Source: Escherichia phage Esco_phi_B-01. Taken from it: a stretch of 64,000 nt of DNA. Numbering within the stretch: position 1 is the stretch's first letter; every line of letters starts with the position of its first letter. The stretch is taken from sequence record OP292222.1; one strand, written 5' to 3'. Both the position numbers and the translations under genes were made by a program. The notes below the pieces were generated by a model, which was given only the letters and a program-made list of their open reading frames with translations, made no database searches and was not told where the DNA came from. Below, one piece after another: positions 1-64,000 of this stretch.

Positions 1-7
1 GTATTCT

Positions 8-631
8 TTGGATAAAGCATTACAAAATGCCCACGAAAATGAAACTATCGAATATAAATCAATCAACGGAAAGATTAGTGGAATCGGTCTTTACGAGCAG
101 CTTTGGAATAACCGCGGCCCTAATAGTGTTCTTCTTATTGATGATGTTGATGTATTCTCTGACATGGATATCCTGAACCTTCTGAAAGCCGCATTGGATA
201 CCGGTGAGAAACGTAAGGTGTGCTGGAGCACTTCAAGTTCTTATCTCGATGATAAAAATATCGATAAAGAATTCGAATACGAAGGCACCATCGTGTTCAT
301 CACCAACGTTGATATTGACCGTGAATTAGAGCGTGGAACTAAACTTGCTCCACACCTCCAAGCTTTAGTATCTCGTTCAGTTTACTTAGACCTCGGAGTT
401 CACTCGAATGAAGAGATTATGGTTCGTGTTGAAGACGTTATCCTGTCCACTGATATGATGCAAAACCGAGGTCTGACTGATGCTGAGACTTATCAAGCTC
501 TAGCATGGATGAAGGCCAATGTATCTCGTCTTCGTAACGTATCATTACGCACGGCTCTTTACCTGGCGGACTTCATTGCCACCGATAAAAATGACTGGAG
601 CGAAATCGCTGAAGTTACACTTCTGAAATAA
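8..631 (+). CDS. hypothetical protein, probably 5'-truncated by window edge (frame open to position 2; hhhhDD Walker-B-like motif LLIDDVDVF)
   Basis: ORF track; no in-frame stop upstream of position 8; motif reading only. Confidence 0.5.
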   Translation: MDKALQNAHENETIEYKSINGKISGIGLYEQLWNNRGPNSVLLIDDVDVFSDMDILNLLKAALDTGEKRKVCWSTSSSYLDDKNIDKEFEYEGTIVFITNVDIDRELERGTKLAPHLQALVSRSVYLDLGVHSNEEIMVRVEDVILSTDMMQNRGLTDAETYQALAWMKANVSRLRNVSLRTALYLADFIATDKNDWSEIAEVTLLK

Positions 632-641
632 AGGTGAAATT

Positions 642-983
642 ATGTTCGAACAATTTAGTTATGACCTTATAAAAGCAGAGTTGAAATACTCTAATGCCAT
701 GAAACAGTCTATTGAAGACTATGATAATGAATTTAAACACCAATTCGCCGAGAAGGTTTACAAAACCGATTGTGAAGAAGGAGACTACAAGAGACTGGCC
801 TTGGCCGCGAAGACCCAAGCCTTAATAAATCTAGACCGTAAGCAGGTTAAGTTGGCAGGCGACTTCAGAGATGAACTCTGCGCCATCAGGAACGAATACC
901 TTATTCGTATTAAACACCAACGTAAAGAGAATACCCAATCCGCTTGGTTTAGTGGGCAAGCCGGTGAAAAAAGTTTTTATTAG
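642..983 (+). CDS. hypothetical protein (113 aa)
   Basis: ORF with SD aaggtga 6 nt upstream of ATG; packed co-directionally. Confidence 0.5.
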   Translation: MFEQFSYDLIKAELKYSNAMKQSIEDYDNEFKHQFAEKVYKTDCEEGDYKRLALAAKTQALINLDRKQVKLAGDFRDELCAIRNEYLIRIKHQRKENTQSAWFSGQAGEKSFY

Positions 984-985
984 TT

Positions 986-1014
986 GTTTACATCTCCAGT
1001 AGAAATGATACTAT
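986..1014 (+). promoter_or_regulatory. early promoter, PeSL-like cassette (-35 GTTTAC, 17-bp spacer, -10 TACTAT) embedded in inverted repeat ctccagtag/ctactggag
   Basis: sequence motif; member of repeated family with core ATGATACTATAGAC(C/A)TATCAACTA. Confidence 0.6.
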
Positions 1015-1040
1015 AGACATATCAACTACTGGAGGTTATC

Positions 1041-1565
1041 ATGAACGCTAAAGATATTTTTTCACTGATTAATTTTAACAATGGTAATTTCAAATCTGAA
1101 AAACAAAGCAAGTTCTTTAACGACGTTGCTTGTGGTAATGAGATTACCGTATCTGGAGGAGAGATTTACAAAAGCCGTTGGAACTGGATTGCTATCATCG
1201 ATTCAGTTGGTATTGTAGAGCTCTATAAAAACACCAACAAAAAACGTACTCTTCACTGGAGTCGTGAAACCAACCAAGCTTATCAAGCTGAGCGTAATAA
1301 ACGTTTAATGCCTACCGAATCTGACCTGGCAAACGTTAAATCAGATATCGCTTATTTTGATAATCTGATTGCCGAACAACAAGCGGTTATTGATAAGTTT
1401 GACGAAATCAAAGCTTGTAAAGAGATTCCTGAATTCATGCGGGAATCAGTAAACGAACAATACGCCCTCACTTCAGGTCGTATCGAGCAGTACAAATCAC
1501 AACGAGCTGAACGCCAAGCTCTGCTTCAGAAATTTGAAGAGCGTTTAAAGACGGTTCTCGCATAA
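1041..1565 (+). CDS. hypothetical protein (174 aa) with C-terminal coiled-coil-like tail
   Basis: ORF directly downstream of PeSL promoter and SD ggagg. Confidence 0.6.
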   Translation: MNAKDIFSLINFNNGNFKSEKQSKFFNDVACGNEITVSGGEIYKSRWNWIAIIDSVGIVELYKNTNKKRTLHWSRETNQAYQAERNKRLMPTESDLANVKSDIAYFDNLIAEQQAVIDKFDEIKACKEIPEFMRESVNEQYALTSGRIEQYKSQRAERQALLQKFEERLKTVLA

Positions 1566-1628
1566 ACGCTTTATACCAAGGATGGTATAATGGTTCTAGG
1601 TTCTTAATTACTTACTGAGGAAATTATT

Positions 1629-2474
1629 ATGTCACAAGCAATTAATCAAATTCGTTCTGAAGTTAAAAAAGTTGTTAAATTTGGTCGTATTCCGAGTTCT
1701 AAAGAAGTGGTTGAAAAGGTCCTATATATGATGTGGGACAAGTTCAATGTTTGTACTGTTAAAGATGACTTCACTAAAATCTTTGACAAGACTAAAGGTT
1801 CGTTTACGTTAGAAGACCGAGTCATGAAAACTCTTCGTAAAACGGGTATGTTGTCTCGTGCTAATGCCAAAATTATTCTTAAAAATTATAACAAAGGCTA
1901 CGACCTTTATGGTCGTTTAATCCCGGCGATGACATTTGATGAAGTTGTTAAAGACCTTAATACTAATCAACGTCGTCTACTGGCCCTTGGTGCTCGCCTT
2001 GCAAAAGGTCAAGATAAACAAATGACCTTTAAGACTAACGGTTCAGGTGATTGGATTATCTTTAATATTGTTAATCATCCAAGAAATGAAAACGAGTATA
2101 CTATTTCCCATTACAGTGGGTGTCAATACGACAACTGGAAGTTCCATCTGCGCTTGGCCCTGTCTGAATTAGAACAACACGGTGTTCTTAGTTTTGGTGA
2201 TGCTGAAACTGGAGTAGGCCAACGTATTAAACTTTATAAAATTAAAGACCTGGCTGAAGAGCATTCAGAACAAGCTCCTAAAATGGAACCTGTACCAGTG
2301 CGCAGCAATGAGAAACATCAAGCCCAAATCGAGTATTTTAGCAATTTGCTTACTTGCTTGAATGTTACAATCCAACAACAAGATGATGAGATTTTCCGAC
2401 TCTCCGGTCTGAATGCCAAAGCTAAGGCTGAACGACAAAAATATATCGATATCTTAAATCTTCTTAAGGATTAA
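1629..2474 (+). CDS. hypothetical protein (281 aa); C-terminal segment resembles that of the 1041..1565 product
   Basis: ORF with canonical T4-type RBS ctGAGGAAAttattATG. Confidence 0.6.
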   Translation: MSQAINQIRSEVKKVVKFGRIPSSKEVVEKVLYMMWDKFNVCTVKDDFTKIFDKTKGSFTLEDRVMKTLRKTGMLSRANAKIILKNYNKGYDLYGRLIPAMTFDEVVKDLNTNQRRLLALGARLAKGQDKQMTFKTNGSGDWIIFNIVNHPRNENEYTISHYSGCQYDNWKFHLRLALSELEQHGVLSFGDAETGVGQRIKLYKIKDLAEEHSEQAPKMEPVPVRSNEKHQAQIEYFSNLLTCLNVTIQQQDDEIFRLSGLNAKAKAERQKYIDILNLLKD

Positions 2475-2476
2475 TT

Positions 2477-2677
2477 ATGGAAATCGCAGGTTTTATTCTT
2501 CTGTACCTTGCATTAGGATTCATTACTGTTCTGATTGGCCGCAAACATATGGAAATTAGCTCAGGTAGCGAAGCAGTATTCGCTACCTTTATTTGGCCGG
2601 TGCTTGCTTTATTTGGAATAGTTTCTATTGTGACTTGGCCTTTCGCTAAATTCTATGAAAAATTATTTGGACTTTAA
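2477..2677 (+). CDS. small hydrophobic membrane protein (66 aa)
   Basis: ORF; two predicted hydrophobic helices. Confidence 0.5.
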   Translation: MEIAGFILLYLALGFITVLIGRKHMEISSGSEAVFATFIWPVLALFGIVSIVTWPFAKFYEKLFGL

Positions 2678-2678
2678 T

Positions 2679-3548
2679 ATGAACATTAAAACACGTAAAG
2701 AATACTCTATATACGACCATGACACGACTCGTCGTATCGCTATCGATCGGCTGGCCGACTTTGGTCATATTTGTAATGGTAATTATACTTATGGTGTAGG
2801 CCGTAAAGGGACTTATATTAGTTCTTTGAATGATTATTGCCGTAGCCCAGCTCATTTATTTGGTGCAACACTACGAGCTAATATTAAAGACCTCTTGGCT
2901 ACTGCAGGACGTATTTCTACGGTTCCTGTTAATATAAAGAATATTAATTTTACGGCTCGTAACCTAGTCATTAATATTCTGCCTGATGGTATTCAAGTTC
3001 GTTTCCGTCCTACTTCAAAAGGTAATAAGGCTCTTCGTGAAGCATTCGAAACCTTATTCAGAGAAGCAATGACTCGTATTAAGGCCGTAGAATCATATAA
3101 AGTTACAACCGATGAATATGCTGATTGTTCTGGACGGGCTGATGCAGTGTATTTTAATGTTAAACTAACTCGTGAATATCTTTTGTCTTATGCCCCTTAT
3201 CAACCCCAACAAAAGGACCCACAAATGGAACGTCGTATCTCTGCAGTATCATGTGACAGCGTAGGCCAGTATGCAGCCTATGACAAATTCAAAACCACAG
3301 CTGTGCCTAGTCCATTCAATTCAGAACCGTATCATTGGAAAATTAGACCTGATAATTCTTTGGTTGTTACTAACCCTACGATGAAACCTATCGAGAAGTA
3401 TCATGAGGACCACCTCCAGGAATCAATCCACCGTTTAAACGGTCAGATCGAAGATGAGAAAAAGAGTATTCAAGACGTATTGATTCGCATCAAGAATATG
3501 GAAATCCAGCGTGACAAGCTTCGCGCGGCAGTATTAGCTCTAAAATAA
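2679..3548 (+). CDS. hypothetical protein (approx 289 aa)
   Basis: ORF; start chosen at first ATG after upstream stop (track start 2655 overlaps previous gene). Confidence 0.5.
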   Translation: MNIKTRKEYSIYDHDTTRRIAIDRLADFGHICNGNYTYGVGRKGTYISSLNDYCRSPAHLFGATLRANIKDLLATAGRISTVPVNIKNINFTARNLVINILPDGIQVRFRPTSKGNKALREAFETLFREAMTRIKAVESYKVTTDEYADCSGRADAVYFNVKLTREYLLSYAPYQPQQKDPQMERRISAVSCDSVGQYAAYDKFKTTAVPSPFNSEPYHWKIRPDNSLVVTNPTMKPIEKYHEDHLQESIHRLNGQIEDEKKSIQDVLIRIKNMEIQRDKLRAAVLALK

Positions 3549-3549
3549 T

Positions 3550-3579
3550 GTTTACATCCAAGGACGGATGGAGTATAAT
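3550..3579 (+). promoter_or_regulatory. early promoter (GTTTAC ... GAGTATAAT)
   Basis: -35/-10 motifs with 18-bp spacer. Confidence 0.55.
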
Positions 3580-3607
3580 CCTTTTATCAACTACTGAGGA
3601 GAATATC

Positions 3608-4618
3608 ATGACTCGTACTGAATACATCAATGCCTTTACTAAGTATATCACTGACAATACCCCTCCATTAACCCCATATATGGTAATAGTTTCTAATATC
3701 AATAAATGGGTAGACCAAATTGATGATGCATTATCGCGCTGTTTCAAAGCTGAAATAGAAAAGATTGCAGGGCGTTTGTTTATTCCTGATATCGTAGATA
3801 CATTTAAAGGTTCTCGACTGCTTTCTCGACTGGTCAATAAGGACATCCTTTCTGAGTTCGGTAAAGAGAAATATCCGGGTTCTAACCATGTTGTTAGCTA
3901 CAAATGGTTTGGTGATACCATAAAAGATTATGTCAAAATTAAAGGTATGGACCCTAGTAGTTTATTTCCGCAACGTTGGGTTAGCGAATTCAAGGCTAAC
4001 TCTGCATTAATTCTCAAAGCGGCCTCTAAAACTATAGTTTCCGGTGATTGTCGTACTATTCACCCGATGGCTAATTGCATGATTAAAACAAATAGTTATA
4101 AAGGAAAAGCTATTATTTCTGTTATTTGGTCGCCTAATAGGAAACCTAAAGATGATGCGGAAGTTGTAAAGTATCAAGATATTGCTTACGATACCTTGAA
4201 TACTATCGAACAAGCCTTAGCTTTGATGGATACAGTAGAGAAATATGAGACCCAAGAAGTTAAACACCACTTAGGCTGGAAAGGATATGAAGTTTTAGTA
4301 ACAGTTCGCGAAATCAAATGGCCTGTTCCAAAAACTGACGCTGAAATTTACCAAGAAAAATGTGAGGAAATTGTGAATACTGATAAAGAGCCTGCTACAT
4401 TAGAAGACTTGATTAACGACTTGAACAGCCCTATCATGGCCCATACACCAATTACTAAATCCAAGTTACCGGAAATCGTTGCCTTAGAAAAAGCGTATAA
4501 AGATGCCCTTGCTATCAACAAAAAACTGACCGGACAATATACCGCTGCCAAGAAACTTTGGGAAGAGTCTACCAATCGTTTAGACCGTCTTGAACAGGCT
4601 CTGGAGCTGTTGAAATGA
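3608..4618 (+). CDS. hypothetical protein (336 aa)
   Basis: ORF; start at ATG preceded by ctGAGGAGaatatc; track start 3548 lies inside promoter. Confidence 0.6.
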   Translation: MTRTEYINAFTKYITDNTPPLTPYMVIVSNINKWVDQIDDALSRCFKAEIEKIAGRLFIPDIVDTFKGSRLLSRLVNKDILSEFGKEKYPGSNHVVSYKWFGDTIKDYVKIKGMDPSSLFPQRWVSEFKANSALILKAASKTIVSGDCRTIHPMANCMIKTNSYKGKAIISVIWSPNRKPKDDAEVVKYQDIAYDTLNTIEQALALMDTVEKYETQEVKHHLGWKGYEVLVTVREIKWPVPKTDAEIYQEKCEEIVNTDKEPATLEDLINDLNSPIMAHTPITKSKLPEIVALEKAYKDALAINKKLTGQYTAAKKLWEESTNRLDRLEQALELLK

Positions 4619-4926
4619 AACAGCGTTTAGCTGAAGATATTGCTTCAGCATCTAATACCGGTTTATTGAAATTTATTAAAGCCGAGGATGTTGAAGTTGA
4701 ATTGGTTGGTAAAATTCATGGTTGTGATGATTATGGTGATGCCGTTAATTGGGATGCAGTAATGGCTATGGTCGCACGACGAGAACAAGCTTCTAAGAAT
4801 GTTCCTAACTGTCCTAAGTGTGGCACAGAACAGGTTCAATTGGTCCATTGGCAAACCAGTAATCTTCGATATAAATGCCGCCATTGCAAACACAAATTTG
4901 AGCGAGACGAAAATGGCAAAGCGTAA
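4615..4926 (+). CDS. zinc-ribbon protein (CPKCG ... CRHCKHKF)
   Basis: ORF; paired CxxC motifs near C-terminus. Confidence 0.55.
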
Positions 4927-5149
4927 AGAATATGTAGAGGCTGCCGATAAGGCAGTCCGCGAACTTACTCTGGCTTATTATAAAGAGCATGGTAAATTTC
5001 CGGACAGTTATTCAGTATTGAAATCTGCTTTAACTCGTTCGTATAATAATATACTATCTGATGTGTATGATTTAAAATACGAACACCTAGAAAAATATGG
5101 AACAGAACTTGACCGTTCTGAAGCATTCAAACAAGTATTAGGAATTTAA
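4913..5149 (+). CDS. hypothetical protein (78 aa)
   Basis: internal ATG of track ORF 4799..5149; overlaps end of upstream gene. Confidence 0.4.
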
Positions 5150-5150
5150 A

Positions 5151-5414
5151 ATGTTTAAAGTTTATGGGTACGATTCAAATATTCACCGTTGTGTTTTCTG
5201 TGATAATGCCAAACGTCTACTTGATGTTAAGAAGCAACCTTACGAATTCATTAACGTGATGCCGGAAAAAGGTGTATTTGATGATGAGAAGATTGCTGAA
5301 CTCTTGGCTGCTCTTGGACGTGAGTCTCAAGTAGGTTTGACCATGCCCCAGGTATTTGCTCCAGACGGAACTTCTATTGGCGGCTTTGACCAACTGCGAG
5401 CATATTTCAAATGA
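5151..5414 (+). CDS. nrdC: NrdC-type thioredoxin/glutaredoxin
   Basis: near-identity recalled to T4 NrdC N-terminus (MFKVYGYDSNIH.C..CDNAKRLL); CxxC active site. Confidence 0.9.
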   Translation: MFKVYGYDSNIHRCVFCDNAKRLLDVKKQPYEFINVMPEKGVFDDEKIAELLAALGRESQVGLTMPQVFAPDGTSIGGFDQLRAYFK

Positions 5415-5567
5415 TTGAATTATCGTTGGGTGTTTTGTATCTTATCATCGGTATTGGTTATGCTAGACCCTAGCTAAATTAGATGATTCCGGTGACTTTT
5501 GTTGGTGGCTGACGTCTATGATTTGTTGGCCTTTATTTCTGGTTGGTGCTTCATTCTGGAACTTTAA

Positions 5568-5876
5568 ATGATTGAATTAAATGAACAGACCATTTTTCTA
5601 GGTGATGGCACTGAAGATGACCTAGAATATAAACTATATGAATATATGGTTTGGCTGGCTAAAGCAGAAGGTATAGACTTTGTTGTAGCTCACCCATATG
5701 GCGAGAACACCGTTGTAATTGGTGGCGTTGCTTATGAAGTCCAATGGCAATACGTCGGGCTCGAATCCGAAGAATTTGAAGAAGATGAGCATGGTGATTG
5801 GCATCCAGTTGGCCCTTGGTATTGGGAAAACGGCGAGCCTGATTTTGAAGTAATTAGTTGGTGGCGTGACCATTAA
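5568..5876 (+). CDS. hypothetical acidic protein (102 aa)
   Basis: ORF. Confidence 0.45.
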   Translation: MIELNEQTIFLGDGTEDDLEYKLYEYMVWLAKAEGIDFVVAHPYGENTVVIGGVAYEVQWQYVGLESEEFEEDEHGDWHPVGPWYWENGEPDFEVISWWRDH

Positions 5877-6165
5877 GCCATGGTATGTCGCTCGGTGGGA
5901 AACTACCGAGCCAGAGGAACCAGTTTACAACGATTCCGAAATAGATTATAATGAACCTTCAAACAATGATTTAATCGATATGGAGTTTGGATATGAGTAC
6001 CAAAATTGAAGTTGGCCGTCATAAAGGCCGTCTGATTGAACATTCTCTTTACGAGTTATCGGATTCGGGTTCTTTACCTGACCTAGAGTCCGATTTGATT
6101 AAAGCTGCAGCCGATTATATTCATTGGCTTGAAGCTCAACTCCGCTTTTCTGATGAGGCCTTCTG

Positions 6166-6468
6166 ATGAATTTATTTGAATTTGAAGGTAAAACTGTTCG
6201 TATTACTAAAGAAGATGTCGACCATTATGTTGACTGGCCTGAATTAAACGGCAATCGCGGTTTTGAGTCAGGCGAGCTCTGTGAAGGTGCTGAAGTTAAA
6301 ATCTTGAAGGTGGAGATTTCTCCGTGGGGCAATCCTGAAATCATTGGCGTAACTGCTATCGAATTCAATGGTAAGGTATACGAATACACTAAAGAAATGT
6401 TTGAAGATACTAAAGCTTCATTCTGGTGTTTTTGGACTAACGATGATAATGAATTTGAGGTCGCATGA
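6166..6468 (+). CDS. hypothetical protein (100 aa)
   Basis: ORF, ATGA overlap with next gene. Confidence 0.5.
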   Translation: MNLFEFEGKTVRITKEDVDHYVDWPELNGNRGFESGELCEGAEVKILKVEISPWGNPEIIGVTAIEFNGKVYEYTKEMFEDTKASFWCFWTNDDNEFEVA

Positions 6469-6650
6469 AAACTGTATTAGTCTATACTGAAAAGTTAAAT
6501 GGTGACAAGGTCTGGAAACTTCTTATCAAAGGAAGTCCTAATGACCAGTTTATGGCTACCTGCGTAGGATTATACACTCGTCCTACCAAAAAGATGATTC
6601 GTCAATTTAAACGGTTACACCGTATGTTTTACGGTACATTTGAAAAATAA
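6465..6650 (+). CDS. hypothetical basic protein (61 aa)
   Basis: ORF. Confidence 0.4.
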   Translation: MKTVLVYTEKLNGDKVWKLLIKGSPNDQFMATCVGLYTRPTKKMIRQFKRLHRMFYGTFEK

Positions 6651-6685
6651 TAAATACCCTTATCTAATAATGGTAAGGGTTTATT

Positions 6686-7159
6686 ATGTTGTTGACCGGC
6701 AAATTATACAAAGAAGAAAAACAAAAACTTTATGATGCACAATGTGGTAAGTGTTTGATTTGTAAACGTGAATTAAACCCTGATGTTCAAAGTAACCACC
6801 TTGACCACGACCATGAATTGAGCGGGCCAAAAGCCGGTAAGGTTCGTGGTTTACTATGTAACCTGTGCAATGCTGCAGAAGGACAAATGAAGCATAAGTT
6901 CAACCGTTCTGGTCTTAAAGGTCAAAACGTTGACTACCTCGAATGGTTAGAGAATTTGCTGGTCTATCTGAAATCTGATTACACTGAAAACAATATCCAT
7001 CCTAATTTCGTTCCTGATAAAACCAAAGAGTTCAGTAGATTAGGTAAGGAAGAAATGATTGCTGAAATGCTTTCACATGGAATGACTTATAATGAATCTG
7101 ACACAAAGAAACAAATGGTCGATTCATTTAAAAAACAACTGAGGAAATCGCTTAAATGA
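6686..7159 (+). CDS. 49: recombination endonuclease VII (Holliday junction resolvase)
   Basis: near-identity recalled to T4 gp49 (MLLTGKLYKEEKQK..., zinc site CxxC/HLDHDH/CNLCN). Confidence 0.92.
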   Translation: MLLTGKLYKEEKQKLYDAQCGKCLICKRELNPDVQSNHLDHDHELSGPKAGKVRGLLCNLCNAAEGQMKHKFNRSGLKGQNVDYLEWLENLLVYLKSDYTENNIHPNFVPDKTKEFSRLGKEEMIAEMLSHGMTYNESDTKKQMVDSFKKQLRKSLK

Positions 7160-7253
7160 TTAATTTTTATGCCTTAACCGAATCTATGAATGATATTATC
7201 CGGCGCATGGGTGTTGAGTATCCTGCCCAATGGTTATTTGTTGTAACTAATAC

Positions 7254-7481
7254 ATGGACTATCGTATGAATAAATTTCGTAATGCTGCTTCTGATATCCT
7301 GGCCAATATTACATTTGTCCTGTTTATTGTGTGCCTTTTAATCCTGGTTATCCCATTTGGATTGCTGTTTGTGATGATTGGTGCGCTGAGTACTGAAAAG
7401 GGTCTTGAAGGGTCTGAGTTCGAAAAACGAATCCAGTCTGTTCATAGTGTTATTTCTAAAATGTTGAAGGTGAAAGAATGA
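7254..7481 (+). CDS. small membrane protein (75 aa)
   Basis: ORF with long hydrophobic segment. Confidence 0.45.
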   Translation: MDYRMNKFRNAASDILANITFVLFIVCLLILVIPFGLLFVMIGALSTEKGLEGSEFEKRIQSVHSVISKMLKVKE

Positions 7482-7774
7482 AACGTTTTGAAGAGTATGT
7501 AGCTACTGATTGGGCTGCTTGGGACAAGTTTGGCCAAGAATGGTACTTCCATGACTGTGACCTGAACCCAGAATTCTTTAAAGATAAGGAAGATGACCTT
7601 AAAGATATCTATGCTCTTTCAGAGATTCACGGTATTAAACCTACCGTCTACTTCTCTTTTGATGATACTGGGTTCCTTATCCAGATTTACATCCCGTATG
7701 GAACTAATGAAGACGAAGTTATCAAAACTTGGGACTACCAAGGAGTTATTTCCTGTGGACCAAAAGTTAACTAA
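7478..7774 (+). CDS. hypothetical protein (98 aa)
   Basis: ORF, ATGA overlap. Confidence 0.5.
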   Translation: MKRFEEYVATDWAAWDKFGQEWYFHDCDLNPEFFKDKEDDLKDIYALSEIHGIKPTVYFSFDDTGFLIQIYIPYGTNEDEVIKTWDYQGVISCGPKVN

Positions 7775-8072
7775 AATTGAGATTTACGGTATCCCTGAGA
7801 CGGTCATGCGCTGTCCAGGGTGCATTGCAGTTCTATCGCTCCTAAATTCCCTTTCTATCCCACATACTTTCTATCCTGTGATTAACCAGACGCCGTCAGG
7901 CGCAGTATATGATAAGCCTCTTATAGTATCATTGGCCAAACGTGCTGGCTTCAAGAGCTTAGCTATACGCTATCCTGTAATCTTTGTTGATAATAAGAAA
8001 ATAGAAAATATTCCTGCCTTCAAATCCCTTTTGATTGAGCTTGGCTATGACCGAGATTTAATTGAAGATTAG
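7755..8072 (+). CDS. thioredoxin-fold redoxin-like protein (beta strand KIEIYG followed by CPGC)
   Basis: CxxC motif after first beta strand; start (GTG 7755) uncertain. Confidence 0.4.
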   Translation: MDQKLTKIEIYGIPETVMRCPGCIAVLSLLNSLSIPHTFYPVINQTPSGAVYDKPLIVSLAKRAGFKSLAIRYPVIFVDNKKIENIPAFKSLLIELGYDRDLIED

Positions 8073-8073
8073 T

Positions 8074-8102
8074 GTTTACTTCCTCTCCTCACGTGTTATA
8101 GT
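8074..8102 (+). promoter_or_regulatory. early promoter, PeSL-like (GTTTAC ... TATAGT) within inverted repeat ctcctcacgtg/cacatgaggag
   Basis: motif. Confidence 0.6.
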
Positions 8103-8131
8103 CTATCCTATCAACACATGAGGAGAACATT

Positions 8132-8308
8132 ATGACTATCCAAGATAAAGAAATTAAAGTCAACCAGTATTATTCAATCAACGGCAAAGCTGTTCTAGTA
8201 ACTGAAATATCTAGCCTGGACGTGTGGTATACCATAATCGACCTTAATATTAAAATGATTTGTGACCGTGGTGTATTTTGTTCGATAGCTAAGGAAATTA
8301 AATTATGA
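8132..8308 (+). CDS. hypothetical protein (58 aa)
   Basis: ORF after PeSL promoter with SD gaggag. Confidence 0.45.
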   Translation: MTIQDKEIKVNQYYSINGKAVLVTEISSLDVWYTIIDLNIKMICDRGVFCSIAKEIKL

Positions 8309-8559
8309 GCCTGAAATTGCATTCAATGAAAAATGTCGTCACCCTTAATCTGGATGATGAGCGCCTAATTTTTCTCACCGTCACTGATAAGAATATTGAA
8401 ATTGCAAATGGTCCTAAGACTTATTGCTGCCCAGTGAAGAATTGGAAGCATGTAACCTTTTTGACCCTGGCCGACCGTCTGAAAGACCTTAAGTTGGATT
8501 TGGATATCAAAGATATCCAGTACATTAAAAACCTTATTGGATACAAACTGTTGAGGTAA
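8305..8559 (+). CDS. hypothetical protein (84 aa)
   Basis: ORF. Confidence 0.5.
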   Translation: MSLKLHSMKNVVTLNLDDERLIFLTVTDKNIEIANGPKTYCCPVKNWKHVTFLTLADRLKDLKLDLDIKDIQYIKNLIGYKLLR

Positions 8560-8561
8560 CT

Positions 8562-8855
8562 ATGGGTAAAACTATCCGTCGTAAAGAATTGCCATCTAGA
8601 GATTTTAATTGCATTGCTAGACGTAAAGCACCTGATGGCGTATCGGAAGAAACTTTGAATGAAAATATCTTCCGGTCAGATAAATGGAAACGCTTTAGCG
8701 GTGTTGATTCTGAAGTTAAGAATGAAATGAATCGCCAACTTCGTAAAGAAGTGAGAAAGCTGAAAAAAGATGTTTACAACGACGATGAACCTGATTACAA
8801 TACTTCTCATCGAGTTGCAAAACGTAAATCAAACGAGTGCTATCGTTACAGCTGA
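8562..8855 (+). CDS. hypothetical basic protein (97 aa)
   Basis: ORF. Confidence 0.5.
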   Translation: MGKTIRRKELPSRDFNCIARRKAPDGVSEETLNENIFRSDKWKRFSGVDSEVKNEMNRQLRKEVRKLKKDVYNDDEPDYNTSHRVAKRKSNECYRYS

Positions 8856-8862
8856 GGAAAAT

Positions 8863-8994
8863 ATGAATATCAAACGTATGCTTTTTAAACAAGGATTATA
8901 CACCTTAAATGTTGCTCCAAAAGGCGATACGACTAAGTGGTCAGTAAATGACTGGATTAAATTTATTGATGAAAACGGCAACTGGAAAATTTAA
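8863..8994 (+). CDS. hypothetical small protein (43 aa)
   Basis: internal ATG with SD ctgaggaaaat. Confidence 0.35.
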   Translation: MNIKRMLFKQGLYTLNVAPKGDTTKWSVNDWIKFIDENGNWKI

Positions 8995-9195
8995 ATGAAT
9001 CCTGAATCTAAATTATCACAACGAATTGCTGAAGCCCGTCGTCAGTTCTTTGAAAATATGGTAGCTCAAGGTATTGATGACGAAGTTTTTCTAAACTGGT
9101 TTTGGAATAACAAATATTCAAAATGCGCAGGAGCAATATTAATATCAGCCGCCGCGATGTATGAAGGTTGGAAAGGTGCATTAGCACAAAAATAG
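8995..9195 (+). CDS. hypothetical protein (66 aa)
   Basis: ORF. Confidence 0.45.
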   Translation: MNPESKLSQRIAEARRQFFENMVAQGIDDEVFLNWFWNNKYSKCAGAILISAAAMYEGWKGALAQK

Positions 9196-9223
9196 TTTAC
9201 AAACTCTTGGGACCAGAGTATAA
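9195..9223 (+). promoter_or_regulatory. early promoter (GTTTAC, 17 bp, TATAAT)
   Basis: motif. Confidence 0.6.
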
Positions 9224-9263
9224 TGGTCCTACGGATTATAAATTTTAAACTGAGGAAATTATT

Positions 9264-9593
9264 ATGTCACAAGCTATTAAAAACGTACTGAACTCTTTCG
9301 CTTTCGATAAAGTTAATGAACTGATGAAAACTGGCTTTGTAACTCCTCAGGTTCTTGACCAATGGGTTGCTGAACTGTTACCAATTATGCATTCTAAAGA
9401 CCAAAAAATCGGTAAGAATGGTATTCGTGAAATCCTGGTTCAATATATTCTTGATGAGTTTGATGTTGCTGCCTTCGGTGTTGAATCTAAAGCTTGGCAC
9501 CCAGGTGAAATCACAGACAAAACCATCCGTCGTATGAAGAACCAACGTAAGAAAAAATTCGTTGACCTGAAAATTGTTAAGGCTGCGAAATGA
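9264..9593 (+). CDS. hypothetical protein (109 aa)
   Basis: ORF with RBS ctGAGGAAAttattATG. Confidence 0.6.
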   Translation: MSQAIKNVLNSFAFDKVNELMKTGFVTPQVLDQWVAELLPIMHSKDQKIGKNGIREILVQYILDEFDVAAFGVESKAWHPGEITDKTIRRMKNQRKKKFVDLKIVKAAK

Positions 9594-9856
9594 TTAAAAT
9601 AAAACTCTCTAATTACGATAAAAACTTGGAAATGATTGCTATGAAAGAAGAACTCCTGAATGATGCCCGCTTTACAGGTTATGCAGTCCAATTTAATGGT
9701 GATGGGGCTCTCCAGATTGAAGGTGACCACTTTATTATCGAATATGAATTTAAACGGTACTGGCTATACGCTAAAGATGAAGTTGGCGGTATTGATTACG
9801 TCGATGAGTTTGATAATCTTGATGATGCATTAGAAGGAGCTCGATTCCTACAATGA
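9590..9856 (+). CDS. hypothetical protein (88 aa)
   Basis: ORF, ATGA overlap. Confidence 0.5.
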   Translation: MIKIKLSNYDKNLEMIAMKEELLNDARFTGYAVQFNGDGALQIEGDHFIIEYEFKRYWLYAKDEVGGIDYVDEFDNLDDALEGARFLQ

Positions 9857-10116
9857 AACCTATATCCACCACCCTCGCTTATGAAGGTCTCGGATTTTTC
9901 TTAATAGATAACTGTATGGATGTTGAGTTTGTTTGTGGTGAGACTTCTTTAGTATGGAAGTCTCATATTTCCAAATACAACCATCGGGATTATCCGGAAC
10001 TTTTTAAAGAATTTTGCGGATATATGTCCGAACATGGATGTACTGATACAATTTCTTATCCCGAGTTCATACAAATCCTTGAAACAGTATTTCAGGCTTA
10101 TTGCTTACTCCGTTGA
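9853..10116 (+). CDS. hypothetical protein (87 aa)
   Basis: ORF, ATGA overlap. Confidence 0.5.
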   Translation: MKPISTTLAYEGLGFFLIDNCMDVEFVCGETSLVWKSHISKYNHRDYPELFKEFCGYMSEHGCTDTISYPEFIQILETVFQAYCLLR

Positions 10117-10182
10117 TGCTTTAAACGGGTCTCCAAATACTATGATATAATAGACCTATGATTTGAGTTATCTGAGGTAACA

Positions 10183-10740
10183 ATGACCGAAATTAAACTG
10201 ACTAAAAATAACTATGTAAATAATAAGGAGCTTCTGAAAGCCATTACCCAGTGGAAAACGGAACTCCGAGAAAATACCGACCCTAATAAAATAGTTCGTC
10301 AGAACGACGTTATCGGCTTGGCTATTATGCTCATTGCTGAAGGCCTTTCTAAGCGTTTCAACTTCTCCGGATATACCCAATCTTGGAAGCAAGAAATGAT
10401 TGCTGATGGAATCGAAGCTTCTATTAAAGGCCTTCACAACTTCGACGAAACAAAATACGACAACCCACATGCATATATCACTATGGCTTGTTTTAATGCC
10501 TTTGTTCAGCGTATCAAGAAAGAACGTAAAGAAATGGCAAAGAAATACAGCTACTTCGTCCATAACGTTTATGACGCTAATGACGACGACATGGTAGGTA
10601 TCGCAGATGAAACTTTTATCCAGGATATTTACGACAAAATGACTCAGTACGAAACCTCTTTAGTTAAAGCGCCAGGGTCTGATAAGAGCGCCGAATCTAA
10701 AGTTGGTGAGCTGGATTTTTTATATGGAACTCAAGATTAA
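10183..10740 (+). CDS. 55: late-transcription sigma factor gp55
   Basis: extensive similarity recalled to T4 gp55 ([10 protein letters not shown]..., [41 protein letters not shown]). Confidence 0.93.
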
Positions 10741-10951
10741 CCTGGTAGGCCTTTTAGAAGAAGTAGATGGAGAGTATTCGGCAATTCCTTATGTTCTTAA
10801 AATGTATCTTAAGGATATTGCCAAGCTTCCTATTGTAATAGACCCAAAACACCCTGATTCGGTAGAAATTAAAGCTGAAAAAGGAACATTAACTTATAAC
10901 TATCACGTTACCGACGAAGATTTTTATATAAAACTGAATTACAAGGATTAA
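10724..10951 (+). CDS. hypothetical protein (75 aa)
   Basis: ORF overlapping 3' end of gene 55. Confidence 0.4.
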
Positions 10952-10952
10952 T

Positions 10953-11264
10953 ATGCAAAGCACCGACATTTCTCAATTGACTGAAGAGCAAATTGAAGAA
11001 GCCCAGAAGCGTTTAGAAGAGAATAATGCTAAAGAAGCCGCTTCTCAAGCTGCCAAAATTCTTAAAAAGAATGCCCGTGAAATTAAGCGTCTTAATACCC
11101 ATGCTCAGGGCGCTGTTCTTGAAAACAATTTCGAAGCTTACAAATATGCTATAATTAAATTACGTGGTATTTACCGTCAACCAACTACTGACGAAATCGT
11201 TAGAGTTATGTGGGAAACTACGCGTAAACAGATTTGGGAAATTATCAATGGCGCTAGTAAATAA
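10953..11264 (+). CDS. hypothetical protein (103 aa)
   Basis: ORF. Confidence 0.5.
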   Translation: MQSTDISQLTEEQIEEAQKRLEENNAKEAASQAAKILKKNAREIKRLNTHAQGAVLENNFEAYKYAIIKLRGIYRQPTTDEIVRVMWETTRKQIWEIINGASK

Positions 11265-11448
11265 ACCCTTTAAACGGCTTCTTATTGGAGCCGCCTTCAG
11301 ACTTCGCTCATACGGTAATATTTGTATTAAGCAGACTGAAACCGAATATAAAATGGTTGGGCAGTATTCCGATGAAATTTTTCGGATTGAGCCTGTAGCC
11401 AAGGTTTGGGTGGATTCACATCAACTTAAGAAGTGGTGGCAACGATGA
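11248..11448 (+). CDS. hypothetical protein (66 aa)
   Basis: ORF; weak SD. Confidence 0.3.
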   Translation: MALVNKPFKRLLIGAAFRLRSYGNICIKQTETEYKMVGQYSDEIFRIEPVAKVWVDSHQLKKWWQR

Positions 11449-11603
11449 TAACATGGACTGCCGGTTAATGAATGACGAATACGAAAAAGTTTAAGAGGTG
11501 TATTATGACTATTGATGATGTAGATATTCTTACTTCCGACGAATTAAAACGATTGGGTAATATATTTCAAGACGAACATCCTGATTTTTAAGAGGTCATA
11601 TGA

Positions 11604-11777
11604 ATGACGAATTCGACGGATTTTGATAAGATTAAATCTGACAAAAATGAGATGATACTTAAATTTGAAGCTGCTCGTATTAAAGCGGAAAATGAAGGTA
11701 CTATTACCTATAAGCCTATCAAGTTCAGGTCTTCTCATGAACCTCTGTACGGGGTATTAATTGGTAAAGGAGCTTAG
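11604..11777 (+). CDS. hypothetical small protein (57 aa)
   Basis: ORF with SD aagagg; stop lies in terminator hairpin. Confidence 0.35.
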   Translation: MTNSTDFDKIKSDKNEMILKFEAARIKAENEGTITYKPIKFRSSHEPLYGVLIGKGA

Positions 11778-11790
11778 GCTCCTTTTTTGC
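11767..11790 (+). terminator. rho-independent terminator (aggagc-ttag-gctcct + T6)
   Basis: GC stem, tetraloop, T-run. Confidence 0.7.
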
Positions 11791-11817
11791 TTTATATTCG
11801 GATGATAAAATGAATTT

Positions 11818-12435
11818 ATGAAATACATCACATACCTGACAATATATTCCGGGACTAAGCTTCCACCGTTTTATATAGGGTCCACCACTTTAGAGAAGCA
11901 TTTGAATGGATACCACGGAAGTGTCCTTTCTAAAGCGTATAAAGAAATCTATAAAAACGAGCTTTTAGAGCATCCTGAACTATTTGACTCATGTATTGTA
12001 AGTGAACATCCCACAAGAGAAGAGGCTTTAGAAGCTGAAAGAATGTACCAGTTAAGAACTGATGCAGCTCAAAATCCTTTATTCTTTAATAGGGCTATTG
12101 CCGCCCCTAAAGGGTTCTTCGGGCTTTCGCTACCTAAAGAGCATCACCCTCTTTACGGCTCTCATAATGCCAAAGGGTATATTCATTCCTATAATCCTGT
12201 TACATTAGAACAGACCTTTGCACCTACGGTCCCTGAAGGATATGTAGAAGGTCGTTCTCCTAATTATAAAGCATCTAGTCACAATAAGGGCAGGAAGTGG
12301 TATAATAACGGAATAGAACATAAACTGATTAATCCGTCTAATATTCCTGATGGATGGGTCAAAGGCAAACTTCCGGGCTCGGCTTCTAAAGCCGCCTCTA
12401 AAATGTGGGAACGAATACGTAATGAAAATTCTTAA
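11818..12435 (+). mobile_element. GIY-YIG (Seg-like) homing endonuclease gene
   Basis: N-terminal TIY ... FYIGST motif pair; C-terminal KGRKWYNNGIEHKLINPSNIPDGWVKG typical of Seg endonucleases; sits in the slot where T4 has alpha-gt. Confidence 0.75.
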
Positions 12436-13444
12436 TACAGGCGACTGGCACCTTGGAGTTAAGAACGACGACCCTTGGGTCCAAAACATTCAATTGACCG
12501 GCATTAAAGATGCTATCAATTATTCTAAAGCAAATGGTATTACTGTATGGATTCAATACGGTGATATTTTTGATGTCCGTAAAGCCATTACTCATAAGTG
12601 TATGGAATTTGCTCGGCATATTTCAGATTTGCTTAAAACCAATGGCATCACCATGTATACCATTGTTGGTAACCATGATGCCCACTACAAAAACACCCTA
12701 ACTCCGAATGCTGCTTCTGAAGTTCTGGGTAAATATGACCATATCAAGGTTATTGAGAAACCTACTACGGTTAACTTTGATGGCACCGAAATTGATTTGA
12801 TTCCATGGATGTGTGAAGAAAACACGACTGATATCATGGACCATATCAAAAATACCACAGCAGATTTCTGTATTGGTCATTGGGAATTAAATGGTTTCTA
12901 TTTCTATAAAGGAATGAAATCTCACGGTTTAGAACCTGATTTCCTTAAAAAGTATAAGCAAGTTTGGTCAGGCCACTTCCATACTATTTCTGATGCAGCA
13001 AACGTCAAGTACATTGGTACTCCATGGACCCTTACTGCAGGCGATGAGAACGACCCTCGTGGTTTCTGGATTTTCGATACCGAAACTCATAAAATGGATT
13101 TCATCATTAACGAAACCTGTTGGCATCGTAAGATTCATTATCCTAATGCGACTATCGATTACAAAGATTTTACAAATATCGCAGTTCGTGTTATAGTCGA
13201 TAAAATCGATGACGGCCTTACTAAGTTTGAATCAGAACTTGAAAAGGTTGTTCACTCTTTACGTATTGTGTCTAAGGTAGATAATAGTGTTGATATCGAT
13301 GATTCTGAAGAGGAAGATGAAGTTAAATCCCTCTTGGATATGATGTATGATTATATCGACGCCCTTCCTGATGGCCACACTGAAGAAGACGTTAAAGCCC
13401 TTAAGACTATGGCCGCACAACTTTATAATGAGGTTACACGATGA
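12422..13444 (+). CDS. 47: recombination nuclease subunit gp47 (Mre11/SbcD-like)
   Basis: MKILNTGDWHLG phosphoesterase motif; synteny upstream of gp46. Confidence 0.9.
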   Translation: MKILNTGDWHLGVKNDDPWVQNIQLTGIKDAINYSKANGITVWIQYGDIFDVRKAITHKCMEFARHISDLLKTNGITMYTIVGNHDAHYKNTLTPNAASEVLGKYDHIKVIEKPTTVNFDGTEIDLIPWMCEENTTDIMDHIKNTTADFCIGHWELNGFYFYKGMKSHGLEPDFLKKYKQVWSGHFHTISDAANVKYIGTPWTLTAGDENDPRGFWIFDTETHKMDFIINETCWHRKIHYPNATIDYKDFTNIAVRVIVDKIDDGLTKFESELEKVVHSLRIVSKVDNSVDIDDSEEEDEVKSLLDMMYDYIDALPDGHTEEDVKALKTMAAQLYNEVTR

Positions 13445-13704
13445 CTTTAGATGAATTCAAAAAATCGGGACTTGAACTGGAACACGACTGTATAGTTATT
13501 GACGATGATGGCCAACCTAGTACAATTAAGTTCTGGTTTGAAGCCGTGAGCACTCGTGATACCGGCGAGCTTATTAAAGTTTATGTTGCTACCGATTGGG
13601 CTGTAGAATTTAGCTTTAATGTAATGGTAGATGATACTCCAGAAACATTAATTCATATGGCTGAATCATGCATCAAGGATGCGTATAACGATGAAGACTT
13701 TTAA
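13441..13704 (+). CDS. hypothetical protein (87 aa)
   Basis: ORF between 47 and 46. Confidence 0.5.
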   Translation: MTLDEFKKSGLELEHDCIVIDDDGQPSTIKFWFEAVSTRDTGELIKVYVATDWAVEFSFNVMVDDTPETLIHMAESCIKDAYNDEDF

Positions 13705-15373
13705 GTTAAAAAAAGTAACGTATAAAAATATTATGTCGGTAGGGCAGCAGCCCATTACAATCCAACTTGACAAGGTCCAAAAGACCTTAGTCACTGGTAA
13801 AAATGGTGCAGGGAAATCAACATTCCTTGAAGCTGTAACATTTGCTCTGTTCGGTAAGCCTTTTCGTGATGTTAAGAAAGGGCAGTTGATTAACTCAAGT
13901 AACAAGAAAGACCTTTTGGTCGAACTGTGGATGGAATATGATGGCAAAGAATACTATATCAAACGCGGGCAAAAACCCAACGTTTTTGAAATCTCTTGTG
14001 ACGGTGAACGTCTTGATGAATCTGCCAGCAGTAAAGACTTCCAAGCGGAATTTGAACAGCTTATCGGAATGTCCTATGCAAGCTTCAAACAAATTGTCGT
14101 ACTCGGCACAGCTGGATATACCCCTTTTATGGGCCTATCCACTCCTGCAAGAAGAAAACTCGTCGAAGACCTCTTAGAGGTTTCTGTATTAGCGGATATG
14201 GATAAGTTAAACAAATCTTTGATTCGTGAGACTAATAGCCAAATCCAAGTAATAGACGTTAAGCAAGATTCTATTACCCAACAAATTAAAATTTATAATG
14301 ACAACGAAGAACGTCAACGTAAATTATCTGGCGAAAACGCTGCCCGTCTACAATTAATGTATGATGAGCTCGTTAAAGAAGCCAGGACTGCGAAGGCGAG
14401 CATAGAATCCCTGACTGATGAATTACTCAATGTTATCGTAGATGATGACCCTAGCGACTCCATGAGTGACCTGAGTAATAAAGGATTTGCAATCAAAAAT
14501 GATATGGCGACCTTTACAAAGGTGGTTAAGTTATACGAAACTGGTGGTCACTGCCCTACGTGTATGCAAGGGTTAGAAGAGCATGGTAATATCCTTACTA
14601 AAATTAAGGATAAAAACTTTGAGCTTCAAAAATCTTTGGATAAGATTAATGAGCAATACCAAGAGCTCAAGCTCATTAAAGACCAAGTAACCGAACAACG
14701 CAATAAAGCGTTGGCTATTAAATCTCAGATAGCTACTCATAAGCAGCAAGCCATTACTGCTGTAGAGAAAGCCAAAAAGGTTAAGGTATTAATTGACCAA
14801 GCAGCAGCTGAGTTCGTAAGTAATGCCGAAGAGATTGCTACGCTTCAAGCAGAGCTTGATAAAATCGTCTCTACCAAATCGTCCTTGGTAATGGAAAAAT
14901 ATCATCGTGGAATTCTGACAGAAATGTTGAAGGATACTGGTATTAAAGGTTCCATTATTAAGAAATACATTCCTATCTTTAATAAGCAGATTAATTCTTA
15001 TTTGAAGATTATGGAAGCGGACTACGTCTTTACCCTAGACGAAGAATTCAATGAGACGATTAAATCACGTGGACGTGAAGACTTTAGTTATGCTTCATTT
15101 TCACAGGGTGAGAAAGCACGTATTGATATAGCACTTCTTTTTACATGGCGCGATATTGCTTCTAAGGTATCAGGTGTTAATATCAGCACGTTAATTCTTG
15201 ATGAAGTTTTTGATAGTGCAACTGACGCTGAAGGCGTTAAGAGCATTGCAACCATCTTGAATAGCCTTGAGGATACGAACGTGTTCATTATCTCTCACCG
15301 AGACCATGACCCACAAGCTTATGGCCAACATCTTCAAATGAAGAAAGTTGGGCGATTCACGGTGTTAGAATGA
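13691..15373 (+). CDS. 46: recombination ATPase subunit gp46 (Rad50/SbcC-like)
   Basis: Walker A GKNGAGKST, long coiled coil, C-terminal signature; similarity recalled to T4 gp46. Confidence 0.92.
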   Translation: MKTFKLKKVTYKNIMSVGQQPITIQLDKVQKTLVTGKNGAGKSTFLEAVTFALFGKPFRDVKKGQLINSSNKKDLLVELWMEYDGKEYYIKRGQKPNVFEISCDGERLDESASSKDFQAEFEQLIGMSYASFKQIVVLGTAGYTPFMGLSTPARRKLVEDLLEVSVLADMDKLNKSLIRETNSQIQVIDVKQDSITQQIKIYNDNEERQRKLSGENAARLQLMYDELVKEARTAKASIESLTDELLNVIVDDDPSDSMSDLSNKGFAIKNDMATFTKVVKLYETGGHCPTCMQGLEEHGNILTKIKDKNFELQKSLDKINEQYQELKLIKDQVTEQRNKALAIKSQIATHKQQAITAVEKAKKVKVLIDQAAAEFVSNAEEIATLQAELDKIVSTKSSLVMEKYHRGILTEMLKDTGIKGSIIKKYIPIFNKQINSYLKIMEADYVFTLDEEFNETIKSRGREDFSYASFSQGEKARIDIALLFTWRDIASKVSGVNISTLILDEVFDSATDAEGVKSIATILNSLEDTNVFIISHRDHDPQAYGQHLQMKKVGRFTVLE

Positions 15374-15561
15374 GTGATTTTATAACAGGCCAGCATTTGT
15401 TGGCCGTTCCAGAAATAAAGAGATATGTTTTAGTTAACAACTTCTCTGGAGACGAACATCTTGTTACTGAAGATTATCTCCAAAATGCTTTTAAGTCAGA
15501 ATATGTTACAATAATGTCAAATAGAAATCCAGCATGGTTTGTCTATGAGTACTTTGATTAA
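15370..15561 (+). CDS. hypothetical protein (63 aa)
   Basis: ORF, ATGA overlap with gene 46. Confidence 0.45.
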   Translation: MSDFITGQHLLAVPEIKRYVLVNNFSGDEHLVTEDYLQNAFKSEYVTIMSNRNPAWFVYEYFD

Positions 15562-15617
15562 ATTGCTTTAAAATATTGATTTATAATACATTTACCAACT
15601 AAATGAGAGAAAATATT

Positions 15618-16037
15618 ATGTTTGCTACTTCTAATGGCGTTACCGTTAAAGATATCCAAGTTAAAACCATCCGTACTGATTCCAACCCACATAATCAGAA
15701 CCGTATCCGTAAATCATGGGTACTGAATATTGATACCAACTCTGCACGCCGATTGCAGTCTCTTCCACAAGAAACCAAGTTTATGCTGTACAGTATCATC
15801 GATAATGATGTATCTGATAAGTGGATTGAAATCATGCGTAAACACTTTAAAGATTCTTTGGCTGCAGGTGCTAAACTTGTTATCGACCGCGACGGTTCTG
15901 AACGTTTAGAAGATGATTATTGCGTCGACCCTGATGAGCAGTTGCTTGAAGCCGGTTCTATTATTGCTTCCAAGATTCCAGAGTATATTGAATCTCTGCC
16001 TGAATCAATCCGTAAACAAATGATCGTAATTGCTTAA
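15618..16037 (+). CDS. rpbA: RpbA-like protein (by position between 46 and 45)
   Basis: synteny only; SD gagagaaaatatt. Confidence 0.5.
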   Translation: MFATSNGVTVKDIQVKTIRTDSNPHNQNRIRKSWVLNIDTNSARRLQSLPQETKFMLYSIIDNDVSDKWIEIMRKHFKDSLAAGAKLVIDRDGSERLEDDYCVDPDEQLLEAGSIIASKIPEYIESLPESIRKQMIVIA

Positions 16038-16062
16038 TAATTTGACTTGATAAGGAAACATT

Positions 16063-16761
16063 ATGAAATTCTCTAAAGAAACCCTGAACATTCTTAAAAA
16101 CTTCTCTGGTATTAACCCAGGCATTATGCTTAAACCAGGTAACACCATTCTGACCCGATCTGTTACCGGTGCAAGTTACGGTGAAGCTACTGTAAGTGAT
16201 ACCTTCGATATCGAAGCGGCAATCTATGATTTGAATGGCTTCTTAAGTATTCTGTCTTTGGTATCGGAAAGTGCTGAAGTTTCGGTAAGTGAAGACCAAA
16301 CCACATTAATTATTAAAGACCAACGTTCAACAATTAAGTGGCCTATTGCTGACCCAAGCACAATCGCATTCCCAAGTAAAGCTATTCCGTTCCCTGTGGC
16401 TGAAGTTATTTTCGACCTGAAAGCCGAAGATTATCAACAGTTGATGCGTGTGTCCTCCGGTCTGAGTATTGATACATTTGCAATCACTGTAGACGATGGT
16501 AAAATTGTTATCAACGGTTATAAACAAGTCGACGATAAAGAATTAACTCGTCCATTGTATTCTCTGGTCGTGGCTGACCATGATGGTCCTGACTTTAAGT
16601 TCATCATTAACAAAACCAATATGAAAATGATGCCTGCCGATTATCATGTGTTGTTATGGGCGCGCGGTGAAGGTCAGGATGCTCGATTTGCAGCTAAGTT
16701 TGAAGGTACACAAGCTTCTTACGTATTAGCTATGGAAGCAGGCTCAAGCCACTCGTTCTAA
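16063..16761 (+). CDS. 45: sliding clamp gp45
   Basis: similarity recalled to T4 gp45 across the length (IYDLNGFL, KAED.QQL.RVS, FKFIIN..NMKM). Confidence 0.92.
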   Translation: MKFSKETLNILKNFSGINPGIMLKPGNTILTRSVTGASYGEATVSDTFDIEAAIYDLNGFLSILSLVSESAEVSVSEDQTTLIIKDQRSTIKWPIADPSTIAFPSKAIPFPVAEVIFDLKAEDYQQLMRVSSGLSIDTFAITVDDGKIVINGYKQVDDKELTRPLYSLVVADHDGPDFKFIINKTNMKMMPADYHVLLWARGEGQDARFAAKFEGTQASYVLAMEAGSSHSF

Positions 16762-16766
16762 AGCAT

Positions 16767-16785
16767 AGGGAGGAATTTCCTCCCT
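16767..16785 (+). promoter_or_regulatory. RNA hairpin (agggagg-aattt-cctccct) followed by GGAGTATAAT -10-like element
   Basis: inverted repeat; no T-run. Confidence 0.4.
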
Positions 16786-16822
16786 TGGAGTATAATGTAA
16801 AAACAAACCTGAGGAAATTAAT

Positions 16823-17782
16823 ATGCTTACAGTAAATAATAATGAATTCATGTTCGAACAGAAATATCGTCCAGGTACTTTATCTGAATGTATTCTGCCT
16901 GCTCATGATAAAGAAACTCTCCAAGCCATTGTTAATAAGGGCCTAATCCCTAACATTATCCTAGTCTCTGCTTCACCAGGCACAGGTAAAACTACCGTGG
17001 CTAAAGCATTGTGTGCTGATACAAATTCAGACATGTTGTTTGTTAACGGTTCCGACTGTCGTATTGATTTCGTTCGTAACGAACTTACTCGTTTTGCATC
17101 TTCTAAATCTATCGAAGGTAAACGTAAGGTAATTGTTATTGACGAATTCGACCGTGCTGGTGTTGCTGAAGCTCAACGCCACCTTCGTTCATTCTTAGAG
17201 GCCTATTCCTCAAACTGTTCTGTAATTATTACAGCAAACAATATTGATGGTATCATCGGTCCACTTCAATCCCGTTGTCGTGTAATTAAATTTGGTGAAG
17301 CCACTCCAGCTGACCAAACAGCCATGATGAAAGAAATGATTCATCGTGCCGTAGCAATTTGTAAAAACGAAAATATCGAAGTCGAAGACCTTAAAGTTAT
17401 TGCTGCTTTAGTTAAACAAAACTTCCCTGACTTCCGTAAAACAGTTAACCAACTGGACCGTTATTCCTCAAGTGGTAAAATCGATGCAGGCATTTTGAGT
17501 ATTGTAATGAATACCAATTCGCCTATTGATGAAGTAGTGGCTGCACTGAAAGATAAAAACTTTAAAGAACTCCGTGCATTAGCTCCACGTCATGTCAATG
17601 ATTATGCCAACTTTATTATGGCATTGGCTAACGAACTCTATGGTAAATTGCCTGGACCAAGCATTGTTAGAATGTATGAAATCGTCGGTGAAAATAACCA
17701 ATACCACGGTATTGCTGCTAACCCAGAAATTCACCTGACTTATCTGTTTATCCAACTTGCTCTGGAGCTCCAATGGCTATAA
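16823..17782 (+). CDS. 44: clamp loader large subunit gp44 (AAA+)
   Basis: Walker A SPGTGKTT, Walker B VIVIDEFD; synteny. Confidence 0.92.
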   Translation: MLTVNNNEFMFEQKYRPGTLSECILPAHDKETLQAIVNKGLIPNIILVSASPGTGKTTVAKALCADTNSDMLFVNGSDCRIDFVRNELTRFASSKSIEGKRKVIVIDEFDRAGVAEAQRHLRSFLEAYSSNCSVIITANNIDGIIGPLQSRCRVIKFGEATPADQTAMMKEMIHRAVAICKNENIEVEDLKVIAALVKQNFPDFRKTVNQLDRYSSSGKIDAGILSIVMNTNSPIDEVVAALKDKNFKELRALAPRHVNDYANFIMALANELYGKLPGPSIVRMYEIVGENNQYHGIAANPEIHLTYLFIQLALELQWL

Positions 17783-18345
17783 GTCTTTTTGATGATGACG
17801 TTGAACTGAATGAACATGAAGTTGCTTGGAAACAACGTAACGACGCTGCTATTCAAGCCTTGGCCGATTCATTTAAAGAAAAGGCTGAAAACGAATTGTT
17901 TGCCATTATGAACGATATCACATACGGTAAAAAACAACGTAACTTGGCTCAATCAGAAAACTATAATCAATTTTGGCTAGATAATAGTTTGAGCCAGCAC
18001 GTAGATTGCATTATGCAAGCCGCGATGGTTAACTGTCTTAAACTTGACGACCAAAGTCACTTCAATTATCTTTTACATGCTGTTCCTAAGGGTAAGAGAT
18101 TTGGTAAATGGGCTAAGGCCCATGATGATGAAGTTAGTGTAGTTTTTATTACTCGTTTATTGATGAAATACCATTCAATTAATAATGATGACGCTTATCG
18201 TTATCTCGAGACTTATAAAATTAAAGGCCATCTTCCGGCAATGCTTAAGAAGATGAAAGGGTTGGTTACGGACGAGTTCCTGAAATCCGTAACTAAAAAT
18301 GTGAAAGAACAAAAAGATTTGAAAAAGAAAGCATTGGAATGGTAA
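17773..18345 (+). CDS. 62: clamp loader small subunit gp62
   Basis: synteny 44-62-regA; overlapping start typical of T4. Confidence 0.85.
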   Translation: MAISLFDDDVELNEHEVAWKQRNDAAIQALADSFKEKAENELFAIMNDITYGKKQRNLAQSENYNQFWLDNSLSQHVDCIMQAAMVNCLKLDDQSHFNYLLHAVPKGKRFGKWAKAHDDEVSVVFITRLLMKYHSINNDDAYRYLETYKIKGHLPAMLKKMKGLVTDEFLKSVTKNVKEQKDLKKKALEW

Positions 18346-18351
18346 ATTAAA

Positions 18352-18714
18352 ATGATTGAAATTACTCTGAAACAACCTGAAGACTTCTTGAAAGTGAAAG
18401 AGACCCTAACTCGTATGGGTATCGCTAATAATAAAGAAAAGAAACTATATCAATCCTGTCACATTTTGCAAAAGCAAGGACGGTATTATATTGTCCACTT
18501 TAAAGAGATGTTGCGTATGGATGGCCGCCAGGTAGATATCGATGGTGAAGACTACCAACGCCGTGATTCCATAGCCCAGCTTCTTAAGGATTGGGGACTT
18601 ATTGATATTGTAGACGATTCTGAATTGTTCGAAATTACTAATAATTTCCGTGTCATTTCATTTAAACAGAAAAATGACTGGGAACTGCTGTCTAAGTATA
18701 CGATTGGTAATTAA
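18352..18714 (+). CDS. regA: translational repressor RegA
   Basis: similarity recalled to T4 RegA; position directly upstream of gene 43. Confidence 0.88.
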   Translation: MIEITLKQPEDFLKVKETLTRMGIANNKEKKLYQSCHILQKQGRYYIVHFKEMLRMDGRQVDIDGEDYQRRDSIAQLLKDWGLIDIVDDSELFEITNNFRVISFKQKNDWELLSKYTIGN

Positions 18715-18722
18715 GTTTAAGC

Positions 18723-18743
18723 AAAGGGACTTTGGTCCCTTTT
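18723..18743 (+). terminator. hairpin + T-run (aagggac-tttg-gtccctt-ttt) after regA; may double as leader structure of gene 43
   Basis: stem-loop with T5. Confidence 0.6.
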
Positions 18744-18802
18744 TGGAGTATAATTATTCATCAACAAACAAAAGACAATCACTCGTCTATAAAGGAAATG
18801 AA

Positions 18803-21514
18803 ATGCAAGAATTCTATTTGACAGTCGAACAAATCGGTGATAATATTCTCGAACGTTACATCGATAAAAATGGTAACGAACGTAGTCGTGAAGTTCCTTA
18901 CAAGCCTACAATGTTTATGCATGCCAACCCAGAGCAAGCCGTAAAATATATTGACATCTACGGTAAGGGCTGTGTTAAGAAAGAATTCGATTCAATGCGC
19001 GATGCTTCTCAGTGGATGAAGCGAATGGACGATATGGGTCTCGAAGCCCTTGGTATGGACGACTACAAATTAGCCTATTTGTCTGATACCTATCGTAAAG
19101 AAATCAAGTATGATTCTTCCAAGATTCGTATTGCTAACTTCGACATCGAGGTAACATCTCCTGATGGATTCCCTGAACCTGCCCAGGCTAAACATCCTAT
19201 CGATGCCATTACTCACTACGACTCGATTGACGATAAATTCTATGTATTCGACCTTTTAGTTTCACCTTATGGTACGGTCGAAGAGTGGTCGATTAAAATC
19301 GCTGAGAAACTCCAAGACGAAGGTGGTGACGAAGTTCCACAAGAAATCATTGACAAAATCGTTTATCTTCCGTTTAATTCTGAAGAAGAAATGATGCTTG
19401 AGTATCTGAATTTCTGGCAACAGAAAACTCCTGTGATTTTGACTGGATGGAACGTTGAATCATTTGACGTGCCATACGTTTATAACCGTCTGAAAAATCT
19501 GTTTGGTGAGAACACTGCTAAGCGATTAAGCCCGCATCGTAAGACTCGTGTTAAAGTTATCGAGAATATGTACGGTGTTCGTGAAATTATTACACTGTTC
19601 GGTATTTCTGTTCTGGATTATATCGACCTTTATAAAAAATTCAGCTTTACTAACCAGCCTTCTTATTCTCTGGATTATGTTTCTGAATATGAATTGAAAG
19701 TAGGTAAGTTGAAATATGATGGTCCTATCTCCAAGTTACGTGAGACAAACCACCAACGATATATTTCCTATAACATTATCGACGTATATCGTGTTGTGCA
19801 GATTGATATGAAACGCCAGTTCATTCTTCTTAGTCTGGACATGGGTTATTATGCTAAGATGCAGATTCAGTCAGTGTTCAGTCCAATTAAGACTTGGGAC
19901 GCTATTATCTTTAATAGCCTTAAAGAACAGGGTAAAGTTATTCCTCAGGCCAAATCGCATGCGGTTCAACCTTATCCAGGTGCTTTCGTTAAGGAACCTA
20001 TTCCTAACGCGTACAAATATGTAATGAGTTTCGACCTTACATCTCTGTACCCAAGTATCATTCGACAAGTGAATATAAGCCCAGAGACCATCGCAGGCAC
20101 ATTCGCCAACGCACCGATACATGAATATATTGCCGGAACTGCTCCGCGTCCTAGCGACACCTACAGTTGCTCTCCTAACGGCATGATGTACTATAAAGAC
20201 CGTGATGGTGTGATTCCTACAGAAATCACGAAGGTGTTCTTACAACGTAAAGAACATAAAGGTTATATGCTCGCAGCTCAACGTAATGGTGAGTTAATTA
20301 AAGAAGCATTAGAAAATCCTAATCCATCTGTTGATAGTCCACTGGATATCGATTATCGTTTCGACTTCTCTGACGAAATCAAAGCCCAGATTAAAAAATT
20401 GTCAGCATCTTCTTTAAAAGAAATGTTGTTCAAAGCCGAACGTACTGAAGTCGCAGGTATGACTGCTCAGATTAACCGTAAGTTGCTTATCAACTCCCTT
20501 TATGGTGCACTTGGTAACGTATGGTTCCGTTACTATGACCTCAGGAACGCAACTGCAATCACATTGTTTGGTCAAATGGCCCTCCAATGGATTGAACGTA
20601 AGGTTAACGAATATCTGAATAGCGTATGTAAGACCGAAAACCAGAAGTTCGTGCTCTATGGTGATACCGACTCCATTTATGTTAAGGCCGATGCAATCAT
20701 CAATAAAGTAGGCGAAGATAAATTCCGTGATACTAACCACTGGGTTGACTTCTTAGATAAATTTGCACGTGAACGTATGGAACCAGCTATTGATGCAGGC
20801 TTCCGTGAGATGTGTGAATACATGAACAATAAACAGCACTTGATGTTCATGGACCGAGAAGCTATCGCAGGTCCTCCACTTGGTTCTAAAGGTCTTGGTG
20901 GATTCTGGACAGGCAAGAAACGTTATGCACTGAACGTTTGGGACATGGAAGGTACTCGTTATGCCGAACCACACTTGAAAATCATGGGTCTCGAAACTCA
21001 GAAATCAAGTACACCTAAAGCGGTTCAGAAAGCACTGAAAGAATGTATCCGTCGTATGCTTCAAGAAGGCGAGGCCTCTTTGCAAGAGTATTTCAAACAG
21101 TTTAATAAGGAATTTAACGAATTAGACTATGTAAGCATTGCTGCAGTATCCAGTGCTAACAACATCGAGAAATATAATGAAGGTGGTTTCCCTGGTTCTA
21201 AATGCCCGTATCACATCAAAGGTTGCTTAGCTTACATGCGTGCTTCTGCTGGTGATTTGACTATGCCTCGTATCGTTGATGGTGAAAAGGTATATGTACT
21301 GCCACTTAAAGAAGGCAACCCGTTCGGTGAAGCTTGTATGGCATGGCCGTCAGGTATTGAACTTCCGATTCAGATTCGTGACCAAGTCCTCCGTTGGATG
21401 GACTACAACGTACTGTTCCAAAAGACCTTTATCAAACCCCTGACCGGTTTTACTGAGTCTGCTAAAATCGACTACGAGAAAAAAGCAACATTATTTGACA
21501 TGTTTGACTTTTAA
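18803..21514 (+). CDS. 43: DNA polymerase gp43 (family B, with 3'-5' exonuclease)
   Basis: Exo I FDIEV, motif A DLTSLYPSII, motif C YGDTDS; N-terminus MQEFYLTVEQIGDNI matches T4/RB69-type gp43; start taken at ATG after SD aagga (track ORF starts upstream). Confidence 0.97.
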   Translation: MQEFYLTVEQIGDNILERYIDKNGNERSREVPYKPTMFMHANPEQAVKYIDIYGKGCVKKEFDSMRDASQWMKRMDDMGLEALGMDDYKLAYLSDTYRKEIKYDSSKIRIANFDIEVTSPDGFPEPAQAKHPIDAITHYDSIDDKFYVFDLLVSPYGTVEEWSIKIAEKLQDEGGDEVPQEIIDKIVYLPFNSEEEMMLEYLNFWQQKTPVILTGWNVESFDVPYVYNRLKNLFGENTAKRLSPHRKTRVKVIENMYGVREIITLFGISVLDYIDLYKKFSFTNQPSYSLDYVSEYELKVGKLKYDGPISKLRETNHQRYISYNIIDVYRVVQIDMKRQFILLSLDMGYYAKMQIQSVFSPIKTWDAIIFNSLKEQGKVIPQAKSHAVQPYPGAFVKEPIPNAYKYVMSFDLTSLYPSIIRQVNISPETIAGTFANAPIHEYIAGTAPRPSDTYSCSPNGMMYYKDRDGVIPTEITKVFLQRKEHKGYMLAAQRNGELIKEALENPNPSVDSPLDIDYRFDFSDEIKAQIKKLSASSLKEMLFKAERTEVAGMTAQINRKLLINSLYGALGNVWFRYYDLRNATAITLFGQMALQWIERKVNEYLNSVCKTENQKFVLYGDTDSIYVKADAIINKVGEDKFRDTNHWVDFLDKFARERMEPAIDAGFREMCEYMNNKQHLMFMDREAIAGPPLGSKGLGGFWTGKKRYALNVWDMEGTRYAEPHLKIMGLETQKSSTPKAVQKALKECIRRMLQEGEASLQEYFKQFNKEFNELDYVSIAAVSSANNIEKYNEGGFPGSKCPYHIKGCLAYMRASAGDLTMPRIVDGEKVYVLPLKEGNPFGEACMAWPSGIELPIQIRDQVLRWMDYNVLFQKTFIKPLTGFTESAKIDYEKKATLFDMFDF

Positions 21515-21516
21515 GT

Positions 21517-21546
21517 GTTTACATACCACATGGAACGTGGTATTAT
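21517..21546 (+). promoter_or_regulatory. early promoter, PeSL-like (GTTTAC ... TATTAT)
   Basis: motif. Confidence 0.55.
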
Positions 21547-21576
21547 CCTTCCTATCAACTACATGAGGAAATTATA

Positions 21577-21813
21577 ATGGAAGCTTTAATCGTTAGTGCT
21601 GGTGTTTTAGGATTCGGTTCTCTGGCTATTATGTTCATTGGTTACTTTTTACCATGGATTCTAGCTCTTTTGCGAGGCACCCGTAGCAATGTCGGAATCT
21701 TCTTCCTTAATCTCTTGTTAGGATGGACGATGATTGGTTGGGTAGTGGCTTTAATCTGGGCCATCGTCGCTGAACGTAAATCAAACGCACAAATCATTAT
21801 CGTTAAACAATGA
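21577..21813 (+). CDS. imm: superinfection immunity membrane protein Imm
   Basis: two hydrophobic helices; position downstream of 43 as in T4. Confidence 0.8.
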   Translation: MEALIVSAGVLGFGSLAIMFIGYFLPWILALLRGTRSNVGIFFLNLLLGWTMIGWVVALIWAIVAERKSNAQIIIVKQ

Positions 21814-21947
21814 AGATAATTATTTTATTTCTTATAATGACTGCCTTTACCGTTTATTGGGCAGTGGCAATTCCTCCAATGATTCCAACATTAATCATAG
21901 GATGGATTATTCTTATAGCACAAATTAAGTATAACTGTTTTAATTGA
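21810..21947 (+). CDS. small hydrophobic peptide (45 aa)
   Basis: ATGA overlap with imm stop; entirely hydrophobic. Confidence 0.35.
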   Translation: MKIIILFLIMTAFTVYWAVAIPPMIPTLIIGWIILIAQIKYNCFN

Positions 21948-21954
21948 GGATATT

Positions 21955-22455
21955 ATGAAAAAGTTAATTATCGCAATGAGTATGCTCCTATCAGGTTGCG
22001 CGGTCCAATACGGTGATGCAGTTTCGGCTGATGAAGTTGGTAAAGCTCGTATTGCAGCTGAACAGAAACAATTCGACGGCGAAATGAAATTCCGTGCCGG
22101 TTCTGGACTTGTGTATACCCGAGCTAATAATCAATGTGGTAATAACTGTGCAAAATATGCTCAAAGGGAAATCGAATTCCAACGTGAACAAGAGTCTAAG
22201 CGTGAAGAGGTACTAGCCAAACACCAGGCAGAAATGAAGCGCCAAGATGATTTGTACAAAAAGCAGAAACTGTATTCTATGTGTGTAAACCATATCAATC
22301 TACAGATTTCTGTCCATGAGGCTCGTTATTACGAAATGCTCGAAACCGAGAGCTTCGATAAAGCTCGTGATTATAAGAAACAAATCAACAAGCTTAAGAC
22401 CAAAGTGCCTGCTGCAGTAGAACAGTGCATGGAATACGGTAAAGATAAGATTTAA
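21955..22455 (+). CDS. predicted lipoprotein (signal peptide with lipobox LLSGC), coiled-coil rich
   Basis: N-terminal MKKLIIAMSMLLSGC. Confidence 0.6.
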   Translation: MKKLIIAMSMLLSGCAVQYGDAVSADEVGKARIAAEQKQFDGEMKFRAGSGLVYTRANNQCGNNCAKYAQREIEFQREQESKREEVLAKHQAEMKRQDDLYKKQKLYSMCVNHINLQISVHEARYYEMLETESFDKARDYKKQINKLKTKVPAAVEQCMEYGKDKI

Positions 22456-22515
22456 GCAATAGAAATTTATTAAAAATAGTGTATAATGTACCTACATTCA
22501 CTTGAGGAACAGATA

Positions 22516-24189
22516 ATGAAAAAGGTTGTTATTTTAGGCGCAGGTCTTGGCTCACGGTTGTATCCAATTACTAACGAAATCCCGAAGGTATTGGTTAACT
22601 ATAAACAACATACGGTATTAAAGCATTTGTATGATTTGTATAGTAACCAATCAGATGAAATTATTCTGGTTATTCACAGCAAATTTAACGACCTCGTTAA
22701 AGGCTATATTAAATCCATTAACATGATTACTGGTGATAAGCCTAAATTCACTATTCGTAACGTTGATGTTGCTAATGGTTCAGCTCATGCAATCGATTGC
22801 ATTGCCGAAGATATCATTGGCCATAATGTCCTGTTTAACTGGTGTGACATCATTCCTATCGGTCATAAAGTTGAATGGGGTAACGACTACTGTTATACCT
22901 ATGGAACTGACTGTCGTTTTACATTTGAAGAACCGTACTTACGTGAAATTGGTACTGGTGGCGGTGTAGTTGGTTTGTATCAGGTAGCCAATTGGACAGG
23001 TTTCGACCGTTCTAATTATGGTGAAGACCTTGCTGATAACCTGGATTCAATGGTCTATTTGACCGAACGTAAACTGGATTTTGTAGTTGATGTCGGTGAC
23101 AAATTGAAACTGGCTAAGGCCCATGAAGAATCTGAAATTAACCGTGAATTTAATAAATTAGAATTCACCGAGAATCTGGCTATTAAAGTACCAACTAACG
23201 AATTAGGTAAAGAAATTCAATCTAAAGAAATCAATTGGTATAATTCTATTGATTCTGAATTCGTTCCTAGCATTGTAGACTTTTCTCCAGGCGAATTCAT
23301 TAAAATGGAACGTATCTTTGGTCGAACCATGGCAGATGCCTACCGGTTTATGTCCAAAGAAACTAAAGTCCTCATGGTTTATAAGGTCATTAGTGCATTA
23401 CGTTCATTTGGTGGAACTATTGATAACCCGTCCGATGAGCAATGGTATTCCGATGTTAAGAAAGAAGTATTGGACAAGGTCCTTATTCGTAATGCTTCTA
23501 TTGCTGGATTGATTGAAGGCTTTGCTCCACAGGGCATTACCCATGTTAACGATTTCAAAGTAGGCGACCCTGAAAAACTTCTTCGCCATGCACTAGAAAT
23601 TCTGTCTGAACATAAAGAACCGTACCAACTTATTCATGGCGACCCGCACTACAGTAATATTATGCTGTCGGACGAAGGTGATATTAAAATCATCGACCCA
23701 CGTGGTTATTTCGGTAATAGTTCTAAAGGCCCTGCGATTTATGATGAAGCTAAGGTGCTTTATTCTATCGATGGCTATGACAAATTTAACTCAGACCCTC
23801 TATGGGGCGGATTAACTCGTAACGGAACTCGTGTATTCGTTGATATCGAAAAGATTATGCCTTTAGACGATATCCCTATGTGCACATTTAAGCACAAGCT
23901 CTGGATTGCTGTTATTTGGATGGCTCTGGCAGGTTACTTTAAGAATAACCCTCTGAAAGCTCTAGGTGCTTATTATAACGGTTTGTACCAACTGAGTGTG
24001 CTGCTGAAGCGGCATCCTCGTAAGCGTAAGCTTATTACGGGTGAATTTGTCGATGAAGTTCGTGACCCTATTACGGCTCAAATTATTACTCGTTGTCCTG
24101 ATAAGTGGGTTTTGCTTGACCAGGAAACTGGTGTAAAATATAAACCTACAGGTTCTACTGAACTCCACAAACAATGGAAGAAAATTTAA
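22516..24189 (+). CDS. bifunctional nucleotidyltransferase / protein-kinase-like phosphotransferase
   Basis: N-terminus ILGAGLGSRLYPIT...PKVLV (sugar-phosphate nucleotidyltransferase G-x-G-x-R signature); C-terminus HGDPHYSNIML ... IKIIDPRGYFG (Brenner HxDxxxxN + downstream D, APH/choline-kinase-like); start at ATG after SD gaggaa. Confidence 0.75.
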   Translation: MKKVVILGAGLGSRLYPITNEIPKVLVNYKQHTVLKHLYDLYSNQSDEIILVIHSKFNDLVKGYIKSINMITGDKPKFTIRNVDVANGSAHAIDCIAEDIIGHNVLFNWCDIIPIGHKVEWGNDYCYTYGTDCRFTFEEPYLREIGTGGGVVGLYQVANWTGFDRSNYGEDLADNLDSMVYLTERKLDFVVDVGDKLKLAKAHEESEINREFNKLEFTENLAIKVPTNELGKEIQSKEINWYNSIDSEFVPSIVDFSPGEFIKMERIFGRTMADAYRFMSKETKVLMVYKVISALRSFGGTIDNPSDEQWYSDVKKEVLDKVLIRNASIAGLIEGFAPQGITHVNDFKVGDPEKLLRHALEILSEHKEPYQLIHGDPHYSNIMLSDEGDIKIIDPRGYFGNSSKGPAIYDEAKVLYSIDGYDKFNSDPLWGGLTRNGTRVFVDIEKIMPLDDIPMCTFKHKLWIAVIWMALAGYFKNNPLKALGAYYNGLYQLSVLLKRHPRKRKLITGEFVDEVRDPITAQIITRCPDKWVLLDQETGVKYKPTGSTELHKQWKKI

Positions 24190-24572
24190 TGTCGTATCGA
24201 GTAGAAAATAAGCCACATTTATGTTTTGATATCGATAACACAATCACGATTTGGAACCATGACCGTGATTATGAGAACTTTAAACCGGACACCGAAATGG
24301 TGTCCATGATTAATAAGCTTTATGATGAAGGGTACGAGATTACATTGTTCACCGCGCGTGGCATGACTTCATGTGGCCCAGGTCGAATCTTGGTTGAAGT
24401 AGTTCCTGCCTTGGTTAAGAACCTTGAAAAAATTGGATTGAAATATCACAATTTGCTTACACATAAGCCGAGTTATACTTTTATCATCGATGACCGAGCA
24501 ATCCGTCCTGACCACTTTAAAGAAATGGTTCGTGAAGGAACTCTTGATGGTTATAAGGCCTATCATCCATGA
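24189..24572 (+). CDS. small HAD-superfamily phosphatase
   Basis: motif I FDIDNTIT (DxDxT), motif II LFTARG, motif IV IIDDR; alternative start 24174. Confidence 0.7.
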   Translation: MSYRVENKPHLCFDIDNTITIWNHDRDYENFKPDTEMVSMINKLYDEGYEITLFTARGMTSCGPGRILVEVVPALVKNLEKIGLKYHNLLTHKPSYTFIIDDRAIRPDHFKEMVREGTLDGYKAYHP

Positions 24573-25105
24573 ATCCAAAAATCATTGTTATAGACGGCCC
24601 GGATAATTCCGGGAAGTCCACTTTAATTAAAAATCTGTTATCCAATAAGAAATACCGCCTTATTGATTTTCCTAAAAAGATTAATGGCAAGTGTATTTCA
24701 TTAGGAACTGATAACGATAAGGCTTTAGTTGAAACTCTGTATAAGTTTTTAGACCCTAATTTCGTTTATATCCTTGACCGTGGTTATCCAAGTAATATTG
24801 TTTACTCAGGATTCCTTCGTGGTGAAATGGACCCTTATGTAGAACTGGAAGATTGGAAAGGGTTTAAATCTGAATTTAACGTTATCGAGGTTATTTTAAC
24901 TCGCAACCCATTAGACGAAGACTTCGAAGACGACCTTATTAAATTAACCGAAGATGAGTTCAACCTAACTATCCGGCAATACGAAACATGTTTTGAAAAC
25001 GTGTTTAAAATCTTAAATCATGACGGCCATAATAATTTGCTTAATGTTGATATGGTAGAATTAAAACGTCTGAACGAATATATTGAAAATAAGGTGAATA
25101 AATGA
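24569..25105 (+). CDS. thymidylate-kinase-like P-loop NMP kinase
   Basis: P-loop IVIDGPDNSGKST and DRGY..S..Y motif resembling Tmk DR(Y/H) region. Confidence 0.65.
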   Translation: MNPKIIVIDGPDNSGKSTLIKNLLSNKKYRLIDFPKKINGKCISLGTDNDKALVETLYKFLDPNFVYILDRGYPSNIVYSGFLRGEMDPYVELEDWKGFKSEFNVIEVILTRNPLDEDFEDDLIKLTEDEFNLTIRQYETCFENVFKILNHDGHNNLLNVDMVELKRLNEYIENKVNK

Positions 25106-25800
25106 AACACATTACCGCTGTTAGTTTTGAAAATGCATTTAAACAAATGAACGAAGAAATCCTGGAAGCTCCACAGTTTGCAGTTGATTCTCGTATCGGA
25201 CGTTGTTATGAAATTGGTTCTGCTTCGGTAGAAGTACTGGATGCAAGCACCTATAAATTCACCGACCCACGTATTAATCGTATTAGTTATGAATATGCCG
25301 AATCCTTTTGGAAATTTATGATTTCTGGTGGTACTGACGCTGCCGAAGCATTTAAGGAATACCCTAATGTTGCTAAGTTCATTGATAAGCCGAAAAGTGA
25401 CGTATTGCCTGCAAACTTCAACACTTTCTATGGACCTCGAATTGTGGCCCAACTCCCAGCCCTACTTAAAGAGCTTAAAGAAAAGGCTAACTCGCGAAGA
25501 GTTGTGTTCCAGATTCTCCAAGAACAAGACCAAGCCCTCCTTGATTCTGACGAATCCTTAGAATATCCGTGTACCGATTCGGTAACGTATTATATTCGTG
25601 ACGGACGTTTGTATGCACACACCCATATGCGTTCACAGAACTGCGCTGTTGTTATGCAGCTGGATTTCTATCTGCAGGGTAAACTGATGGCATTTATTGC
25701 TGAACAGTGTGGTGTCGGTTTAGGTACATATTCCCACACCATGGTAAGTGCACACGTGTTTGAACGCGATTTTGACTACGTCCGAGGTTTCCTGAAATGA
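25102..25800 (+). CDS. 42: deoxycytidylate hydroxymethylase (thymidylate synthase superfamily)
   Basis: SRR, catalytic Cys in PCTDS, YYIRDG, MRSQN, and Asp in QLDFY at the position that confers cytosine specificity in T4 gp42; Glu/Trp in AESFWKF. Confidence 0.82.
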   Translation: MKHITAVSFENAFKQMNEEILEAPQFAVDSRIGRCYEIGSASVEVLDASTYKFTDPRINRISYEYAESFWKFMISGGTDAAEAFKEYPNVAKFIDKPKSDVLPANFNTFYGPRIVAQLPALLKELKEKANSRRVVFQILQEQDQALLDSDESLEYPCTDSVTYYIRDGRLYAHTHMRSQNCAVVMQLDFYLQGKLMAFIAEQCGVGLGTYSHTMVSAHVFERDFDYVRGFLK

Positions 25801-26690
25801 GTTTGTTTATCGTTCCTATTTTCAGTATGCGTAGTTACGAAACAGGTGAATATGCCGTCCTTAAGGACGGCAATTTTCAACTCCATTTAAATCGTGCTCG
25901 TCCAGGTGATTATCTGGCTTATCCTAGAAATTCGAGCGATATCAAAGAATGCATTGAATTATTCCCGGAACTGAATTTCGTACCACTTTGGTATAAAGAA
26001 AATGCTTATGAAACCCGTAAACATTTCTGGTCTGAAAATGAGTTTGTAGTCGATTCACTAATCGAATACTACGATTGCTCAGGACTGGTAACTGATATCA
26101 CCGGTTATGATGGTGCTCACACTGTACAATTCAACTTTAATATCACAATGGACCCTGAAGTTCCTCGTTATTATATCGACGAGTTCATTGATATTGATGT
26201 GGCTTCAGTTGAACGTTCACTTTATACTACAGTCCTGAATCAATGCCAGAAAGACGTCCTGGTGTCACGAGGTGCATCCTCTGATAAGATTTTTGTAGAC
26301 CAAAAGGTAATTAATCCTGCAGTAATTGAGCGTTACTCTGAAGGTCTAGCGCCTATTAAAATTGATGGTATTTTCCATCCATTCCGTATTTCGGATAAGT
26401 GCTATCAATTCGAAAGAGTTGTAGACCAAGCTGCCGCTGAAGGTGCTCGTCTTTATATCACTGACCCGAATGATTCATTTAAGCGTGAAGACTATCGTCC
26501 TGATGTAGAGATTATTAAATTCAAACCGAGTAAGGTTGAATATTATCAAATTCTGAAATCAAGACCACATATCATTTATCATGAGAACCCAGGTTTAGTA
26601 TTCCATCCTGGTCTGGCTGAATTCATTTATTTCGGTGCCAATATTCATTCTGAATACGAAATGCCACGTTATGAGGACGTAGTATGCTAG
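25797..26690 (+). CDS. hypothetical protein (297 aa) occupying the beta-glucosyltransferase slot between 42 and uvsX
   Basis: ORF; no recognisable motif; position only. Confidence 0.55.
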   Translation: MSLFIVPIFSMRSYETGEYAVLKDGNFQLHLNRARPGDYLAYPRNSSDIKECIELFPELNFVPLWYKENAYETRKHFWSENEFVVDSLIEYYDCSGLVTDITGYDGAHTVQFNFNITMDPEVPRYYIDEFIDIDVASVERSLYTTVLNQCQKDVLVSRGASSDKIFVDQKVINPAVIERYSEGLAPIKIDGIFHPFRISDKCYQFERVVDQAAAEGARLYITDPNDSFKREDYRPDVEIIKFKPSKVEYYQILKSRPHIIYHENPGLVFHPGLAEFIYFGANIHSEYEMPRYEDVVC

Positions 26691-26816
26691 GTCCTCTATT
26701 GCTTTTTATAGGTTTGTTATTATTCTCTTTCGGAGCCTTGCTATTACTAGTGTGGCTCGAGAAACGAGAAGTTCGGAAGATAGTCGATAAGGCTATCAAC
26801 CGAGGAATTAAGTAAT
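26685..26816 (+). CDS. small membrane peptide (43 aa)
   Basis: hydrophobic ORF overlapping upstream stop. Confidence 0.35.
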
Positions 26817-26840
26817 GCTGTAGCTGTGAAGTGATATAAT
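26814..26840 (+). promoter_or_regulatory. candidate MotA-dependent middle promoter (aaTGCTgtA box about 12 bp upstream of TATAAT)
   Basis: MotA-box-like motif positioned near -30 relative to -10. Confidence 0.35.
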
Positions 26841-26892
26841 TACCCTATCTTAAAACGTGAGAAAAATATAATGATGCCTATGGAAAAATATA

Positions 26893-28065
26893 ATGTCTGA
26901 TTTAAAATCCCGTTTGATTAAAGCTTCTACTTCTAAAATGACTGCCGACCTGACCAAATCTAAATTGTTTAATGGTCGTGACGAAGTTCCTACTCGTATT
27001 CCTATGCTTAATATTGCATTGGGTGGTGCGTTGAATGCAGGCTTACAATCAGGTTTGACAATCTTTGCTGCACCGTCTAAACACTTTAAAACGTTGTTTG
27101 GATTAACTATGGTTGCGGCATATATGAAGAAATATCCAGACGCAATTTGCTTGTTCTATGACTCTGAATTCGGTGCTTCAGAATCTTATTTCCGTTCAAT
27201 GGGTGTTGACCTGGAACGTGTGGTTCATACGCCAATCCAGTCAGTCGAACAACTGAAGGTTGACATGACCAACCAATTAGAAGAAATTACTCGTGGCGAA
27301 AAGGTTATTATCTTTATCGACTCCATCGGTAACACTGCTTCTAAGAAAGAAACCGAAGATGCTTTGAACGAGAAAGTTGTAGGTGATATGACTCGTGCTA
27401 AGTCTCTGAAATCTCTGTTCCGTATCGTAACACCTTATCTGACTATCAAGGATATTCCTTGCGTAGCAATTAACCATACGGCTATGGAAATTGGTGGAAT
27501 GTATCCTAAAGAGATTATGGGTGGCGGTACTGGTATTCTGTACTCTGCTTCTACCGTATTCTTTATCTCTAAACGTCAGGTTAAAGATGGTACCGAGCTC
27601 ACTGGTTATGACTTCACCCTGAAGGCCGAAAAATCTCGTACTGTTAAAGAGAAATCAACGTTCCCAATTACTGTGAACTTTGAAGGTGGTATCGACCCAT
27701 TTAGTGGTCTGCTCGAAATGGCTACTGATATTGGCTTTGTTGTGAAACCTAAAGCTGGTTGGTATAATCGTGCATTCCTTGACGAAACCACGGGTGAAAT
27801 GGTTCAAGAAGAAAAATCATGGCGTGCTAAAGCTACCGATTGTGTCGAGTTCTGGGGACCGCTGTTTAAACATGCTCCATTCCGTGAAGCAATCGAGAAT
27901 AAGTATAAGCTCGGTGCAATTAATTCTATTAAAGAAGTCGATGATGCGGTGAACGACCTTATTAACTCTCGTGTCTCTAAGAACGTTGCAGTTAAATTGA
28001 GTGGCGACACTCAAAGCGCAGCTGATATCGAAAACGATTTAGAAGAGATGGATTTAGATGACTGA
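26893..28065 (+). CDS. uvsX: recombinase UvsX (RecA-like)
   Basis: near-identity recalled to T4 UvsX N-terminus (MSDLKSRLIKASTSK...) and throughout. Confidence 0.95.
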   Translation: MSDLKSRLIKASTSKMTADLTKSKLFNGRDEVPTRIPMLNIALGGALNAGLQSGLTIFAAPSKHFKTLFGLTMVAAYMKKYPDAICLFYDSEFGASESYFRSMGVDLERVVHTPIQSVEQLKVDMTNQLEEITRGEKVIIFIDSIGNTASKKETEDALNEKVVGDMTRAKSLKSLFRIVTPYLTIKDIPCVAINHTAMEIGGMYPKEIMGGGTGILYSASTVFFISKRQVKDGTELTGYDFTLKAEKSRTVKEKSTFPITVNFEGGIDPFSGLLEMATDIGFVVKPKAGWYNRAFLDETTGEMVQEEKSWRAKATDCVEFWGPLFKHAPFREAIENKYKLGAINSIKEVDDAVNDLINSRVSKNVAVKLSGDTQSAADIENDLEEMDLDD

Positions 28066-28387
28066 TTTATCTGATTTAGATAATTTTGTTAAAGATACTG
28101 AAGAGGGTCCTAGTGACCCTCGTTATTATGAGAAATCGTTAGATATAATCCGTAAGTCAATGGGTTCTGTTAAGCAGGAAATTATGCTTACATTACCTGA
28201 TGGCACTGCTCACATCGTTTATGTGATGAATATTGTTATTGAGAAAGATGGAAAAGTGTCGGTTGATTTCGGAACGCCTTCCGAAGACCGAAAAGAAGAG
28301 CTAGCGCTTCATGTAGAAAAATGTGTTACAATGCAAATACAAGAAGAACTGGATAAAATTAAATCTAAGAGGTGGTGGAAGTGGTAG
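28058..28387 (+). CDS. 40: gp40-like protein
   Basis: synteny uvsX-40-41; size. Confidence 0.7.
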   Translation: MTDLSDLDNFVKDTEEGPSDPRYYEKSLDIIRKSMGSVKQEIMLTLPDGTAHIVYVMNIVIEKDGKVSVDFGTPSEDRKEELALHVEKCVTMQIQEELDKIKSKRWWKW

Positions 28388-29811
28388 AAACTATTTTGGC
28401 TCAACTGCTAGGCAATAGTGATTATTTCACTAAGGTCTGGCCTTATATGAATGATTCTTATTTTGACCAGGGTCCGGCAAAGACCCTTTTCAAAGAAATC
28501 AAAAAACATGTCAATGAATATAATGCGGTGCCTTCTAAAAATGCTTTGAGTATTGCATTAGATAACAGCACCCTTTCAGAAGTTGAACATCAAGGAGCTA
28601 AAGAGCTTTTAAATTCTCTGAATGCAGGCCCTGAAGACCAAGAATGGTTGGTTAAAGAGACAGAGAAATATGTTCAGAAGGCAGCGATGTATAATGCCAC
28701 TTCAAAAATTATTGAAATTCAAACTAATGCCGACCTTCCGGTTGAGCAACAAAATAGAAAACTCCCAGGTATTGGTGCTATTCCAGATATCATGCGTGAT
28801 GCATTATCGATTTGTTTCGATTCTGAATTAGGCCATGACTGGATGGATGACTATGAAGAACGTTTTAAAAGTTATTCTGATAAAGCACGTAAGGTTCCAT
28901 TCCGTCTTAATATTCTGAATAAGATTACTAAGGGTGGCGCTGAGTTTGGTACTGAAAACGTATTGTTAGCAGGAACAAACGTAGGTAAGTCTCTGGGTCT
29001 GTGTTCATTGGCTGCTGATTACCTTCAATCCGGTTACGATGTTCTTTATATCTCCATGGAGATGGCAGAGGAAGTATGTGCTAAGCGTATCGATGCTAAC
29101 CTTCTAGATGTATCACTGGATGATATTGATGATGGTCACGTCTCATGGCCTGAATATAAAGCCAAGATGGATAAGTGGCGTTCAACTGCTACTTTAGGTC
29201 GTTTAAAGATTAAACAGTATCCTACTGGTGGTGCTAATGCCGATACATTCCGTGCATTATTAAACGAATACAAGCTCAAACAAAACTTTGTCCCACAGGT
29301 CGTTATCGTCGACTACTTGGCCATCTGTGCTTCATCCCGTACGAAAGTTTTCTCTGAAAACAGTTATGGATTGATTAAGATGGTTGCCGAAGAACTACGT
29401 GGACTTGCAGTAGAGAAGAAATTATTGTTGTGGACTGCAGCCCAGACTACTCGTGGCGCGAACGTTGCAGCCGAAATCGATATGGCTGATATCGCTGAAT
29501 CCTTTGGTATTGCACATACTGCAGACTTCATGTTAGGTGTGGTCGAGACAGAAGAGTTTGCTCAGATGGGTATGCAGATGGTTAAGCAGCTTAAATCCCG
29601 TTATGGTGATAAGAGCTACTACAACAAATTTAAGATTGGTGTTAAGAAAGGAAACCAGCGTTGGTATGAAGTTGAAGACGATTCTAACCCAGGCCCAGTG
29701 AACACCGTTCGTGAGGCTACAGGTGAAATGAATCGCCAAGCAGAGGTCAATCGTCAGTCGCGTGTTAATAGAAGCGATTTAGACGATTTAGCAGCATCTA
29801 TCAAATTTTAA
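28381..29811 (+). CDS. 41: replicative DNA helicase gp41 (DnaB-like)
   Basis: Walker A GTNVGKSLGL; similarity recalled to T4 gp41; GTG start (28372/28375/28381 all possible). Confidence 0.92.
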   Translation: MVETILAQLLGNSDYFTKVWPYMNDSYFDQGPAKTLFKEIKKHVNEYNAVPSKNALSIALDNSTLSEVEHQGAKELLNSLNAGPEDQEWLVKETEKYVQKAAMYNATSKIIEIQTNADLPVEQQNRKLPGIGAIPDIMRDALSICFDSELGHDWMDDYEERFKSYSDKARKVPFRLNILNKITKGGAEFGTENVLLAGTNVGKSLGLCSLAADYLQSGYDVLYISMEMAEEVCAKRIDANLLDVSLDDIDDGHVSWPEYKAKMDKWRSTATLGRLKIKQYPTGGANADTFRALLNEYKLKQNFVPQVVIVDYLAICASSRTKVFSENSYGLIKMVAEELRGLAVEKKLLLWTAAQTTRGANVAAEIDMADIAESFGIAHTADFMLGVVETEEFAQMGMQMVKQLKSRYGDKSYYNKFKIGVKKGNQRWYEVEDDSNPGPVNTVREATGEMNRQAEVNRQSRVNRSDLDDLAASIKF

Positions 29812-29832
29812 GGAGCTTCGGCTCCTTTTTTG
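29808..29832 (+). terminator. rho-independent terminator (ggagc-ttcg-gctcc + T7)
   Basis: stem-loop + T-run. Confidence 0.75.
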
Positions 29833-29840
29833 TTTTAAGG

Positions 29841-29869
29841 GTTTACTTCTCCTGTAGGCATGATACTAT
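29841..29869 (+). promoter_or_regulatory. early promoter, PeSL-like (GTTTAC, 17 bp, TACTAT)
   Basis: motif; repeat family. Confidence 0.6.
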
Positions 29870-29895
29870 AGACCTGTCAACTAATGGAGAACAAA

Positions 29896-30213
29896 ATGAA
29901 AACCATCGACTGTAAAGCGGAATATAAAGTGTATTACCATGGAAGTTGTAGTGTTGCTAATATTGGTAATATGCTTTGTCCTCCTGAGGAAACAGGAGTT
30001 CTGTCTGAAACTGGTCGTAAGAAAAACCTGAACCGTGTGTTCTTTACTGAAGATATTGGTTTGGCTAAGATTTATGCTGGCCGAGCTGCTCGTTCGGTGG
30101 GAGGAGAACCTCGTCTTTATCGTGTAATTGCTCCGGTAGATGTGGTTTGTTTAAATGATACCAAAGGCGCTACGGTTTATCACGCTGAATGGGCCTTCTG
30201 TGAGGAAATCTAA
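29896..30213 (+). CDS. hypothetical protein (105 aa)
   Basis: ORF after PeSL; start at second ATG with SD atggag. Confidence 0.5.
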   Translation: MKTIDCKAEYKVYYHGSCSVANIGNMLCPPEETGVLSETGRKKNLNRVFFTEDIGLAKIYAGRAARSVGGEPRLYRVIAPVDVVCLNDTKGATVYHAEWAFCEEI

Positions 30214-30417
30214 ATGTTTAAATTAGAAATCGTAGTGTTTATTGGTTGGTTTGAAAATGGTAATATGTTTACCAAAGAAACTGCGCTGGATGTTAGTGAC
30301 CAAAAAATGATTGAATGGGTTACAGTGCAGTATGCAGAAGTGAATAATGCACTGGTGAAAGCCTTTGTTAATGACAATAAAGTTTTTGAATATGATGCCC
30401 GCATTGAGGAAATCTAA
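30214..30417 (+). CDS. hypothetical protein (67 aa)
   Basis: ORF. Confidence 0.45.
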   Translation: MFKLEIVVFIGWFENGNMFTKETALDVSDQKMIEWVTVQYAEVNNALVKAFVNDNKVFEYDARIEEI

Positions 30418-30558
30418 ATGGAAGAGGTTGAATGTGTAGTATGTGGTTGTTCGGTATGTGAAGACCAGGCGGTATTTGATGCTTGGGACAACGCAACTTG
30501 TTTAGACTGCGATAGCGAATACGAAGAAATTGCTCATAAACATGAAGACGAGGAATAA
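30418..30558 (+). CDS. Cys-rich small protein (46 aa; CVVCGCSVC ... CLDC)
   Basis: ORF below track threshold; zinc-ribbon-like cysteines. Confidence 0.35.
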   Translation: MEEVECVVCGCSVCEDQAVFDAWDNATCLDCDSEYEEIAHKHEDEE

Positions 30559-30798
30559 ATGAATATTGTATTAATGAAGCCGACCTCTAGCTCTTTTTGG
30601 AATAAATCTTTTGGTAAGCATAATATGTTTATCCAACGCACCGTAAGCAGCTGGGAACTAGTTCTTTCAGTCGGTCACAACGATTATGAACAAGAATACG
30701 TAGAGTTCTTCGAATTTCCTGTGAAGCCTACTAAGCGTCAGATTCGTCAGACCAAACATAAATTCCGTAAAATTTATTTGGAAGATTCATTAAAATAA
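30559..30798 (+). CDS. hypothetical basic protein (79 aa)
   Basis: ORF. Confidence 0.45.
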   Translation: MNIVLMKPTSSSFWNKSFGKHNMFIQRTVSSWELVLSVGHNDYEQEYVEFFEFPVKPTKRQIRQTKHKFRKIYLEDSLK

Positions 30799-30799
30799 A

Positions 30800-30829
30800 G
30801 TTTACAACGGTCTATGGTAGTGATACTAT
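30800..30829 (+). promoter_or_regulatory. early promoter, PeSL-like
   Basis: motif; repeat family. Confidence 0.6.
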
Positions 30830-30857
30830 AGACCTATCAACTAATGAGGAGTTAAAA

Positions 30858-31151
30858 ATGAAAAAGTTATTAATCGCAGCAATCCTTACAGTAGCATCAT
30901 GTGGTACAGCTCCAGTTACGGCTGGATTGGATAAAGACCTTTGTGAATGGTCTATGACCGCAGACCAAGAATCAGTTGAACATCAGATTTACGCTGATAT
31001 CATGAATATCACTAAACGTGACCGTCCTGATATGGTTAAAGAAGTATCTGACCAATTGGCTTCTAGCGGTGTTATGCAGTATAACTATGTTCTGTACTGT
31101 GATGCTAATTTCGATAACAAAAATATTGTTAAAGAGGTGATAGGTGAATAA
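30858..31151 (+). CDS. predicted lipoprotein (lipobox VASC)
   Basis: N-terminal MKKLLIAAILTVASCG. Confidence 0.55.
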   Translation: MKKLLIAAILTVASCGTAPVTAGLDKDLCEWSMTADQESVEHQIYADIMNITKRDRPDMVKEVSDQLASSGVMQYNYVLYCDANFDNKNIVKEVIGE

Positions 31152-31584
31152 GATTAACAGAAATTTGGTTATCAAAAAGCTCCGTTGCAAAAATCCAAAT
31201 GCACAAGCATACAGGATGTTTTGGAGCGACGACCACCAGTACCTGGGTTATTTTCTTGTTGATAGTGATGATAGAATTACAATGGCCCATAAACTTCTTA
31301 ACAGAGAATTAAACCATTGGCAAGAACTTATTGCGGTAAGGTCTAAATTATTTTCATGTAATGCAATGCATCAATTGGTTTATTTTTTCGCTGAAGGTAT
31401 TCCTGACAAGGTTGAGTTTGATGGATTCGAATTTAAAGATATCCACCCGGACAACGAATTGAACGACCGCGTTAATATGGATATCCCTAGCAAGTATATC
31501 AAAAACAGTCTGTTGAAAATTCTGGAAGCTCCGGTTTATTCAATTGACGACCAGATTTTTAATGCCTTTATGAACCGAGGTTAA
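31144..31584 (+). CDS. hypothetical protein (146 aa)
   Basis: ORF. Confidence 0.5.
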   Translation: MNKINRNLVIKKLRCKNPNAQAYRMFWSDDHQYLGYFLVDSDDRITMAHKLLNRELNHWQELIAVRSKLFSCNAMHQLVYFFAEGIPDKVEFDGFEFKDIHPDNELNDRVNMDIPSKYIKNSLLKILEAPVYSIDDQIFNAFMNRG

Positions 31585-31585
31585 T

Positions 31586-31777
31586 ATGACTGCAATGTGT
31601 ACGGGCTCTAAGATTTCTGTATTCGAACTGTTCGAAGAATATGAAATCGTATCAAAAGACCAAGAAGCTATCCATATTATTGCCGGTGATGGCGTAACTT
31701 GGATTATCCCACTTTACCACGAAGATACATATGAAGTCACTGATGCAAATGGTGATAAAGCTATTTTCGTAATATAA
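31586..31777 (+). CDS. hypothetical protein (63 aa)
   Basis: ORF. Confidence 0.45.
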   Translation: MTAMCTGSKISVFELFEEYEIVSKDQEAIHIIAGDGVTWIIPLYHEDTYEVTDANGDKAIFVI

Positions 31778-31780
31778 ATA
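31773..31780 (+). promoter_or_regulatory. T4-type late promoter TATAAATA
   Basis: exact octamer; unusually close (13 nt) to downstream ATG. Confidence 0.45.
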
Positions 31781-31793
31781 AGGCCAGGAGCCT

Positions 31794-31955
31794 ATGAAAT
31801 CTTTTAAAGAAGTTATGAACGAAGATATGGTCGCAGGCGATGCTGGTGGAAATCCATCTAATATTGCCTCCGGAACTACCTCAGGCGCAGTCGTCAACAA
31901 AGGGCCTGAACAAATCCCATCTAAAAAGCGTAAAGAAAAATCCGAAAACGAATGA
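31794..31955 (+). CDS. small late protein with capsid-targeting-sequence-like N-terminus (MKSFKEVMNE)
   Basis: resembles CTS MKTYQEFIAE of T4 internal proteins; SD aggag; late promoter upstream. Confidence 0.45.
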   Translation: MKSFKEVMNEDMVAGDAGGNPSNIASGTTSGAVVNKGPEQIPSKKRKEKSENE

Positions 31956-31993
31956 TATAATGGCTCTATTAATTTAGAGCCCAAGGAAAAATA

Positions 31994-33022
31994 ATGTCAT
32001 ATGTCGATAGAGAATTTGCTGTACGTGCCTTGAATTACCAACCTAAATTCAGACAAGTAACTGGTAGTGATTTTAAATTAAACTGTCGTTGTCGTGTATG
32101 CGGCGACTCCCAAAAGGATGAGAACAAAGCTCGATTCTGGGCCTATCCAGCCAATGACGGCTCTGTAATGCTACACTGTTTTAACTGTGATTATTCGGCA
32201 GGAATTAAGAAGTACCTATACGAATATGAGCCTGATTTATATCGCGAATATATTCTTGAGAAACATAAAGAGCAATCGTTCGGGAGACAAGCTGCGCCTA
32301 AGGTGGAGATATCTGAAAAAATTAAAGCTAAGATGCCTGTCATTGAAAAGCTTAATTTCTGTGAACGATTAGATAGAATGCCGAAAGACCATCCTATTAT
32401 TAAGTATGTAACTCTGCGGTGCATTCCTGAAAATAAATGGAATCGGTTATGGTTTACTAAAGAATGGCCTGCATTGGTGAATTCTGTTAATCCAGGGACA
32501 TATTCCAAAGAAATGCCTGAACCACGTTTGGTTATTCCAATTTTCAATAAGAATAAACAAATTGAAAGTTTTCAGGGCCGAGCCTTACGTAAAGATGCTC
32601 CACAAAAATATATTACAATAAAAGCTCATGACCAAGCTACAAAAATATATGGAATGGATACAGTTGACGAACGTCAATTGGTGTGGGTAATGGAAGGTCC
32701 TATTGATTCATTATTCGTACCTAATGCAATAGCAATTACTGGTGGGTCGTTGGACTTGGCTATGGTTCCATGTAAAGAAACTCGTGCCTGGGTAATGGAC
32801 AATGAACCCCGTCATCCTGACACAATTAAGCGTATGCAACGATTAGTTGATGCCGGCGAAAGGGTCCTATTCTGGGACAAGGCCCCATGGCCTTCTAAAG
32901 ATATAAATGATATGGTTATGAAAGATAAAGCTGATATAAATGATGTATTGGCATATATGAAAGCTAATATAGCCCAAGGGTTAATGGCAAAAATGAGGCT
33001 TTCAAAATATTCTAAAATTTAG
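31994..33022 (+). CDS. 61: DNA primase gp61
   Basis: N-terminal zinc ribbon (CRCRVCGDS ... CFNCDY), TOPRIM-like core; synteny. Confidence 0.88.
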   Translation: MSYVDREFAVRALNYQPKFRQVTGSDFKLNCRCRVCGDSQKDENKARFWAYPANDGSVMLHCFNCDYSAGIKKYLYEYEPDLYREYILEKHKEQSFGRQAAPKVEISEKIKAKMPVIEKLNFCERLDRMPKDHPIIKYVTLRCIPENKWNRLWFTKEWPALVNSVNPGTYSKEMPEPRLVIPIFNKNKQIESFQGRALRKDAPQKYITIKAHDQATKIYGMDTVDERQLVWVMEGPIDSLFVPNAIAITGGSLDLAMVPCKETRAWVMDNEPRHPDTIKRMQRLVDAGERVLFWDKAPWPSKDINDMVMKDKADINDVLAYMKANIAQGLMAKMRLSKYSKI

Positions 33023-33219
33023 ACAGGAACTCCGCTAAAGAATCCAATTATGCTTAATACGTGTTCCATTGTAACCGCTGGTAAAATTACCCCTTGGCTA
33101 GCGGCTACAGGAACTACTAAAAGATTCCAAAGGAATACGTCTAGCGCAAGAAAACCTAACATCATTTTCTTGTCTTTCTTTTCAGCCAATTTCCAGATTT
33201 GGTAAAAAATACTACCCAT
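33019..33219 (-). CDS. small membrane protein (66 aa) on opposite strand
   Basis: minus-strand ORF with strong SD aggagga 5 nt upstream of ATG; hydrophobic. Confidence 0.5.
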   Translation of the reverse strand: MGSIFYQIWKLAEKKDKKMMLGFLALDVFLWNLLVVPVAASQGVILPAVTMEHVLSIIGFFSGVPV

Positions 33220-33313
33220 GTTATCCTCCTGTTAAATTAATATTTATTCGCTTTAATCTAGCAGTTTATAATTATCTAACTTACTAACAAATGAATTGAT
33301 AAGGAAAAATATA

Positions 33314-33835
33314 ATGGCTCATTTTAATGAATGTTCTCAACTGATTGCCGGTGCCGATAAAGCTGAAGAAGCTTATTTTAATGCTCTGATTCACGAAGAT
33401 AAAGACCCTCTGCAGGTTATGCTTGATATGCAGAAATCTTTGCAGGTTCGTTTAGCTAAAGATAAGCCTGAATATAATCGTCATCCTGATGATTTGGCCA
33501 CTGCGGGTGAAGTTGTCGATTGGCTTCGCAACCAGAAAGATTATATTGATGACGAATTCCGTGAACTTCTGACTTCTCTTGGTGGTATGAGCAATGGTGA
33601 AAAAGATGCATCTGCAGTATGGAAGCCTTGGAAAGCTCAACATGCTGAACGTCGTGAAACCCTGATTAACGATTTGTCTCCTGAAGACCAGCTCGAAATT
33701 AAATTCGAAATGATTGATATTCTGCACTTTGTTCTGAATATGTTCCAGGGTCTTGGACTGACTGCTGAAGAAATCTTTAAACTGTATTATCTTAAAAATG
33801 CCGAGAACTTTGCTCGTCAAGACCGAGGTTATTAA
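33314..33835 (+). CDS. 56: dCTP/dUTP pyrophosphatase gp56 (MazG-like)
   Basis: strong similarity recalled to T4 gp56 (MAHFNEC..., DPLQVMLDMQ, CIDDEFRELLTSLG, EEIFKLYYLKN). Confidence 0.9.
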   Translation: MAHFNECSQLIAGADKAEEAYFNALIHEDKDPLQVMLDMQKSLQVRLAKDKPEYNRHPDDLATAGEVVDWLRNQKDYIDDEFRELLTSLGGMSNGEKDASAVWKPWKAQHAERRETLINDLSPEDQLEIKFEMIDILHFVLNMFQGLGLTAEEIFKLYYLKNAENFARQDRGY

Positions 33836-33837
33836 GT

Positions 33838-33845
33838 TATAAATA
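33838..33845 (+). promoter_or_regulatory. T4-type late promoter TATAAATA upstream of soc
   Basis: exact octamer about 30 nt upstream of soc ATG. Confidence 0.6.
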
Positions 33846-33876
33846 CACCTGTAATTAAACAACAAAGGAGTTAATT

Positions 33877-34110
33877 ATGGGTGGTTTCGTTAATATCAAA
33901 ACCTTTACGCATCCAGCTGGTGAAGGTAAAGAAGTTAAAGGTACTGAGGTTTCAGTTCCGTTTGAAATCTATTCAAATGAGCATCGTATTGCCAATGCTC
34001 ATTATCAGACTTTCCCTTCGGCCGTTGCAGCCTATACTACTGTAGTGACTGATGCAGCCGATTGGCGAACTAAGAACGCGGCGATGTTTACGCCTACCGA
34101 TATTGTTTAA
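33877..34110 (+). CDS. soc: small outer capsid protein Soc
   Basis: similarity recalled to T4 Soc (VNIKTF, AHYQTFPS..AAY). Confidence 0.85.
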   Translation: MGGFVNIKTFTHPAGEGKEVKGTEVSVPFEIYSNEHRIANAHYQTFPSAVAAYTTVVTDAADWRTKNAAMFTPTDIV

Positions 34111-34114
34111 TTAT

Positions 34115-34139
34115 AAGGAACCTTCGGGTTCCTTTTTTC
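34115..34139 (+). terminator. rho-independent terminator (aggaacc-ttcg-ggttcct + T6)
   Basis: stem-loop + T-run. Confidence 0.75.
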
Positions 34140-34204
34140 GTTTTAGTAGTTTACTTTACGAGTAGGCCATGTTAAGATAGATGTATCTTATAGAGGAGAA
34201 CACT

Positions 34205-34414
34205 ATGTTAAATCGTTGGATTAAACCAAATAAAACTTTGGATGAAATTATCGCTAATCACGTATTGAAAAAGTACTTCTATACTCCTTGGTATACCGAA
34301 GTTATTGTCCATTCATTTATGATGCATGAAGACGGTTCTATCGAATTTAACGCCGAAATCCGTCACGAGACTGATGATATTGATAAAGTTGAATTTAAAC
34401 GAGGTTTCCTATGA
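34205..34414 (+). CDS. hypothetical protein (69 aa)
   Basis: ORF; start at ATG after SD gaggag. Confidence 0.5.
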   Translation: MLNRWIKPNKTLDEIIANHVLKKYFYTPWYTEVIVHSFMMHEDGSIEFNAEIRHETDDIDKVEFKRGFL

Positions 34415-34758
34415 TTCAGTGGCTTAAGAATTTTTTCAAAATTAGACCGGGCGAAGGCGCGGTCCCTATTAGGCCTTCAGATGTCAAGCTAAGAGAATAT
34501 GTTTATATGGGCGACGGTATGATGGAAGAAGTTATCCGTCAGCCTGAAAAAGCAGGCAATGTTGGGTCTCACGCTTCGAGCTTAAATGCCGACGAATTAA
34601 AAGCCCGTTTAGAAAAATTAAAAGACGAGCGAGCGCAAAGGCAAAATTATATTGATACCACTCCTATTATGGTTGCGGCTGCCGTTAGTTCTTGGACCGG
34701 CGATTCGTCTTATTCTGACTCAGGAAGCTGTGACTCATCGTCCGGCTCGTGTGATTAA
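34411..34758 (+). CDS. hypothetical protein (115 aa), Ser/Cys/Asp-rich C-terminus
   Basis: ORF. Confidence 0.5.
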   Translation: MIQWLKNFFKIRPGEGAVPIRPSDVKLREYVYMGDGMMEEVIRQPEKAGNVGSHASSLNADELKARLEKLKDERAQRQNYIDTTPIMVAAAVSSWTGDSSYSDSGSCDSSSGSCD

Positions 34759-34958
34759 TGAAACCTTTATCATGGCTTAAAGATTGGCTAGACCGTCCTG
34801 GTGATTATCTTGATGACGGTTGGTTAGACCAAGCTAATGCAGAAATGAAACGTGAATCCGAGGAATGGATTCTTAAAGGCATCCGTGACGAACGCGAAAA
34901 GAAATTAGAACGCGAGGCCCTTAGGATTATGCGTGATATCTATGGGGACAAATCATGA
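34758..34958 (+). CDS. hypothetical protein (66 aa)
   Basis: ORF. Confidence 0.45.
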
Positions 34959-35108
34959 CTATTGGAGAAGCTGAAGCACGTACTAAAGAGGCAATGGATT
35001 TGCTTCTTAAAATTGGTAGTAAAATGATGGAAGAAAACGAGAAATACATCCAGGAAAATAAAATTCCGGATGGTCCTTTAGTAGGTAAACTAAAAAGAGG
35101 AAAACATA

Positions 35109-35600
35109 ATGAAAGTCTATGAACTCGAATTCCATGTACGTGATTCATCAGGCCAAACGCGTCCTTATGATGCTACGGCGTGTCTTATCTTTGTCGACAA
35201 TGGTATGAATTCTATAACCCAGTTAGAAACACGATTAAAAGATATTAAGCTGCCAGAAAATATTCTGATGAAGGCTTACCATAACAAAAATGTTGATGTC
35301 GCTGAGGGATGCCCTTTTAGTGTGGCTCAAGCCTTGCATATCAAAGGCTATCGTTACCCGGCAGACCCTTATGCCGAAGGAACAATGGATATTTTCTATA
35401 AAGATAGAGATAGAATGGCTACTGAACGTCTTAAAGGTCGTACTTATCTGATTTCTACCGTCGAAGACCTGACGGAGGTAGAATGTCAGATTTGGAAACA
35501 CTTTGATATTGGTTTGCGTTTTACCCCGACCGAAGAAGCTATTCGTGATGCTAAGTTACGAGCTCGTATGTATGGTTATGGTCCTATCGGTGGTTACTAA
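35109..35600 (+). CDS. hypothetical protein (163 aa)
   Basis: ORF with SD aagagga. Confidence 0.55.
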
Positions 35601-35788
35601 TGGACTTATTTGATATGTTTGTCATTCCGGACCCTGAGCCTGAAACAACTCAGGAGCCGCCTATTGACCTTGTCAATGAACTTGATATGATTATACAGAA
35701 GCACGGCTTTAAGTTGCCTAAAGATGCCCTGGCTGACCTAGCTTCTTACTATCAAGACCCTCCACCCTGGGCTCCTTGGGTAAAATAA
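35600..35788 (+). CDS. hypothetical acidic protein (62 aa)
   Basis: ORF. Confidence 0.45.
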   Translation: MDLFDMFVIPDPEPETTQEPPIDLVNELDMIIQKHGFKLPKDALADLASYYQDPPPWAPWVK

Positions 35789-36021
35789 TGAATTGGCTAA
35801 CTAATATACCTACATCGGCGTTGGATATCGACCGTAAACAAGCTCGTAAGGAAACCGAGCAAAAAAATATTCAGGCAAAAGCTCCTAAGATTGAAGTTGA
35901 GAAGCCAGAAACAAAAAGCTCTTATGAATCAAAAAGCTCCTATACTTCATATACCCAATCCTCATTAGGCATGGCTGCCGACATTGCGGTGTTTGGCGTC
36001 CCACTTGGTGTGTTTAAGTAG
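35788..36021 (+). CDS. hypothetical protein (77 aa), C-terminal hydrophobic
   Basis: ORF. Confidence 0.45.
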   Translation: MNWLTNIPTSALDIDRKQARKETEQKNIQAKAPKIEVEKPETKSSYESKSSYTSYTQSSLGMAADIAVFGVPLGVFK

Positions 36022-36049
36022 TTTACATCTCCTCCCTTCATGTTATAAT
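36021..36049 (+). promoter_or_regulatory. early promoter (GTTTAC, 17 bp, TATAAT)
   Basis: motif. Confidence 0.6.
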
Positions 36050-36073
36050 GACCTCTAAATCACTGGAGGTCAT

Positions 36074-36643
36074 ATGAACATCGAACAAAAATGTCTTTAT
36101 CAAGACCGAATCAATTCCAAATTTTCAAAATCTGAACAAGCGTTGTTAGAGAAATGTCTGGATGCCAAAAAAGACCCTAACTTACATTATGACCTAGACA
36201 AACTAGTTCGTAAACATGTTACTTCGGCCGTTCCGGTAGAGCTTTATCGTGGGATTACCACCAGAGAACTTGAGCAATTAGAGCTCCTTTCAGTAGGGTG
36301 CCACTGGTCTCCTGGTCGGGTTACTTCTTTTAGTACACAATACTCTCAGGCTTGCCAGTTCGCAGGGTCATGGGAATATGGAACCAAAACCATTTTAAGT
36401 CTCAGGAATGCACCCTTCATTTTTGACTACTACAATCATGCTATCGACCTTGTTCTTGCAGGGAATGCGGACGAACTTGAAATAGATGAAACCCGTATTG
36501 ACCTCTATGATATGGTCGAAACCGAATGTGAGTTCATGGTCTCTAGTCTATCACGGTTCGAGATTGTGGAAATCGAAACTATCAAAAGGGACCCATACGA
36601 CATCGAGTACAAAATAATTCATTTAAAAATGTTGGATTTTTAG
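36074..36643 (+). CDS. modB: ADP-ribosyltransferase, ModB-like
   Basis: R-S-ExE triad: LYRG, SFS, ECE; position upstream of dda as in T4 (which paralog is modA vs modB is assigned by order only). Confidence 0.7.
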   Translation: MNIEQKCLYQDRINSKFSKSEQALLEKCLDAKKDPNLHYDLDKLVRKHVTSAVPVELYRGITTRELEQLELLSVGCHWSPGRVTSFSTQYSQACQFAGSWEYGTKTILSLRNAPFIFDYYNHAIDLVLAGNADELEIDETRIDLYDMVETECEFMVSSLSRFEIVEIETIKRDPYDIEYKIIHLKMLDF

Positions 36644-36672
36644 TTTACAGGCAAGGATGCTTATGTTACTAT
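36643..36672 (+). promoter_or_regulatory. early promoter (GTTTAC ... TACTAT)
   Basis: motif. Confidence 0.55.
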
Positions 36673-36697
36673 CTTTCTATCAACTGAGGAGAATAAT

Positions 36698-37312
36698 ATG
36701 TTATATCCAAGCCATAAATTAGCAGAATTTATCAACAATGCCAAATGCGATGATTTCCGTGAGAATACTCAGATAGAAATTGATGAGGTGTATTCTGATT
36801 TAGAACAGAGCACGCTCTGGCAGTGTATGGAAAATAAACCTGATTCTATCCAGGAAACTCTGAACAAAATTATTCGTAAGAACCTGACTTCTGTAGTGCC
36901 TGATAAGCTCTATCGCGGTATATCTAAAAAGACCCTGAAGTATCTAGAGTCCACAATGTGTGTGGGTGCGGTAATTGAATTCGACCGCGTGATGAGCTTC
37001 TCTAAAGACTTCAACGTAGCAAGGAATTTCGCATCTTATAACTTCTACGGCACATTTAATATCTTTTGTATTAATGATGCGCCATTTGTGTACAATTATC
37101 AGGAAGAAATCTTTAAAATGTTATGTGCTGCGCCCCCTGAAGAGTTCCCAGGCGCATTTCCTGAATCTACCCGTGTAGCAAACTTACAATTAATTAATGA
37201 TGAAGATGAGATGATGTTCCCTGCGGGAACTACGCTGCGCGTAGACTCTATTGAGAGAAATCCTAAATGGAATAATTACACCATTTGGAATCTTTCCGTT
37301 CTTTCTTACTGA
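36698..37312 (+). CDS. modA: ADP-ribosyltransferase, ModA-like
   Basis: R-S-ExE triad: LYRG, SFS, EDE; paralog of upstream gene. Confidence 0.7.
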   Translation: MLYPSHKLAEFINNAKCDDFRENTQIEIDEVYSDLEQSTLWQCMENKPDSIQETLNKIIRKNLTSVVPDKLYRGISKKTLKYLESTMCVGAVIEFDRVMSFSKDFNVARNFASYNFYGTFNIFCINDAPFVYNYQEEIFKMLCAAPPEEFPGAFPESTRVANLQLINDEDEMMFPAGTTLRVDSIERNPKWNNYTIWNLSVLSY

Positions 37313-37381
37313 ACCACCCGGTTTAATTGAAAGGCAAAGTCCTTGATTCATTATACCGTTGAAAATTTAAAGCAAAAAAGT

Positions 37382-37410
37382 GTTTACTTTATTAAGCAAC
37401 ATGATACTAT
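37382..37410 (+). promoter_or_regulatory. early promoter, PeSL-like
   Basis: motif; repeat family. Confidence 0.6.
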
Positions 37411-37450
37411 AGACCTATCAACTAATCGTCCGTAAGATGAGAAAAATATC

Positions 37451-38200
37451 ATGCCTACTATTAAAACTAGCGATGAATTTGAGTTAAAGGTTTACAACCG
37501 CCGCAAACACACCAAAGCTTCTGCTTATAAACGTGGTAAGGACTTCAATCTGTCTAGTAAGTATGTTCGTAGACTTCTCGAACAAAAAGTGTGCGCTTAT
37601 TCAGGCGAGTACTTTGATGAAAATTCAGTTAATGATAAGATTTCATTTGAACGTTTTAACAACGATATCGGCTATATTGAGGGTAATGTAATCCCAGTTA
37701 AAGTTAAGTATAACAGCTTACGTGCCGATTTGTCCCTTGATGAACTGAAACGTGCCCAGACTCGTTTAGCAGTTCGTATTTCAGGTAGTTCTAAAATGCC
37801 TAATAGTTTTAAAGTTACCCCTGATAATTATTATAAAATCCGTAAAATCGTTAAAAATATAAAAGATACCCAAAGAGGTCTTAAAAAACGTGAAAAACGT
37901 CTTAAAGACCTTATTAAATCGGGAGCTACTGATAAGACTCCTTCTGTTATCGCGGTTAAGGCCCGTATCCACGGTTCTAACGCTTCAATCGGTACTATGG
38001 AAAAAGGTCTTAAATCTTTAATTGGTGGGCCTGACTGGCGCGTCAAGTTTAAATTGTCTGAAGCAGAAACGCGTTACGATATGTATGATAAAATTATTCA
38101 AGGTCTGGAGCGTTTAGAACACCTTTCTTTTATTGACAAATTGAAGTTGAAAAAAGGTCTTCCGCTGAATGCTTCAATTTTTTCACTGATTAGAGGTTAA
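37451..38200 (+). CDS. hypothetical basic protein (249 aa); Srd-like by position upstream of dda
   Basis: synteny only. Confidence 0.5.
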   Translation: MPTIKTSDEFELKVYNRRKHTKASAYKRGKDFNLSSKYVRRLLEQKVCAYSGEYFDENSVNDKISFERFNNDIGYIEGNVIPVKVKYNSLRADLSLDELKRAQTRLAVRISGSSKMPNSFKVTPDNYYKIRKIVKNIKDTQRGLKKREKRLKDLIKSGATDKTPSVIAVKARIHGSNASIGTMEKGLKSLIGGPDWRVKFKLSEAETRYDMYDKIIQGLERLEHLSFIDKLKLKKGLPLNASIFSLIRG

Positions 38201-38204
38201 CGTG

Positions 38205-38501
38205 ATGTACTATGCATACGTATTAGTTCACAAGGACAAAGACGGGTATGAAATTCCATTAGAAGATGCCGGTGAAGTGACTTTGTATTCGACAAAGATT
38301 GGAGCCGACACTGCTTTAGAGGCTTATGAAATCTCAACAAAAAGATATCTTCGGCTTGGACGCCTTGAAACAGTGTGCACGCCAAGAAAATGGTGGTTTG
38401 ATAAGTGGGAAACTAAAACAGTTTTTCCTACCAAAGAACGGGCCCGAGAATTAAAATTGATTTTAGACACTTTATATGTTAAGCGAGTAAAATTGGCATG
38501 A
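38205..38501 (+). CDS. hypothetical protein (98 aa)
   Basis: ORF immediately upstream of dda. Confidence 0.5.
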   Translation: MYYAYVLVHKDKDGYEIPLEDAGEVTLYSTKIGADTALEAYEISTKRYLRLGRLETVCTPRKWWFDKWETKTVFPTKERARELKLILDTLYVKRVKLA

Positions 38502-39829
38502 TTACATTTGAAGACTTGAATATTGGGCAACGGACGGCCTTTAAAGAAATCATTGAAGCTGTTAAACGACGTAAGGGCGAATGGATTACATTGAATGGTC
38601 CTGCGGGTACAGGTAAAACGACCCTTACTAAATTTATCCTTGACCACTTAGTCAAGAATGGCGAACTCGGAGTTATTTTGACCGCACCTACGCACGCGGC
38701 CAAGAAGGTATTGTCGAAACTCGCAGGCCAAGAAGCATCGACAATCCACCGAATCTTAAAGATTAACCCGACTACATACGAAGACCAGGATATTTTTGAA
38801 CAACGTGAAGCTCCTGATTTGAGCAAATGTAATGTTCTTGTGGTCGACGAAGGCTCAATGATTGACGGTAAGTTGTTTAAGATTATCGAAGCATCGGTTC
38901 CACCATGGTGCACTGTACTGGGGATTGGCGACCGAGCTCAGTTACAGCCAGTAGAACCTGGAAGTGATGGAAGTCCTCAGTTGTCTCCATTCTTTACCCA
39001 TCCTAAAATTAAACAGCTACACCTTACTGAAGTAATGCGTAGTAATGCTCCTATCATTGAGGTTGCTACTGAAATCCGTAATGGTGGATGGTTCCGAGAT
39101 TGTATATTCGAAGGTCACGGTGTCCATGGTTTTAAATCTCAAACGGCTTTAAAAGATTTTATGATGAATTATTTTTCCATCGTAAAAGATGCTGATGCCT
39201 TGTTTGAGAATAGGATGTTTGCTTATACAAATAAATCAGTTGAAAAACTGAATAGTATTATTCGTAAAAAGCTTTATGAAACCGATGCACCTTATATCAA
39301 GGGCGAAATCCTCGTGATGCAAGAGCCTTTTATTAAGGAACTTGAATATGACGGTAAGAAATTCTCTGAAACCATTTTTAATAACGGCCAGATGGTTCGT
39401 ATTTTAGATGTGAACCACACCTCATTGTTCTTGTCTGCCAAGGATGTAGGCACTCGCCAGATGATTAATTACTGGGACCTCCAGGTTGAATCTGTTGATG
39501 AGGATGACGAGTACTACGTAGAACACTTGAAAGTTATTGATGAGGCTTCAGTTGAGAAGTTCCATTATTTCTTGGCTAAGGTGGCTACTGAGTACAAGGC
39601 CATGCGTGGGACTGGTAATAAACCTAAGTGGGCTGATTTCTGGAAAGCCAAGCGAATGTTCACTAAGGTCCGAGCTCTTCCGGTGAGCACTGTTCATAAA
39701 TCACAGGGCCTTACTGTCCAAAACAGTTTCATCTATACTCCGTGCATGCACATGGCTGATGCGAATTTAGCTTCACAGCTGGCTTATGTTAGTATTACCC
39801 GTGCTCGTACTGATGCCTATTATGTTTGA
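38498..39829 (+). CDS. dda: Dda DNA helicase (SF1B)
   Basis: Walker A GPAGTGKTT, Walker B LVVDEGSM, C-terminal SF1 motifs; similarity recalled to T4 Dda. Confidence 0.92.
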   Translation: MITFEDLNIGQRTAFKEIIEAVKRRKGEWITLNGPAGTGKTTLTKFILDHLVKNGELGVILTAPTHAAKKVLSKLAGQEASTIHRILKINPTTYEDQDIFEQREAPDLSKCNVLVVDEGSMIDGKLFKIIEASVPPWCTVLGIGDRAQLQPVEPGSDGSPQLSPFFTHPKIKQLHLTEVMRSNAPIIEVATEIRNGGWFRDCIFEGHGVHGFKSQTALKDFMMNYFSIVKDADALFENRMFAYTNKSVEKLNSIIRKKLYETDAPYIKGEILVMQEPFIKELEYDGKKFSETIFNNGQMVRILDVNHTSLFLSAKDVGTRQMINYWDLQVESVDEDDEYYVEHLKVIDEASVEKFHYFLAKVATEYKAMRGTGNKPKWADFWKAKRMFTKVRALPVSTVHKSQGLTVQNSFIYTPCMHMADANLASQLAYVSITRARTDAYYV

Positions 39830-39836
39830 GGAAAAT

Positions 39837-40076
39837 ATGATTAAAGTAACTAAAGACCAATTTTATAAGTTGAAATTCGAAACCGAATATATTATTAAGG
39901 TCAACCCAGACGATACAAATATCCGTGGCAAGGCTCATAAGGTCTTGCATTCACTTAAAGAGATTGAAAGTGATTTTATTGCAGTGCAAAAACTGATGGA
40001 CGACAACATCTCTTCGGTTTATATTGAAGACTATACTGTTGGCCAAATCCGAGACCTTATGAGGTACGTTAAATGA
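39837..40076 (+). CDS. hypothetical protein (79 aa)
   Basis: ORF with SD gaggaaaat. Confidence 0.5.
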   Translation: MIKVTKDQFYKLKFETEYIIKVNPDDTNIRGKAHKVLHSLKEIESDFIAVQKLMDDNISSVYIEDYTVGQIRDLMRYVK

Positions 40077-40747
40077 AAGATATAATTATTGACTTCGAAA
40101 CCTTTGCCACTACCCAAAATGCAGCAGTTATCGACCTCGCCGTAATTGCTTATGACCCTAATCCAGAGGTAGTAGAATCTTTTGAAGAGCTTACTCAACG
40201 TGGCCTTCGTATTAAATTCGATTTGGCTTCTCAACGCGATAAACGTCTGTTCTCTAAAAGCACATTGCAGTGGTGGAAAGAACAAGGACCTGAAGCACGT
40301 AAAAACCTGGCTCCGTCCGAAATTGATGTGAGTACTTCTATCGGCATTGGTAATTTCTTGGAATACTGCCGTAAAAACGAAGTGGACCAATGGAAATCCC
40401 AGATGTGGTGCCGCGGAATGTCCTTTGACTTTCCAATCTTAGTGGACCTTATTCGTGATGCTTATCGTTCTGAAGGTGTTCCTGAGAACGAAATCGATAC
40501 CACTAAGTTGGAACCGGTTAAATTCTGGAACCAACGCGATATCCGTACGGCCATTGAAGCCTATTCACTGACGCGTGGATTAAGCATGTGCCCTCTGCCT
40601 AACGGGACATTGAATGGCTTTGTGGCTCACGACTCTATCCATGACTGCGCCAAGGATATCTTGATGCTGAAATATGCCCAACGATATGCTTTAAACCTGG
40701 AAGATGTTCCTGAGAATCCAGACCCATTAAGTGTAAAAAATCGATAA
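40073..40747 (+). CDS. dexA: exonuclease A (DEDD 3'-5' exonuclease)
   Basis: N-terminal IIIDFETF DEDD motif; synteny next to dda. Confidence 0.85.
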   Translation: MKDIIIDFETFATTQNAAVIDLAVIAYDPNPEVVESFEELTQRGLRIKFDLASQRDKRLFSKSTLQWWKEQGPEARKNLAPSEIDVSTSIGIGNFLEYCRKNEVDQWKSQMWCRGMSFDFPILVDLIRDAYRSEGVPENEIDTTKLEPVKFWNQRDIRTAIEAYSLTRGLSMCPLPNGTLNGFVAHDSIHDCAKDILMLKYAQRYALNLEDVPENPDPLSVKNR

Positions 40748-40751
40748 AAGT

Positions 40752-40780
40752 GTTTACTTCTCCTCATGACATGATATTAT
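40752..40780 (+). promoter_or_regulatory. early promoter, PeSL-like, in inverted repeat ctcctcatg/catgaggag
   Basis: motif. Confidence 0.6.
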
Positions 40781-40807
40781 CTACCCTATCAACATGAGGA
40801 GAACAAA

Positions 40808-41317
40808 ATGAAACTTTATCGAGTTGAGTCATCGTTCAGTATCTTAGATGATGGAAACGCTATCACAATACGACGAGACCTCTGTACTCAAATGACCCCG
40901 TATAGAAGTACAACAGACTCATGGAGTGAAGGCTGGTTATTAGAAGTAGGTTTAGACAGGCCTATTTTTAGACACCATCATAGCATTAATAAAAATATCC
41001 CACTACCAAGTCAAGATAAGCTGTTGGTAGAAAATTCTAATAAAGCCATTAGAACTAAGTGGAAAAGGCCTGATTATGAAGGCTCTGATGATTATATTCC
41101 AGGTTGGTTTGTTAACCTCTACCATTTTGCTTTTGCCAGTGAGTATGATATGATGCGCTGGTTCACTCGTGAAGAGCGTGAAGAATTATCTTCTAAAGGA
41201 TTCTATCTTGCTGTTTACGAAATACCAGAAGATGAGGTTGTCATCGGTGGCCGCCAAGTAATGTTCCGCAAATCCCATGCCGAACTTGTAGATTTTATTG
41301 AATTGAGAACAATATGA
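40808..41317 (+). CDS. hypothetical protein (169 aa)
   Basis: ORF. Confidence 0.55.
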   Translation: MKLYRVESSFSILDDGNAITIRRDLCTQMTPYRSTTDSWSEGWLLEVGLDRPIFRHHHSINKNIPLPSQDKLLVENSNKAIRTKWKRPDYEGSDDYIPGWFVNLYHFAFASEYDMMRWFTREEREELSSKGFYLAVYEIPEDEVVIGGRQVMFRKSHAELVDFIELRTI

Positions 41318-41862
41318 AATTTAATTACAACCCTAAATACACCCCGAATCCGGCAGCTAAACTGATTGATTTTGATGTTTTAAGCACTTATGTATGCCCT
41401 GTTAAACCACTGGAAATTAAGGAAACCACTATGACTACTCAGACTATCGAAATCGGCAAAACCTACAAACTGGTTGAACCTGAAATTAAAACTAAGGCCT
41501 TGATTTCTGGTTATAAAACTCTGACTTATGTTTTTGGCGAAGGCGAATTTATTGTTGAAGAATTCGCCAAAAGTGAGTGGTTTGACAAATCTTACGTCCT
41601 CCACGGCCGCCGGTTAGATAATAACAAAATAGAGAAAAACCTGGTTTATGAAGATGAGTTCATCCTGTTCCAAGAAGTTGAAGAACAAGGCCCTACCGAC
41701 CTGTTGTGTGCTGCTGTGGCTATCCGTCGTCCTTTTGATAATCCTATCTGTGGTTGGGTAACAGACCAGTGGATTGAAGATGGTGTTGAACTCCTGAACG
41801 TTGTACATGCTGGTGATTTTAGCGTAGTACCTCGTAGTGCAGTGGTTAATGTATTGAATTAA
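41314..41862 (+). CDS. hypothetical protein (182 aa), paralog of 41936..42502
   Basis: shared C-terminal block (...TDQW(I/V)E(D/E)GV.L.N(V/I)...F.VVP.S..V). Confidence 0.6.
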   Translation: MKFNYNPKYTPNPAAKLIDFDVLSTYVCPVKPLEIKETTMTTQTIEIGKTYKLVEPEIKTKALISGYKTLTYVFGEGEFIVEEFAKSEWFDKSYVLHGRRLDNNKIEKNLVYEDEFILFQEVEEQGPTDLLCAAVAIRRPFDNPICGWVTDQWIEDGVELLNVVHAGDFSVVPRSAVVNVLN

Positions 41863-41864
41863 TA

Positions 41865-41893
41865 GTTTACTTTATCGAGGGCCATGTTATAAT
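41865..41893 (+). promoter_or_regulatory. early promoter (GTTTAC, 17 bp, TATAAT)
   Basis: motif. Confidence 0.6.
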
Positions 41894-41935
41894 GGCTCTC
41901 ATGGATTATAAACCTTTAACCAAGAGAGAAAAATT

Positions 41936-42502
41936 ATGATTACTATTTCCGATATCGGCAGTATCGTTCGTGTATCCAAAAAGTCTCGTTCAAAAGCTGC
42001 GGGCAGTTTAGTTGAAGTTGTTAGCATCCAACTTAAAGAAGGTGTCAGTGAAGAAAATTATGAAGTAAAAGTTCGTATCATTCCTAAAAATCGCCAGACT
42101 GAAACCCAATTCGGTTATGTGCGCGCTAAATTCTTGGAATCGACTGAATTTACCGGATACATCGCTCCCGTAGTTGAAGAAGTTGAATCCCATGATGGGT
42201 ATGTATGTGAAAGCAATGATATCCGTGGCGTAGTAGCTCAAGACGTTGAAACTATTGACCAATCTCATGTCGGCGTTGATTTCAAATGGAAATTAGGTCG
42301 AGGAGTGTGTTTTAATACTCCTAAACCGTTCAAATATGTTGACGAACCTTTTGGTACTTATGAAACTACTAGCATGTCCGGTTACATCACAGACCAGTGG
42401 GTTGAAGAAGGCGTTAAGCTTTATAACATCGTGTTCCTTGGAACCTTTAAAGTGGTTCCTGAAAGCTTTATTGTCGAGTATGCTAATATTCATCGTGCAT
42501 AA
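41936..42502 (+). CDS. hypothetical protein (188 aa), paralog of 41314..41862
   Basis: shared C-terminal block. Confidence 0.6.
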   Translation: MITISDIGSIVRVSKKSRSKAAGSLVEVVSIQLKEGVSEENYEVKVRIIPKNRQTETQFGYVRAKFLESTEFTGYIAPVVEEVESHDGYVCESNDIRGVVAQDVETIDQSHVGVDFKWKLGRGVCFNTPKPFKYVDEPFGTYETTSMSGYITDQWVEEGVKLYNIVFLGTFKVVPESFIVEYANIHRA

Positions 42503-42662
42503 AGTTTAAAAAAGTAGTGTACAACAAGATAGGGTAGTGATAAGATTACCCTATCAAAACAAATGAGTGATGGAGAATAAAAATGTTTGCACCTTATATT
42601 ATGATTGCAGTTATCGTTATCTGTCTGTATCTTTTAATTAAAGCTTGTTAAGGAGATTCAAA

Positions 42663-42881
42663 ATGGCTAAAGTTGCTGTGAACTCAACTCGCGAAGAATT
42701 TGAAGATGTTCTGTTCAACCCTGATTTAATCGTAGTTCAAAAGGAACATTCTGATACGTTTTCTCATTTATCGTCGGTTTATGTATACGAAAATCAAGGT
42801 GATAAAAACCCTATCTATGCAGTGTTCCGTGAAATTACTGCTGAAGGTACTGACTTCTGGAAGGAAACTTATAATGCGTAA
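42663..42881 (+). CDS. hypothetical protein (72 aa)
   Basis: ORF with SD aaggag. Confidence 0.5.
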   Translation: MAKVAVNSTREEFEDVLFNPDLIVVQKEHSDTFSHLSSVYVYENQGDKNPIYAVFREITAEGTDFWKETYNA

Positions 42882-43290
42882 TCAATCTAAATTTGAAGTT
42901 GGTAAGTGGTATTATTTTAAAGACGAAGCATCTGAAGCTGAATTCCGTCGTAGAGTTATCAATAACACCGGTATAGCGGATGCTATTGTTGAAGCCGAAG
43001 GTTTTTGTCCAAGGACTATCAAAGCGGGTAATGTAATTAATGTAGACCTAGCTTATGGTGATAATAAAGATATGATTTTATATCCTACTGAGCGGAAATT
43101 CTTTACTGAAATGTGTGTAGTTGAAAATGAAGATGAATGGGCAGAAGACGGTGTCTCCGAAGACGAAGACCAGTCTGAAGATGCTGCGCCGTTCGAACCG
43201 AGTGATTTCCCTTTGACTAAAATCACTATTTCTAATAATTCTGAAGCCTGGACAGTTTACCAGATGCTGAAAGCCCACTTTAAGGAATAA
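42874..43290 (+). CDS. hypothetical protein (138 aa), acidic C-terminus
   Basis: ORF. Confidence 0.5.
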   Translation: MRNQSKFEVGKWYYFKDEASEAEFRRRVINNTGIADAIVEAEGFCPRTIKAGNVINVDLAYGDNKDMILYPTERKFFTEMCVVENEDEWAEDGVSEDEDQSEDAAPFEPSDFPLTKITISNNSEAWTVYQMLKAHFKE

Positions 43291-43293
43291 TAG

Positions 43294-43470
43294 ATGCCAC
43301 TTTATGATTACAAATGCCAATCTGAAGACTGTGCAAAAGAATACGAAAAAATCAAGAAAATCTCTGAAAGAGATAACGATGTTTGTCCTGATTGCCATCG
43401 GCTGGCTGTTCGGTTAGTTTCAGCTCCTAAACATGTTAACGGCGGGTTCTATGACCTGCTAACTAAGTGA
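43294..43470 (+). CDS. FmdB-family-like zinc ribbon protein (58 aa; MPLYDYKC ... CPDC)
   Basis: N-terminal YxYxC and second CxxC pair. Confidence 0.5.
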   Translation: MPLYDYKCQSEDCAKEYEKIKKISERDNDVCPDCHRLAVRLVSAPKHVNGGFYDLLTK

Positions 43471-43476
43471 GAAATT

Positions 43477-43737
43477 ATGAAATATGTTAATCGTTCTATC
43501 GCGGCTCTTGTACTAGCAGTTTCGTTGGTTGGTTGTACTGATGCCGATAATGCTACCCGTGTATTAGATGCAAATGGCTACGAACAAATCCAAATCACGG
43601 GATACAACCTATTTGGCTGTTCTGAAGATGATTTCCAACGTACAGGCTTTATTGCTGTAGGGCCGACAGGTAAAAGGGTTGAAGGAACAGTTTGTTCCGG
43701 GTTATTCTTTAAAAAGTCGACCATTCGATTTGATTAA
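43477..43737 (+). CDS. predicted lipoprotein (lipobox LVGC)
   Basis: N-terminal MKYVNRSIAALVLAVSLVGC. Confidence 0.55.
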   Translation: MKYVNRSIAALVLAVSLVGCTDADNATRVLDANGYEQIQITGYNLFGCSEDDFQRTGFIAVGPTGKRVEGTVCSGLFFKKSTIRFD

Positions 43738-43754
43738 GGGCTTCGGCCCTTTTA
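43736..43754 (+). terminator. rho-independent terminator (gggc-ttcg-gccc + T4)
   Basis: stem-loop + T-run. Confidence 0.6.
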
Positions 43755-43803
43755 TGCTTTAAGTGAAATGGGATAATATTCTCCTACTACATGAGGAAAT
43801 AAC

Positions 43804-45621
43804 ATGATTAAGAATGAAATTAAAGTACTGTCCGACATTGAACATATCAAAAAACGTAGTGGGATGTATATTGGCTCAAGTGCTAATGAAGCTCACGGTC
43901 GATTCCTGTTTGGTAATTTTACCCAGGTGAACTATGTTCCTGGACTGGTTAAATTAATTGACGAAATCATTGATAACTCTGTCGATGAAGCTATTCGTAC
44001 CAATTTTAAATTCGCAAATAAAATCGATGTTCAAATTAAGAATAATCAGGTTTCAGTTTCTGATAATGGCCGTGGTATTCCTCAAGCAATGGTTACTGAC
44101 CAAAACGGTGAACAAATTCCGGGCCCTGTAGCTGCATGGACTATTCCAAAGGCAGGTGGTAACTTTGGAGATGACGCCGAGCGTAAGACAGGCGGCATGA
44201 ACGGTGTTGGTAGTAGTTTAACTAATATCTTCTCTGTTTTGTTCACAGGCATCACCTCTGATGGTGAGAATGAGATTACTGTTAACTGTTCCAACGGAAT
44301 GGAAAACAAAGGTTGGTCTACTAAGAAATCTAAAGGTAAGGGTACTTCGGTTATATTCACCCCAGACTTTAACCATTTCGAAGAAAATAGCCTGTCCCAA
44401 ATTTATCTGGATATTACATTAGACCGTCTTCAAACACTGGCCGTAATTTATCCAGATATCCAATTTACTTTTAATGGTAAAAAAGTGGATGGCAACTTTA
44501 AAAAGTATGCTAAGCAATTTGGTGAAGACTTTGTAATCCAAGAAACCGATAATGTTTCGATGGCATTTACTCCTTCTCCGGACGGGTTCCGTCAACTGAC
44601 GTATGTAAACAATATCCATACTAAGAACGGTGGTCACCATGTTGAATGTGTGTTCGATGATATCTGTGAGCACCTTCTGCCAGGTATTAAAAAGAAATAT
44701 AAAGGAATCGAAGTAACTAAGGCCCGTGTTAAAGAATGTCTGACCATGGTCATGTTCATTCGTGATATGAGCAATATGCGTTTTGATTCACAGACTAAAG
44801 AGCGATTAACCTCTCCATTTGGTGAGATTCGTAACCATATCCAAATTGATGCTAAGAAAATTGCAACGGCTATTCTTAAGGTCGATGGGTTGATTATGCC
44901 TATTGTCGAAGCCGCTTTAGCACGTAAACTTGCTGCTGAAAAAGCCGCCGAAACAAAAGCTGCTAAGAAAGCTTTGAAAGCCAAGGTCCATAAGCATATT
45001 AAAGCCAATATGTATGGCAAAGATGCTGATACGACTTTATTCCTTACGGAAGGTGATTCTGCAATGGGTCCTTTCATTGAAGTTCGTAATAAAGACCTCC
45101 AAGGTGGTTATCCGTTACGCGGAAAGGTTATGAATACCTGGGGTATGACTGCTGCCGATATCATGAAGAACAAAGAATTGTTTGATATCTGTGCAATCAC
45201 TGGACTGGTTATTGGTGAACCTGCAGATAAAACCAACTATCGTAATATCGCTATCATGACTGACGCCGATGTGGATGGTACTGGTTCGATTTATCCTTCG
45301 TTATTAGCTTTCTTTAGTCAGTGGCCGGAATTGTTTGAACAGGGACGAATTCGTTTCTGTAAGACTCCTGTAATCATTGCTCAGGTTGGTAAAGAACAGG
45401 AATGGTTCTATGATGTACCTAGTTATACCAAAGCTAAGGACTCACTACCAAAACATTCTATTCGTTATATTAAAGGTCTCGGTTCTCTTGAGAAGGCTGA
45501 ATACCGTCGAATGATTCAAGACCCTAAATTCGATGTAGTTCAATTACCTGAAGATTGGAAAGACCAGTTCGAAATGCTCCTTGGAAACGACCCACAGCTG
45601 CGTAAGGCTTGGATGTCATAA
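43804..45621 (+). CDS. 39: DNA topoisomerase II large subunit, gp39 with gp60 region fused (GyrB-like ATPase + TOPRIM)
   Basis: GHKL N-box EIIDNSVDEA, TOPRIM LFLTEGDSA / DADVDG; single uninterrupted 605-aa ORF. Confidence 0.92.
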   Translation: MIKNEIKVLSDIEHIKKRSGMYIGSSANEAHGRFLFGNFTQVNYVPGLVKLIDEIIDNSVDEAIRTNFKFANKIDVQIKNNQVSVSDNGRGIPQAMVTDQNGEQIPGPVAAWTIPKAGGNFGDDAERKTGGMNGVGSSLTNIFSVLFTGITSDGENEITVNCSNGMENKGWSTKKSKGKGTSVIFTPDFNHFEENSLSQIYLDITLDRLQTLAVIYPDIQFTFNGKKVDGNFKKYAKQFGEDFVIQETDNVSMAFTPSPDGFRQLTYVNNIHTKNGGHHVECVFDDICEHLLPGIKKKYKGIEVTKARVKECLTMVMFIRDMSNMRFDSQTKERLTSPFGEIRNHIQIDAKKIATAILKVDGLIMPIVEAALARKLAAEKAAETKAAKKALKAKVHKHIKANMYGKDADTTLFLTEGDSAMGPFIEVRNKDLQGGYPLRGKVMNTWGMTAADIMKNKELFDICAITGLVIGEPADKTNYRNIAIMTDADVDGTGSIYPSLLAFFSQWPELFEQGRIRFCKTPVIIAQVGKEQEWFYDVPSYTKAKDSLPKHSIRYIKGLGSLEKAEYRRMIQDPKFDVVQLPEDWKDQFEMLLGNDPQLRKAWMS

Positions 45622-45663
45622 TAAATACGTACGGTACATGAGTACCGTATAAAAGGAGACTTT

Positions 45664-45825
45664 ATGAGAAAGTACTGGGTTACGCTCGTCACAGGTGAAT
45701 ATGGTTATCTCTGGACAGATACACGTCCTCTTTTTGCAGAGTACGTTACTATCACAGTTGAAACATGGGACGGCGAAGTTTACCAAACCCGTGGTCAAGT
45801 TTATAGAGTCGATTCAAGCAACTAA
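45664..45825 (+). CDS. hypothetical small protein (53 aa)
   Basis: ORF with SD aaaaggag. Confidence 0.4.
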   Translation: MRKYWVTLVTGEYGYLWTDTRPLFAEYVTITVETWDGEVYQTRGQVYRVDSSN

Positions 45826-45827
45826 TT

Positions 45828-45848
45828 AAGGGCCGCAAGGCCCTTTTC
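45828..45848 (+). terminator. rho-independent terminator (gggcc-gcaa-ggccc + T4)
   Basis: stem-loop + T-run. Confidence 0.65.
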
Positions 45849-45899
45849 GGGGTTTACAACAGATTAAAAGTGTGATACGATTCTCTAAGAGGTGAGAAT

Positions 45900-46223
45900 A
45901 TGATTATGCAAGATAATAGTATAGTGAACACTGATAACTTGGCTTTGTCTTTTATGGAGACCGCAATTCGCAATTGTAAAGACGAAGGAGTCGTGATTAC
46001 AAGTGGCAAGGGACTAGAATATCTTAAGGCTGTAAAATCTATTGCCTTAAAGATTAAAGATAACCAGGCGCTCTCTCCTGTTGTCCAGGAAAAGGTTCTG
46101 GAGATATTGTATCGCCACAGAGAGCACAAAAGTACAATGGGTTCTATGAGAAGAATTCTGGCTGAACTGGGTTCTACCAGAGAATATGTTCAACATGAGG
46201 TAGTTAAAAATGACAAACTTTAA
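45900..46223 (+). CDS. hypothetical protein (107 aa)
   Basis: ORF upstream of rIIA. Confidence 0.5.
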   Translation: MIMQDNSIVNTDNLALSFMETAIRNCKDEGVVITSGKGLEYLKAVKSIALKIKDNQALSPVVQEKVLEILYRHREHKSTMGSMRRILAELGSTREYVQHEVVKNDKL

Positions 46224-46413
46224 AGTCAACATTGATTTGTTTGATAAAGCTGTCCACAAAGAATTCCGGCTAATCCAGAGATTTTTTGATATCAATGCAG
46301 CTGAAGATTTTAAAGAACGCTTTAAAGAAATCAGATATAAAATACTCAACGACATCGCTACTAAGGAAGAGCTCCTTGAAGTAGCAGATATTTTTAAACG
46401 TAACCTGAATTGA
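46210..46413 (+). CDS. hypothetical protein (67 aa)
   Basis: ORF. Confidence 0.45.
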   Translation: MTNFKVNIDLFDKAVHKEFRLIQRFFDINAAEDFKERFKEIRYKILNDIATKEELLEVADIFKRNLN

Positions 46414-46420
46414 GAAAAAT

Positions 46421-48631
46421 ATGATTATTGAAACCGAAAAAGAACAAATCATTGGCAACGGCTCTAAGTCCACAGGATTTACTATCCAGGCCTCGCCTAA
46501 GGTCTTTAAAATTCTTTCATCAGACCTTTATAGTAATAAGGTACGTGCTGTAGTTCGTGAACTAATTACCAACATGATTGATGCTCATATTCTGAATGGT
46601 AATAAAGAACGTTGGAAAGTACAGGTTCCTGGTAAGCTCGACCCTCGCTTTGTGTGCCGTGATTTCGGACCAGGCATGAGTGATTTCCAGATTCGTGGTG
46701 ATGAAAACGAAACCGGTTTGTATAACTCTTATTTCGCATCATCCAAAACCGCTTCTAACGATTTCATTGGTGGCTTTGGCCTTGGTTCTAAATCTCCGTT
46801 CAGTTATACAGAAACGTTTAATATTACCTCATGGCACAATGGTGAAGTTCGCGGATATGTAGCTTATATGGATGGCGATGGTCCACAGATTAAACCTACT
46901 TTCGTAGAACCTATGCAGCCAGGTGATAAAACAGGTATCGAAATCACGGTTCCTGTCGATGAAGAAGATTTCCGTAAGTTTGAAACTGAAGTTCGATATA
47001 TCATGCGTCCGTTCATTGGACTCGGCGATGTTGACGGTGTTGAAGTTGATTATTTCCCTGAATTTGATGACTACTATGCTGTAACAGATACAGGTTACAG
47101 AGATTTCGAACGTTCAGGACTTTATGCTGTTTATGGCGGTATTGTTTATCCATTGGATTCTGCTTATAATAAAGGCACATGGATGCGTACTCGCCATGAT
47201 GTAGTTTATATTAAGTTCCCTATGGGCTCGCTGGATATTGCTCCGTCTCGTGAAGTGTTGTCTCTTGATAAACGTACGATGGAAAATATTGCAACCCGTA
47301 TCGAAGCACTGGATGCAGTGGTCTTTAAAAACGATACACAAGAATGGGTTGAATCTGATAATCCACGCCATGTTTATCGCGACCTTTCTAACCTTGGTTA
47401 CAGTGCTCGTGACTATCTTACCAAAAAAGGTGGGACTAGCCTGTTTACTACAGAAAAATTGACATACGAGAAATTGTACCAACGTTATACACTTCAAAAC
47501 GACCTTATTAATTTGGGTGTTGTTTACGAAATCGTTTCAGACCCACGTTTGAAACGAATTAAGCCGAGTGGTAATACTTCTTCGGTGGCAGGACTTAGTA
47601 GCCTATTAGGCATTAATAATAAAGAAATCCATATTGTTTATGATGATGAAAAGGGTCGTGTGCCACTAGTTCGAGGACTTTGGGCTCTAGCAATGGACAA
47701 CAGTGCTTCGGCTAAGAAAATTGTTAAAGAGAACAATATTCCTAAATACGGAACTGACCTTATTTTCGTCGACCCAAATTCAATGCTGCAAATGCAACAA
47801 CTTGAAAAGGTTAAAGAACTTTTTAAAGGTGATACTATTCATTTTTATAAAGTCTCTGAACTGAATAAAATTGTTAAGCCATGGATTCCGGTTACTGTTC
47901 GTTCATCCGAACCTCGTCCTAAAACACCAAGTGCTTATCGTTGGTTCATTAAAGACGGGCGTTGGCAACAAGAGACCTTATACTTAACTGCTGCAGAAGC
48001 AGAAGAAATTACAGGGTACGTATTGTTTGGTAGTCGTTCTGATATCATGGGAATGGATGAAGCTTATGGTATCTTTGACATCAACACCACTACCATGTGT
48101 CGTATGGCTAATTTGATTGGTGCTACCGAATTCCATATCATTCGCCCTCAGATTGCCAAAAAGATTAAAAAGTTAGGCCAATGTGAATGCTTGATGGAAA
48201 CCACGTTGGAAGCTTATGCCGAAGCACTAGATGCTGTAGATATTGATGAATATATTGGTAGTAATACCCGTGCAAGGTATTATCTTGAAATCATTGCTAA
48301 GTTCCCTGAGCTTGGTTTTATGACCAAATATTTCAGTGATAAGCCGGTGTCTGAAGCATATACTCGTCTGAGTAATTTCTATGATATATTCCGTTATATG
48401 AATTTCCATGGGTATATCACTGATGACAAACTTTCTGTTATCAAGAAAATCTGTAACACGACGTTCAATACGTTAACCAATAATGCTTCAAGTAACAATG
48501 ATAAAATGACTGTACAGTTTGAATCCGATTACCATTTAGTTTCGGACTACATGTATCGTCGTGGAACATCCATTACCGAGGCTTCTGTAGCTCAAATCGT
48601 TAAATTCATGAAAGCCGTGGAAGCGGCTTAA
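46421..48631 (+). CDS. rIIA: rIIA protein (GHKL-type ATPase domain)
   Basis: size, N-box-like ELITNMIDAH, adjacency to rIIB and gene 39 as in T4. Confidence 0.85.
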   Translation: MIIETEKEQIIGNGSKSTGFTIQASPKVFKILSSDLYSNKVRAVVRELITNMIDAHILNGNKERWKVQVPGKLDPRFVCRDFGPGMSDFQIRGDENETGLYNSYFASSKTASNDFIGGFGLGSKSPFSYTETFNITSWHNGEVRGYVAYMDGDGPQIKPTFVEPMQPGDKTGIEITVPVDEEDFRKFETEVRYIMRPFIGLGDVDGVEVDYFPEFDDYYAVTDTGYRDFERSGLYAVYGGIVYPLDSAYNKGTWMRTRHDVVYIKFPMGSLDIAPSREVLSLDKRTMENIATRIEALDAVVFKNDTQEWVESDNPRHVYRDLSNLGYSARDYLTKKGGTSLFTTEKLTYEKLYQRYTLQNDLINLGVVYEIVSDPRLKRIKPSGNTSSVAGLSSLLGINNKEIHIVYDDEKGRVPLVRGLWALAMDNSASAKKIVKENNIPKYGTDLIFVDPNSMLQMQQLEKVKELFKGDTIHFYKVSELNKIVKPWIPVTVRSSEPRPKTPSAYRWFIKDGRWQQETLYLTAAEAEEITGYVLFGSRSDIMGMDEAYGIFDINTTTMCRMANLIGATEFHIIRPQIAKKIKKLGQCECLMETTLEAYAEALDAVDIDEYIGSNTRARYYLEIIAKFPELGFMTKYFSDKPVSEAYTRLSNFYDIFRYMNFHGYITDDKLSVIKKICNTTFNTLTNNASSNNDKMTVQFESDYHLVSDYMYRRGTSITEASVAQIVKFMKAVEAA

Positions 48632-48645
48632 TCTAAGGAAATATT

Positions 48646-49611
48646 ATGTACAATATTAAATGTGTCTCTGAATACGAACAAACCTTAATTACTTCTATGT
48701 ATGCTTCAGGTAATTATACCCAATCTGAACTGGCCGAAGATTTTGGTATCTCGGTTGATACGGTCCGTAAAGTTCTAAAAAATGCTGAAGAAGCTAAACG
48801 TTCACAAGTGGTTATTACTGGAAATATCAAAGTAACGGTTCCTAACGAGCCTCGTGTAGTTCCGGTTGAAGTTACTATTGGTGGCTCTCGTCCAGAAATT
48901 ATCTGGAACGCGAGTTCTAAATTCGTATCCATCACTGAAGGTCGTACAGTATGGAATACTACTAATAAGAACAAACACTTTGATGCCATCGTACAGGCCC
49001 TTAAAGAATCCCGTTTTGATGATGCGATTAAACTGATTTCCATTAAAGAAGCTGTTAAGGCTTTCGTTAAAGGTAACGTTCGTATTGAAGGTGGACGTCT
49101 GGTTTATCAAGGTATCGAATTGCGTTCAGGCTTGATTGACCGTATTATCACCTCAATGGAAAATGGCGAAGATTTTGAATTCTACCTGCCGTTCCTTGAG
49201 AATCTGTTAGAAAACCCAAGCGAAAAAGCTGTACAGCGTCTGTTCGACTTCCTGGTCGCGAACGATATCAAAATCACTGAAGACGGCCACTTTATCGCAT
49301 GGAAAGTTGTTAACTCAGATTACACCGACTGCCGTACCGGTACGTTTGATAACTCGCCAGGTAAGCCAGTTAAAATGCCTCGTTCGCGTGTAAATGACGA
49401 TGATGAAGTAACTTGTTCAAGTGGTCTGCACGTTTGCTCTCGTAGCTATATCGGTCATTTTGGTAACTCAAGCTGTAAAGTAGTTTCATGTAAAGTTAAC
49501 CCACGTGATGTTGTTAGTATCCCAGTTGATTATGGTGATGCTAAAATGCGTGTGTGTTATTATGAAGTTCTGGAAGACGTCACTGAACAGTTCGCAAACG
49601 AATACAAATAA
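48646..49611 (+). CDS. rIIB: rIIB protein
   Basis: size and position immediately after rIIA. Confidence 0.8.
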   Translation: MYNIKCVSEYEQTLITSMYASGNYTQSELAEDFGISVDTVRKVLKNAEEAKRSQVVITGNIKVTVPNEPRVVPVEVTIGGSRPEIIWNASSKFVSITEGRTVWNTTNKNKHFDAIVQALKESRFDDAIKLISIKEAVKAFVKGNVRIEGGRLVYQGIELRSGLIDRIITSMENGEDFEFYLPFLENLLENPSEKAVQRLFDFLVANDIKITEDGHFIAWKVVNSDYTDCRTGTFDNSPGKPVKMPRSRVNDDDEVTCSSGLHVCSRSYIGHFGNSSCKVVSCKVNPRDVVSIPVDYGDAKMRVCYYEVLEDVTEQFANEYK

Positions 49612-49618
49612 ACTAAAT

Positions 49619-49634
49619 GGAGGCTTCGGCCTCC
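49619..49634 (+). promoter_or_regulatory. RNA hairpin with UUCG loop (ggaggc-ttcg-gcctcc) after rIIB, no T-run
   Basis: inverted repeat. Confidence 0.4.
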
Positions 49635-49646
49635 TAAGAGGAAATT

Positions 49647-49844
49647 ATGTTAGATTACCAAGCACGTGTAATTGATGAATATGCCCAACTGGTCCTGAAA
49701 ATTAATGCACTAGAAACCTTTATTAAAGGCGGTGTTTTTGAAACTCTTGATATCCGTCAACAAGGGTTACTTATTGCACAACTGGACGCGATGGGTGCAT
49801 ACGCTCATTGTTTAGAGGTTCGTATTTCTTATTTCGGTGAGTAA
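49647..49844 (+). CDS. hypothetical protein (65 aa)
   Basis: ORF with SD aagagga. Confidence 0.5.
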   Translation: MLDYQARVIDEYAQLVLKINALETFIKGGVFETLDIRQQGLLIAQLDAMGAYAHCLEVRISYFGE

Positions 49845-49845
49845 A

Positions 49846-50163
49846 ATGATTAATTTCATGAACGTCGGCGACGAAGATATCAAAGATAGTTATCTCCAAG
49901 GTAATCATGTGGCCGATAAGGTTTATTGTGTAGATGTAATCAAATCTGATAAAGCTACAGGCCATCTTTTTGCAACAGATGTGATTTTCGATTCAGTTGA
50001 AAACCTTAAAAAATTAGACCACAGTAAATTGAGTGAAAACTCTCGTATCTATTTTGGTAATGTTCACGTCGAAGAATTGTATATTGGTGGCGATTATGAA
50101 TCCGTCAAATCCGGGACTAGTTCGACTGTCGAAGATGCCGACATTTACCCTGAAGACATCTGA
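49846..50163 (+). CDS. hypothetical acidic protein (105 aa)
   Basis: ORF. Confidence 0.5.
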   Translation: MINFMNVGDEDIKDSYLQGNHVADKVYCVDVIKSDKATGHLFATDVIFDSVENLKKLDHSKLSENSRIYFGNVHVEELYIGGDYESVKSGTSSTVEDADIYPEDI

Positions 50164-50176
50164 TTTAACGGGTGAA

Positions 50177-50653
50177 ATGAAGGTCAAGATTAAGGATACC
50201 GTATTGTATTCCTTAAGCCAAGACCCGTCCCAAGATAAGAAAGAAGTATTGACTCGGTGTGTTATTGCAACGTATGCAGAGTACATGGTTGCTGATTGGT
50301 TGAAAGGATACGTCAACAGTGGTCTGGAAGACCATGACGACCCTTATACCTACGCCTGGGATGTTTTAGCCCATCCTATGTACTGTGGACTACGTGTAGA
50401 GGTCAAGACCCACCAATCTGATTCTAAGTGGATTTCCTGCACTACAGGATACTCGGGTGACTTCCCTTATGGAACAGGGATAAACCTAGGACCGCTCTTG
50501 AATCATAAAGTTGCAGACTGTATAATTATATTCGACACTTCAGTAAATGAGGCAGGCGACGTCCTGTTCACTCCTAAGTTCTCTGGTGACAGAGAATCCA
50601 TCAAAAAGCTAGTCCGTAAGAGTAATTACAACGGCTGGTATCTCGCCTTATAA
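50177..50653 (+). CDS. hypothetical protein (158 aa); occupies region where T4 has denB but no motif support
   Basis: internal ATG of track ORF 50033..50653. Confidence 0.45.
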   Translation: MKVKIKDTVLYSLSQDPSQDKKEVLTRCVIATYAEYMVADWLKGYVNSGLEDHDDPYTYAWDVLAHPMYCGLRVEVKTHQSDSKWISCTTGYSGDFPYGTGINLGPLLNHKVADCIIIFDTSVNEAGDVLFTPKFSGDRESIKKLVRKSNYNGWYLAL

Positions 50654-50666
50654 TTTTAAAATAAGT

Positions 50667-50696
50667 GTTTACATACGCCATGGATGGTGTTACTAT
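50667..50696 (+). promoter_or_regulatory. early promoter, PeSL-like
   Basis: motif. Confidence 0.55.
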
Positions 50697-50727
50697 CTTC
50701 CTATCAACTACATGAGAGGAAAACAAA

Positions 50728-50988
50728 ATGGATATCAAATTATATTACGCTAAACACAAAGTTACGGGTAAAGTTGTTGCCGCAATGTATGATGCATCAG
50801 GTGAAGATGTTATTACGGAATTATCCCTTTCTAATTGTAGATTTCTTCGTCCTTTGATAGCGTCAAAAAAAGATTTACAAAAACTTATCGACGGTAAATT
50901 AGATAATGTCGATGGTATAGATATCCATTATGAACTCCGCCATGCACTGAATGATGGGTTTATGGAAATAAAAGAGATAGTATTATGA
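50728..50988 (+). CDS. hypothetical protein (86 aa)
   Basis: ORF with SD gagagga. Confidence 0.5.
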   Translation: MDIKLYYAKHKVTGKVVAAMYDASGEDVITELSLSNCRFLRPLIASKKDLQKLIDGKLDNVDGIDIHYELRHALNDGFMEIKEIVL

Positions 50989-51203
50989 GTAGCAAAACCT
51001 GGTGCTTTATTTGGATGACTTGTATTCCAATTATTTGTATATGTTTTAGTTTAATTATAATTTTATAATGAGGATTTATGTATATACATAAATTTGGTAA
51101 AGATAAGTTCGGCAACTGGTTAGTTATGCGCGATTACATTTTTGAGTGCCAGGCCTTAAACGCCCAAAGAATTTACGGTGGTATAATAGAATATTACGAA
51201 AAA

Positions 51204-51233
51204 CGATAAATCAGTATACATCTCCATTAGACA
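51204..51233 (+). promoter_or_regulatory. PeSL-like cassette with degenerate -35 (GTATAC) in perfect 12-bp inverted repeat catctccattag/ctaatggagatg
   Basis: motif; repeat family. Confidence 0.5.
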
Positions 51234-51268
51234 TGATACTATAGACCTATCAACTAATGGAGATGATT

Positions 51269-51379
51269 ATGAAAAACTTACTTAAAGCAATTTGGAACAT
51301 GTTTGTGTTATTGGTTGTATTGAGCATTTTCCCAATAGTTTTTATGATTGACCACGTACGTGTATTCTTTAACTTCTGA
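51269..51379 (+). CDS. small membrane peptide (36 aa)
   Basis: hydrophobic ORF after PeSL. Confidence 0.35.
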   Translation: MKNLLKAIWNMFVLLVVLSIFPIVFMIDHVRVFFNF

Positions 51380-51389
51380 GGAAAATATT

Positions 51390-51536
51390 ATGGGTAATCG
51401 AATTTATAAAGTAAAGCTGCACGGTAAAGTGATTACTACCGTTAGCTTTAATTTTTATATCAGCGCTGACTGCGCCCGCGATATCCTCATCGAGGAAGGA
51501 TATAGCGAATACATCCAAATTGAAGAAGTTCTTTAA
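51390..51536 (+). CDS. hypothetical small protein (48 aa)
   Basis: RBS ctGAGGAAAatattATG. Confidence 0.45.
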   Translation: MGNRIYKVKLHGKVITTVSFNFYISADCARDILIEEGYSEYIQIEEVL

Positions 51537-51552
51537 TTCTGAGGAAAATATT

Positions 51553-51777
51553 ATGAAACTTTTTAAAGATATCGCAGTTGGTGAAAAATTTGTCTTAGGT
51601 AATGGTCAACAATTGATTCGTATTTCTCCTTTAATGGATAATAGCGAGCGGCCTATTCGTACTGAAAACTGTTTGGATTATCCTTTTTATCAAAAGCGTT
51701 TTGCTATTGAAAATAATACCGAGTGTTTCACGGTTGATGAACTGATGGAATTATCAGAAGAAGTCGACTCTGAATAA
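51553..51777 (+). CDS. hypothetical protein (74 aa)
   Basis: RBS ctGAGGAAAatattATG. Confidence 0.5.
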   Translation: MKLFKDIAVGEKFVLGNGQQLIRISPLMDNSERPIRTENCLDYPFYQKRFAIENNTECFTVDELMELSEEVDSE

Positions 51778-51791
51778 TTGAGGAAATTATC

Positions 51792-52136
51792 ATGTCTAAA
51801 GTATTTTTTGGTAATGCTAAGATTATGTTCTTTGAGCAACTCAGTCTTAAAGAGGCATTGGCAGCCTTCAATCAAGAACTGGTTACTGGGTTAGATTCAA
51901 AAACTATGGCAAGCGCGGATTTCGTTTTCGTTCAAGACCCGGATACAGGGTTTTATCGATTCATCAAATTCCGTATGAGCATGGACCCTGACTATCGTAG
52001 TGCTTACTATGTGAGTTACGAAAATGTTATCAAAGAATTACGTGATACCTATGGACGTGCTTTGAACCCACTGAATAAGGTATATAATGCGTCCTTTTAT
52101 ACGAGCGGATTTATTTTAGAACAGCTACAAAAATAG
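51792..52136 (+). CDS. hypothetical protein (114 aa)
   Basis: RBS tGAGGAAAttatcATG. Confidence 0.55.
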   Translation: MSKVFFGNAKIMFFEQLSLKEALAAFNQELVTGLDSKTMASADFVFVQDPDTGFYRFIKFRMSMDPDYRSAYYVSYENVIKELRDTYGRALNPLNKVYNASFYTSGFILEQLQK

Positions 52137-52164
52137 TTTACAACCTCGAGAATCATGTTATAAT
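52136..52164 (+). promoter_or_regulatory. early promoter (GTTTAC, 17 bp, TATAAT)
   Basis: motif. Confidence 0.6.
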
Positions 52165-52213
52165 GGTTCTCGTTGACTGGATAACAAAACATTAATCTAC
52201 TGAGGAAATTGAT

Positions 52214-52663
52214 ATGAATACTTATATGACTCGCGGTAACGTTCTGTCTGCTGGTGCTACTACTGTTGCTTATGTTAAGAATGGCGAATACCAAAATGGT
52301 AAGCCTTCTAAAGAAATCTCAGCTCAGCCAGGCTTCTACTTCTTTGTTAAAGGTGAAGCAGATTCTCGTGTCGTAGCCGCTCGCTTTTATGTCGGTAACC
52401 AACGTTCAGCTCAAGGTCTTGATGGTATTGTGGCTAACATCCGTAAGAAACGTTCTCAATCAGCTCGCACTATGGCAGTGAATGGTGTGGTGTATGAAGT
52501 TCTTTATGTGCCAGCTTCTAAAATGAAACCTCTGACTACAGGCTTTGGTAAAGGTCAAATTGCAATGGTTTTCACTCGCAATCATAGTTCAGACCTTCAG
52601 ACACTGGAAGAAATGAACCGTATGTTGGCCGATAACTTCAAATTCGTTCTGCAGGCTTACTAA
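52214..52663 (+). CDS. ndd: nucleoid disruption protein Ndd
   Basis: strong similarity recalled to T4 Ndd ([43 protein letters not shown]). Confidence 0.9.
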
Positions 52664-52750
52664 TGAGTAATTTCCATAACGAACATGTGATGCAATGGCA
52701 CCGTCATAATCTGAAATTAACCGGTGTCTTCGGACGCCCTTGAGGAAAAT

Positions 52751-52900
52751 ATGAATATTTTACAAGGTTTTGCTGCGGGTATTTGGACTTATCTAGGTAT
52801 TTGGACTATTACGACGGGTGAAACTTCGGTCATTTCTCAGGCCATTCCACAATTCATATTGGCATTTGTTCTGATTCTACAGGCCTTTACCAAAAAATGA
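52751..52900 (+). CDS. small membrane protein (49 aa), copy 1 of duplicated module
   Basis: hydrophobic ORF; RBS tGAGGAAAatATG preceded by UUCG hairpin. Confidence 0.45.
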   Translation: MNILQGFAAGIWTYLGIWTITTGETSVISQAIPQFILAFVLILQAFTKK

Positions 52901-53045
52901 TTAAGAAATCTTGGGTTACTCGGTAGCCCTTTCTTCTTTATTGGTAACACTGTATTACGGAGTAATTCCCATAACGAACATGTGATGCAGTTCTATCGTA
53001 ACAATCTTAAAACTAAAGGCGTCTTCGGACGCTAATGAGGAAAAT

Positions 53046-53207
53046 ATGATTATCATAGTTTTTATTGAACTTATTACGGCTATAGTCTGTTCGGTTTGCT
53101 TCTTTTTAGGTGTGTGGACCCCTGGTCCGGTATTCTTAAGTTTTCTGTTTATTGGCTGGGTTCTTTCTACTTTTGTCGGTTTACTTAAGATGATTAAAAA
53201 TGATTAA
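53046..53207 (+). CDS. small membrane protein (53 aa), copy 2 of duplicated module
   Basis: hydrophobic ORF; same leader architecture as copy 1. Confidence 0.45.
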   Translation: MIIIVFIELITAIVCSVCFFLGVWTPGPVFLSFLFIGWVLSTFVGLLKMIKND

Positions 53208-53340
53208 GAAAATCTTGGGCTACTCGGTAGCCCTTGCTGCTTTATTGGTAGCACTGTATTATGGAGTAATATTCGGTCTTATCCAAGTTGTGCTTTTTAT
53301 TTCCGATGTTATTATGGTTATTCATTCACTAGTATGGTAA
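53200..53340 (+). CDS. small membrane peptide (46 aa); counterpart in copy 1 is frameshifted
   Basis: [19 protein letters not shown]...; homologous DNA at 52897..52960 truncated after 9 codons. Confidence 0.35.
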   Translation: MIKKILGYSVALAALLVALYYGVIFGLIQVVLFISDVIMVIHSLVW

Positions 53341-53344
53341 AATT

Positions 53345-54724
53345 ATGGCTGATGTAATTGATACCCTTTTTAAACAATCCTTAGATGTTTACGATGATGC
53401 TTTTACTCGTCGTGACTTAAAAAGCATTATCGACAATGAAGCGCTGGCTTACGCAATGTATACTGTCGAAAACCGCGCCATTCCAAATATGATTGATGGC
53501 TTTAAACCCGTACAACGTTTTGTAGTTGCTCGTTGTCTTGATATGGCTCGTGGTAATAAAGAAAAATTCCACAAATTAGCTTCTATTGCAGGTGGTGTAG
53601 CCGACCTTGGATATCACCATGGTGAAGGCTCTGCTCAAGAAGCAGGTGCTCTGATGGCTAACACTTGGAACAACAACTTCCCACTGTTGGATGGCCAGGG
53701 TAACTTTGGTTCTCGATTGGTTCAAAAAGCAGCGGCATCTCGTTATATTTTTGCACGTATTGGAACTAATTTCGCAAAGGTTTATAAGGATACAGAATAT
53801 GCTCCGGTTCATGCGGATGTCGAACATAAGCCACCAGCTTTTTATCTGCCTATTATTCCTACTGTTCTTCTTAATGGTATTTCCGGTATTGCAACTGGTT
53901 ATGCAACTAATATTCTTCCTCATAGTTTTGATTCTGTTAAGAAAGCTGTATTGCAGGTTCTTCAAGAAAAACGCGTAACCAAGCCTAAGGTGGCTTATCC
54001 GGAATTCCGTGGTGATGTGGTTGAGATTGAACCAGGTAGTTATGAACTACGAGGCACGTATAAGTTCACATCTCGAACCCAAATGCATATCACAGAAATC
54101 CCGTACAAATACGACCGTGAAACGTATGTGGCCAAGGTATTAGACCCTCTAGAAGACAAAGGGTATATCACATATGATGACGATTGTGACGAGAATGGTT
54201 TCGGCTTCAAGGTTAAGATTCGTAAAGAATATGAATTGCCTACTGAAGAAAATAAGAAGCACGAAAAAATCATGAAGGACTTTGGGTTAATCGAACGCCG
54301 TTCACAAAACCTGACTGTCATTAATGAGAAAGGTAAACTTAAGGTTTACGAAGATGCAGTTGAACTGATTCGTGATTTCGTTGAGGTCCGTAAGACCTTT
54401 GTACAAAAACGTATTGATGGTAAAATCATCGAAACCGAAGAAGCTTTCAAACTGGCATTGGCTAAAGCCACCTTTATCAAAGATGTTATTGATGGAATTG
54501 TGGTTATCCAAGGTAAGACTCGTAAGGTTTTAACCGAAGAATTGGCTGGTAATAAAGTCTACGGCGAATATGCCGATAAACTCGTAGCAATGAATATTTT
54601 CCATATCACTTCCGATGAAGCTAAGAAACTGGCTTTGGAAGCCAAGGCTAAGAAAGAAGAGCACCAATACTGGAAAACCACTGATGTTGTAACTGAGTAT
54701 GTTAAAGATTTGGAGGCTCTATGA
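53345..54724 (+). CDS. 52: DNA topoisomerase II medium subunit gp52 (GyrA-like)
   Basis: similarity recalled to T4 gp52 N-terminus; IDGFKPVQRF GyrA-like motif. Confidence 0.9.
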   Translation: MADVIDTLFKQSLDVYDDAFTRRDLKSIIDNEALAYAMYTVENRAIPNMIDGFKPVQRFVVARCLDMARGNKEKFHKLASIAGGVADLGYHHGEGSAQEAGALMANTWNNNFPLLDGQGNFGSRLVQKAAASRYIFARIGTNFAKVYKDTEYAPVHADVEHKPPAFYLPIIPTVLLNGISGIATGYATNILPHSFDSVKKAVLQVLQEKRVTKPKVAYPEFRGDVVEIEPGSYELRGTYKFTSRTQMHITEIPYKYDRETYVAKVLDPLEDKGYITYDDDCDENGFGFKVKIRKEYELPTEENKKHEKIMKDFGLIERRSQNLTVINEKGKLKVYEDAVELIRDFVEVRKTFVQKRIDGKIIETEEAFKLALAKATFIKDVIDGIVVIQGKTRKVLTEELAGNKVYGEYADKLVAMNIFHITSDEAKKLALEAKAKKEEHQYWKTTDVVTEYVKDLEAL

Positions 54725-54825
54725 GCCTTGGAGTCGAGTTCTTGTTACTCTGTATCTTTGCTGTTATCCTAGGCCTGGCAACAGGCTTAGCTATAGGTTT
54801 AATAGCGGCTCACTTTAAAAAGTAA
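54721..54825 (+). CDS. small membrane peptide (34 aa)
   Basis: ATGA overlap with gene 52 stop; hydrophobic. Confidence 0.35.
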   Translation: MSLGVEFLLLCIFAVILGLATGLAIGLIAAHFKK

Positions 54826-54848
54826 GGAACCTTCGGGTTCCTTTTTTG
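54824..54848 (+). terminator. rho-independent terminator (aggaacc-ttcg-ggttcct + T6)
   Basis: stem-loop + T-run. Confidence 0.75.
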
Positions 54849-54866
54849 GGTTTAGTGCAAAAAAGT

Positions 54867-54895
54867 GTTTACATCTGCTTTAAACATGATACTAT
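54867..54895 (+). promoter_or_regulatory. early promoter, PeSL-like
   Basis: motif; repeat family. Confidence 0.6.
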
Positions 54896-54943
54896 AGACC
54901 TATCAAATAAATGAACTGAAACAAACAACCCGGAGATACAAAA

Positions 54944-55171
54944 ATGAAATTTAAAATCGAAAACGAAATCGTTAAAGCTAAAAATGCTCTGACTGCTAAC
55001 AAACTGGTTGTAGATGGTATTGAATATGATATCTGTGGAGTTCGTGAAGAAAAACCCGGTGTTCTGACTTTCTTCACAATGATTTTTAAATTTAAAGGTG
55101 TCACAGAATTCAAACAGTTTGATTTTGCCCCTGAAGACGAAATCGAAGTTCGTAATCTGAACATTAAGTAA
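54944..55171 (+). CDS. hypothetical protein (75 aa)
   Basis: ORF after PeSL. Confidence 0.5.
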   Translation: MKFKIENEIVKAKNALTANKLVVDGIEYDICGVREEKPGVLTFFTMIFKFKGVTEFKQFDFAPEDEIEVRNLNIK

Positions 55172-55210
55172 GTACTTTATTAGAGCTCTTGAAAAAGAGC
55201 TCAAAATAAA

Positions 55211-55239
55211 GTTTACTTCTGCTTTAAACATGATACTAT
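55211..55239 (+). promoter_or_regulatory. early promoter, PeSL-like
   Basis: motif; near-identical to 54867 copy. Confidence 0.6.
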
Positions 55240-55273
55240 AGACCTATCAAATAAATGGTTATCGGAGATTAAA

Positions 55274-55906
55274 ATGTCTAAAATTACTTACATCATCAAA
55301 GCTTCTGAAGACGTCCTGAATGAAAAAACGGCTTCTATCTTAGTACATATCATCAAGAACAACTTCATCACTTCAGGCGAAGTCCGTGAAGCCCTGAGTG
55401 AACAATTTAGTGCAGCGGTAGTTAACTCTAACATCGGTGTATTGATTAAGAAAGGATTCATCGAAAAATCTGGTGATGGACTGGTGGCTACAGGTGAAGC
55501 AATGGACCTAGTTCAAAAAGCTGCCGACCTGTTCGCTTCTGAAAATGCTCCAGAGATGTTGGAAAAACGTAAAACTCGCAGTTCACGTGGTGTTACTCCT
55601 GAAATGGTAGTATTGGCTGATGAAGTTAAATCTTTGTTAGAAGACCGTATCGAGATTCGTGAAATCGCTGAAAACCGTAGCAATCTTGAAGTTCGATTCG
55701 CTAAACGTACCAATGGTATTCGTCAAATCGAAGTCCGTCGTGACGGAATGATGCGTATCTTCGGTTATAATATGACCGATAAAGAAAAACAAGTGTTTAC
55801 TTCTTTGAATCTTGATGTTAAGATTAAGACCGGTGGTAAGAATACTTATATCGACTTCCAAAACGTATCATCTGAAGTTATCAAAACCGTAACCAACGCA
55901 ATTTAA
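55274..55906 (+). CDS. motA: middle-transcription activator MotA
   Basis: similarity recalled to T4 MotA (MSKITYIIKAS.DVLNEKTA, NSNIGVLIKKG..EKSGDGL). Confidence 0.9.
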   Translation: MSKITYIIKASEDVLNEKTASILVHIIKNNFITSGEVREALSEQFSAAVVNSNIGVLIKKGFIEKSGDGLVATGEAMDLVQKAADLFASENAPEMLEKRKTRSSRGVTPEMVVLADEVKSLLEDRIEIREIAENRSNLEVRFAKRTNGIRQIEVRRDGMMRIFGYNMTDKEKQVFTSLNLDVKIKTGGKNTYIDFQNVSSEVIKTVTNAI

Positions 55907-55924
55907 CTGACTGAGGAAATTATT

Positions 55925-56254
55925 ATGAACAAGCTGAATATTGTTAATGAACTTCGTCGTTGTGCAGAACCTACTCAAGAAGGTTGGGATATTTGGTACC
56001 ATGGCGCTTATCTTGGAACTATTGTTAAGATTAAAGCGGGTAAATACTTAATCATCCGTGGTGGTTCTGAAGCTTCTATGGGAATTCGTAAGAACTTTAT
56101 GGCAGCCATCAGCACCTTTGTTCCAGCTGCTTATGAAGTCTATAAAGCCGACTACAAAGAATACCAGGAATCACAACCAGTTATTCGTTCAATTGGTGTT
56201 AATAAAGCTCAACAGAAAACTTTATGGCAACGTATTAAAGGATGGTTCAAATGA
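55925..56254 (+). CDS. hypothetical protein (109 aa)
   Basis: RBS ctGAGGAAAttattATG. Confidence 0.55.
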   Translation: MNKLNIVNELRRCAEPTQEGWDIWYHGAYLGTIVKIKAGKYLIIRGGSEASMGIRKNFMAAISTFVPAAYEVYKADYKEYQESQPVIRSIGVNKAQQKTLWQRIKGWFK

Positions 56255-56406
56255 AAACATTTAAAATTGTCGTAGAATTTTATAACGGCGAAGGTGTGGT
56301 CCATCTTAAAGCAGCCAACCAATTTGATGCTGTAAGAGTATATTGTCAATGCTTTGAAAGTTCCAAAAAGGCCATAAAAATCAAAAGCGTTGAGGAAACC
56401 AAATGA
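56251..56406 (+). CDS. hypothetical small protein (51 aa)
   Basis: ATGA overlaps on both sides. Confidence 0.4.
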
Positions 56407-56867
56407 AACCCTTCAAAGAGCGTCTTGAATTATTAGACCTGGCTTTATCACGTGAGACCCCTGAAAGTCTTGCTGCTAAATTCCAGTCATATGGATACGC
56501 CAACTATACAGAAGAAGATGTTCTAAAAGAAGTTCCTGAAATCTGTTGGCAGATTGCTCATTGGAACAACAATGAAAAATATCAGCGACGAATTGTGTGT
56601 GCAGCCAACCGCTTTAAGTTAAAAGACGGCGGGACTTTGGTTATTCCTGGCGCTCGTCATTATTCAAAAGATATGGCGGAAGTGCTTGACCAAGTAAGTG
56701 ATAAACTTGTGTCAGAGCATGTTTGTGGTGATGACCAAGGATTTATCGACCAATATTCAAACTATTGGACTCGCGAAGAAGCAATGATTATTGCAACATA
56801 TGCTAATCAAGTTCGTATTGAACGTGGTGGTAGTGAAAAAGAACTTTACTCTGAGGACCTTTACTAA
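56403..56867 (+). CDS. hypothetical protein (154 aa)
   Basis: ORF. Confidence 0.55.
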
Positions 56868-57148
56868 TGAATCTTAAACAACTCCAGATTGATGCAATCG
56901 AAGCCCATATCAACCATATTAAACGTCTGAATGTTATGGTGGAAGACAACTGGGGAACTTATGTCAACCAACCGGCTTGGGATGCATTAGACCATGAATA
57001 TATAAAGAATATTAGCTCCAAGACAATCCATGGGAATATGGAAGGGTTGAAGCCGTTCCTACGTGATATGTATATTGCAACTAATAAAGAAATTATCAGT
57101 TCTCTTGAATATCAATTAAGGAAATTACGTGAACAATCTGGTAGCTAA
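56867..57148 (+). CDS. hypothetical protein (93 aa); Arn-like by position/size only
   Basis: location between motA and asiA, where T4 encodes arn. Confidence 0.45.
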   Translation: MNLKQLQIDAIEAHINHIKRLNVMVEDNWGTYVNQPAWDALDHEYIKNISSKTIHGNMEGLKPFLRDMYIATNKEIISSLEYQLRKLREQSGS

Positions 57149-57237
57149 GCACGATTTCAATAAGGCTTCGGTCCATAAGGACAAGAAGAAAAATTTTAAA
57201 GAGTCCAAGCGTAAGCAGAAACATAAGGGTAAAGGGT

Positions 57238-57402
57238 ATGAGTCATAACTTAGAGAATACCGTAACAGGTATGCGTACGCGTGAGCAGGAGTGCTTTGAG
57301 GAATTCCTAGGAGCTGATTTTAAGTTCCAGGAACCTATTGAAGAAATGTATCAGGAATATGTTGTACGGATGAAAAATCATGTGTACAACCTAGAAGAAT
57401 AG
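57238..57402 (+). CDS. hypothetical acidic small protein (54 aa)
   Basis: ORF. Confidence 0.35.
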   Translation: MSHNLENTVTGMRTREQECFEEFLGADFKFQEPIEEMYQEYVVRMKNHVYNLEE

Positions 57403-57460
57403 TGTTACAATATTCTTACTGAATAAATGAATGTCCTATTGAATACTTGAGTAAATTAAA

Positions 57461-57736
57461 ATGACTAAAATTGAAATCGTTTCCGAAATTGCTACTATTG
57501 TTTCCATTTTGATTAAAACGGATTGTGAAGACATCATGCAACGCCGTGATGAGTTTATTGCCTTTTTGAATGAGTTAGGTATTCGTAATGAACATGGAAA
57601 GGAACTTAACGGTCTATCTTTTAATAAACTCTTTAAGTCTTTAACTGAAGATGAACGTGATACTCTTATTGAGCAATTTAACGAAGGGTATGAAGATATA
57701 CACCGTTATCTAATGATGTATACCTCCAATTTTTAA
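57461..57736 (+). CDS. asiA: anti-sigma-70 protein AsiA
   Basis: similarity recalled to T4 AsiA (IVSEIATIVSILIK, FIAFLNE.G, LIEQFNEGYE..HRYL.MYT). Confidence 0.9.
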   Translation: MTKIEIVSEIATIVSILIKTDCEDIMQRRDEFIAFLNELGIRNEHGKELNGLSFNKLFKSLTEDERDTLIEQFNEGYEDIHRYLMMYTSNF

Positions 57737-58386
57737 CGAGTTCGACCTAATGTCCTCCCGGCCTGACCACACATAGACGAAAGTCTAGGAAATCCTAAAT
57801 CCGGTTTGGTATCGTACCAATATAATGATATCGAGCCGGCATAGATGTTATCCAAATTAAAAAACGGGCATGAAAACATATACGTGAATTGGGTTTTCTT
57901 CTTTGTAGGAAGGAACACAGTTTCTGTACTTGATTCAAAATAGTTTCCGTTAACTCCCGCCATATATTCTACTGACGTTTTGTCAATTGGAAACCCTCCC
58001 GTATTTTTTGCGTCTACCGTTTCCGGTAATTTACCCTCATAAGCAACCATATCCACAAAATAATTCATGTTGGTTGGTCTAAAAGAATATATTGCTGTGA
58101 AGTCTGCGCCTGAAGAAGAATGCACTATTCGGAGCTGCTCGATAGCCGCAATTTTAAATCTATTGTCCTGGTCTTGTCTAATCATTTCAGTATAAGAGGC
58201 ATAAGTTGTCTCTTTATAAAAGTTTAGAATATACTCGCCTTTATACCAAACTAATGCCATAAAGAACAATAATATTACGACTAGGACCCGGGAAAAAACT
58301 ACTTTCCCGGAAGAAGTATCTTTAAAAATTCTATCAAGAAGTCCAAAAAGTAGGTCTGATAATGAAAATCCTACTTTTGGTTCCAT
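57733..58386 (-). CDS. t: holin (T-type)
   Basis: similarity recalled to T4 holin t (LLFGLLDRIFKD, VVILLFFMA.VWY, YSFRP.N.NYFVD..AYEGKLP); converges on asiA. Confidence 0.9.
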   Translation of the reverse strand: MEPKVGFSLSDLLFGLLDRIFKDTSSGKVVFSRVLVVILLFFMALVWYKGEYILNFYKETTYASYTEMIRQDQDNRFKIAAIEQLRIVHSSSGADFTAIYSFRPTNMNYFVDMVAYEGKLPETVDAKNTGGFPIDKTSVEYMAGVNGNYFESSTETVFLPTKKKTQFTYMFSCPFFNLDNIYAGSISLYWYDTKPDLGFPRLSSMCGQAGRTLGRTR

Positions 58387-58404
58387 ACTTTTCTCCTTTA
58401 AAGA

Positions 58405-58412
58405 TATTTATA
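58405..58412 (-). promoter_or_regulatory. T4-type late promoter TATAAATA (minus strand) upstream of holin gene
   Basis: octamer on minus strand about 20 nt upstream of start, followed by SD aaggag. Confidence 0.5.
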
Positions 58413-58428
58413 ATTTAATACTTTCGTA

Positions 58429-59205
58429 TTATACCCAAGACCCGTAAATAGTACCTGTGGCACCCCATGAAGGACTATTACCACTTACAGCAGGCCCTGC
58501 AGCTCCAGGTGGAGACATGGATACACTGCGTCCATAACCCCAGCCGCCTGCAGCGCCTGCGTCACCGCCCCAACCGCCACCAAACTGTCCGCCGGCATCC
58601 CCGGGACCACCGGCCCCAGCATAACTAGCGTTACCGCCAGGTCTATAACTAGTTGCACCACCTAACCCGAATGGTCTGCCACCGCCACCGCCGCAGGTTG
58701 AGCCAGAAGGATAGCTATTTTGCAATGATGTAGCACCGCCACCACCGCCACCACCACAGATAACACCATAGTTCCATATGCGTAAACGCCCACCAATTTC
58801 ATTATAAATTGCTGTACCGCCTTGTTGGCCTCCACCGCCATTGGTTGCGCCATTACCACCGCGTCCCCACATATGAACCCCACCATGAATATTCAAAGTA
58901 ACGTATTCGTTAGGGATGTCACTATTCATAAAGAACAATGGAAGGTCTCTAGTATAAGATACTAAATCGCCGGTGATATTAAACACAATAGGTGCAGCGC
59001 CGGCTTCAAAACAACGGTCTCTAAACCAATACCCGTTGAAGTTGTGGTCCGCCCCAAGTGTGTGAATTATTTCAACAGACCGACCTATCATATTACTCAT
59101 CCAAAATGGAACACCCATTCTCAATCGTTGGGCTGCTCCTGCCATCCAAGGGTCCCCAGTTTGTACCCTTGCAGACCATCCTACCCACGGTCCTTCAACT
59201 GCCAT
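58429..59205 (-). CDS. 38: gp38 receptor-binding adhesin with glycine-rich motifs
   Basis: N-terminal region recalled as gp38-like ([37 protein letters not shown]); multiple poly-Gly runs; start at ATG with SD ggagg (track start 59217 is TTG). Confidence 0.85.
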
Positions 59206-59236
59206 ATAAACCTCCAAGGGGCCTAGGCCCCTCTTA

Positions 59237-62200
59237 TTATTTTAACAATGATTTAACTAAAGCTTTAAGTTCTTCAATCTCTGATTTCAATTCTGCTATT
59301 TCGGCAGTGTGCTCATTGATTGCAGCTGTATTTAAACCAATTACACCGTTATAGTTCAAACGAAGTAAAGCTTCACCATCAGGGTCACCTTCAACCAATT
59401 CAGGTAAAATAGCTTGAACTTCTTGGGCAATTAAACCAGCATTAGGTTCCCATTTCTGATTACCTTCCTCATCTAGGCCTCGCTTCTGCATATAAGTGTA
59501 ACCGTTAATTTTAGAAAGCTTCTGAGAAGCATTTTCAAATTTAACAAGGTCCTTTTTAACACGAATATCAGAGCGGACATAAACATCGCGGACAAACGTA
59601 GAATAGGCATCACTTTGTTGGACTAAATGCCCATAAGAAATAATAGCTCTTCCTGTTTCGGTCCACAAAGCACCGGTGGTATCCCAAAGACCTTGATGAA
59701 TCTGATAACCGGCTGACCATGAAGCAATATGAACACCATTGGCAACCATATTGATTCGGCCATCGCCACCATGAACTAATCCGGTATCATTATCACCAAT
59801 AACAAGACATGGTCCGGCCCACACAGGGTCACCGCCGCCAGCTGATAATCTTGCTCCAGTTTTAACCATGTTAGGAACAAACAGAGTTCCATTGTGGTGG
59901 AATTCATATATAGCTTGTGGGTCAGAACCGTTTTCTTGGTTACCTACACGAATAATACCTTGCGCCCATGTATTAGTGATGCGTCGCATGCCAAAATCAA
60001 CACCTGATATGTATCCTTCGTTAGTAATACCAGATTTTCCTTTGATAATTGGATAATAACTATCATTACCAACATTACCAAAATCAACAAATACCGGTGC
60101 TTCTTGCTTCCATTGGTTTCCCCAATCGCCAGCCTGGTGGGATGCCCAGACAGAGCCATTAATAAAAAGACGGTCCCTATTAAAATTAAAAGTGGCTGAA
60201 CCTTGTGGGTTTAAAGCAATATCGCCGTCTGCATTAATATTTACGCCTGAATTAGTTTGAAAACTATAAATTGATACAGCATTATCGGCACCGCCGTTAC
60301 CTACATACCAGTTATCAATACCAGCTTTTTGTCCTTTCATATAACCAGATTCGGTTGCAGCACTGTTAATAACAATAGCATCCGAGTTTGCATTCAGCGT
60401 TAAACGCCCGGTCATTGTGTCGCCGCCTTTACCTACACGAGTATTCACCGCTGCGTCAAGGTTAGTAGCACCGCTATACTTGTTCCAAATAGAACCTGCA
60501 ATATTACCATCAGTATTCATGAAAGCTGTACCGGCATATAAGCGGTTCTGAGCCATGAAGTTACCTTCTTTGGTAAAGCGCCAGTATTTTAATCCGGTTG
60601 TAACGCCATCGCCCTGCAAATCACCTTGAGCAACAATTCGGTATTCGCTCGTGGTGCGGTCCATACCTTGAGTAATAGTTACATTAGAAACTGTATTTTT
60701 CTGCTTGGTAATTGGATAGAATGCTTGGGTTGCTGCACCAAGTGTTTGATACAACGGAGCTTTAGTCGTATTCTGGTTGGCATAAGATGCACCATTACCA
60801 GCAGGGAATTCTAATACGCTGTTAGCAATAAAAGAAACTTGGTCAGCCGCTAAATTAGGGATTTTAACTTGACCGGTGTCTAACGTAATACTTAATGGGC
60901 GTAATGGGCCTAATCCGCCACTTTCGCCGGCATTAACATTGGTTGGGATAATATGCAGCTGGTCTTCTGAATTTCGGAAAATAACACCATATTTATCATT
61001 CCAAATACGAAGACCACTAGCAGCGCGGACTTTAATTTCATTGGAAACATACAGATTGCGTTTTAAGGATGTATCTTGACTGACAGACAATCCTTCGACG
61101 ATGTTCATCGTACCGTTTAAATAAGATTCGACTTTACCTGCTGTAGTTCGTTGAATATAGTGCATCCAGCCGGTAGCATCAGATGTTTCCAATACGTTTT
61201 TACGAGAACCACCTACCGTATTAAAAGTGTCACCCCAACCTTTGAGCTCTATATTATCAACTGAACTATATCCTGTGGTACTTCCTTTAAAAATCACAGT
61301 GGAAGCGTTACCACGACCGTCAATATTAACCGAACCACCACGGACTTCAACGTTACCAGGAGTAACCAACAACCCACCATCAGTGTTAACGTTTGTTACA
61401 CCTTTACCACGGAAATAATGGTGGTATTTACCACTCTGATGATAACCTAAAAGAGTCTGTCCATCACCAAAGCCGTTTTTATCATTAGTAGTATTAACAA
61501 TAACTAATGGATAGTTTTGAGCTGTAGGAAGAATTAAATCAGAACCGTTGGTTGAATAACCAGCAACTAACTGTTTAAGGCTTGTAACTTCAGTCGGAGT
61601 TGTAAGTAAAGTATAAGCTCCATTATTAACTGTATGGAACTGGCCGTCTTGTTTCCATTTCAAACCTGTGTTATTGTCACCAAGAGCAATTGAAGCCGTC
61701 CCTAATTCAGAATATCCTTTAGGGCCACCTGGAAGACCTACAGAAATAGAATGACCGGCTTTCAATCCACCGGACCAGGTAAACGACCAAAGATAAGTGT
61801 CTAAGCCATCTCCGGAATACCAGGCTATTCCGTCATTAACATTAACTTCGTGGAAAATACCTGCTCCTACAGCATTTCGCATAACACGGAGGTGGTTAAT
61901 AGCCGTTTCGCTTTCTGCCAATGGAGTGTTATTTGATAATGAAGATATATCGTAATCGCCGGCGGCTTTACCGTCGGTAATAACTTTATTAGTATAAATT
62001 ATTGGAGATTTTACCGATGTTCCACCAGAAATAGATGGAGCATAAAATAAACCGTCACCGTTGAATGCAAAAATATTAGATGTTGAATTAGTGTAATCCT
62101 GAACACGAACATTTAAGATTTGCTTGGTATCCCCAGCACGGTTTTGAGAATAAATTATGCCTCTTTCACGCGCATCAGCCAAATCCTGGAATCGAACGTG

Positions 62201-62557
62201 GGTAGTTCCTGCACCCCGTACAAGAACTTCACCGTTATCTGTCATTAGGCGAGATTTTGCTGTGATATCACCATTTGCTGTTATACTTCCGGATGTCGTA
62301 TAACTACCTGTTTGGGTAAAAGCACCCTTCAGGGCATAATCGCCGGTCTGGTTGTAGTTACCGTTATGAATAACGTTTCCGTCGATATTACCACCTTTAG
62401 CAAAGCCAAGGTCGATAATCGCTCCAGTGTCATCTTTGGTAAATAACAAACGGTCTTTTAAGTTAATAGCCAGCTCGCCTTCAGCCAACTGCGCTGGCGT
62501 AGGACGTACACCAGCTACTTTACTTCTTTTAAATTGTATCTGTTTTAAAGTAGCCAT
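59237..62557 (-). CDS. 37: long tail fiber distal subunit gp37
   Basis: N-terminus [17 protein letters not shown]...[13 protein letters not shown] matches T4 gp37. Confidence 0.93.
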
Positions 62558-62565
62558 AATGCCTC

Positions 62566-63213
62566 TTAATAATAACCAAAATCTTGAATAGAATCTTTTT
62601 GAACAATCTGGTCAAAGCGAGGAACGTGTCCTGCACCAGAGGCCGGATTCCGTGAAATAAAGTTAGGAGCCGCTAGCACTCCATCCATTATTTGCATGTC
62701 AGTATTATTTATTTGGACCTGTTTTGCGTTATCTACTAATGACAATCCAACTTGGGCTTTAGTAGGGGTGTTGCCTGGGCTGAATACGCGGCCTGATTCA
62801 TCATAAACTTGACGGAATAACGAATCACCCATTACAGTAAGACGTTTAGCACCAACTGTTGTATTTGGGTCAAATATCATAAACGGAGTACCATCTTCCG
62901 TTTCATATCCAAAAGCACCTTTAATACGGAAAGAAGCTGTGAACGGGGCTCCGCCGGTTCTTGCTCCTAATTTAATACCATATCCATTAGTATCATTAAA
63001 GGTCAAACCTTTTTCAAAATACACGTTGTTCTGATAATTACCACCGTTAGCTTTTGAAACGAAATCGTTATCAACTGCTTGAGGTTTATTATACTCGGTG
63101 TAAACTTTATATGTTTTGTAAAGAAGGTCGTTTGATACAGGCGTTAAAGGAAAATTACCTTGGTGCCATAATACCGAACCTCCTGCTGTAGAACCTAATT
63201 TTAAATCTGCCAT
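62566..63213 (-). CDS. 36: long tail fiber hinge subunit gp36
   Basis: N-terminus MADLK.GST.GGSV.WHQGNFPL and C-terminus PRFDQIV.KDS.QDFGYY match T4 gp36. Confidence 0.92.
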   Translation of the reverse strand: MADLKLGSTAGGSVLWHQGNFPLTPVSNDLLYKTYKVYTEYNKPQAVDNDFVSKANGGNYQNNVYFEKGLTFNDTNGYGIKLGARTGGAPFTASFRIKGAFGYETEDGTPFMIFDPNTTVGAKRLTVMGDSLFRQVYDESGRVFSPGNTPTKAQVGLSLVDNAKQVQINNTDMQIMDGVLAAPNFISRNPASGAGHVPRFDQIVQKDSIQDFGYY

Positions 63214-63261
63214 TTGAGTTTCCTTTGGGAGTTATAGCCTTTTATATATTTATGGCTGTAG

Positions 63262-63291
63262 AAAATGAAAAAGGAACCCGAAGGTTCCTTA
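63262..63291 (-). terminator. hairpin + T-run on minus strand after gp35 (aaggaacc-ttcg-ggttcctt-tttcatttt)
   Basis: stem-loop with UUCG loop and U-rich tail on minus strand. Confidence 0.55.
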
Positions 63292-64000
63292 ATATTTTTC
63301 TCTAAATTCAGCGACCCAAACCTGACCAGGCTTAGTACCTGTTTTATCGTATAACTGAGCTATGGTAGTACCCATATTCTTAGTTTCGGTACCGAAATTC
63401 ATACGAATACCATTTACACCAAATTCGGCTGATTTAGGTTGAGATTCTGGCTCTGATACTTCACCAAACATCACATTACGTACACCGCCAACTCCATCGG
63501 CCACTGTTTTTCTTGCATACAATGTAAATGTTTCAGTATTAGCAGGAACTTCAATTACCCGCTCAAAAGTCATCCAAGACCCAGCAGGGACATTAGGTGG
63601 AACTTCCATATTAACCGACCCTGTTAAAGCACCTGAGGCATTAAAAAATCTAACAGACATCTGAGAGGTCCCTAAATCTTTTAATTCCTGGTCACACATC
63701 ATTTGGAATTTAAGATAAAAGAATTCTCCAGGCTTCATATTATAATCGGCGCAAGGAGTAGTAGGAGATTCAGTAGGGAAACGTTTTATTTCCTCTCCAT
63801 CATTACTTAGATAAGTGTTTTCATCTTCCACTATTCTTATAGGATACCCGGTGCCGCCAACATCACTGATATCGTCAAAAACGACTTCTAATGGTGTAGA
63901 AACATCTTCAACAAACACCCCATCATTATAAAGGACGTGTTCCATCACTATAGTATTTCTACCGGACACGTAAAAGGCCGAATAAGACGGCTCGAAGCGG
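63289..64000 (-). CDS. 35: long tail fiber proximal connector gp35, 5'-truncated by window edge
   Basis: synteny 35-36-37-38; frame open to position 64000. Confidence 0.75.
   Translation of the reverse strand, partial: RFEPSYSAFYVSGRNTIVMEHVLYNDGVFVEDVSTPLEVVFDDISDVGGTGYPIRIVEDENTYLSNDGEEIKRFPTESPTTPCADYNMKPGEFFYLKFQMMCDQELKDLGTSQMSVRFFNASGALTGSVNMEVPPNVPAGSWMTFERVIEVPANTETFTLYARKTVADGVGGVRNVMFGEVSEPESQPKSAEFGVNGIRMNFGTETKNMGTTIAQLYDKTGTKPGQVWVAEFREKY

Follow-up and report, generated by a model that had tools for sequence, protein, structure and literature searches.

The genes for the replicative helicase (41) and the primase (61) of Escherichia phage Esco_phi_B-01 are separated by a run of small genes, which raises the question of whether these genes are a recent accessory insertion, cofactors of replication, or an older feature of T4-like genomes. 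The sequence considered here, referred to as the window, is a 64,000-nucleotide stretch of record OP292222.1. The source phage is a JS10/JS98-like coliphage of the T4 type, genus Dhakavirus, and the region is 98.5% identical to JS10. At least 80% of the query is covered by 53 records; the 35 full-length ones among the matches listed are 91–98% identical and belong to Dhakavirus. From the gene 41 stop (29811) to the gene 61 start (31994) the interval measures 2182 bp, in agreement with the original prediction of about 2.2 kb. The eight small ORFs that were also predicted are tightly packed on the plus strand, and each of them (8/8) matches a PHROG family at E ≤ 5e-30 (Table 1). The neighbouring replication genes lie on the same strand, with uvsX-40-41 upstream of the interval and 61 and 56 downstream. 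The locus is already known: dmd, 61.4, sp, and 61.1 carry these names in the annotated genomes of JS10 and JS98. It very likely corresponds, in Dhakavirus, to the T4 cluster dmd-61.4-sp-61.2-61.1, an old slot for small early protective genes.

Table 1. Features of the interval between genes 41 and 61 and of its flanks (positions in the window).
Feature	Coordinates	Strand	Supporting data
Gene 41 (replicative helicase), left flank	28372..29811	+	99.6% identical to JS10 gp41, 65% to T4 gp41
Predicted intrinsic-terminator-like hairpin and T-run, directly 3' of the gene 41 stop codon	29810..29835	+	7-bp stem, UUCG loop, -10.5 kcal/mol, z = -3.0
Predicted early-promoter cassette 1: GTTTAC, 17 nt, TGaTACTAT, conserved leader, GGAG ribosome-binding site	29841..29886	+	Repeated cassette
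ORF1, 105 aa, stand-alone Arr-type ADP-ribosyltransferase-like domain (predicted)	29896..30213	+	phrog_2110 at 1.7e-60
ORF2, Dmd	30214..30417	+	Pfam Dmd 5.1e-20 (above cut-off), phrog_2102, 58% identical to T4 Dmd
ORF3, 46 aa, Cys-rich: CxxCxCxxC, 13 residues, CxxC	30418..30558	+	phrog_13952 at 4.7e-30
ORF4, gp61.4 homologue (DUF7279)	30559..30798	+	Pfam DUF7279 2.7e-18 (above cut-off), 44% identical to T4 gp61.4
Predicted early-promoter cassette 2: GTTTAC, 18 nt, TGaTACTAT, conserved leader	30800..30846	+	Repeated cassette
ORF5, Spackle (Sp)	30858..31151	+	Pfam T4_Spackle 2.7e-42 (above cut-off), 69% identical to T4 Sp
ORF6, 146 aa, GTG start, gp61.2/AdfA slot	31144..31584	+	phrog_8539 at 1.7e-94
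ORF7, 63 aa	31586..31777	+	phrog_3249 at 1.9e-33
TATAAATA, T4 late-promoter motif, 14 nt upstream of ORF8	31773..31780	+	Motif match only
ORF8, gp61.1 homologue, 53 aa	31794..31955	+	74% identical to T4 gp61.1
TGATATAAT box, then hairpin GGCTCTA-N6-TAGAGCC, directly upstream of gene 61	31953..31981	+	-11.2 kcal/mol, z = -3.05
Gene 61 (primase), right flank	31994..33022	+	100% identical to JS10 gp61, 61% to T4 gp61

Genes 41 and 61 had been taken to be adjacent in T4, but they are 1648 bp apart there and enclose five genes, dmd (61.5), 61.4, sp (61.3), 61.2 (adfA), and 61.1. The two clusters correspond in position, strand, and order. Four of the eight ORFs (Dmd, gp61.4, Spackle, and gp61.1) are T4 orthologues in the T4 arrangement, the products of the genes that follow sp share their last 14 residues, and early-promoter sequences are found at the same junctions. 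The present phage differs from T4 in carrying three extra ORFs (the Arr-type ORF1, the Cys-rich ORF3, and ORF7); two of the three are common to RB69-like phages and two to Pectobacterium phage PM2. In addition, the body of AdfA is swapped for an unrelated N-terminal part of 130 residues, a terminator follows gene 41, an exact TATAAATA stands before 61.1, and the interval is longer.

The interval is organized in two parts. On the left, the gene 41 terminator and cassette 1 are followed by four genes with TAAATG stop-start junctions (ORF1, Dmd, ORF3, and gp61.4), while cassette 2 on the right precedes Spackle, the AdfA-slot ORF6, ORF7, gp61.1, and gene 61. Cassette 1 has GTTTAC at 29841–29846 and a TGaTACTAT box ending at 29869; in cassette 2 GTTTAC lies at 30800–30805 and the same box ends at 30829. 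The 25-nt core of the cassette occurs seven times in the window against 0 copies expected by chance. GTTTAC-type promoter sequences are present in T4 too, at the corresponding junctions 41/dmd and 61.4/sp, the second of them reading GTTTAC...GATACTAT. A generic sigma-70 scan gave no enrichment (16 promoter-like sites versus 17.1 in shuffled sequence) and missed cassette 1, so the promoter call rests on the repeated cassette and on the T4 GTTTAC sequences at the same junctions. The terminator and cassette 1 together are predicted to be a PeSL-type unit. Cassette 2 has only an 11-bp inverted repeat that encloses its -10 box (hairpin of -16 kcal/mol, z = -3.2); no terminator and no T-run accompany the cassette. 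No cassette is present at the right edge of the interval, and an Rfam search of positions 29600–32200 at a permissive threshold returned no RNA families. The original picture of a region bounded by a terminator and two PeSL promoters is therefore correct for the left edge, where the terminator and cassette 1 stand, but not for the second promoter, which is found mid-interval before sp.

Across T4-like genera the distance between genes 41 and 61 ranges from 270 bp (Aeromonas phage AS4) to 3506 bp (phiC120), and within Dhakavirus from 2182 to 3095 bp with variable content. The same gene set is not found in all T4-like phages, so the region is variable in that sense, as had been expected. Changes within Dhakavirus include a 125-aa ORF, a second dmd, a 61.4 paralogue, and divergent 61.4 alleles. 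The 125-aa ORF is inserted at the cassette 1 edge in ABTNLsp5, flanked by early-promoter sequences, and fits the published PeSL shuffling model (PMC2839356; PMC4122927). JS98 has an additional 61.4 paralogue, orf29, inserted at an ATATG junction; IME281 and NC-G carry a divergent 98-aa 61.4 allele; and in JS98-type relatives a 73-aa ORF has been added directly upstream of ORF7 at an ATATG microhomology. The boundaries of the dmd duplication, the orf29 insertion, and the 61.4 allele replacement do not coincide with promoter cassettes. Of the observed indels only one lies between promoter repeats and the others lie at gene junctions, so the visible change has come mainly by routes other than PeSL-type recombination.

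These observations place the locus close to, and partly apart from, the hyperplastic regions and PeSL cassettes described in T4-type genomes (Arbiol et al., 2010, PMC2839356; Comeau et al., 2014, PMC4122927). As in those regions, small non-core genes lie between core genes. The TTTACW...TAYWAT early-promoter motif reported for the T4/PST pair (PMC2839356; PMC4122927) has a repeated counterpart of the same type here, and the first promoter adjoins a predicted stem-loop terminator. Unlike the PeSL arrangement, the second cassette has no terminator, and unlike PeSL exchange, most indels here occur at gene junctions with 5–6 nt homologies or are duplications. Half of the content, unlike that of hyperplastic regions, is a stable frame common to T4. 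Content changes in three ways: single genes come or go between copies of the early-promoter sequence, others do so at gene junctions that have very short homologies, and dmd and 61.4 are duplicated.

The same variability invites the view that a recently acquired accessory island, mobilised by PeSL elements, was inserted between otherwise adjacent helicase and primase genes. Such an origin would suit the differing content of relatives, the terminator and promoter unit at the left edge with its multiply repeated cassette, and the extra ORF between promoter sequences at that edge in ABTNLsp5. It would also suit ORF1, which is 87–89% identical to its homologues in other genera as compared with 68–84% for gp41. 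Recent acquisition is nonetheless very unlikely, being largely refuted by the orthologous cluster of T4 with its identical order. The block is moreover conserved in more than 50 Dhakavirus genomes, no anomaly was found in the base composition of the interval (GC 0.35–0.41), the second promoter is internal, and the right edge is free of cassettes. ORF1 itself is conserved everywhere: its whole family is 65–89% identical across hosts, so its high identity may reflect functional constraint and not recent transfer. The region is variable yet old, vertically inherited within the genus and homologous to that of T4, and not a recent insertion. Of the hyperplastic accessory island that was originally proposed, the variation in content among relatives stands, but the island does not, as T4 has an orthologous cluster and a shared, vertically inherited frame accounts for four to five of the eight ORFs.

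If the interval is the counterpart of the T4 cluster, the slot proper would lie between gene 41 and the conserved pair 61.1-61, and its genes would guard the infection against host toxins and competing phages. T4 Dmd is an antitoxin to RnlA and LsoA. By orthology, ORF2 would neutralise RnlA/LsoA-type RNase toxins. ORF5 would in the same manner block the tail lysozyme of superinfecting phages: it keeps Cys29 and Cys81 of Spackle, which is a periplasmic inhibitor of the gp5 tail lysozyme and acts in superinfection exclusion (PMC7677548). ORF5 had been labelled a lipoprotein, and a lipobox-like VASC is present at residues 12–15. T4 Sp has LASC in the same position; its mature form, however, is a soluble periplasmic protein of 75 residues that arises by cleavage after residue 22 (PMC7677548), and the label may not apply to ORF5, which is 69% identical to T4 Sp. 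The term counter-defence cluster extrapolates from Dmd, Sp, and AdfA to the remaining genes; PADLOC models gave no credible match to any of the eight proteins.

ORF6 occupies the place of T4 gp61.2, which is AdfA and whose deletion mutants are viable (PMC11257639). The only part that the two proteins have in common is the C-terminal tail SIDDQIFNAFMNRG, the last 14 residues, which is 100% identical to T4. BLASTP aligns ORF6 with AdfA over these residues and no others, and Pfam AdfA (PF23813) matches residues 132–146 only (E = 0.0067, 16.3 bits versus a cut-off of 27). Members of the ORF6 family come almost exclusively from Dhakavirus, and even where their overall identity falls to 35% the last 30 residues hardly vary. 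Two explanations of the shared tail were rejected. That ORF6 is a diverged full-length AdfA disagrees with the short BLASTP alignment and with a BFVD structure search, which returned its own family and a 118-aa relative but no AdfA-like fold; the AF2 model used is of low confidence (pLDDT 66). That the tail is a DNA or RNA element is contradicted by the 14 codons, since all six differences from T4 are synonymous. The comparison instead points to a 14-residue tail under protein-level selection, common to AdfA and an otherwise unrelated ORF6. Judging from T4 orthology, ORF6 probably binds a host toxin via its new N-terminal part while keeping the AdfA tail.

ORF1 is a highly conserved 105-residue predicted early protein that is absent from T4 and corresponds to RB69 orf040c according to the JS98 annotation. 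Its start is most likely at 29896, which is favoured over the 29884 given previously. The family comprises 115 homologue clusters, mostly of 105 aa, in which H15, Y60, and R63 are invariant and E103 is near-invariant (at least 90%). With rifampin Arr (PF12120) it has in common a YHG[ST] motif, a Tyr that never varies, and a Glu near-invariant at the C-terminal end; H15, Y60, and E103 would be candidates for the catalytic His, Tyr, and acidic residue of an ADP-ribosyltransferase fold. Direct scores are low: ORF1 reaches 15.1 bits against Pfam Arr-ms (PF12120), under the gathering cut-off of 25; Arr-ms matches six of 37 family members (best 5.3e-5); and NCBIfam gave sub-threshold matches only for the interval proteins, including rifampin_ARR at E = 0.07 for ORF1. 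The ORF1 profile, however, matches P0162 (1e-29) and P0187 (1e-26), and the same stretch of these passes Arr-ms with 27.5 and 29.4 bits. Domains found with this profile occur in giant multidomain phage and plasmid proteins beside ART-PolyVal and NUDIX domains, and resemble the ADP-ribosyltransferase domains of polyvalent proteins (Iyer et al., 2017, PMC5512222). A search of PDB sequences with the family profile yielded no matches. The AF2 model (pLDDT 86) gave weak top Foldseek matches that include typhoid toxin PltA, Arr-2, RES, and ParT (TM 0.44–0.56, E ~1). As the PDB search was empty and the fold matches were weak, the assignment rests on the indirect profile route, and ORF1 is best described as a predicted Arr-type ADP-ribosyltransferase-like domain. 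It is unlike Arr and the polyvalent-protein domains in being only 105 aa long, in forming a stand-alone early gene of T4-like phages, and in scoring below the Arr-ms cut-off.

The smallest elements of the interval raise the question of chance. ORF3, the predicted Cys-rich peptide, is supported by its PHROG family and is probably a zinc-ribbon mini-protein. Absent from T4, it occupies the same slot in JS10 (100% identical) and in PM2 (76%), and is annotated in fDHCT2 and IME281. ORF7 is likewise not in T4; it is present in Mosigvirus and 71% identical in phiC120 at the same slot. A chance origin without function for the ORF3 and ORF7 frames and for the late motif ahead of ORF8 would agree with the lack of an ORF3 annotation in JS10 and with several properties of TATAAATA. 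The motif overlaps the ORF7 stop codon and would leave a leader of only ~8 nt, it is absent upstream of T4 61.1, and about 7.5 copies are expected by chance in 64 kb. Against these points, both ORFs match their PHROG families at E < 1e-29, retain their slots in the phages of other genera just named, and are packed against their neighbours through TAAATG or TAATATG junctions, which makes chance a highly improbable account of the three elements together. The window holds three copies of TATAAATA, fewer than expected, another of which precedes soc, and TAAATA variants occupy this position in other genera.

ORF8, the gp61.1 homologue, is by its distribution part of the conserved frame and lies outside the variable part of the locus. 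Among ten sampled genera with gene 61 downstream of 41, gp61.1 immediately precedes gene 61 in nine and lies close to the end of the locus in the tenth, and in Aeromonas phages AS4 and Aeh1 it is the sole gene between 41 and 61. A literature search turned up gp61.1 in passing mentions only, in two papers. [quoted passage not shown]

The first ten residues of ORF8 (MKSFKEVMNE) resemble those of the JS10 internal proteins (MKTYKEFITE, MKTYNEFIAE, and MKTYQEFIKE), and ORF8 is the only ORF in the window to fit the pattern M-K-[ST]-[YF]-x-E-[FV]-[IM]-x-E. Applied to 24 kb of JS10, this pattern picks out the three internal-protein ORFs and nothing else. The decapeptide fits the capsid-targeting type of T4 IPI, IPII, and IPIII, and its last residues form a site of the prohead-protease type, [LIVM]-x-E; T4 gp61.1 starts with MKTFKEF, identical to IPI. 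The ORF8 N-terminus thus resembles a capsid-targeting sequence with a prohead-protease site. Unlike the T4 internal proteins, gp61.1 has a body that copies the gp23 N-arm instead of unrelated cargo, its gene lies within the early replication cluster, and most family members are 153–170 aa long with the cleavage-type site in an internal position. Of the earlier description of a "CTS-bearing late ORF" in an accessory island, the CTS agrees with the decapeptide and late expression would start from the TATAAATA motif, but the gene belongs to the conserved frame beside gene 61 and not to an island.

The position of gp61.1 could also suggest that the small genes, and gp61.1 above all, assist the helicase-primase machinery and share transcripts with 41 and 61 because they act in replication. 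They share strand and location with the flanking replication genes, and the close linkage of gp61.1 to gene 61 across genera, down to its solitary presence in AS4 and Aeh1, would be expected of such a factor. A role of this kind is very unlikely, as Dmd, Sp, and AdfA have established functions outside replication (PMC7677548; PMC11257639), gp61.1 has a core homologous to a segment of a capsid protein and to no replication protein, and the content of the interval is too variable for core cofactors.

A further reading of gp61.1 is speculative. Under this doubtful though possible view, gp61.1 would be no accessory gene product but a small, near-universal protein of T4-like phages, derived from the major capsid protein and bearing copies of the gp23 maturation-cleavage site and N-arm, that is cut by the prohead protease and then either packaged in the manner of an internal protein or used as an N-arm stand-in in assembly or as a decoy for host capsid sensors. 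The 41-61.1 slot next to it would be a counter-defence hotspot.

As a finding the locus is ordinary: annotations of it exist for JS98 and JS10, the same cluster is present in T4, and published work describes variable regions of T4-type genomes in which early promoters are repeated. It does provide a useful correction, in that 41 and 61 are not neighbours in T4 and the variable slot extends from 41 to 61.1. The side results, namely ORF1, the AdfA tail, and the homology between gp61.1 and the capsid N-arm, could guide experiments on counter-defence genes in T4-like therapy phages. If the hotspot reading is true, the uncharacterised genes of the slot would be new anti-defence factors, including the Arr-type ORF1 and the AdfA-tailed ORF6 with its new body.

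The region spanning the interval between the helicase gene (41) and the primase gene (61), 29700-32100, matches Escherichia phage JS10 over its full length at 98.5% identity (megablast, GenBank phages), and the full-length matches listed (n = 35) are 91-97% identical. Fifty-three records cover at least 80% of this query, nearly all of those listed being JS98-like phages of the genus Dhakavirus. The gap of about 2.2 kb in the original prediction measures 2182 bp, and its eight small ORFs all lie on the + strand. All eight have a PHROG family match (E ≤ 5e-30) and hence count as real genes; they abut at TAAATG or TAATATG junctions or overlap briefly, and composition across the interval is flat (GC 0.35-0.41).

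The prediction had read these ORFs as an accessory insert between genes that are adjacent in T4. In the T4 record, five genes separate 41 and 61, and the order along transcription (41, dmd, 61.4, sp, 61.2, 61.1, 61) is the same as in the window. The view of an insert between adjacent genes therefore fails; the sequence features are real, and the weaker view, of a variable accessory region, stands. Direct comparison with T4 gives identities of 58% for Dmd (ORF2), 44% for gp61.4 (ORF4), 69% for Spackle (ORF5) and 74% for gp61.1 (ORF8), and the Pfam families Dmd, DUF7279 and T4_Spackle are matched well above their cut-offs. The ORF taken for a lipoprotein encodes Spackle, which in T4 is processed to 75 residues, is soluble and periplasmic, and inhibits the gp5 tail lysozyme (PMC7677548); both disulfide cysteines are conserved in ORF5. 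The predicted Cys-rich 46-aa peptide (ORF3, phrog_13952) is also real, being 100% identical in JS10, where it lacks annotation, and 76% identical in the same slot of Pectobacterium phage PM2.

Positions of the features discussed; loci of other phages (L numbers) carry their own numbering
Feature	Sequence	Position	Strand	Remark
uvsX	window	26893-28065	+	first in run uvsX, 40, 41, eight small ORFs, 61, 56
gene 41	window	28372-29811	+	preceded by uvsX, 40
gene 61	window	31994-33022	+	56 next downstream
gene 61	T4, NC_000866	17935-18963		
gene 41	T4, NC_000866	20612-22039		61.1, 61.2, sp, 61.4, dmd between 61 and 41
Cassette copies (seven)	window	1007, 29862, 30822, 37403, 51235, 54888, 55232	+	
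TGATATAAT box and hairpin	window	31953-31981		just 5' of gene 61 start codon
14-residue tail SIDDQIFNAFMNRG	window	31543-31584		
14-residue tail	L002 (T4)	4133-4174	-	
14-residue tail	L005	9186-9227		
gp61.1 family member	window	31794-31955		
gp61.1 family member	L005	9449-9916		
gp61.1 family member	L006	7272-7736		
gp61.1 family member	L016	7492-7959		
Tandem dmd paralogues	L012	713-1111		
Tandem dmd paralogues	L013	1237-1635		
66-aa ORF	window	33019-33219	-	opposite to all neighbours
66-aa ORF	T4, NC_000866	17738-17938		L002 2739-2939, + strand
97-aa ORF	L019 (JS10, record 58000-82000)	start 12787	-	

Sequences that fit the terminator and the two promoters said to bound the insert are present. 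A hairpin with a 7-bp stem and a UUCG loop, followed by a T-run, lies downstream of the gene 41 stop codon, and nearly identical early-promoter cassettes (GTTTAC, 17 or 18 nt, TGaTACTAT) begin at 29841 and 30800, each continuing into a conserved leader that ends in a GGAG-type ribosome-binding site. The second cassette, however, sits in mid-interval rather than at a boundary, and the region is for this reason best read as two early transcription units, not a promoter-bounded insert. Early-promoter sequences of the GTTTAC type occur in T4 at these two junctions as well, 41|dmd and 61.4|sp. Seven copies of the 25-nt cassette core are present in the window, whereas 100 shuffles produced none. In all seven cassettes the invariant stretch reaches into the transcribed leader, about 20 nt beyond the -10 box (TGATACTATAGACCTATCAACTAATGGAG), which suggests a conserved 5'-leader element besides the promoter. 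JS10, too, has this cassette, in front of an internal-protein-like ORF that lacks annotation. Separately, a perfect extended -10 box, TGATATAAT, stands ahead of gene 61, with the stable hairpin GGCTCTA-N6-TAGAGCC (-11.2 kcal/mol, z = -3.05) after it; this element could be a promoter of the primase gene or could control its translation.

Sequence following gene 41 was retrieved from 16 other phages. The 41-61 interval measures 270 bp in AS4 and 542 bp in Aeh1 (both Aeromonas phages); in other genera it is 1315 bp in JD18, 1332 bp in Merlin, 1610 bp in E26, 1648 bp in T4, 1715 bp in PM2, 3104 bp in KP1 and 3506 bp in phiC120, and ranges from 2182 to 3095 bp within Dhakavirus. The stretch shown for one Vibrio phage and one cyanophage has no gene 61 after gene 41; in Acinetobacter phage Lazarus the 5 kb fetched beyond gene 41 do not reach gene 61, and a gp61.1-like match occurs near the locus end. 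Of the ten sampled genera with gene 61 downstream of 41, nine have a gp61.1 homologue directly 5' of 61, and in AS4 and Aeh1 it is the only gene between the two. Because gp61.1 is near-constant upstream of 61, ORF8 is assigned to the conserved frame and the variable slot to the stretch from 41 to 61.1.

Within Dhakavirus, ABTNLsp5 has an additional 125-aa ORF between early-promoter sequences, JS98-type phages carry a 73-aa 61.4 paralogue inserted at an ATATG junction, and IME281 and NC-G have a divergent 61.4 allele of 98 aa. Tandem dmd paralogues in fDHCT2 and ABTNLsp5 (L012, L013) are only 52% identical to each other, a hint that each antitoxin may be directed at its own RnlA/LsoA-type toxin. 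Promoter-mediated (PeSL, promoter-early stem-loop) shuffling has been proposed for T4-type phages (PMC2839356, PMC4122927); among these differences it fits only the 125-aa ORF.

Between genes 61 and 56, the window contains a 66-aa ORF whose product looks like a membrane protein. Small ORFs are annotated on the same strand between 61 and 56 in PM2, JD18, Merlin and phiC120, and tblastn finds homologues in JS10 (94%, without annotation), PM2, JD18 and Merlin. A similar 66-aa ORF lies in the unannotated 309-bp dam-61 gap of T4.

ORF1, missing in T4, occupies the same place in phiC120 (Mosigvirus) and PM2 and lies elsewhere downstream of gene 41 in Lazarus. It probably starts at ATG 29896, 3' of the cassette GGAG, since its homologues have 105 aa. 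The family comprises 115 clusters (46-99% identity, mostly 65% or more) from T4-like phages that infect many different hosts; it has H15, Y60, R63 and a GG pair without exception, and E103 nearly always. ORF1 scores 15 bits against Pfam Arr-ms, under the cut-off of 25, and Arr-ms matches occur in 6 of 37 family members (best 5e-5). Its AF2 model is confident (pLDDT 86), and the best PDB fold matches include the ADP-ribosyltransferases PltA, Arr-2, RES and ParT (TM 0.44-0.56, none significant). When 1.84 billion representative proteins were searched with a profile, 251 relatives emerged, many of them domains within larger proteins of up to 3924 aa; in two of these the ORF1-matching stretch exceeds the Arr-ms cut-off, and in others it adjoins ART-PolyVal and NUDIX domains. 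ORF1 is fairly likely to be an Arr-type ADP-ribosyltransferase-like domain.

ORF6 occupies the slot filled in T4 by AdfA (gp61.2), which counteracts DarT (PMC11257639). Its match to AdfA is limited to the last 14 residues, SIDDQIFNAFMNRG, which have 100% identity to T4 and 93% to phiC120; apart from this shared tail, AdfA (T4, Mosigvirus) and the ORF6 family are unrelated. The 14 codons differ from those of T4 at six nucleotides, all synonymous, which argues that selection is on the peptide and not on the DNA. The ORF6 family occurs almost exclusively in Dhakavirus, and its last 30 residues are nearly invariant even in members 35% identical overall. The structure model, itself weak, gave no AdfA-like fold match. 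We infer a shared C-terminal functional tail on exchangeable N-terminal bodies.

The predicted late ORF with a capsid-targeting sequence (CTS) is the gp61.1 homologue ORF8. Its N-terminus is indeed CTS-like, and an exact TATAAATA, one of three copies in 64 kb (another is upstream of soc), lies 14 nt 5' of it; the resulting leader would be very short, and T4 lacks the motif at that position. The short gp61.1 forms of T-even phages and Dhakavirus begin MKTFKEFIKE in T4 and MKSFKEVMNE in the window, resembling the internal proteins of T4 (IPI, MKTFKEF; IPII and IPIII, MKTYQEFIAE) and JS10 (MKTYKEFITE, MKTYNEFIAE, MKTYQEFIKE). The family comprises 554 clusters, mostly of 153-170 aa, and bears the label "major capsid protein" in some databases. 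A profile of ten members searched against all PDB sequences had a sole match, gp23, the major capsid protein of T4 (E = 1.1e-7), at residues 57-102. This segment, to which the gp61.1 family is homologous, spans the site of maturation cleavage (LTE|AE) and the N-arm, of which Met98 is a residue (PMC7136217). Immediately N-terminal to the conserved MVAGD core, [LIVM]-x-E is present in nine of the ten members sampled, Aeh1 deviating. Cleavage and packaging of gp61.1 are plausible. In JS10, an unannotated 97-aa ORF in the ipI slot, trna.4 to 57B, is probably an internal protein given its capsid-targeting-type N-terminus, MKTYQEFIKE.

Annotation of this locus already exists, and loci of its kind are well described; what was seen at the protein level for ORF1, the ORF6 tail and gp61.1 amounts to three leads, not established findings.

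Follow-up and report, generated by a model that had tools for sequence, protein, structure and literature searches.

The T4 head is a textbook assembly system whose parts list has been thought complete. The internal proteins IPI, IPII and IPIII are T4 head proteins, and their N-termini share a decapeptide, M-K-[TS]-[FY]-x-E-[FV]-hydrophobic-x-E, with a gp21-type end; behind it comes a payload that is small and non-essential. This decapeptide is the capsid targeting sequence, or CTS (Mullaney & Black 1996, as reviewed in PMC9026906). Ten CTS residues suffice for packaging foreign proteins, the targeting determinants lie at positions 4 and 7 (Tyr4 and Phe7 in IPIII, Phe4 and Phe7 in IPI), and targeting and processing reportedly depend above all on positions 7 and 8 (PMC9026906). 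The prohead protease gp21 has the specificity L/I-x-E (PMC9026906; PMC12991175). The internal-protein payloads are hypervariable (PMC3012670). In the major capsid protein gp23, residues 66-91 form the N-fist (PMC7136217), and residues 66-105 lie inside the unexpanded shell and probably touch the core (PMC9546572). Gene 61.1 was listed in 2006 with the universally conserved T4-like ORFs without function (PMC1524935). It belongs to a handful of ORFs that are present in all T4-like phages and have been without a function for more than 20 years. Literature searches for gp61.1 yielded genome tables only, and there is no mention of it in Sullivan 2010.

The stretch of DNA analysed here (the window, 64 kb) belongs to a T4-like phage, a Dhakavirus of the JS10/JS98 type. 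In the early and replication region of the window, an ORF of 53 codons and a stop (31794-31955, plus strand) encodes the 53-aa protein MKSFKEVMNEDMVAGDAGGNPSNIASGTTSGAVVNKGPEQIPSKKRKEKSENE. The protein matches the phrog_1823 profile over its full length (E = 5.1e-32; residues 1-53 on positions 1-53 of the 54-position profile), and it aligns with 74% identity to T4 gp61.1 (NP_049649, 54 aa), which belongs to the same family. The ORF is located directly 5' of the primase gene 61 (31994-33022) on the same strand, and the helicase gene 41 lies at 28372-29811. This arrangement is shared with JS10, in which the ORF at the same position is annotated as 61.1, and with T4. The T4 and window proteins also share their architecture, which consists of a decapeptide ending in Glu, a (D)MVAGD..GP core and a Lys-rich tail. 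The two phages differ 5' of the gene, where a 63-aa ORF and a late-promoter octamer are additional features of the window phage, whereas in T4 the start codon of 61.1 overlaps the 61.2 stop (TAATATG). Homologues of 61.1 were found in 1440 phage records and, with dN/dS values of 0.04-0.28 against relatives, the ORF is evidently a real gene under purifying selection. The original prediction had described a 53-aa ORF in the early region with the N-terminus MKSFKEVMNE, and all of these sequence facts were confirmed. However, it also regarded the peptide as novel, which is not the case for an ortholog of T4 gene 61.1 that is already annotated in both JS10 and JS98 and has been listed since 2006. 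Pfam and NCBIfam returned no matches for the ORF or for five longer relatives. An antisense ORF at 31652-31984 (110 aa) was judged spurious.

Residues 2-46 of the ORF are homologous to residues 55-99 of gp23, a stretch that spans the pre-cut segment, the prohead-protease cut site and the N-fist. BLASTP of the ORF against JS10 gp23 gave E = 1e-8, and hhalign against gp23 gave a probability of 97% (E = 7e-11). The sole protein matched in the PDB by the family profile was T4 gp23 (residues 59-94, E = 9.5e-7), and an HMM of the long forms described below identified gp23 among the T4 ORFs (E = 8.5e-9). Overall, the alignments cover gp23 residues 53-101. The cut sites are in register, with LTE|A of gp23 (E65|A66) placed against MNE|D of the ORF. 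Residues 11-38 (DMVAGDAGGNPSNIASGTTSGAVVNKGP; 31824-31907, plus strand) are the homologue of the gp23 N-fist (gp23 66-93), and approximately 14-18 of the 30 core residues of 61.1 are identical to gp23 of the same phage. Residues 39-53 (EQIPSKKRKEKSENE; 31908-31952, plus strand) form a mixed-charge, Lys-rich tail, and in the family alignments a basic tail is kept but its sequence is not.

Judged from these alignments, 61.1 is a stand-alone, diverged copy of the gp23 region around the maturation cut. The copy comprises the short pre-cut segment and the hydrophobic-x-Glu site, followed by the N-fist of 25 residues. The 53-aa ORF lacks the A, P and I domains that make up the HK97-fold body of gp23, the alignment being confined to gp23 residues 53-101, and the name "major capsid (domain-containing) protein" used in GenBank and UniRef overstates the relationship. 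In addition, the homologous stretch in 61.1 alone is predicted to be disordered (pLDDT below 50 in a long-form model). The homology to the gp23 cut-site region was missed by the original prediction, which had noted a Gly/Ser-rich body and a Lys-rich tail. The composition is as described, but the body is a homologue of the gp23 N-fist and not low-complexity filler. This body is nearly invariant among phages of Escherichia, Acinetobacter and Aeromonas. A test for co-variation of the 61.1 core with the N-fist of its own gp23 had low power because the gp23 N-fist is almost invariant; in one pair of loci (L052/L082), GDSGYNA was common to the 61.1 core and the gp23 N-fist. The homology ends just before the Gol peptide, which we take to be approximately residues 93-122 of gp23, and a connection with Gol and Lit was not retained.

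In most genera the 61.1 protein is longer and carries, instead of the CTS, a folded domain of approximately 100 aa (the long form). The long forms (phrog_2086; RB69, S16, KVP40 and Acinetobacter phages) are found at the same locus as 61.1 in the window. Their C-terminal 50 residues correspond to the module that makes up the whole window ORF, and their N-domain is helical, whereas the window ORF has the CTS-like decapeptide in its place. The N-domain had no Pfam or PDB match, and its wider family (phrog_18642) contains 1858 clusters. The AlphaFold2 model of a long form was of moderate confidence, with a pLDDT of 64 overall and approximately 80-87 in the N-domain, with the gp23-like part disordered. 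Foldseek searches with this model found nothing in the PDB (best E = 3) and only uncharacterised homologues in BFVD. The N-domain was also considered as a relative of the gp23 propeptide (residues 1-52), but no relationship was found, and the HMM and hhalign alignments begin at approximately residue 53.

The first ten residues of the window protein (MKSFKEVMNE; 31794-31823, plus strand) form a predicted, CTS-like propeptide that ends in Met-Asn-Glu. They align with gp23 residues 56-65 (..AFGSFLTE), directly before the known gp23 cut, and the predicted gp21 cut falls after Glu10. The predicted mature peptide has 43 aa, a mass of 4.36 kDa and a pI of 6.4. The resemblance of this N-terminus to the CTS, put forward from the outset, is modest here. 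The decapeptide belongs to the same motif class, but in the window it is identical at only 4 of 10 positions to the CTS of T4 IPII and IPIII (MKTYQEFIAE) and at 5 of 10 to JS10 ipIII. The orthologues in T4, T6-type phages and one further related locus (L012) reach 7-9 of 10. For example, MKTFKEFIKE of T4 61.1 shares 7 of 10 residues with IPII and IPIII and is thus much nearer the consensus than the window sequence, and MKTYKEFIKE of T6-type phages shares 8 of 10 with T4 IPII and IPIII and 9 of 10 with the JS10 internal proteins. T4 gp61.1 and IPI are identical in their first 7 residues and first 22 nt. At the reported determinants, the window sequence has Phe at position 4, as does IPI, but Val instead of Phe at position 7 and Met at position 8, where IPIII has Ile, so that it is atypical of IPIII at both of the latter positions. 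Its putative cut motif at positions 8-10, M-N-E, has the Glu, with Met in place of Leu or Ile.

The proposal that the decapeptide ends in a hydrophobic-x-Glu motif of the gp21 type finds support when the phages are compared. A [LIVMF]-x-E motif stands directly before the (D/E)MVAGD core in all 179 family sequences, mostly with Leu or Ile and with a variable middle residue. In 61.1 the predicted cut is usually followed by Asp or Glu, and in the gp23 and internal-protein sites compared, by Ala or Ser. The CTS is absent from many family members, including the Marfa-type proteins and the long forms. In Klebsiella phage Marfa all internal proteins carry a canonical CTS while 61.1 starts with MTLLDQYKQSLSE, and in JS10 the internal proteins carry MKTYxEFIxE while 61.1 carries MKSFKEVMNE; therefore, the idea that the 61.1 N-terminus tracks the CTS of its own phage was rejected as a general rule. 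In the nearly complete genome of a JS10-type phage (171.5 kb), only 7 ORFs have an N-terminus of the form [MVL]K[TS][FY]x[ED][FV], and 5 of these 7 are in the two internal-protein loci. The start MKSFKEV is shared by JS10 uvsW.1, whose product is not known to be a head protein; the two genes differ at synonymous positions, which led us to reject a recent gene conversion between them in JS10. Internal-protein genes lie in variable loci by e/denV or 57B (in JS10, at 9-11 kb and approximately 22 kb of locus L063), in contrast to 61.1, which lies between genes 41 and 61. The payloads differ as well, being hypervariable in the internal proteins and ultra-conserved and gp23-homologous in 61.1.

The reading that we prefer, with a probability of about 45%, is that 61.1 is a gp21 substrate, directed to the core of the prohead and cleaved after Glu10. 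The protein would be made early by read-through and, in this phage, also late from its own promoter, described below. It would enter the prohead scaffolding core by way of its N-terminal decapeptide (by sequence an internal-protein CTS in T-even-like lineages) and possibly also through the N-fist-like segment, whose counterpart in gp23 faces the core while gp23 is uncleaved. Since gp23 residues 66-105 are inside the shell and probably touch the core, a mimic of gp23 has a plausible docking partner there. Cleavage by gp21 after Glu10 (MNE|D), aligned with E65|A66 of gp23, would then free a peptide of 43 residues, with its N-terminus at the position corresponding to that of mature gp23*. Prohead incorporation, cleavage and any later action of the peptide are inferred from sequence, and packaging and injection of 61.1 are putative. 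Several observations count against this reading: Val7 and Met8 in the window, at positions reported as important for targeting and processing, the non-universal CTS, the Asp or Glu after the cut, and the sharing of MKSFKEV with uvsW.1. In the available part of a T4 head mass-spectrometry study, which compiles 13 cut sites in 9 head proteins, 61.1 is absent, and in a T4 time-course proteome gp61.1 was not quantified ("NA"); the presence in virions that the original prediction proposed is not supported. The T4 61.1 mRNA is classed as early, which is no argument against a location in the head because the ipI, ipII and ipIII mRNAs are classed likewise. According to the HIDEN-SEQ supplement, T4 61.1 is non-essential, as are the internal proteins.

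The late expression proposed here depends on the octamer TATAAATA (31773-31780, plus strand), which matches the motif of T4-type late promoters (gp55). Between its end and the ATG at 31794 are 13 nt, and a Shine-Dalgarno sequence read as AGGAG (31786-31790, plus strand) lies 3 nt before the ATG. The late-promoter motif extends from -13 to -6 with respect to the start of transcription (PMC1524935), by which rule a late transcript would start approximately 6 nt past the octamer, at or next to AGGAG, with a leader of approximately 8 nt. The unusually short leader had been given as a caveat with the late promoter in the original prediction, and both points find support. Alternatively, the octamer may be a by-product of the end of the upstream ORF (..ATA TAA) and an A/T-rich spacer, with 61.1 expressed by read-through only, as in T4. 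In favour of such an origin are the TAA within the octamer (31775-31777), which is the stop of the upstream 63-aa ORF, and the gap of only 13 nt, which measures about 25-30 nt at the T4 genes 22, 24, alt and soc. Also, T4 has no late promoter between genes 40 and 56 and no TATAAATA 5' of 61.1, and this, along with the short leader, counts against late expression. However, only 3 octamers occur in the window on both strands, where 7.5 +/- 2.7 are expected, and each is followed, at a distance of 13-31 nt, by a start codon on its own strand. The other two precede soc (33838) and holin t (58405, minus strand), genes that are late in T4, and the octamer is thus more than chance because it is rare and every copy is just 5' of a start. 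Among 53 distinct related loci, the exact octamer is found 13-24 nt 5' of the 61.1 start in 16 and the heptamer ATAAATA at the same place in 27. These octamers are kept in six flanking contexts with all four bases directly 5', and in 325 kb of related loci the plus strand holds 36 octamers, 16 of them within 24 nt of the 61.1 start. The octamer is very probably a genuine late promoter on this evidence, and its origin as a by-product appears rather unlikely.

Two other explanations place 61.1 outside the prohead. In one, 61.1 is a cytoplasmic decoy, that is, a soluble mimic of the gp23 N-terminal module that acts as a competing substrate or inhibitor to damp stray gp21, or that occupies a host factor which recognises new gp23. 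The copied module is exactly the gp21 recognition region of gp23, T4 61.1 mRNA is present early, before gp23 is made, and the Marfa-type and long forms retain the cut motif and core without a CTS. In addition, hosts sense both proteins: cleavage in an LPE loop switches on the CBASS enzyme CdnG (PMC12991175), and the CmdTAC chaperone CmdC binds gp23 (PMC11618068). A decoy of host sensors would be expected to vary by host, yet the 61.1 core is nearly invariant across host genera, and the CTS identity in T-even lineages would be left unexplained. Also, 61.1 does not appear in the HIDEN-SEQ main text, and one conditional comparison from that study was not significant (adjusted p = 1.0). A cytoplasmic decoy in either variant is therefore considered improbable. 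The second explanation, that 61.1 is an accessory of the replication module working with the adjacent primase and helicase, is very improbable, as is its corollary that the N-domain of approximately 100 aa is the functional part, with the short forms as remnants and the gp23-like tail as a generic flexible charged peptide. From T4 to KVP40 the gene keeps its place directly 5' of gene 61, and a distant homologue in pelagiphage HTVC008M lies approximately 3 kb upstream of a primase gene, but adjacency to the primase is weak evidence because gene order is broadly conserved among T4-like phages. The large size of the N-domain family and the early class of the T4 RNA also fit a role in replication. 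However, the short forms drop the N-domain and still keep the gp23-like core under strong purifying selection, so the core is the conserved functional unit. A replication role also gives no rationale for gp23 homology with a cut site in register or for a late promoter 5' of 61.1 in many lineages.

If 61.1 is a gp21 substrate in the prohead, our best guess is that it assists head maturation by acting where the gp23 N-terminus is recognised. The near invariance of the 61.1 body across host genera points to a partner that is phage-encoded rather than host-encoded. We do not think that 61.1 is a host-specific anti-restriction protein; nothing supports the analogy with IPI drawn at first, as the body is nearly invariant while internal-protein payloads are hypervariable. 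The idea of a chaperone for Soc was weakened because 61.1 is universal, whereas soc is present in T4 and few relatives (T4 record). A more far-reaching version, for which we hold out slim odds, is that gp61.1 is an overlooked part of T4-type head maturation, or a decoy for sensors. As a spare N-fist, it would be delivered by the CTS or the long-form N-domain, freed by gp21 when gp23 is cut, and act where gp23 N-fists dock or are missing, for example by the gp24 vertices or the portal. The alternative within this same long shot is a decoy substrate that would keep gp21 activity from tripping host protease sensors. The alignment with gp23 also suggests that the internal-protein CTS may be derived from, or convergent on, the gp23 pre-cut segment, an idea that shares the slim odds of this version.

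The recognition of 61.1 as a copy of the gp23 cut site and N-fist, with a targeting peptide of the internal-protein type in T-even lineages, leads to a concrete hypothesis. This reading bears on how the scaffolding core and gp21 recognise their clients, and on where the CTS, a tool for packaging foreign proteins into T4 heads, came from. Should the hypothesis fail, 61.1 is an ordinary conserved hypothetical gene and its site is unremarkable. Lastly, an RNA hairpin (GGCUCUA-UUAAUU-UAGAGCC; 31962-31981, plus strand) lies between 61.1 and gene 61. No terminator was predicted at this hairpin, which is not an intrinsic terminator because no U-run follows it. The hairpin region (31945-32000) folds with -13.2 kcal/mol (z = -4.2), and 0 of 200 shuffled sequences were equally stable.

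The source of the window is a T4-like phage, genus Dhakavirus; from 31000 to 33100 the window shares 98% identity with Escherichia phage JS10 and 97% with JS98. The late-promoter octamer TATAAATA (31773-31780, plus strand), a Shine-Dalgarno sequence AGGAG (31786-31790, plus strand) and a 53-codon ORF (31794-31955, plus strand; product MKSFKEVMNEDMVAGDAGGNPSNIASGTTSGAVVNKGPEQIPSKKRKEKSENE) are all present, the octamer and the ORF as the original prediction described them. The locus is flanked by the helicase gene 41 (28372-29811) and the primase gene 61 (31994-33022, plus strand), and upstream of the ORF lie orthologues of dmd, 61.4 and spackle, a 61.2-like ORF and a 63-aa ORF whose TAA stop is contained in the octamer. 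Along its whole length the ORF matches phrog_1823 (E = 5e-32); it is named 61.1 in the JS10 and JS98 annotations, and is 74% identical to T4 gp61.1 (MKTFKEFIKEDMVAGDSGGNPENISIGTTSGAVVNKGPEQIPKKKKEESKEKEE), which is likewise encoded directly upstream of gene 61. A tblastn search found 61.1 in 1440 phage records, with hosts including Escherichia, Klebsiella, Shigella, Aeromonas, Acinetobacter and Vibrio. Because dN/dS against relatives was 0.04-0.28 (synonymous sites are saturated against T4), 61.1 is a real protein-coding gene under purifying selection. A full-text literature search for "gp61.1" returned genome tables only. Since 2006, 61.1 has been counted with the ORFs that all T4-like phages share but that have no assigned function (PMC1524935). 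The family is known but uncharacterised, and the ORF is unexceptional within it.

The original prediction overlooked that residues 2-46 of the product, including the body after the N-terminus, are homologous to gp23, the major capsid protein. BLASTP aligned these residues to JS10 gp23 55-99 with 38% identity (E = 1e-8). When a family profile was compared with all PDB sequences, the sole protein match was T4 gp23 residues 59-94 (E = 9.5e-7), which paired gp23 FGSFLTE/AEIGGDHGYNATNIAAGQTSGAVTQIGP with the family consensus YKEFLKLNE/DMVAGDAGGNPENIASGTTSGAVVNKGPE (here and below a slash marks an actual or putative cut). Profile-profile comparison aligned 61.1 with gp23 53-101 (97% probability, E = 7e-11). 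The alignment passes through the gp23 maturation cut, E65/A66, and places the predicted 61.1 cut, E10/D11, at the homologous position, so that the conserved 61.1 core is the counterpart of the N-fist, gp23 residues 66-91. The N-fist comprises 25 residues, makes contact with four subunits and contributes to the site at which Soc binds (PMC7136217, PMC9958956). Before head expansion, gp23 66-105 is disordered inside the shell and probably contacts the scaffolding core, and head-length mutations map to this region (PMC9546572). The two proteins share the cut-site and N-fist segment, whereas the HK97-fold body is present in gp23 only. Automatic names such as "major capsid domain-containing protein" are explained by this homology, and they overstate the relationship because the 61.1 ORF lacks any HK97-fold body. 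In the literature searched, neither the gp23-module copy nor the targeting-sequence nature of the family was found, and automatic protein names were the only place where gp23 similarity appeared. The novelty lies in recognising, from sequence comparison, the 61.1 family as a stand-alone gp23 maturation-site and N-fist module, and in the finding that many of its members carry a capsid targeting sequence (CTS). In one IMG/VR contig, 2974736276 (loci L052 and L082), "DSGYNA" occurs in both gp23 (GGDSGYNADNIAAG) and 61.1 (AGDSGYNAQNISSG), and 18 of 30 core residues are identical between the two, the highest count among 15 genome pairs. This likeness may stem from gene conversion involving gene 23 and 61.1, or an ancestral state may have been retained.

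Family members occur in short and long forms. Short forms (51-64 aa) were found in T4, Dhakaviruses, several Klebsiella, Enterobacter and Pectobacterium phages and an Aeromonas phage contig of 173,591 bp (L053), and long forms (123-166 aa) in RB69-like and S16-like phages, KVP40, Acinetobacter phages and others. In the long forms a helical domain of about 100 aa is followed by the same module (..KEIFEALPLFE/DMVAGDSGG..). The tripeptide [LIVMF]-x-E, the core (D/E)MVAGD..I..G.T.G....GP and a basic tail are universal in the family, with the tripeptide immediately before the core in 179 of 179 sequences. For a long form, AlphaFold2 gave the N-domain a pLDDT of about 80-87 and predicted the gp23-like part to be disordered. 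This N-domain had no Pfam match and no fold match in the PDB; among 1.84 billion representative proteins its very large phage family comprised 1858 clusters at E <= 1e-3, falling in phrog_2086 and phrog_18642. Some distant members have a degenerate N-fist-like motif, and even the "MVRR" of the gp23 N-arm, and one from pelagiphage HTVC008M (L100 5001-6294) lies about 3 kb upstream of a primase gene. Distant relatives (representatives P0184, P0186, P0199 and P0204, and that of HTVC008M) are proteins of 270-300 aa which add to the N-fist-like stretch and "MVRR" an extra conserved C-terminal domain (..F.VP...F.RF..GR.K.ERW.K.L.L.D..Q..). This architecture may be ancestral for the family.

The resemblance of the N-terminus to a CTS, also part of the original prediction, holds for T-even-like members and is weaker in the window phage itself. 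The T4 genome encodes MKTYQEFIAE/A at the start of the internal proteins IPII and IPIII and MKTFKEFTSTTTPVSTITE/A at the start of IPI. T4 gp61.1 (MKTFKEFIKE/D) is identical to IPI in its first seven residues and first 22 nucleotides and matches IPII and IPIII at 7 of 10 positions; T6-type 61.1 (MKTYKEFIKE) matches them at 8 of 10. The first ten residues of IPIII suffice for packaging; positions 4 and 7 are the main determinants of targeting, processing depends on 8 and 10, and the prohead protease gp21 cuts after L/I-x-E (reviewed in PMC9026906). The window decapeptide keeps Phe4 and Glu10 and has Val7 and Met8 instead, and it is identical to internal-protein CTSs at only 4-5 of 10 positions. 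Judged by these residues, the family in T-even-like lineages gives the CTS reading strong backing, and the window's own sequence gives it less. Nor is a CTS universal on 61.1: in phage Marfa, 61.1 starts MTLLDQYKQSLSE/MVAGD, and the internal proteins all start MKTYKEFI[AT]E/A.

Seven ORFs of a nearly complete JS10-type genome (171.5 kb) start with [MVL]K[TS][FY]x[ED][FV]: five in two internal-protein loci (two of them unannotated), 61.1 and uvsW.1. The two unannotated ORFs are on the minus strand at about 22000-22580 of segment L063 (JS10 about 70.5-71.1 kb, trna.4 to 57B), the position of T4 ipI. They encode 97 aa (MKTYQEFIKE/S) and, from a GTG start, 69 aa ((V)KSYKEFLTE/A), and are probably internal-protein genes that the deposited annotation omits. 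The closest match of the window decapeptide was the N-terminus of JS10 uvsW.1 (8 of 10), which is not a known head protein. Another universally conserved ORF of unassigned function, uvsW.1 likewise has a CTS-like and cut-site-like N-terminus: in JS10 (EpJS10_0181, L003 15215-15442) it starts MKSFKEVIYE/A, ending in hydrophobic-x-Glu followed by Ala, and in T4 MLLEFKQFLYE/A. Recent gene conversion between 61.1 and uvsW.1 in JS10 was ruled out because synonymous positions differ.

The proposed late promoter was backed by the distribution of its motif. The octamer occurs only three times on both strands of the 64-kb window, compared with 7.5 +/- 2.7 in shuffled sequence, and each copy precedes, by 13-31 nt, a start codon on its own strand, namely those of 61.1, soc (octamer 33838, ATG 33877) and holin t (octamer 58405, minus strand, ATG 58386). 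The last is a 217-aa minus-strand ORF identified as t by its sequence and N-terminal membrane segment. Both soc and t are late genes in T4. The depletion, with every copy in promoter position, fits with stray late promoters being selected against in the early region. Across 325 kb from 53 distinct related loci in IMG/VR, 16 of 36 plus-strand octamers sit 13-24 nt upstream of a 61.1 start, in six different flanking contexts and with all four bases seen immediately 5'. In that position, 27 of the 53 loci, long-form loci included, have the heptamer ATAAATA; other T4-like phages are reported to conserve the motif's first T only poorly. No octamer lies from gene 40 to gene 56 in T4, where the 61.1 start overlaps the 61.2 stop. 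A coincidental promoter match before 61.1 appears unlikely given this recurrence, and the late promoter is probably real in the Dhakavirus lineage. The octamer-to-ATG distance is indeed short, as had been cautioned, but it recurs across lineages and is therefore not peculiar to the window phage. Placing the motif at -13 to -6 puts the predicted late mRNA start at about 31786, with a leader of about 8 nt from the Shine-Dalgarno sequence on. No terminator was called between 61.1 and gene 61, so the primase gene could be expressed from a late transcript as well.

Strong intrinsic-terminator-like hairpins with U-runs at 29810-29827 (plus strand, after gene 41) and 34115-34134 (plus strand, after soc) bracket the first ORF after gene 41 (29884), dmd, 61.4, sp, 61.1, 61, 56 and soc. 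Another, stable RNA hairpin, GGCUCUA-UUAAUU-UAGAGCC (31962-31981, plus strand), separates the 61.1 stop from the ribosome-binding site of gene 61, and the fold of 31945-32000 has -13.2 kcal/mol (z = -4.2). Because no U-run follows, this hairpin is not a terminator; possible roles are in processing or stability, or in translational control of the primase gene.

The simplest reading, to which we give a probability of roughly 0.45, is that gp61.1 is a gp23-like substrate of gp21, targeted to the core by its CTS in T-even-like lineages. Presenting the same recognition module as gp23 to the head-assembly machinery, gp61.1 would be expected to be cut by gp21, and an internal-protein-type CTS would further direct it to the core in T-even-like lineages; all steps after synthesis are predictions. 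The predicted product in the window phage is a 43-residue peptide (4.36 kDa, pI 6.4) starting where gp23*, the cleaved form of gp23, begins. Against this reading stand the atypical positions 7 and 8 of the window decapeptide, an acidic residue following the predicted cut, the absence of a CTS in some lineages and the fact that the protein has not been detected in heads. A T4 head mass-spectrometry study, which covers 13 gp21 cut sites in 9 head proteins, does not mention 61.1 in its text or in the supplements searched. The only long tryptic peptide of cleaved 61.1 would be semi-tryptic, so a standard search could miss the protein. In a T4 time course (PMC9697503) 61.1 RNA is "early" and its protein unclassified ("NA"). 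There ipI, ipII and ipIII have "early RNA" and "late protein"; thus, RNA timing does not separate 61.1 from proven head proteins. HIDEN-SEQ transposon mapping found T4 61.1 to be non-essential, with 13 of 13 sites hit.

The original interpretation is borne out in part, but its suggestion of an injected anti-restriction peptide like IPI found no support. Internal-protein payloads are hypervariable and host-specific (PMC3012670), whereas the 61.1 core hardly varies between phages whose hosts differ widely, and this speaks for a phage-encoded partner. Host sensing of gp21 and gp23 (PMC12991175, PMC11618068) provides a context in which gp61.1 might act as a cytoplasmic decoy, for gp21 or for such sensors, and we regard this as improbable; that gp61.1 is an accessory of the replication module seems less probable still. 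The gp21-substrate reading is a specific, cheaply testable hypothesis on a long-unassigned core gene of a model phage, and not a new kind of system.

In the gap between genes 61 and 56, the position of dam in T4, the window has a 66-aa ORF (33019-33219, minus strand) with a hydrophobic C-terminal half. Its equivalent in phage dhabil is annotated "dCTP pyrophosphatase" and looks mis-annotated.

Follow-up and report, generated by a model that had tools for sequence, protein, structure and literature searches.

Tandem Mod-family ADP-ribosyltransferase genes at the modB/modA locus of a Dhakavirus genome

The window analysed here is a stretch of 64,000 nucleotides from Escherichia phage Esco_phi_B-01 (sequence record OP292222.1) and was assigned to Dhakavirus (T4-type, Straboviridae). 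Over a 2.1-kb region with the mod genes, it shares 97% DNA identity with Escherichia phage JS98 and 90-97% with about 50 further Dhakavirus genomes, and at least 80% of this region is present in 50 phage records. An earlier note on this DNA had described two tandem ADP-ribosyltransferase paralogs at the locus. Both open reading frames lie at exactly the coordinates it had claimed, on the plus strand and separated by a spacer of 54 nt, and their relationship as paralogs was confirmed by 31% identity over 184 residues (E = 2e-26). The following features were located.

36021..36049, + strand: early promoter motif 5' of ORF1, with GTTTACA, a spacer and a TG-extended TATAAT; 11/12 consensus matches
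36065..36069, + strand: Shine-Dalgarno sequence GGAGG (contains GGAG) of ORF1, 4 nt 5' of the ATG, by sequence reading
36074..36643, + strand: ORF1, the upstream Mod-family ADP-ribosyltransferase on the modB side, 189 aa (ORF list, PHROG, JS98 annotation, alignment, model)
36248-36250, 36326-36328, 36524-36526 and 36530-36532, + strand: codons of the ORF1 motif residues R59, S85, E151 and E153
36643..36672, + strand: early promoter motif 5' of ORF2, within the ORF1-ORF2 spacer, with GTTTACA, a spacer and a TG-extended TACTAT, followed by CTATCAAC
36686..36691, + strand: Shine-Dalgarno sequence GAGGAG (contains GGAG) of ORF2, 6 nt 5' of the ATG, by sequence reading
36698..37312, + strand: ORF2, the downstream Mod-family ADP-ribosyltransferase on the modA side, 204 aa (ORF list, PHROG, JS98 annotation, alignment, model)
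36914-36916, 36995-36997, 37202-37204 and 37208-37210, + strand: codons of the ORF2 motif residues R73, S100, E169 and E171
37382-37410, + strand: early promoter motif 5' of srd with a TG-extended -10 element, from the pattern search

In the RefSeq record of JS98, the counterpart of ORF1 is named modB (EpJS98_gp017, YP_001595146) and the counterpart of ORF2 modA (EpJS98_gp016, YP_001595145), with protein identities of 97% (ModB) and 100% (ModA), respectively. Since this record labels the same two ORFs modB and modA, the pair is already annotated in public records. JS98 and the other Dhakavirus counterparts have the same genes in the same place and share both promoter motifs, and JS98 differs from the window only by strain-level substitutions. 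The JS98 genes are flanked by modA.3, modA.2, srd, dda.1 and dda in an order identical to that of T4. Synteny of the window with T4 extends over modA.2, modB, modA, srd, dda.1 and dda, and the PHROG matches of the neighbours agree with it. Judged from position and promoter motifs, ORF1 and ORF2 are thus placed in the early region, with modA.2 on one side and srd on the other. A search for JS98-specific literature on the mod genes yielded nothing useful, and Rfam at gathering thresholds found no RNA family in the whole window.

The kinship with T4 ModA and ModB that the earlier note had suggested is borne out by family matches and BLASTP as well as by the gene order shared with T4. ORF1 and ORF2 match PHROG 832 'RNA polymerase ADP-ribosylase' with E = 2.6e-37 and 1.5e-44, respectively, and their similarity to T4 ModA and ModB is significant and full-length. 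BLASTP aligned ORF1 to T4 ModB with 34% identity (E = 5e-27, 89 bits) and to T4 ModA with 35 bits, and ORF2 to T4 ModA with 39% identity over 166 residues (E = 8e-26, 86 bits) and to T4 ModB with 90 bits (E = 3e-27). The precomputed Pfam accession PF26816 is attached to every homolog from the databases. When 1.84 billion representative proteins were searched exhaustively with a profile, only 104 clusters came out at E <= 1e-3, of which 41 reached E <= 1e-10, and tblastn identified a homolog in 1067 records. The Mod family is compact and occurs mostly in T4-like phages, and the weakest matches of the same profile search extend into toxin-like giant proteins.

A local Pfam-A scan gave nothing significant. 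ORF2 showed only sub-threshold matches to ADPrib_exo_Tox and DRAT, of which ADPrib_exo_Tox (PF03496) reached 12.4 bits against a cut-off of 23.4 bits, so that ORF2 falls outside this Pfam family, and ORF1 had no ADPrib_exo_Tox match. NCBIfam contained nothing relevant for the proteins of the window and did not match T4 ModA or ModB either. As neither local Pfam nor NCBIfam recognises T4 ModA and ModB themselves, both collections are not decisive for membership. That ORF1 and ORF2 are genes for Mod-family R-S-E transferases is almost certain.

The catalytic motifs are present as they had been quoted before, with LYRG, SFS and ECE in ORF1 and LYRG, SFS and EDE in ORF2. In their sequence context, they read VELYRG (R59), VTSFST (S85, S87) and ETECEF (E151, E153) in ORF1, and KLYRG (R73), VMSFSK (S100, S102) and NDEDEM (E169, E171) in ORF2. 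Arginine, the first serine and both glutamates are invariant in a four-way alignment of ORF1, ORF2, T4 ModA and T4 ModB, and the same columns are invariant across 26 family members. The aligned positions are given below.

Arginine: T4 ModB R73, T4 ModA R72, ORF1 R59, ORF2 R73
Glycine after the arginine: T4 ModB G74, T4 ModA G73, ORF1 G60, ORF2 G74
First serine: T4 ModB S99, T4 ModA S96, ORF1 S85, ORF2 S100
First glutamate: T4 ModB E171, T4 ModA E163, ORF1 E151, ORF2 E169
Second glutamate: T4 ModB E173, T4 ModA E165, ORF1 E153, ORF2 E171

The primary paper on Mod mutagenesis is reportedly that of Tiemann et al. 2004. The T4 residues regarded as essential here were drawn from later papers that cite it. 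According to these, a T4 ModB R73A/G74A double mutant showed neither ADP-ribosylation nor RNA attachment (PMC10468400), and the exchange E165A in T4 ModA abolished ADP-ribosylation in vivo (PMC11404850). The R-S-ExE residues of ORF1 and ORF2 align with these experimentally essential T4 residues. The catalytic glutamate, on which the earlier note had made its reading depend, is retained in both copies, because the essential E165 of T4 ModA corresponds to E153 of ORF1 and E171 of ORF2. By analogy with the T4 enzymes, both ORF1 and ORF2 are highly likely to be catalytically active.

Structure prediction led to a similar picture. AlphaFold2 models based on the 26-sequence alignment reached a pLDDT of 90.3 and a pTM of 0.83 for ORF2, and a pLDDT of 87.2 and a pTM of 0.82 for ORF1. 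Both ORFs encode a single-domain protein of ~200 aa with a predicted ADP-ribosyltransferase fold. In the models, the first core strand carries the arginine and the next one, ahead of a helix, the serine, and the ExE motif directly precedes a strand; this predicted layout is that of R-S-E transferases. The top Foldseek matches in the PDB were exclusively R-S-E ADP-ribosyltransferases, namely C3bot, Certhrax, XopAI, VahC, HopU1, Vip2, iota Ia, CDTa and ExoS (E from about 1e-7, with a lowest value of 1.8e-7, to 1e-5; probability 1.00; TM about 0.5). In BFVD, a collection of predicted viral structures, the best matches were Mod proteins of other T4-like phages, with a TM of 0.84-0.85. Alt proteins were found among the distant BFVD fold matches. 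When the PDB was searched by sequence, neither the single proteins nor the 26-sequence profile revealed a meaningful relative, the only match being a weak one to XopAI at the ExE region (E = 0.5). [quoted passage not shown]

Compared with known systems, T4 ModB (NP_049636, 207 aa) resembles ORF1 in its upstream slot between modA.2 and modA, its own early promoter and its fold class. ORF1 is 18 residues shorter, chiefly at the N-terminus, and has S-F-S and E-C-E where T4 ModB has S-F-T and E-Q-E. T4 ModA (NP_049635, 200 aa) shares with ORF2 the downstream slot adjoining srd. However, in T4 the modA and modB reading frames share 4 nt and modA lacks its own promoter, whereas ORF2 is preceded by the 54-nt spacer with a promoter motif. 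The R-S-E catalytic logic is also common to T4 Alt (NP_049811, 682 aa), of which the segment SNEMEV aligns with NDEDEM of ORF2, but the profile match is non-significant (hhalign, 21 columns, E = 0.089). E577 within SNEMEV of T4 Alt is described as essential in PMC11404850. Unlike ORF1 and ORF2, Alt is about three times larger, head-packaged and injected, and encoded elsewhere in the genome. An Alt-type head-packaged protein was rejected as an identity for either ORF on the basis of their length (189 and 204 aa versus about 680) and of this match of 21 columns at E = 0.089. Among bacterial toxins, C3bot, Certhrax, Vip2, iota Ia and CDTa (PF03496) share the fold and the motif layout of the modelled ORF1 and ORF2. 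Sequence identity between these C3-like and binary toxins and the Mod proteins is 10-16%; the Mod proteins differ from them in their helical N-terminal part and lack a partner for secretion or translocation.

Both genes are intact in the four Dhakavirus genomes compared (the window, JS98, IME08 and dhaeg). Across them, dN/dS was 0.05-0.11 for ORF1 and 0.04-0.13 for ORF2. Relative to JS98, ORF1 has five nonsynonymous changes, whereas ORF2 has none. ORF1 and ORF2 are under strong purifying selection, which fits functional enzymes and speaks against a decaying copy. These values also bear on the idea of a catalytically dead pseudo-enzyme among the two copies, retained for binding. Nothing specific points to such a copy, apart from the ~16 N-terminal residues of T4 ModB that ORF1 lacks and a low-confidence loop at residues ~131-140 of its model. 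In view of the four motif residues, intact in both copies and invariant in 26 relatives, of the confident ADP-ribosyltransferase fold models for both and of a dN/dS of about 0.1 in both, this explanation was rejected as very improbable. The possibility that the ORFs and their motifs arose by chance and do not represent genes can practically be dismissed: the region occurs in the 50 phage records mentioned above and homologs in the 1067 tblastn records, purifying selection is evident from dN/dS, and the matches to PHROG 832 and to the fold are strong. Very probably, ORF1 is modB and ORF2 modA of a Dhakavirus resembling JS98, and each gene encodes a single-domain mono-ADP-ribosyltransferase of ~200 residues of the R-S-ExE (cholera-toxin/C3-like) type.

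The proposal that each gene stands behind its own early promoter held at the level of sequence, as a T4-type motif was found 5' of both ORFs. When both strands of the window were searched for the early promoter pattern GTTTAC-N15-18-TAYDAT, 18 occurrences were obtained, all on the plus strand, with 0.41 expected by chance and none of 100 shuffles reaching 18. The -35 element of the ORF1 promoter motif abuts the TAG stop of a preceding 77-aa ORF, and its hexamers are kept in JS98, dhaeg and IME08. The hexamers of the ORF2 promoter motif are identical in the four Dhakavirus genomes, with differences at three spacer positions. A start-region motif, CTATCAAC, is common to many early promoters of this genome; it follows the ORF2 and srd promoters and is absent from that of ORF1. 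A terminator scan detected none between ORF1 and ORF2 or just after, and the three matches in the region were at chance level. As no terminator-like site lies between the genes, ORF2 is probably transcribed from its own promoter and from that of ORF1. In T4, with its 4-nt overlap of modA and modB, an early promoter motif was found at modB only. Mosigvirus has a near-consensus intergenic version (GTGTAC...TATTAT), and no such promoter motif was present in the 44-nt mod spacer of Gaprivervirus. Since T4 modA lacks its own promoter, the putative internal promoter of ORF2 is a modest lineage-specific difference.

Timing, NAD+ use and targets of the Mod enzymes can be proposed from the T4 literature (PMC2988021, PMC10468400). 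Within the first few minutes after infection, host sigma-70 RNA polymerase would transcribe both ORFs, reading ORF1 from the early promoter in front of it and ORF2 from its own promoter and by read-through. Each enzyme would bind NAD+ via the arginine of strand 1 and the Ser-x-Ser strand, and the second glutamate of the ExE loop would promote the transfer of ADP-ribose onto arginines in proteins of the host. Going by T4, the ORF2 enzyme would most likely modify Arg265 of the RNA polymerase alpha subunit, and the ORF1 enzyme S1, EF-Tu and trigger factor; the ORF1 enzyme may also attach NAD-capped RNA.

How well these T4 targets can be carried over depends on the pairing of the copies. From the BLASTP scores, ORF1 appears to be distinctly more similar to T4 ModB (89 bits) than to T4 ModA (35 bits), and ORF2 is equally near both (T4 ModA 86 bits, T4 ModB 90 bits). 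With T4 ModB as the query, ORF1 was no closer than ORF2 (78 and 82 bits). A profile of the downstream-copy clade scored 121 bits with T4 ModB and 92.5 bits with T4 ModA. Conversely, the best matches of T4 ModA outside Tequatrovirus were all downstream-clade proteins (60-86 bits), with T4 ModB at 43 bits. In a neighbour-joining tree of Mod proteins (200 bootstraps), the downstream copies of Dhakavirus, Gaprivervirus and Mosigvirus formed one clade with 100% support, and this clade was joined with T4 ModA at a bootstrap of 34%. Deep nodes were supported by 5-48%, and because of this poor support the tree leaves ModA versus ModB orthology unsettled. ORF2 resembles T4 ModB just as much, so that its ModA label depends on gene order and on a best match in one direction, and an assignment to ModA rather than ModB is impossible by sequence alone. 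The most economical reading would be a single old duplication, followed by rapid divergence of T4 ModA.

Another explanation is that both enzymes are active, but that their targets do not correspond one-to-one to those of T4 ModA and ModB. The downstream clade, for instance, could act on ModB-type or new targets, and Mod lineages that differ in their host or defence targets could replace one another as cassettes in the upstream slot. Such a departure from T4 is possible, though on the unlikely side. It would agree with the similarity of ORF2 and its clade to T4 ModB, which equals or exceeds that to T4 ModA, and with the name modB that some records, automated annotations and UniRef give to ORF2 homologs. 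The upstream copy of Gaprivervirus is 31% identical to ORF1, compared with 65-84% for the downstream copies, and groups with the single-copy protein of Jiaodavirus at 76% bootstrap, which points in the same direction. So do divergent downstream alleles within the genus, as in dhaeg (83% identity downstream, 95% upstream), and the genera with only one mod gene at the locus, which are Gelderlandvirus, Karamvirus, Jiaodavirus and Krischvirus. However, gene order is kept and the downstream copy always adjoins srd in the genera compared, and the exclusive matching of T4 ModA to downstream-clade proteins outside its genus fits orthology with a fast-evolving T4 ModA. Because bit scores and tree leave the ModA/ModB pairing ambiguous, the transfer of T4 targets to each copy is uncertain, and the chances that ORF1 and ORF2 share the targets of their T4 namesakes are judged to be about even.

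The identification of ORF1 and ORF2 as modB and modA carries little weight as a discovery, since these names have been in use for JS98-type phages from the deposition of that genome onwards. The Mod family is a textbook case of phage host takeover. For annotation, caution is needed, as the names ModA and ModB and the targets that they imply are not transferable from T4 to this lineage on sequence grounds. ORF1 and ORF2 may also be of use as intact, diverged candidate variants of the RNA-attaching ModB, which is now a bioconjugation tool. The residual novelty lies in evolutionary detail, that is, the gain of a promoter, the ambiguous orthology and mosaic exchange or allele swapping between related phages.

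Tentatively, and with considerable doubt, one may regard the mod locus of T4-like phages as a site of exchangeable cassettes and not as a fixed ModB/ModA pair, with targets of ORF1 and ORF2 that differ from those of T4. The upstream slot may then hold at least three deeply diverged lineages, of the T4, the Dhakavirus/Mosigvirus and the Gaprivervirus/Jiaodavirus types, and the downstream gene may circulate as divergent alleles even within a genus, having gained its own early promoter in Dhakavirus. If this were true, ORF1 and ORF2 would modify targets other than those of T4, possibly including defence proteins.

Comparison of the predicted proteins shows that the mod-srd locus (window 36074-38200; loci L003, L004, L005 and L011, where L004 is the SP18 locus) is a mosaic. 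The upstream Mod of Gaprivervirus shares just 31% identity with ORF1, the upstream Mod copy of the window, and clusters with the Jiaodavirus protein, which is a single-copy Mod. The downstream mod gene occurs as divergent alleles inside one genus, with identities of 83% for the downstream and 95% for the upstream copy in dhaeg, and of 67% and 95%, respectively, for SP18 / EAWsc9. From similar comparisons, srd is likewise seen to be swapped among phages, the srd product of SP18 being 74% identical to a Mosigvirus protein and that of EAWsc9 79% identical to a Dhakavirus protein. The following features were located in the window:

35788-36021, + strand: 77-aa ORF between modA.2 and modB
36065-36069 and 36686-36691, + strand: Shine-Dalgarno sequences of the two mod genes, each with GGAG
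37451-38200, + strand: Srd homolog (PHROG 1400, E = 3.7e-92)
986 to 55239, + strand: 18 matches to the early promoter motif

Residues 6-128 of the Srd homolog additionally gave weaker PHROG matches to HNH endonuclease and endonuclease VII families (E ~1e-15).

The 77-aa ORF is joined to modA.2 by a TAATG stop-start overlap, matches PHROG 14077 (function unknown; E = 6.5e-41) and has a hydrophobic C terminus (LGMAADIAVFGVPLGVFK). It is present as a hypothetical gene in the SP18 and dhaeg records and is left without annotation in the modA.2-modB interval of the JS98 RefSeq record. In T4, the corresponding gap holds no equivalent of this ORF.

In SP18 and IME08, modA and modB are annotated with start codons placed 5' of those conserved in the other phages:

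SP18 locus (L004), 2468-3115: annotated mod gene, start upstream of the conserved start
IME08 locus (L012), 759-1343 and 1371-2012: annotated mod genes, starts upstream of the conserved starts

A conserved ATG follows a Shine-Dalgarno sequence at position 2501 in SP18 and at positions 774 and 1398 in IME08, and the annotated starts are probably mis-annotations.

All 18 promoter motif matches in the window lie on the + strand. The early promoters of this phage have an extended layout in common, consisting of an A-rich upstream stretch, GTTTAC and a TG-extended -10, often with agacCTATCAAC directly downstream of the -10. No Rfam family reached the gathering score in the entire 64-kb window. In T4, GGAG is the motif cleaved by the early endoribonuclease RegB. 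Since GGAG lies within both mod Shine-Dalgarno sequences, the mRNAs of both mod genes may, by analogy, be RegB targets.
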